12,140 nucleotides of DNA, taken from positions 1 through 12,140 of the forward strand of contig JAYGCN010000270.1 in assembly GCA_046583315.1 (NCBI GenBank). The letters are read 5' to 3'. The stretch's first letter is position 1. Every line of letters begins with the position of its first letter. Position numbers and translations under genes: made by a program. The notes beneath the pieces were generated by a model. That model ran no database searches. It was not told the origin of the DNA and saw nothing but the letters and a program-made list of their open reading frames with translations. The stretch comes from Candidatus Hydrogenedentota bacterium (GTDB lineage: Bacteria > Hydrogenedentota > Hydrogenedentia > Hydrogenedentales > GCA-2746185). Below are positions 1 through 12,140 of the stretch, piece by piece.

Positions 1-55
1 AGTCAAAATAACCTCTCCAGGGGATGTAGTTGGACTGAATCATGCCGACTTTCAC
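1..55 (-). CDS. WbqC-family protein, N-terminal fragment (runs off the left edge of the window)
   Basis: Manual translation from GTG at 55-53 gives MKVGMIQSNYIPWRGYFD, which matches the N-terminal QxNY(I/L)PW(K/R)GYFD signature of WbqC-like proteins. An AAAGG SD-like sequence lies at 69-65 and an in-frame TAG lies just upstream (61-59). Not in the ORF track. Confidence 0.8.
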   Translation of the reverse strand, partial: MKVGMIQSNYIPWRGYFD

Positions 56-111
56 GTGCTAGAACCTTTCGGCTACGCTACACTGTTGACTCAACACGGC
101 CAAAAGGGTCA

Positions 112-1074
112 TCAATCAGCCTTTGCCGATCGCCTGACAACATATTGACTGCCGTACGTGGTCGCGCGAAGGATGCGAACCATGTATTGCCCGATGATGC
201 CCAGCGACACCATGAGAATACCAGAGTAGAAGGACAGAAGAACAACAATCGTGGTAAATCCTGGAACGCCAATCTGCTGGGTTACATTCAGATAGATGGC
301 GTAGGCTCCGTATCCCATCGACAAGAACGAAGCGATGGCACCTACGACGCTCATCAACTGCAGCGGCATCGAACTAAAGTTGAATACATGATTCGATGCC
401 AGCGCGACCAGTTTGTAGATTGAATAGCCAGAGCGTCCGTATTTCCTGGCTTCGCTCCGCACGACCACGTTGTCGATATTCGAAGTATTCATGCAGATGA
501 GAGAGCAGGTCGTGATTTTGTTTCCCCGGTAAGCGACCAGCGCATCGCGCACGTGGCGATCCAGCAAAATAAAACTCGAGAATCGGATATTCTGGGGTTT
601 CTTAATCAATACATTCATCAGCTTTCCAAAAAAATAGCTCCCGATATTTCGAAAGAGGGAATGCTCGCGCTTCTTCGATACGCCGATGAGTACGTCGAGT
701 CGATCATTGGCCTCCAGCTCCGAGATCAACATCGGAATGTCCTCCGGCGCATGTTGCAGGTCATCGTCCATAATGACAATTCGCCTTCCACGGGCCTCAT
801 TTAGCCCGCACATGGTCGCATTCTGTTGACCCGAATTCCGCATCAACTGAAGCCCCACTACCTGGGGATTGGTTTCATGCAAGGATTGGATAGTCGCCCA
901 CGTCTCCGTATTCGGCGATGCATCGTCAATCAGAATCAACTCAAAGGTAGCCTCGAGTGTAGTCGAGAAAACAGTATGTATTCGCTCGTAAAGTTCTGCA
1001 AGCGATTCAACACTGTTGTAAACCGGAACCACGACCGAATAATCGACCTCTTGGCTTGGCGTTTCGTCGGGCAT
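112..1074 (-). CDS. Family 2 glycosyltransferase, polyprenol-phosphate glycosyltransferase type (ArnC/GtrB/DPM1-like)
   Basis: 320 aa with SVVVPVYN, LILIDDAS, RNSGQQNA, IMDDDLQHAPEDIP (DxD) and RKYGRSGYS motifs, plus two C-terminal hydrophobic helices. The donor sugar cannot be determined from sequence. Confidence 0.9.
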   Translation of the reverse strand: MPDETPSQEVDYSVVVPVYNSVESLAELYERIHTVFSTTLEATFELILIDDASPNTETWATIQSLHETNPQVVGLQLMRNSGQQNATMCGLNEARGRRIVIMDDDLQHAPEDIPMLISELEANDRLDVLIGVSKKREHSLFRNIGSYFFGKLMNVLIKKPQNIRFSSFILLDRHVRDALVAYRGNKITTCSLICMNTSNIDNVVVRSEARKYGRSGYSIYKLVALASNHVFNFSSMPLQLMSVVGAIASFLSMGYGAYAIYLNVTQQIGVPGFTTIVVLLSFYSGILMVSLGIIGQYMVRILRATTYGSQYVVRRSAKAD

Positions 1075-1166
1075 GTTAAGCGACTCTCAATCCGGGTGTT
1101 ATTACCAAAGCGCAACGCATGAGATGCGAATTGCTTGAGCGGGATTCGTGACCTTCGTCTAATGAG

Positions 1167-1195
1167 AAAATATCATGAGCGCAGTCGAAATGCAA
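1167..1195 (-). promoter_or_regulatory. Candidate sigma70 promoter for the GT2/wbqC cluster
   Basis: Minus strand TTGCAT (1195-1190), a 17-nt spacer ending in TGA (extended -10 TGn), then TATTTT (1172-1167), in the 163-nt gap between czcA and the GT2 gene. Consensus match only. Confidence 0.3.
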
Positions 1196-1237
1196 CTGAG
1201 CAATTCTGATTCACTTCTCAATGAGTTCATCGCAATT

Positions 1238-5912
<4,675 letters not shown>

Positions 5913-5913
<1 letters not shown>

Positions 5914-7346
5914 TATTCCACCGCCTCCGTTACATCCTCAGCTGAAAAATCATCCAAATGACTACCCAGTAATCGCTCCAAATCAACAACACCAAGCTGA
6001 TACTCGGCCATTGCCTCCATGTGCTGGTTGCGCACAATAAACAATGTTCGTTGGGCATCCAGCACGCTCAGATAGGGAAACTTCCCCAACTCGAATCCAG
6101 TCTTGGTCGCTTCATAAGCCTTGAACGCAATGGGCACGACATCAGTTTCGAGTGTACGCACTTCGGACAAAATACCATTCATTTTTTCATGCTGGCTGGT
6201 TACGCGTCCCAACAGATTCGCTTGTTTCGCTCGTCGACGGTACGAGGCCTCACTCACGCGGTGCTCCGCTTCACGAACGCTTCCTTGATTCCGGTTAAAG
6301 ATTTGCAGGGGAATCGAAAAACCCAGTACAAACGAATTCTCCCGATTGTCCTCAAAACTGGATCGATCACGACCGGAAAGTATCCCGTTTCCATCAAACG
6401 ATGTCGACGATGAATCCGCTAAGCCCGTGCTTCGCCATCCCGCGCTCACCGTCACGTCCGGCTTGCCAAGCGCTCGTTCCAGATGAACCGCCTCCTCACG
6501 GCGTATGACCTCCGCACTCCATCGCGCCAGCTCAGGAGTCTCGAGCAGGGATTTTTCCAGACTGGAGCGATCCGGCAAAGAAACCACTTTCGAGAGATCG
6601 CCTATTGCACGTCCGGCATCAGTCGACGCGCCTCCCCATTGCGCCGCCAACGTCGCACGCGCCGCATTCAGTTCGCGCTCAGCCTTTGCCAACGAAATGC
6701 GTGCCTGCGCAAGAAGAATGTCAGCACGATTTCCTTCCAACGGACTTATCTTTCCGCTATCGATACGCTCATGCACAGTTTTGCTCGCAGCACCCGCCAT
6801 CTCAATGAGCTCTTGCTGCAAAGCCATTCGTTCCTGCCCGGCCAAGACCTCGATGAATGCGTGGCGCGTATCCGCAATGATGTCCGCGCGTGCAATCTCA
6901 TAGTCCCAAAGCGCGACCCGCGTAGCCTGATTCGCGAGTGCTATCCGCTTTGAACGTTTTTGACCCAACTCGAAACGCTGTGATACGGACACGGTAATTT
7001 CCGAACCATCAAAACCGTCATTATCAACGCCGCTGACCGATCGGCCAGTGACCAATCCCCCGCCATCGGTGGTCACCGTATCCGAATCCGGACCGTCAGA
7101 AAATCTGAGCTCCTCCATTTCGAATGAAAGCTCGGGATTGGGGCGCAGTCCGGCCTGAAGCACCGCAGCTTCCGAAGCATTGACGGACGCACGCAAGGCG
7201 ATCAATGCTGGATGCTGCCGCAAGGCACGTTCAACGGCTTCACGTTCAGAAATCGAGCTTTGCGCTACGGATACCTGCGAAAAAATAAGACAAAATGCGA
7301 ACACCCTTATCGATAGACACAAATTCCTTGACATAAAAATACACAC
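5913..7346 (-). CDS. czcC: TolC-family outer membrane efflux protein (CzcC-like)
   Basis: 477 aa. Signal peptide (..VSVA|Q), QAGLRPNPEL, SQRFELGQKRSKR, SIPLQIFNRNQG and GFELGKFPYLSVLDAQRTL. GTG start 8 nt after AAGGAG (7360-7355). First gene of a CBA arrangement. Confidence 0.9.
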
Positions 7347-7347
7347 G

Positions 7348-7426
7348 TTGAATTCTCCTTTTGATGAAGGAACAAGAGGAGAATCAAGTTCTCCTCTCCA
7401 CAGACAAACAAGCGCTGCGGAAAGGA
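7348..7426 (-). promoter_or_regulatory. Putative translational attenuator (four alternative pairing segments) controlling the czcC ribosome-binding site
   Basis: On the mRNA, seg1 UCCUUUCCGCAG (7426-7415) pairs with seg2 CUGUGGAGAGGA (7403-7392) over 12 bp with 2 G-U. AGAGGAGAA (7397-7389) pairs perfectly with UUCUCCUCU (7383-7375). UUGAUUCUCCUCUUG (7387-7373) pairs with CAAAAGGAGAAUUCAA (7363-7348), which contains the SD. Confidence 0.7.
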
Positions 7427-7879
7427 TTAACGTTGAAGCAGAACGCTCCGGAGAGATACGAGGCTATACGAGAGAGACTTGCGTGAATCGGAATTCGGGA
7501 GCCGATGGAGCCTAAAAGAGACGTTCAATTCAGTGAGCAGTGAACCAATGGACGGGAGCAACAAATCATCATGTACCGCATGGCGCGTAGAAACCGCACT
7601 AAATTCCTCATGTTCTGCCAAAGGAATATCGCTGCAGTCCCCACAATGGTCACCTCCGGCGTTATTGAAGCGTGCACTTTCATAGCGGAATTCGCCAGCA
7701 CGATGTTTCGCCTCTGAAGCAATCACGGACGAGCAATCGCCATCACTGGCCGCCTCAACCTCCGAATGCCCATCCGCGCCAATACACAAGACAAGACTGC
7801 TGGCATGAGGGGCGTGCAAAATACCCAGGAAAACCGTGACGATGCACAGGCTCGACGTAAATTTCGTTTTCAGCCACAT
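7427..7879 (-). CDS. Hypothetical exported Cys/His-motif protein upstream of czcC (CzcI-like position; candidate metal-sensing leader ORF), about 150 aa
   Basis: From ATG 7879: basic then hydrophobic N-terminus (MWLKTKFTSSLCIVTVFLGILHAPHASS), LCIGADGHSEVE, DGDC, HCGDCSDIPL, and C-terminal SLRSVLLQR. The ORF-track start (TTG 7915) coincides with the predicted -35 box and is probably not used. Confidence 0.7.
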   Translation of the reverse strand: MWLKTKFTSSLCIVTVFLGILHAPHASSLVLCIGADGHSEVEAASDGDCSSVIASEAKHRAGEFRYESARFNNAGGDHCGDCSDIPLAEHEEFSAVSTRHAVHDDLLLPSIGSLLTELNVSFRLHRLPNSDSRKSLSYSLVSLRSVLLQR

Positions 7880-7886
7880 ACTCACT

Positions 7887-7921
7887 ACTGTAAACCTTAT
7901 CCAAATCAAGATCAAAAAAAA
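7887..7921 (-). promoter_or_regulatory. Candidate sigma70 promoter for the leader ORF-czcCBA transcript, predicting a leaderless mRNA
   Basis: Minus strand T-tract running into TTGATC (7915-7910), exactly 17 nt, TACAGT (7892-7887), then 7 nt to ATG 7879. No good SD precedes that ATG. Confidence 0.55.
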
Positions 7922-8122
7922 TGCACGATGTCTAAGGCAATGAAACCCATGACAGACACCACAGGTTCCATATAAATCGTCAGAATCGGCTCGTGGCGTG
8001 CCTCAACACCACCACGAATCGGTTGGATGGACGATACGAACCCAATTCATCCCATGACGGTATCGTGACAGAATGAGTGTCCCGCAATCCCAATGCGCTG
8101 CGCGTCACCGACCGAAATATGA

Positions 8123-8620
8123 TTACTCGAGCAGCTGCGTTTCGGTATTCTCGTGGTGCGGCTGCAAGGACTGATGCATCTCCAGGGTTCGCACGACGGC
8201 GTTCCAGCGGAAATACGCTTCGTCATTCCCCTTCGGACGCCCCTTGGCAGCCTTGTCAAAGAATTCCAGTGCTTCCTGGAACCAATCGTACGCGACATGC
8301 GCCGAACTCATGGTATCCATCTTGAAGTGTGCGCGCGCTCGTCGCTCACACAGCAGACCGGAGTAATAGTTGCGATCATACCCGCTCTTCAATTCATCCA
8401 CCAGAAGTTGCGCCTCTTCAAAGGCATGCATCCGCTCAGGCAACTGATCGGAAAGCGAGAGGATTAACATGATCTGAGCGTCGTGGTTTTCGGAATCCAC
8501 CGCGAGGATATCCAAACACAAACTTTCGGCTTCGTTGGGCTCGTTGAGTAATCGATACCTCTCGGCCATCGCCAATGCTCGCGGAACCGAAGCCTTCGAG
8601 ATTTTCTTAAGCTGTTTCAT
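8123..8620 (-). CDS. Hypothetical all-helical (TPR-like) protein, fourth gene of the sdh operon
   Basis: 165 aa. ATG with AAGGAG (8633-8628) directly after the sdhB stop. TPR-like helix pairs (AERYRLLNEPNEAESLCLDILAVDSENHDAQIML; AYDWFQEALEFFDKAAKGRPKGNDEAYFRWN). No signal peptide or TM segment is apparent. Confidence 0.8.
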   Translation of the reverse strand: MKQLKKISKASVPRALAMAERYRLLNEPNEAESLCLDILAVDSENHDAQIMLILSLSDQLPERMHAFEEAQLLVDELKSGYDRNYYSGLLCERRARAHFKMDTMSSAHVAYDWFQEALEFFDKAAKGRPKGNDEAYFRWNAVVRTLEMHQSLQPHHENTETQLLE

Positions 8621-8633
8621 CGAAATTCTCCTT

Positions 8634-9377
8634 CTATTTCTTGATCATCCGAATGATCTTACGTATGGGATCGTAGAAATCATCAGCCACACGTTCTTTG
8701 AGCGGGATGATGGCATTGTCGGTGATCAAAATCCCCTCCGGGCACACCGTCGTGCAACATTTCGTGATGTTGCAGTAACCGATTCCATATTCGTCTTTGA
8801 GTTCCTTCGTTCGTTTCTCCGTATCCAGCGGCTGCATTTCCATTCCAGCAGTGTACACCAGAAATCGCGGTCCAATAAATTTGTCATGCAGCTTATGTTC
8901 GCGTAGAACATGGCATACATCCTGACAAAGATAACATTCGATGCATTTGCGAAACTCCTGGACGCGTTCGGTGTCCATGGTATGAATGTTCCACGTTCCG
9001 TCTTCATGGTCCGCGGGTCTCGGCGTAAACTTTTGTATCTTTTCCTTCACGCGATAGTTCCAGGAAACGTCGCAAACCAGGTCTTTCTGTACGGGGAATG
9101 CCTGCATAGGCTCGATCGTGATCGTCTCATCAAGAGGTAGATCACTCATCCGCGTCATGCACATCAGTTTGGGGCGACCGTTGATTTCAGCGGAACAGGA
9201 ACCGCATTTCCCCGCCTTACAATTCCAACGCACGGCCAGGTCATTCGCAGATTCAGCCTGAATCTGGTGAACCGCATCGAGCACGACCATGCCCTCGGAG
9301 ATTTCTGTCGTATATTCCTCGAAATCACCGCCGCTCTCATCGCCACGCCAAATACTGAATCGTGCTTCAGCCATCAC
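8634..9377 (-). CDS. sdhB: Succinate dehydrogenase/fumarate reductase iron-sulfur subunit (Rv0247c/Sdh1-like)
   Basis: CKAGKCGSC...LMC ([2Fe-2S]), CIECYLCQDVC and CNITKCCTTVCP ([4Fe-4S]/[3Fe-4S]) motifs. The start is GTG 9377 or ATG 9374, both overlapping the sdhA stop, with GAGGAG upstream. Confidence 0.92.
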   Translation of the reverse strand: MMAEARFSIWRGDESGGDFEEYTTEISEGMVVLDAVHQIQAESANDLAVRWNCKAGKCGSCSAEINGRPKLMCMTRMSDLPLDETITIEPMQAFPVQKDLVCDVSWNYRVKEKIQKFTPRPADHEDGTWNIHTMDTERVQEFRKCIECYLCQDVCHVLREHKLHDKFIGPRFLVYTAGMEMQPLDTEKRTKELKDEYGIGYCNITKCCTTVCPEGILITDNAIIPLKERVADDFYDPIRKIIRMIKK

Positions 9378-11200
9378 GCGTTCTCCTCGATAATGCTGGT
9401 TTGTTCGCTCGTGAGTGTCTTTATCGGTACTTGTCGAATAACCATGCTGCCATCTGACTGTTTATTGATGATGATATTGACCTTGGCAAATTCATCGCTT
9501 TTGTCGGGATAATCGTCCCGAAAATGCGCACCGCGACTTTCCTTGCGCTCGATACCCGCCCGTGTTGCCGCCTCAGCCACCGTGAGAAGATTCTGGAGAT
9601 CCAAAGCCGTGTGCCATCCGGGATTGTACTGGCGATTTCCGCACGCCGCAACGGTCTTAACGCGTTCATTCAGCTGCCCTATTTTGTCGAGCGCTTCCTT
9701 CATGTCATCCTCAACGCGGACAATCCCGACTTGTTCCTGCATGAAGTCCTGCAATTCGTACTGTATCTGGTAGGGGTTTTGCGCGTCACCCGATGTTTCT
9801 TCAAAACGCTCCAAAGGCGCCAAGGCTTGCTGCGTGAGATCGTTGATGACATCGTCGCTCGTCGTGGAATGGTCATATTCCTTGGCGTGAAGCGCAGCGT
9901 TTTCGCCGGCCCTGTTTCCAAATACGAGAAGATCGGACAAGGAGTTACCGCCCAATCGATTGGCTCCGTGCAGACCGGCCGCACATTCGCCCGCTGCATA
10001 AAGTCCCTGGACCGTCGACATTTGCGTATCCGCATCAACATGAATCCCGCCCATCGCATAGTGCGTCGTGGGGCCTACTTCCATCGCCTCTTTGGTGATG
10101 TCGATTCCGGCGAGTTCCTTGAATTGGTGGTACATGCTGGGCAGTTTTTTCTTGATATGCTCTTCGGCTTTCGGAAGATGTTCCTTAATCCACGAGATAT
10201 CCAGAAAGACGCCTCCATGCGGACTGCCTTTCCCCTCTTTAATCTGTTTTACGATACAACGGGCGACGTGGTCCCTCGTCAACAGTTCAGGCGGACGACG
10301 CGCATCCCGATCCCCTTGCGTGTAGCGCCACCCTTCGTCTTCGTTGTCAGCGGTCGAACTCACGTATAAGTCCGGAATGTCATCGAACATGAAACGGCGG
10401 CCTTCGCTGTTGGTCAAAACGCCGCCTTCACCGCGAACGCCTTCGGTCACGAGAATGCCGCGTACACTAGGCGGCCACACCATGCCGGTCGGATGAAACT
10501 GAATGAATTCCATGTCTATCAGTTCGGCACCGGCATCGTAGGCGAGCGTATGCCCGTCTCCGGTATATTCCCAACTATTGCTGGTTACTTTGTAGGCACG
10601 TCCGAATCCACCGGTAGCCATAATCACGGCCTTGGCTTTGAACAGGCGGAATCGGCCTTTCTCCCGCTCATAAGCGAAAACACCCGTAACCCGGTCCCCG
10701 TCCTTCAGCAGGCGGTACACGGTAAATTCCATGTGGAATTCGATTCCCTGATGAATTCCGTGATCCTGTAGCGTGCGAATCATTTCCAGGCCCGTGCGAT
10801 CACCGACATGCGCAAGTCGCGGGTATTTGTGACCACCGAAATTGCGCTGAAGAATCTTCCCTTCCTTTGTGCGATCAAATAAGGCACCCCACGCTTCCAG
10901 CTCGCGAACTCGATCCGGCGCTTCACGAGCATGTAACTCGGCCATCCGCGAATTATTCAGATATTGACCGCCGCGCATCGTATCGGCGAAGTGGACCTTC
11001 CAGCTGTCGCGTTCGTCGACGTTGGCCATGGCAGCAGCGACACCGCCTTCTGCCATTACGGTATGCGCCTTGCCCAAAAGCGACTTGCAAATCACGCCAA
11101 CTTTTACACCGGAGGCCGATGCCCTGATCGCCGCACTTAATCCTGCGCCGCCGGCACCGATTACCAATACGTCATATTCGAAAGTTTCAATGTCCGCCAC
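9374..11200 (-). CDS. sdhA: Succinate dehydrogenase/fumarate reductase flavoprotein subunit (Rv0248c/Sdh1-like), about 608 aa
   Basis: GAGGAG FAD-binding motif, KAHTVMAEGG (covalent-FAD His), QFHPT, TEGVRGEGG, RDHVAR, HYAMGGI, HGANRLGGNSL and RKESRGAHFRDDYP. Start revised to GTG 11200, which overlaps the upstream TAG (TAGTG), with GGAGA 8 nt upstream. Confidence 0.95.
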   Translation of the reverse strand: MADIETFEYDVLVIGAGGAGLSAAIRASASGVKVGVICKSLLGKAHTVMAEGGVAAAMANVDERDSWKVHFADTMRGGQYLNNSRMAELHAREAPDRVRELEAWGALFDRTKEGKILQRNFGGHKYPRLAHVGDRTGLEMIRTLQDHGIHQGIEFHMEFTVYRLLKDGDRVTGVFAYEREKGRFRLFKAKAVIMATGGFGRAYKVTSNSWEYTGDGHTLAYDAGAELIDMEFIQFHPTGMVWPPSVRGILVTEGVRGEGGVLTNSEGRRFMFDDIPDLYVSSTADNEDEGWRYTQGDRDARRPPELLTRDHVARCIVKQIKEGKGSPHGGVFLDISWIKEHLPKAEEHIKKKLPSMYHQFKELAGIDITKEAMEVGPTTHYAMGGIHVDADTQMSTVQGLYAAGECAAGLHGANRLGGNSLSDLLVFGNRAGENAALHAKEYDHSTTSDDVINDLTQQALAPLERFEETSGDAQNPYQIQYELQDFMQEQVGIVRVEDDMKEALDKIGQLNERVKTVAACGNRQYNPGWHTALDLQNLLTVAEAATRAGIERKESRGAHFRDDYPDKSDEFAKVNIIINKQSDGSMVIRQVPIKTLTSEQTSIIEENA

Positions 11201-12015
11201 TAAAAAAATCTCCAATCTGTCCATATACCCATCGCGCACATTCGAATGTATACATCGGTGAACCCGACCCAGACCAGGCTCACCCATGCCCAATTCATAT
11301 GCCGCTTATTCAAGGAGCTCACACAGTCGTAACACGCTTTCGACACCTTTGCTTTCTCAAAACAATTCAATCGTCCGCCGAAAAGATGACGGCTGCAATG
11401 ACAGCCAAAGGTGTATCCGCCCAGGAAAATGGCGTTCAACAAGAGAACAATGGAGCCCACGCCGATGCCGAACTTGTTGCTGCCATCATCGGAAGTGAAC
11501 CAGAATGCCCGGAGCGCATCGTAAGTCAAAACAAAAACGAAAAGACAGGCGACGTAAAAAAAGAAACGATGCGCATTGTGCAAGATAAGGGGCAGCCGAT
11601 TCTCTCCCCAATAAGACTTGCGCGGTTCGCCGACGGCACACGCAACCGGGTCTGCCCAGAATGCTTTATAGTAAGCACCACGATAATAGTAGCAAGTGAC
11701 ACGCATGCCTGCGGGCCCCGCGAGAATCAGAATCGCCGGTGAAAAGGGAAGAAAACTTGGCCACCAACCGGGCTGGAGTGCTGCAAAAATGCGTGGTTCA
11801 TGGGCTTGCCCGTACAGGAGCGGTGAGTACATCGGGGAAAGATAGTGGGCACCACCTTCATGAAAAAAATAATTCACGCCTTGCATACCCGCCCAAGTCG
11901 CATAGATGACGAAACTCGACAGGATTGTGAACACGGTTAACGGCTGGAGCCACCACCGATCCGTTCGTGAGGTTTCACCAAATCGTCTCGGCTTAATCGC
12001 GTTCGTTTCTGACAC
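11200..12015 (-). CDS. Succinate dehydrogenase membrane anchor of the mycobacterial Sdh1 (Rv0249c-like, type F) family
   Basis: 271 aa with several TM helices. RTDRWW, YLSPMYSP, RVTCYYYRGAYYKAFWADPVACAVGEP, GENRLPLILHNAHRFFFY, GCHCSRHLFGG and LNKRHMNWAWVSL match the Rv0249c family as I recall it. GTG start with AAGGAG (12029-12024). Directly upstream of sdhA. Confidence 0.85.
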   Translation of the reverse strand: MSETNAIKPRRFGETSRTDRWWLQPLTVFTILSSFVIYATWAGMQGVNYFFHEGGAHYLSPMYSPLLYGQAHEPRIFAALQPGWWPSFLPFSPAILILAGPAGMRVTCYYYRGAYYKAFWADPVACAVGEPRKSYWGENRLPLILHNAHRFFFYVACLFVFVLTYDALRAFWFTSDDGSNKFGIGVGSIVLLLNAIFLGGYTFGCHCSRHLFGGRLNCFEKAKVSKACYDCVSSLNKRHMNWAWVSLVWVGFTDVYIRMCAMGIWTDWRFF

Positions 12016-12140
12016 TGCTCTCGCTCCTTCATGGCTAAGAATGATCGATAATGCTATTCAGGTGTGCTACATCAACAAGCTATTTACTGCTGTATAACCG
12101 ACTTATACCCTTTCATAATCATCCGGACTTGCGGATGTGA

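Follow-up and report, generated by a model that had tools for sequence, protein, structure and literature searches.

A family of leader ORFs ahead of czcC genes and a predicted ribosome-responsive RNA switch in a Hydrogenedentota bacterium

The stretch of DNA analysed here (the window: 12,140 nucleotides of contig JAYGCN010000270.1, assembly GCA_046583315.1, from Candidatus Hydrogenedentota bacterium) carries on its minus strand a set of heavy-metal efflux genes in the order leader ORF, czcC, czcB and CusA/CzcA-family RND gene. The czcC-like outer membrane efflux protein (5913..7346) matches PF02321 with an E-value of 1.9e-47, the czcB-like periplasmic adaptor (4411..5913) matches PF16576 and scores above the cut-off of TIGR01730 and below that of TIGR00999, and the RND transporter (1238..4390) reaches 1555 bits with TIGR00914 against a cut-off of 701. 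The name of this pump family covers several metals. The leader ORF, a member of an unnamed family (7427..7885), encodes 150 aa from ATG 7879 or 152 aa from GTG 7885 according to the ORF list and the sequence, and an SD-like TAAGGT (7899-7894) lies ahead of the GTG. Its stop codon TAA (7429-7427) is separated from the czcC start codon GTG (7346) by a spacer of 80 nt (7426-7347), as had been described from the sequence before. No sigma-70 promoter pattern was seen in 7250-8200, no intrinsic-terminator pattern was present in the spacer, and Rfam covariance models gave no match at E up to 1 in 7200-8200. Intrinsic attenuation was considered and rejected, as the single terminator-like pattern in 7250-8200 lies inside the leader ORF and is at chance level. 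Elsewhere on the same strand, a 271-aa membrane-like protein (11200-12015), which has no Pfam or NCBIfam match, lies ahead of succinate dehydrogenase/fumarate reductase A- and B-like genes, and a TPR-like protein of 165 aa (8123-8620) comes after them.

The leader protein starts with a signal-peptide-like N-terminus (7796..7879), in which basic residues are followed by a hydrophobic helix (predicted helix 3-21). As a sequence pattern, a hydrophobic 11-mer precedes the first motif in 80 of 86 family members, with a preceding K or R in 84. This first motif, VLCxGxDGHxxxE (7754..7792), is predicted to form a beta-hairpin with strands at residues 28-33 and 39-45; C32 is invariant in alignment A5, and G37, H38 and E42 are invariant in alignment A2. 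A second motif, HCxxCxD (7628..7648), is a candidate metal or disulfide sensor located 68 residues from the C-terminus. In the family alignment C82 is invariant and D84 nearly so, and the CxxCxD form occurs in 80 of 147 members. The distance from CxD to the end of the protein is 64-72 aa in 115 of 128 members. Its standard deviation is 2.9, that of the distance from the first Cys motif to the second is 6.9 (n=92), and identity is 0.08 in the linker and 0.43 in the tail.

The C-terminal LRSVLLQR-TAA (7427..7453) is a candidate arrest tail, for which the family consensus is LR[TS]x[VI]L[LR]I-stop. Across 147 loci, R is found at -7 in 93, T or S at -6 in 113, V or I at -4 in 123, L at -3 in 134, L or R at -2 in 129, and I at -1 in 93, and conservation extends to -8. 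The protein ends in I, L, V, F or M at 116 loci and in N, C, R or another non-hydrophobic residue at 31, the window locus included; the window tail departs from the consensus at its last two residues (QR-TAA instead of I-TGA), an ending partly common to its closest relative, L101 (QR-TGA). The conservation of the tail is not a selection artefact, because a profile without the last 50 residues still finds it: among 39 new members recovered in this way, L is at -3 in 38, R at -7 in 33, and I or V at -1 in 30. The tail codons vary synonymously, and the constraint therefore acts on the protein. RAPP is absent from the window leader and has one loose match in the 147 members, of which 19 have PP within the last 15 residues and 128 do not.

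A single-sequence homolog search with the window leader returned only the protein itself, and the family was reached through czcC neighbours, followed by profile searches. Similar ORFs were found upstream of czcC relatives, which came from 41 genomes. The first profile matched in 61 of 135 genomes of the phylum, one member of which is Candidatus Hydrogenedentota, and a wider profile was run on genomes sampled around three further records, with matches in 10 of 101 for a Methylomonas record, 9 of 151 for a Desulfuromonadales record and 25 of 151 for a Pirellulales record. Once near-duplicates, one split copy and ORFs with open ends had been removed, 147 non-redundant loci from the sampled genomes were kept. 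The leader ORFs thus form a family that is present in several phyla and lies nearly always ahead of czcC; in 70 of the 80 loci recovered via the leader itself, a czcC-like gene is found within 1.3 kb. That the upstream ORF belongs to a conserved family was not part of the original prediction and is the principal result of the analysis. Neither the window leader nor any member of the 17- and 36-row alignments has a match in Pfam or NCBIfam. The window leader has no PDB sequence match and no fold match, and its predicted model is of low confidence (pLDDT 63). A literature search that did not include the motif among its terms found no title or abstract on the leader family. The family and its candidate arrest tail appear to be undescribed. 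The list of CutF-like proteins in PMC9973294 could hold some of its members.

Several loci vary in their arrangement. Extra genes, either a 266-aa ORF or ORFs of 67-97 aa, lie between leader and czcC in L005, L073 and L099, and in L006, L013, L055, L056, L058 and L061; in L083 a czcB-like adaptor comes directly after the leader; and in L063 two family leaders stand back to back on opposite strands. A stop and a frame change interrupt the leader in L086 (266-792) and L246, and these copies were left out of the counts. The family is also found on three Methylomonas plasmids; both of the two that were examined are typed as mobilizable and carry the leader before TolC-adaptor-CusA/CzcA genes (L268, L269).

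The spacer of the window contains four segments, whose positions are those given in the original prediction. Segment 1 (7415..7426) is pyrimidine-rich, begins with the first base after the stop codon and has segment 2 as its partner. Segment 2 (7389..7403) is an SD-like decoy, of which 7403-7392 take part in helix 1:2 and 7398-7389 in helix 2:3. Segment 3 (7373..7387), an anti-SD, is predicted to pair with segment 4 in the OFF state and with segment 2 in the ON state, and segment 4 (7348..7363) includes the SD AAGGAG (7360-7355), 8 nt ahead of the GTG. The loop of helix 3:4 holds a second, weak anti-SD (7367..7372), absent from the original prediction, which is the partner of the SD in the predicted ON structures.

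The minimum free energy (MFE) fold of 7330-7450 consists of helices 1:2 and 3:4, the OFF state proposed earlier, at -41.5 kcal/mol (z -4.79), and none of 200 shuffles was as stable. In the unmasked ensemble both helices have a probability of 0.97. Helix 1:2 has the 12 bp with two G-U pairs attributed to it, and the model adds 2 bp inside its loop; helix 3:4 is present with 12-13 bp and not 14. Helix 2:3, in which 7398-7389 pair with 7383-7374, has the perfect 9 bp and the 5-nt loop ascribed to it, plus one outer G-U. With a stop codon in the A site, a ribosome shields about 9-12 nt on the downstream side. When 9 or 12 nt after the leader stop were masked, the probability of helix 2:3 became 0.99 or 0.94, respectively, that of helix 3:4 fell to 0.01-0.06, and the cost of opening the SD dropped from 7.1 to 3.1 kcal/mol. 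This flip to helix 2:3 persists at 15, 25 and 37 °C. Holding 7426-7412 single-stranded had a similar outcome, as the probability of helix 2:3 went from 0.00 to 0.94 and the SD cost from 8.6 to 3.9 kcal/mol, with probabilities of 0.64 and 0.86 when two longer contexts were folded. Folding with masked nucleotides thus supports the proposed coupling to a ribosome at the upstream stop. Forcing segment 2 to remain unpaired left the SD locked at a cost of 10.1 kcal/mol even with segment 1 masked, which supports the relay logic of the original prediction, with segment 2 as the relay.

In contrast to the expectation that the SD would go from paired to free, its mean unpaired probability is 0.10-0.17 in the OFF and ON states alike. 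In the ON state, 7372-7367 form a weak hairpin with AAGGAG (probability about 0.45), and because of this pairing the SD is loosened and not freed. The ON cost of about 3 kcal/mol is within the range of ordinary genes of the window's genome (median 3.98). Among control gene pairs, 150 of 250 sampled from the 548 pairs of genome G000, 51 of 150 open as easily as the ON state and 20 of 150 are as closed as the OFF state. In a further control, the 64 nt preceding segment 4 were shuffled 400 times; a drop in SD cost as large as the real one was found in 9 shuffles and a stability as high in none, while in 55 the SD was hidden no less than in the real OFF state. Sequence context also has an effect, since the probability of helix 2:3 is 0.64-0.89 in longer contexts, and in the longest one, with 13-22 nt masked, the MFE structure returns to helix 3:4, although the ensemble SD cost is still near 3.8. 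Within these folding models, the OFF state is predicted to consist of helices 1:2 and 3:4, and masking of segment 1 to bring about helix 2:3 and make the opening of the SD about 4 kcal/mol easier.

Similar properties were looked for behind the stop codons of the family; the masking test covered 98 loci in which czcC is the next gene and has an in-frame start bearing an SD, the starts being anchored on czcC. Pyrimidines make up 81% of the first 10 nt after the stop, compared with 51% in controls (62 loci), and C accounts for 46% and G for 13% of these positions (n=98), a C-over-G skew that fades by nt 21-30. Complementarity to the SD region is strongest at the first post-stop base (-11.3 versus about -8), a peak that 250 controls do not have. 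Masking 12 nt makes the SD cheaper to open by 1.5 kcal/mol or more in 42 of 98 loci versus 10 of 150 control pairs, and by 3 kcal/mol or more in 29 of 98 versus 5 of 150; in the other 56 family loci the gain is below 1.5 kcal/mol. The control pairs come from one genome, whose GC content is lower than that of most members (family median 0.635), and the shuffle and swap controls therefore weigh more. With its own first 20 nt a locus scores 2.72 on average, with shuffled ones 0.85 and with swapped ones 0.91 (n=53), and its own segment is in the top tenth of swaps for 19 of 53 loci; for all 98 loci the values are 1.98 (own) and 0.51 (shuffled). Loci beyond L100 show a weak effect (20 of 58 responsive; mean 1.25 versus 0.39 shuffled, p 0.024), and with automatic instead of czcC-anchored starts, at least one of which (L134) was misplaced, this second set has a mean of 0.94 (p 0.047, n=34). 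Because kin loci are not independent, these p-values overstate the significance.

Direct pairing of the post-stop segment with the SD is predicted for 38 of the 42 responsive loci, and only four were called as relays. Most responsive loci would thus have the commonest form, a simpler two-segment switch with an anti-SD right behind the stop codon, and the four-segment arrangement of the window, although real, is a local elaboration of this family-wide switch. RNAalifold did not find the stop:SD helix in 18 Methylococcales-type spacers; when named by hand, the helix was 85% paired in them with no double changes, and pair counts revealed no covariation in Methylococcales-type spacers.

The four-segment form is present in three loci, namely the window, L002 and L101; the automatic rule also gave a relay for L208, which looks different, and made L301 a candidate. 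Both L002 and L101 flip to helix 2:3 under the same masking test, but in L101 the SD cost only falls from 5.4 to about 4.2, a gain of about 1.2 kcal/mol at 12 nt. Loop-anchored alignment by hand showed that L002 keeps all nine pairs of helix 2:3 with five double changes and one single change, and L101 eight of nine with four double and two single changes. The conservation of pairings that the original prediction called for is seen for helix 2:3 in these two relatives. The loop-proximal pairs of helix 2:3, which lie outside helix 1:2, differ in concert between the window and L101, although GGAGAAU is unchanged in segment 4; this argues that helix 2:3 is selected in its own right, albeit in a small sample of three related sequences. 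Together with L004, which is of the direct type, the three relay loci form one CzcC clade (support 97, quick tree), and as kin they are not independent.

The leader family, its tail, the fixed length of the linker, the place before czcC and the complementarities in the spacers are all present in the sequences, and from them we derive the following model, to which we give somewhat more than even credence. The spacer would act as a translational switch that hides the czcC SD until a ribosome is at the leader stop codon, and the leader would be an exported sensor, with metal prolonging an arrest at its tail. According to this model, the leader would be exported co-translationally via Sec, and the tail would arrest the ribosome when the stop codon is in the A site or close to it. 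The exit tunnel plus the translocon are spanned by roughly 68 residues, and for this reason the 68-residue linker may serve as a ruler, such that the Cys/His module is already outside the membrane when the tail is still in the ribosome. Metal bound to this module would prolong the arrest, so that a stall turns the pump on, as for CutF. The stalled ribosome would cover segment 1, helix 2:3 would replace helix 3:4, and initiation at czcC would go up. Extended to the whole family, the proposal of exported metal sensors in multiple phyla, with stop-codon arrest by a proline-free tail, a 68-residue ruler through which periplasmic metal is read across the membrane, and unmasking of the SD either directly or by a relay to switch on CzcCBA-type pumps, is more tentative, and we hold it at slightly less than an even chance; such a system would be a second, independently evolved solution to sensing of the CutF/CruR type.

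Plain translational coupling, in which any terminating ribosome briefly opens segment 1 and the leader is a secreted metal-binding protein whose tail is a protease/PDZ-type degradation tag, would explain all of the RNA results as well as arrest does. A hydrophobic-X-hydrophobic end is the pattern of PDZ ligands, and the frequent hydrophobic last residue (116 of 147) and L at -3 (134 of 147) resemble it. However, a degradation tag needs no fixed distance from a Cys motif, yet the linker is conserved in length despite its low identity; moreover, the 31 non-hydrophobic endings, including that of the window, do not conform to the pattern, and conservation reaches -8, with R at -7. We regard this explanation as unlikely. 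The tail could also be an arrest peptide that senses secretion force or periplasmic disulfide status instead of metal occupancy. The two invariant residues are cysteines, the CxxC form is found in just the 80 of 147 members mentioned above, pulling force is described as releasing SecM-type and CliM-type peptides, and the CutF model invokes disulfides. Nevertheless, the next gene is a heavy-metal pump channel, and not sec or dsb, in the 70 of 80 leader-first loci, and conserved His, Asp and Glu residues accompany the cysteines, which makes sensing of force or redox status quite improbable.

Control at the level of transcription would assign a different role to the C-rich stretch behind the stop, as a Rho loading site hidden by the stalled ribosome (cf. 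tnaC and CruR), with the SD pairing being secondary. Its base composition fits this idea, and precedents are available in the tna rut site, which adjoins the stop codon (PMC10941005), and in CruR, which acts through Rho (PMC9426467). However, the C-over-G skew fades by nt 21-30, the segment is paired in the model and fits its own SD region better than those of other members (the 19 of 53 in the top tenth), and the spacer has no intrinsic-terminator pattern, so that we consider Rho control very improbable. Finally, the helices could simply result from the presence of two SD-like and two anti-SD-like tracts and have no part in switching, given that a duplicated anti-SD/SD hairpin of any kind yields the 2:3 complementarity and that the 55 of 400 shuffles mentioned above hide the SD as strongly as the OFF state. 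Against it are the co-changes of loop-proximal 2:3 pairs between the window and L101 with a constant segment 4, and the family-wide position and swap tests, which favour switching; we give this explanation hardly any weight. Our preferred reading is that of a probably metal-responsive arrest at the leader stop that would loosen the czcC SD.

Switches with such a logic are known, and the new part appears to be the leader family with its candidate arrest tail. The known metal-sensing leaders use proline motifs, and the survey of CutF-like proteins was filtered for PP (PMC9973294); most of the leader family (the 128 of 147 members without PP) would thus have been missed by it. If the tail does arrest the ribosome, it would be a new arrest motif and would represent translational control of heavy-metal RND pumps in several phyla. 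The arrest idea is testable, since the plasmid of a cultured strain, Methylomonas sp. DH-1, carries a member, AYM39_RS24170 (annotated as hypothetical), 90 nt ahead of a TolC-family gene.

The mutually exclusive helices had been likened to ermC-type attenuation. The ermC helices are numbered 1:2 and 3:4 versus 2:3, and the window spacer has the same exclusive pairings. ErmCL stalls at codon 9 with a macrolide bound in the tunnel, and is a short leader before a resistance methylase, whereas the leader described here has 150 aa and is probably exported, its own stop codon is the predicted trigger site, and the next gene encodes an outer membrane efflux protein. The ribosome stalled on ErmCL rearranges the leader RNA and exposes the ermC SD (PMC5499644). 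That part of the comparison stands, but CutF and CruR are closer precedents.

CutF of Rhodobacter capsulatus (DUF2946) has an export signal and a Cys motif, and its ribosome unfolds a stem-loop that hides an SD (10.1101/2025.02.05.636593, PMC9973294). The leader family shares with it the small size, the Cys motif and, in folding predictions, an SD-masking structure within reach of the leader end, and its hydrophobic N-terminus is a candidate export signal. In contrast to CutF, it has no C-terminal proline motif, its conserved residues adjoin the stop codon, and the clade of the window uses a four-segment relay. PF11162 (DUF2946) matches none of the 17 and none of the 36 aligned members, nor does it have a match in G000 or in five genomes carrying the leader family, and in the ESM Atlas a cluster with 23% DUF2946 came up as a neighbour below the top. 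The survey, which required PP, describes CutF-like genes as often being ahead of CusC/CzcC/SilC outer membrane genes (PMC9973294). The original prediction knew of no such mechanism for a CzcCBA pump, but CutF-like leaders before CzcC/CusC had been published there as a bioinformatic class. A leader of that kind can occupy the same slot: in L003, whose genome is from the same family, a czcC homolog with 44% identity lies behind a Cys/His-rich ORF (about 1100-1452) that is not a family leader and ends in a PP motif 45 nt before the czcC start. A Cys-rich, PP-ending ORF is also upstream in 6 of 69 czcC loci without the leader family (L167, L185, L205, L228, L247 and L248), and one leader-family locus has such an ORF as well. 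CzcI of Cupriavidus metallidurans, a suggested metal-sensing regulator without a C-terminal proline motif, was placed in the CutF-like cluster (PMC9973294), and as a small gene ahead of czcCBA it resembles the leader by description only.

In CruR (Bp2923) of Bordetella pertussis, which heads metal-homeostasis operons, the distance between a CXXC and the C-terminal arrest motif is conserved (PMC9426467); this is comparable to the Cys motif at a fixed distance from the tail in the leader family. CruR, however, uses RAPP, a spacing of 45 residues and Rho termination, with copper turning the operon off (PMC9426467), whereas the leader family has no RAPP and a spacing of about 68 residues, and is predicted to act by SD occlusion and to turn the pump on. 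Arrest with a stop codon in the A site has precedents in TnaC, PepNL, CliM and the NSP/NAP/DGMK-stop peptides, and in the case of CliM a stem-loop masks the SD (PMC11890864, PMC13183943, PMC12992588, PMC10987492, 10.64898/2026.10.26.761930). The leader family resembles these peptides in its conservation at the amino-acid level directly before the stop, but its motif is different from those of the TnaC/PepNL/CliM type and the arrest is deduced from sequence; the cited passages on these peptides mention neither metals nor RND pumps. Taken together, the leader family likely works in the manner of CutF and CruR without belonging to DUF2946, as a stop-codon arrest leader.

Follow-up and report, generated by a model that had tools for sequence, protein, structure and literature searches.

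A widespread family of exported-type, cysteine-containing leader proteins with a proline-free tail at the stop codon, candidate cis-acting regulators of czc metal efflux genes

Exported, cysteine-bearing arrest leaders located before metal and Dsb genes have already been published for RAPP and RGPP proteins. Among the described systems, arrest by CruR has been demonstrated in vitro, and the CruR report places its sensing in the cytoplasm (PMC9426467). For CutF, a recent preprint proposes that metal control operates through the loss of a folding pull (10.1101/2025.02.05.636593), and OEP/CzcC genes are given as the commonest neighbours of CutF-like proteins in the corresponding survey (PMC9973294 / bioRxiv 2022.11.11.516240). 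Exported uORFs that stall with the stop codon in the A site are also a precedent, and the sec-linked uORFs that arrest at the stop come from a screen of uORFs with localization signals.

Here, we describe a leader encoded 80 nt ahead of czcC-czcB-czcA in the window, i.e., the whole stretch of 12,140 nucleotides analysed (Table 1), together with its relatives. On balance, we think it probable that this leader is exported and acts in cis. In the presence of metal, the ribosome translating it would stall on the leader stop codon, and the stall is predicted to expose the ribosome-binding site of czcC.

Table 1. Features of the leader and of the genes and RNA that follow it in the window.
Feature	Position	Strand	Basis or remark
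Leader ORF, 150 aa	7427..7879	minus	ATG to TAA; ORF list and family homology
Predicted Sec-type signal segment, aa 1-28	7796..7879	minus	Basic start, hydrophobic helix; hydropathy proxy and AlphaFold2 helix 7-21
VLCxGxDGHxxxE motif, aa 30-42	7754..7792	minus	Predicted beta-hairpin bearing C32, D36, H38 and E42
C49	7733..7735	minus	Kept in 60/62 aligned homologs
CxxCxD motif, aa 79-84	7628..7645	minus	C82 lies 68 residues before the stop; predicted strand 83-86 next to it
Stop-anchored tail LRSVLLQR-TAA	7427..7453	minus	Candidate termination-stage arrest motif; family consensus R[TS]xxL[LR]I-stop
RNA segment 1, pyrimidine tract right after the stop	7415..7426	minus	Predicted pairing with segment 2, ribosome absent
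RNA segment 2, purine-rich	7389..7403	minus	Predicted pairing with segment 1 or segment 3
RNA segment 3, anti-SD	7373..7385	minus	Predicted pairing with the czcC SD (off) or segment 2 (on)
RNA segment 4, czcC Shine-Dalgarno region	7351..7363	minus	Folding prediction
czcC-like outer-membrane factor, 477 aa	5913..7346	minus	Pfam OEP 161.9 bits; GTG start at 7346
czcB-like periplasmic adaptor, 500 aa	4411..5913	minus	Domain-model searches
CusA/CzcA-family heavy-metal RND pump, 1050 aa	1238..4390	minus	TIGR00914 1554.9 bits, cut-off 701

The leader protein and its family

The 150-aa ORF singled out by the initial annotation, which gave no strand, was borne out and lies on the minus strand. A longer TTG start at 7915 was set aside, as the ATG at 7879 is a better fit to the lengths of the homologs. 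The residues C32-x5-H38, C49 and H78-C79-x2-C82-x-D84, the C-terminal tail SLVSLRSVLLQR, and the 68-residue distance between C82 and the stop all occur in the ORF as that annotation had them. Most of its ligand set is also kept among 62 aligned homologs, but the conserved glutamate is E42 and not, as had been proposed, E40, a position occupied by Glu in 14/62 and by Ala in 40/62. C32, E42, and C82 are invariant (62/62 each), and D84 (61/62), H38 and C49 (60/62 each), C79 (52/62), and H78 (30/62) follow. In this alignment, only the Cys/His motifs and the tail are conserved, as had been expected.

By a proxy based on charge and on hydropathy over 11 residues, with the starts of the homologs picked by a rule of our own, an export signal is predicted for nearly the whole set: hydropathy ahead of C32 reaches at least 2.0 in 56/62 members (3.0 in the window leader), and 61/62 carry a net positive charge over their first 12 residues. 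Lipoproteins follow the lipobox consensus, which V-L-C does not fit, and a lipoprotein reading of C32 was therefore discarded. In an AlphaFold2 model of the leader (mean pLDDT 64.6, pTM 0.38), a helix at 7-21 and strands at 28-33, 39-45, and 83-86 were predicted, the remainder being unstructured. Searched with this low-confidence model, Foldseek returned no match at E ≤ 0.001, and a comparison with known metallochaperone and zinc-ribbon folds gave a best Z of 2.3 and no usable match; such failed fold matching is not evidence for a new fold.

A single-sequence search of the 5.8-billion set with the window leader found no relative beyond itself, and the relatives were recovered through genome searches and profiles. 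Among 61 related genomes, 18 clear homologs were identified (L020 was removed as a false match), a profile from these 18 had matches in 60 of the 135 genomes of the phylum, and a 62-member profile matched 5,870 representatives at E ≤ 0.001 (1,874 at E ≤ 1e-10). Selection by the N-terminal motif gave 113 matches, 80 of them with flanks, from about 15 phyla as judged by record title, with Poribacteria heavily over-represented. The members share a hydrophobic N-terminus, the arrangement VLCxGxDGHxxxE...C...CxxCxD, a variable linker, and R[TS]xxL[LR]I at the stop. Since the leader is carried by named isolates, namely Methylomonas sp. DH-1 (on a plasmid; WP_157198341.1), Magnetospirillum fulvum MGU-K5, and Melioribacter sp. 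Ez-97, direct testing is possible.

Among the models of Pfam and NCBIfam, no family was found at E ≤ 1 for the window leader, and the 62 members gave scattered single weak matches only. The nearest clusters in the ESM Atlas are without a name; its named clusters DUF8199, DUF2946, and DUF6769 have few features in common with the leader and serve as leads only. A literature search among papers outside subscription found no paper on the tail strings or the leader family, its one match being a Giardia paper. None of the leader motifs occurs in the text supplements of PMC9973294, three in number; PP-bearing relatives could be present in its figure S6 logos and File S1. The leader family is real, widespread, and unannotated, and what is new about it is a tail that lacks proline and is anchored at the stop codon.

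Three loci have unusual arrangements. At L163, a 16-residue duplication lies between the first Cys motifs, and the distance from CxxC to the stop stays at 69; at L115, a premature stop is found inside the leader and the pump genes are still downstream; and at L055 (G119:C495), two family leaders lie back to back, pointing in opposite directions.

The tail R[TS]xxL[LR]I-stop keeps a fixed register to the stop codon. Of 305 distinct tails, many of which were found with profiles that include the tail, 299 have Leu or Ile at -3, compared with 15% of long own-genome ORFs; all of the 46 non-redundant members picked by the N-terminal motif alone have it too. The strict motif lies flush against the stop codon in 130 of the 305, and in none do further residues come after it. 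The pattern [LI][LRQI][IVC]-stop closes 48/62 members vs. 7/3,254 long own-genome ORFs, which is more than chance. The last two residues of the window tail, QR, are atypical, as R at -1 occurs in 4/305 tails. Because the Leu/Ile codon at -3 is free to vary at its third base, selection acts on the peptide, and selection at the nucleotide level was ruled out. All three stop codons occur, with 36 TGA, 15 TAG, and 2 TAA in the phylum loci and 29 TGA, 8 TAG, and 9 TAA in the N-terminal-motif loci. The tail is without proline and corresponds to no tested arrest motif. Among the last 15 residues, PP was found in 5/62 and 12/147 members and a RAPP-like string within the last 20 in 2/62; both are absent from the window leader, in which the lack of a RAPP or Pro-rich arrest motif had already been remarked on.

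An L-x-I end is also compatible with a protease or PDZ signal. In an alternative that we regard as unlikely, the tail would serve as a C-terminal signal, for degradation or PDZ binding, through which the exported leader is cleared, in an operon controlled by its promoter and with translational coupling that is unregulated. That the tail must end at the stop is what a free-carboxyl signal would require, and nonpolar C-termini are named as degradation signals in PMC9426467; R or Q at -2 (99/305 tails) and the conserved R at -7 nevertheless exceed a plain nonpolar end. Coupling also leaves unexplained the invariant Cys/His/Glu ligands and the distance from these ligands to the stop, which is three times less variable than the neighbouring linker.

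This distance was near-constant in the 62 proteins, in agreement with the initial annotation, which had named it as a check. From C82 to the stop it has a mean of 67.5 and an SD of 3.2 (CV 0.048; CV 0.158 for the C49-C82 linker of the same proteins), with CxxC 57-74 residues from the stop and about 60 from the tail Arg. A further 145 representatives gave a median of 69 (SD 2.6) from the last Cys to the stop. Periplasmic folding pulls an arrested ribosome when the folded part ends about 70 residues from the PTC, according to one study (bioRxiv 2021.02.06.430026), and another describes DsbA-dependent pulls for PhoA and about 50 extended residues as needed to reach the periplasm (PMC7513700). The ruler of 68-70 residues agrees with the distance measured for periplasmic folding force.

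Downstream genes and the intervening RNA

A czcC or czcB homolog was found downstream from 65 of the 69 distinct leader ORFs of the phylum set, the other four having only 70, 109, 636, and 708 nt of DNA at hand, and 74 of the 80 loci selected by the N-terminal motif only lie ahead of such homologs. The other six precede an RND adaptor (one), a weak TolC-like gene (one), a RidA/FkbO-like gene (two, one of them scanned), and ORFs that by eye only look transposase-like (two). Selection by the tail only gave 94 metagenome matches, 77 of which are ORFs of at least 70 aa with at least two Cys upstream; two of the 77 look like chance, and the nearest Cys has a median distance of 68 residues from the stop. 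While 24 of these ORFs lie ahead of czc homologs and 23 have <600 nt downstream, 30 precede other genes: an unknown ORF and a Sel1 protein (nine), dsbB-dsbA (six, four of them Pfam-confirmed), a Cys-rich ORF without a Pfam match (four), and, one or two each, HMBD/OEP, SCO, ResB, TerC, cytochrome c, and RidA-like genes. The location directly upstream of metal transporters foreseen by the initial annotation was borne out but is not exclusive, given the loci with dsbB-dsbA, SCO, ResB, TerC, and RidA-like genes.

TM4 was read in 18 pumps (of 21 loci) and has DFG..VEN in 10, an atypical DFG in four, and AIA in four; we presume that the labels CzcA-type and CusA-type apply to such sequences. The window pump has DFG..VEN, here labelled CzcA-type, and its sequence suggests a divalent metal. 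That one leader serves three TM4 pump types and non-metal genes argues against one specific metal.

These neighbours bear on a second alternative, in which the same stall-and-unmask switch would take the disulfide-forming or export capacity of the envelope as its input, and metals would act indirectly by poisoning thiols or Dsb enzymes. We consider it distinctly improbable. It would account for the same-tail leaders before dsbB-dsbA in six of the 30 non-czc loci with at least 600 nt downstream, for those before ResB and SCO, and for the three pump types served by one leader family, and the four conserved Cys could make two disulfides, as modelled for CutF in that preprint (10.1101/2025.02.05.636593). 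On the other hand, H38, E42, D36, and D84, which resemble metal ligands, equal the Cys in conservation, metal pumps are found at most loci, and the RNA switch described below is weak at the dsbB loci.

Several neighbourhoods deserve separate mention. Three-Cys leaders with the family tail head dsbB-dsbA operons at L245, L254, L273, and L281 (also L283 and L284), and these leaders are a candidate feedback monitor of disulfide formation. In the L236 group (nine metagenome loci), tail-bearing leaders lie ahead of a 139-aa unknown ORF and a Sel1-repeat protein, and at L135, L143, and L266 the leader is followed not by a pump but by a RidA/FkbO-like gene of about 400 aa that shows no obvious signal for export. 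A small lipoprotein-like ORF (67-97 aa) is placed between the leader and czcC at L007, L008, L045, L049, L052, and L056, where the post-stop tract pairs with the SD of this ORF. In the window itself, the genes upstream of the leader (8123-12015, minus strand) encode a TPR protein of 165 aa, an Fe-S subunit, a flavoprotein-like ORF, and a 271-aa membrane protein without a Pfam match, a set that resembles a succinate dehydrogenase/fumarate reductase operon, and a family-2 glycosyltransferase with no apparent link lies downstream from czcA (112-1074, minus strand).

The spacer between the leader and czcC in the window has a fold z of -3.17 and is predicted to form a four-segment attenuator with 1:2 and 3:4 pairing. 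When the stop and 10 nt were blocked, the pairing swapped and the opening energy, 11.0 kcal/mol before, fell to 7.8. For most homologs, direct pairing of the post-stop tract with the SD is predicted, with letters that differ between lineages. A ribosome modelled at the stop lowered the opening energy by a mean of 5.3 kcal/mol in the N-terminal-motif loci (>2 in 31/40) and of 4.0 kcal/mol in the non-redundant phylum loci (>2 in 30/48), compared with 0.3 kcal/mol (>2 in 27/150) in own-genome controls; the drop was ≤2 kcal/mol in 9/40 and 18/48 loci, and it was small in Methylomonas DH-1 (0.6) and in four dsbB loci (0.4-3.0 kcal/mol). The 40 loci were taken from 46 after exclusion of two duplicates and four without a clear start, and the 48 are the non-redundant ones of 55 with a usable start, of 69; the controls are 150 of 509 gene pairs from one genome, with long ORFs, some possibly false. 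Downstream starts were hand-picked from SD-scored candidates, and related loci are not independent.

The tract pairs better with its own start region than with others (-12.1 vs. -9.0, and -12.0 vs. -9.9), a result that 0/10,000 permutations reached, and control segments and control genes had little or no such advantage for their own partner. As the own start region is the top partner of the tract in only 4/48, much of the pairing is generic SD complementarity. Anti-SD pairing peaks 3-10 nt after the stop (76 loci, 50 controls), and the modelled effect grows as the edge of the ribosome shifts from 9 nt before the stop to 10 nt past it, being complete at about 10 nt past. The anti-SD tract right after the leader stop is new here. 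No Rfam match was found at E ≤ 1 in 7200-8200; the promoter scan gave 0 sigma-70-like sites, and the terminator scan gave none in the window spacer and a single terminator-like match inside the leader ORF, at chance level.

The RNA switch, which the initial annotation had not seen, supports as a folding prediction the role of the leader in cis. Any ribosome that terminates normally would also melt this stem, and so the RNA data show coupling, not regulation; unregulated coupling, as considered above with the degradation signal, would need only a ribosome at the stop. Its promoter-control part finds no conserved regulator gene nearby: a transcription-regulator domain was detected upstream in only 4/44 loci (70 of 130 ORFs scanned, strict threshold).

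Over the 20 nt that follow the stop, the sequence is C-rich and about 69%-75% pyrimidine, vs. 52% in controls, as would suit control of transcription of the TnaC/CruR type, with the ribosome held at the stop covering a C-rich Rho loading site. CruR is described as acting through Rho (PMC9426467). We hold this to be very improbable for the leader: the tract is only about 20 nt long, the spacer is mostly paired by prediction, the tracts co-vary with their own start region, and no terminator-like site is present in the window spacer.

Even less probability attaches, in our judgment, to a product that works in trans as a stable periplasmic metal chaperone serving the pump, which would be in keeping with the predicted export signal, the metal-type ligands, and the tight linkage to pumps. 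About 60 C-terminal residues are predicted to be unstructured and are poorly conserved, yet of constant length, and the leader is the first gene in the loci examined, with the anti-SD behind it.

A possible metal-gated stall at the stop codon

Stalling in cis at the stop codon would bring these elements together. The sequence provides Cys/His ligands that are conserved, a linker that keeps its length, a tail anchored at the stop, and, within about 3-10 nt past it, an anti-SD. According to the folding predictions, the czcC SD would be paired when the ribosome is absent and free when a ribosome holds the stop in its A site. The leader chain would be exported co-translationally, and the last Cys motif would therefore be just in the periplasm when the ribosome reaches the stop. 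By analogy with CutF, the small Cys domain may fold without metal, possibly via disulfides, and exert a pull that leads to quick termination. Metal bound to the thiols may block this pull; release of the peptide would then be delayed by the aliphatic tail, allowing translation of the pump. With an efflux pump downstream and an RNA of this design, stalling must mean on.

A broader proposal is put forward tentatively, as one that may well prove wrong. The aliphatic [LF]-[LR]-I-stop tail could be a new termination arrest signal, freed by the folding of a Cys domain about 70 residues away in the periplasm. It would then define a large, overlooked class of transmembrane metal/thiol sensors, composed of the leader family and much of HYC_CC_PP, that control metal pumps and Dsb genes in about 15 phyla without a proline motif. 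If the tail arrests, it would represent a new means of delaying peptide release that works with both release factors, given the use of all three stops. The family lends itself to a sharp test of the control that a ligand in the periplasm exerts on a ribosome across the membrane.

Comparison with described leaders

The initial annotation had proposed a sequence-distinct family. This stands with respect to the models of DUF2946, CzcI, and CopL, which the members do not match, but has to be qualified for HYC_CC_PP (NCBIfam NF047658), to which the family looks distantly related. Judged from sequence, HYC_CC_PP is its nearest named kin, and no paper on it was found in the literature search. Like the leader, HYC_CC_PP proteins have a signal and a Cys...Cys...Cys-pair arrangement, and in 15/17 the last Cys lies 68-72 residues from the stop, the same ruler. 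They differ in keeping PP 11-18 residues before the stop and in having HYC and CC in place of VLCxGxDGH and CxxCxD; 10/17 end in aromatic-[LR]-[IN]-stop, whereas the leader has Leu, not an aromatic residue, at -3. The 17 matches come from 15/61 genomes (L334-L350), many ending F[LR]I-stop and all but one with P or PP upstream of the end, and their downstream ORFs resemble, by eye, RND pumps, heavy-metal-associated domains, and receptors. In hhalign, the leader family against 14 HYC_CC_PP proteins gave 37.6% and an E of 3.4e-4, partly driven by the signal segments; the NF047658 model matches 0/62 leader members.

The genome of the window carries a second Cys-rich leader of the exported type, of 158 aa and seemingly unrelated (G000:C202 = L329:536-1012, plus strand). 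It has PP 19-20 residues from its end, ends in PLLT, and lies ahead of TolC, an adaptor, and a CusA/CzcA pump; with a ribosome modelled at its stop, the opening energy goes from 8.2 to 2.0 kcal/mol.

CzcI of Cupriavidus metallidurans (NF045614) resembles the leader as a small exported Cys/His protein directly before czcCBA. It ends in PDRPQWSRLA, unlike the leader tail, its profile match to the leader family is 1%, and a ribosome at its stop leaves the opening of the czcC start unchanged (11.4 vs. 11.3 kcal/mol), unlike in the leader. NF045614 and NF045615 (CzcI) and NF033807 (CopL) match 0/62 members, the positive control CzcI2 scoring 156.7 bits. The sec-linked stop-arrest uORFs also have a conserved end fixed to the stop; their motifs are others, and the passages available report none of them as a metal sensor.

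CruR of Bordetella pertussis (DUF2946, PF11162) is, like the leader, the first gene of a metal operon, and the spacing between its CxxC and a C-terminal motif is conserved (PMC9426467). Unlike the leader, it is described there as signal-independent, Rho-based, and metal-off, with a RAPP motif, and its CxxC-RAPP spacing is 45 residues, vs. the 57-74 from CxxC to the stop in the leader. PF11162 matches 0/62 members and not the window leader at E ≤ 1, and it does recover true members in other genomes; three such DUF2946 matches have their last Cys 52-53 residues from the stop, vs. about 68 in the leader family.

CutF of Rhodobacter capsulatus, a uORF before cutO, shares with the leader the exported type, the Cys content, an SD-hiding stem, and a metal-on logic for a detoxifying gene. 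The mature part of CutF has four Cys, and the leader also has four conserved Cys. The mechanistic likeness, an SD-hiding stem opened by a ribosome at the leader end, is found in the leader by folding only. CutF is described as stalling on a C-terminal PPP run, whereas the leader tail is without Pro and the predicted stall is at termination. The rules for CutF-like proteins (Ozturk 2023) are a short length, an N-terminal signal peptide, a same-strand neighbour within 1,000 nt, and PP in the last 15 residues. The leader has 150 aa and a neighbour at 80 nt, its signal is predicted by hydropathy only, and it lacks PP; with PP in only 5/62 members, the filter of that survey would drop most of the family. 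Surveys of metal leaders lean on Pro-rich motifs, as in CutF and CruR, and the leader family was thereby largely filtered out. The leader likely works like CutF, yet it stands outside DUF2946, CzcI, and CopL by model and motif.
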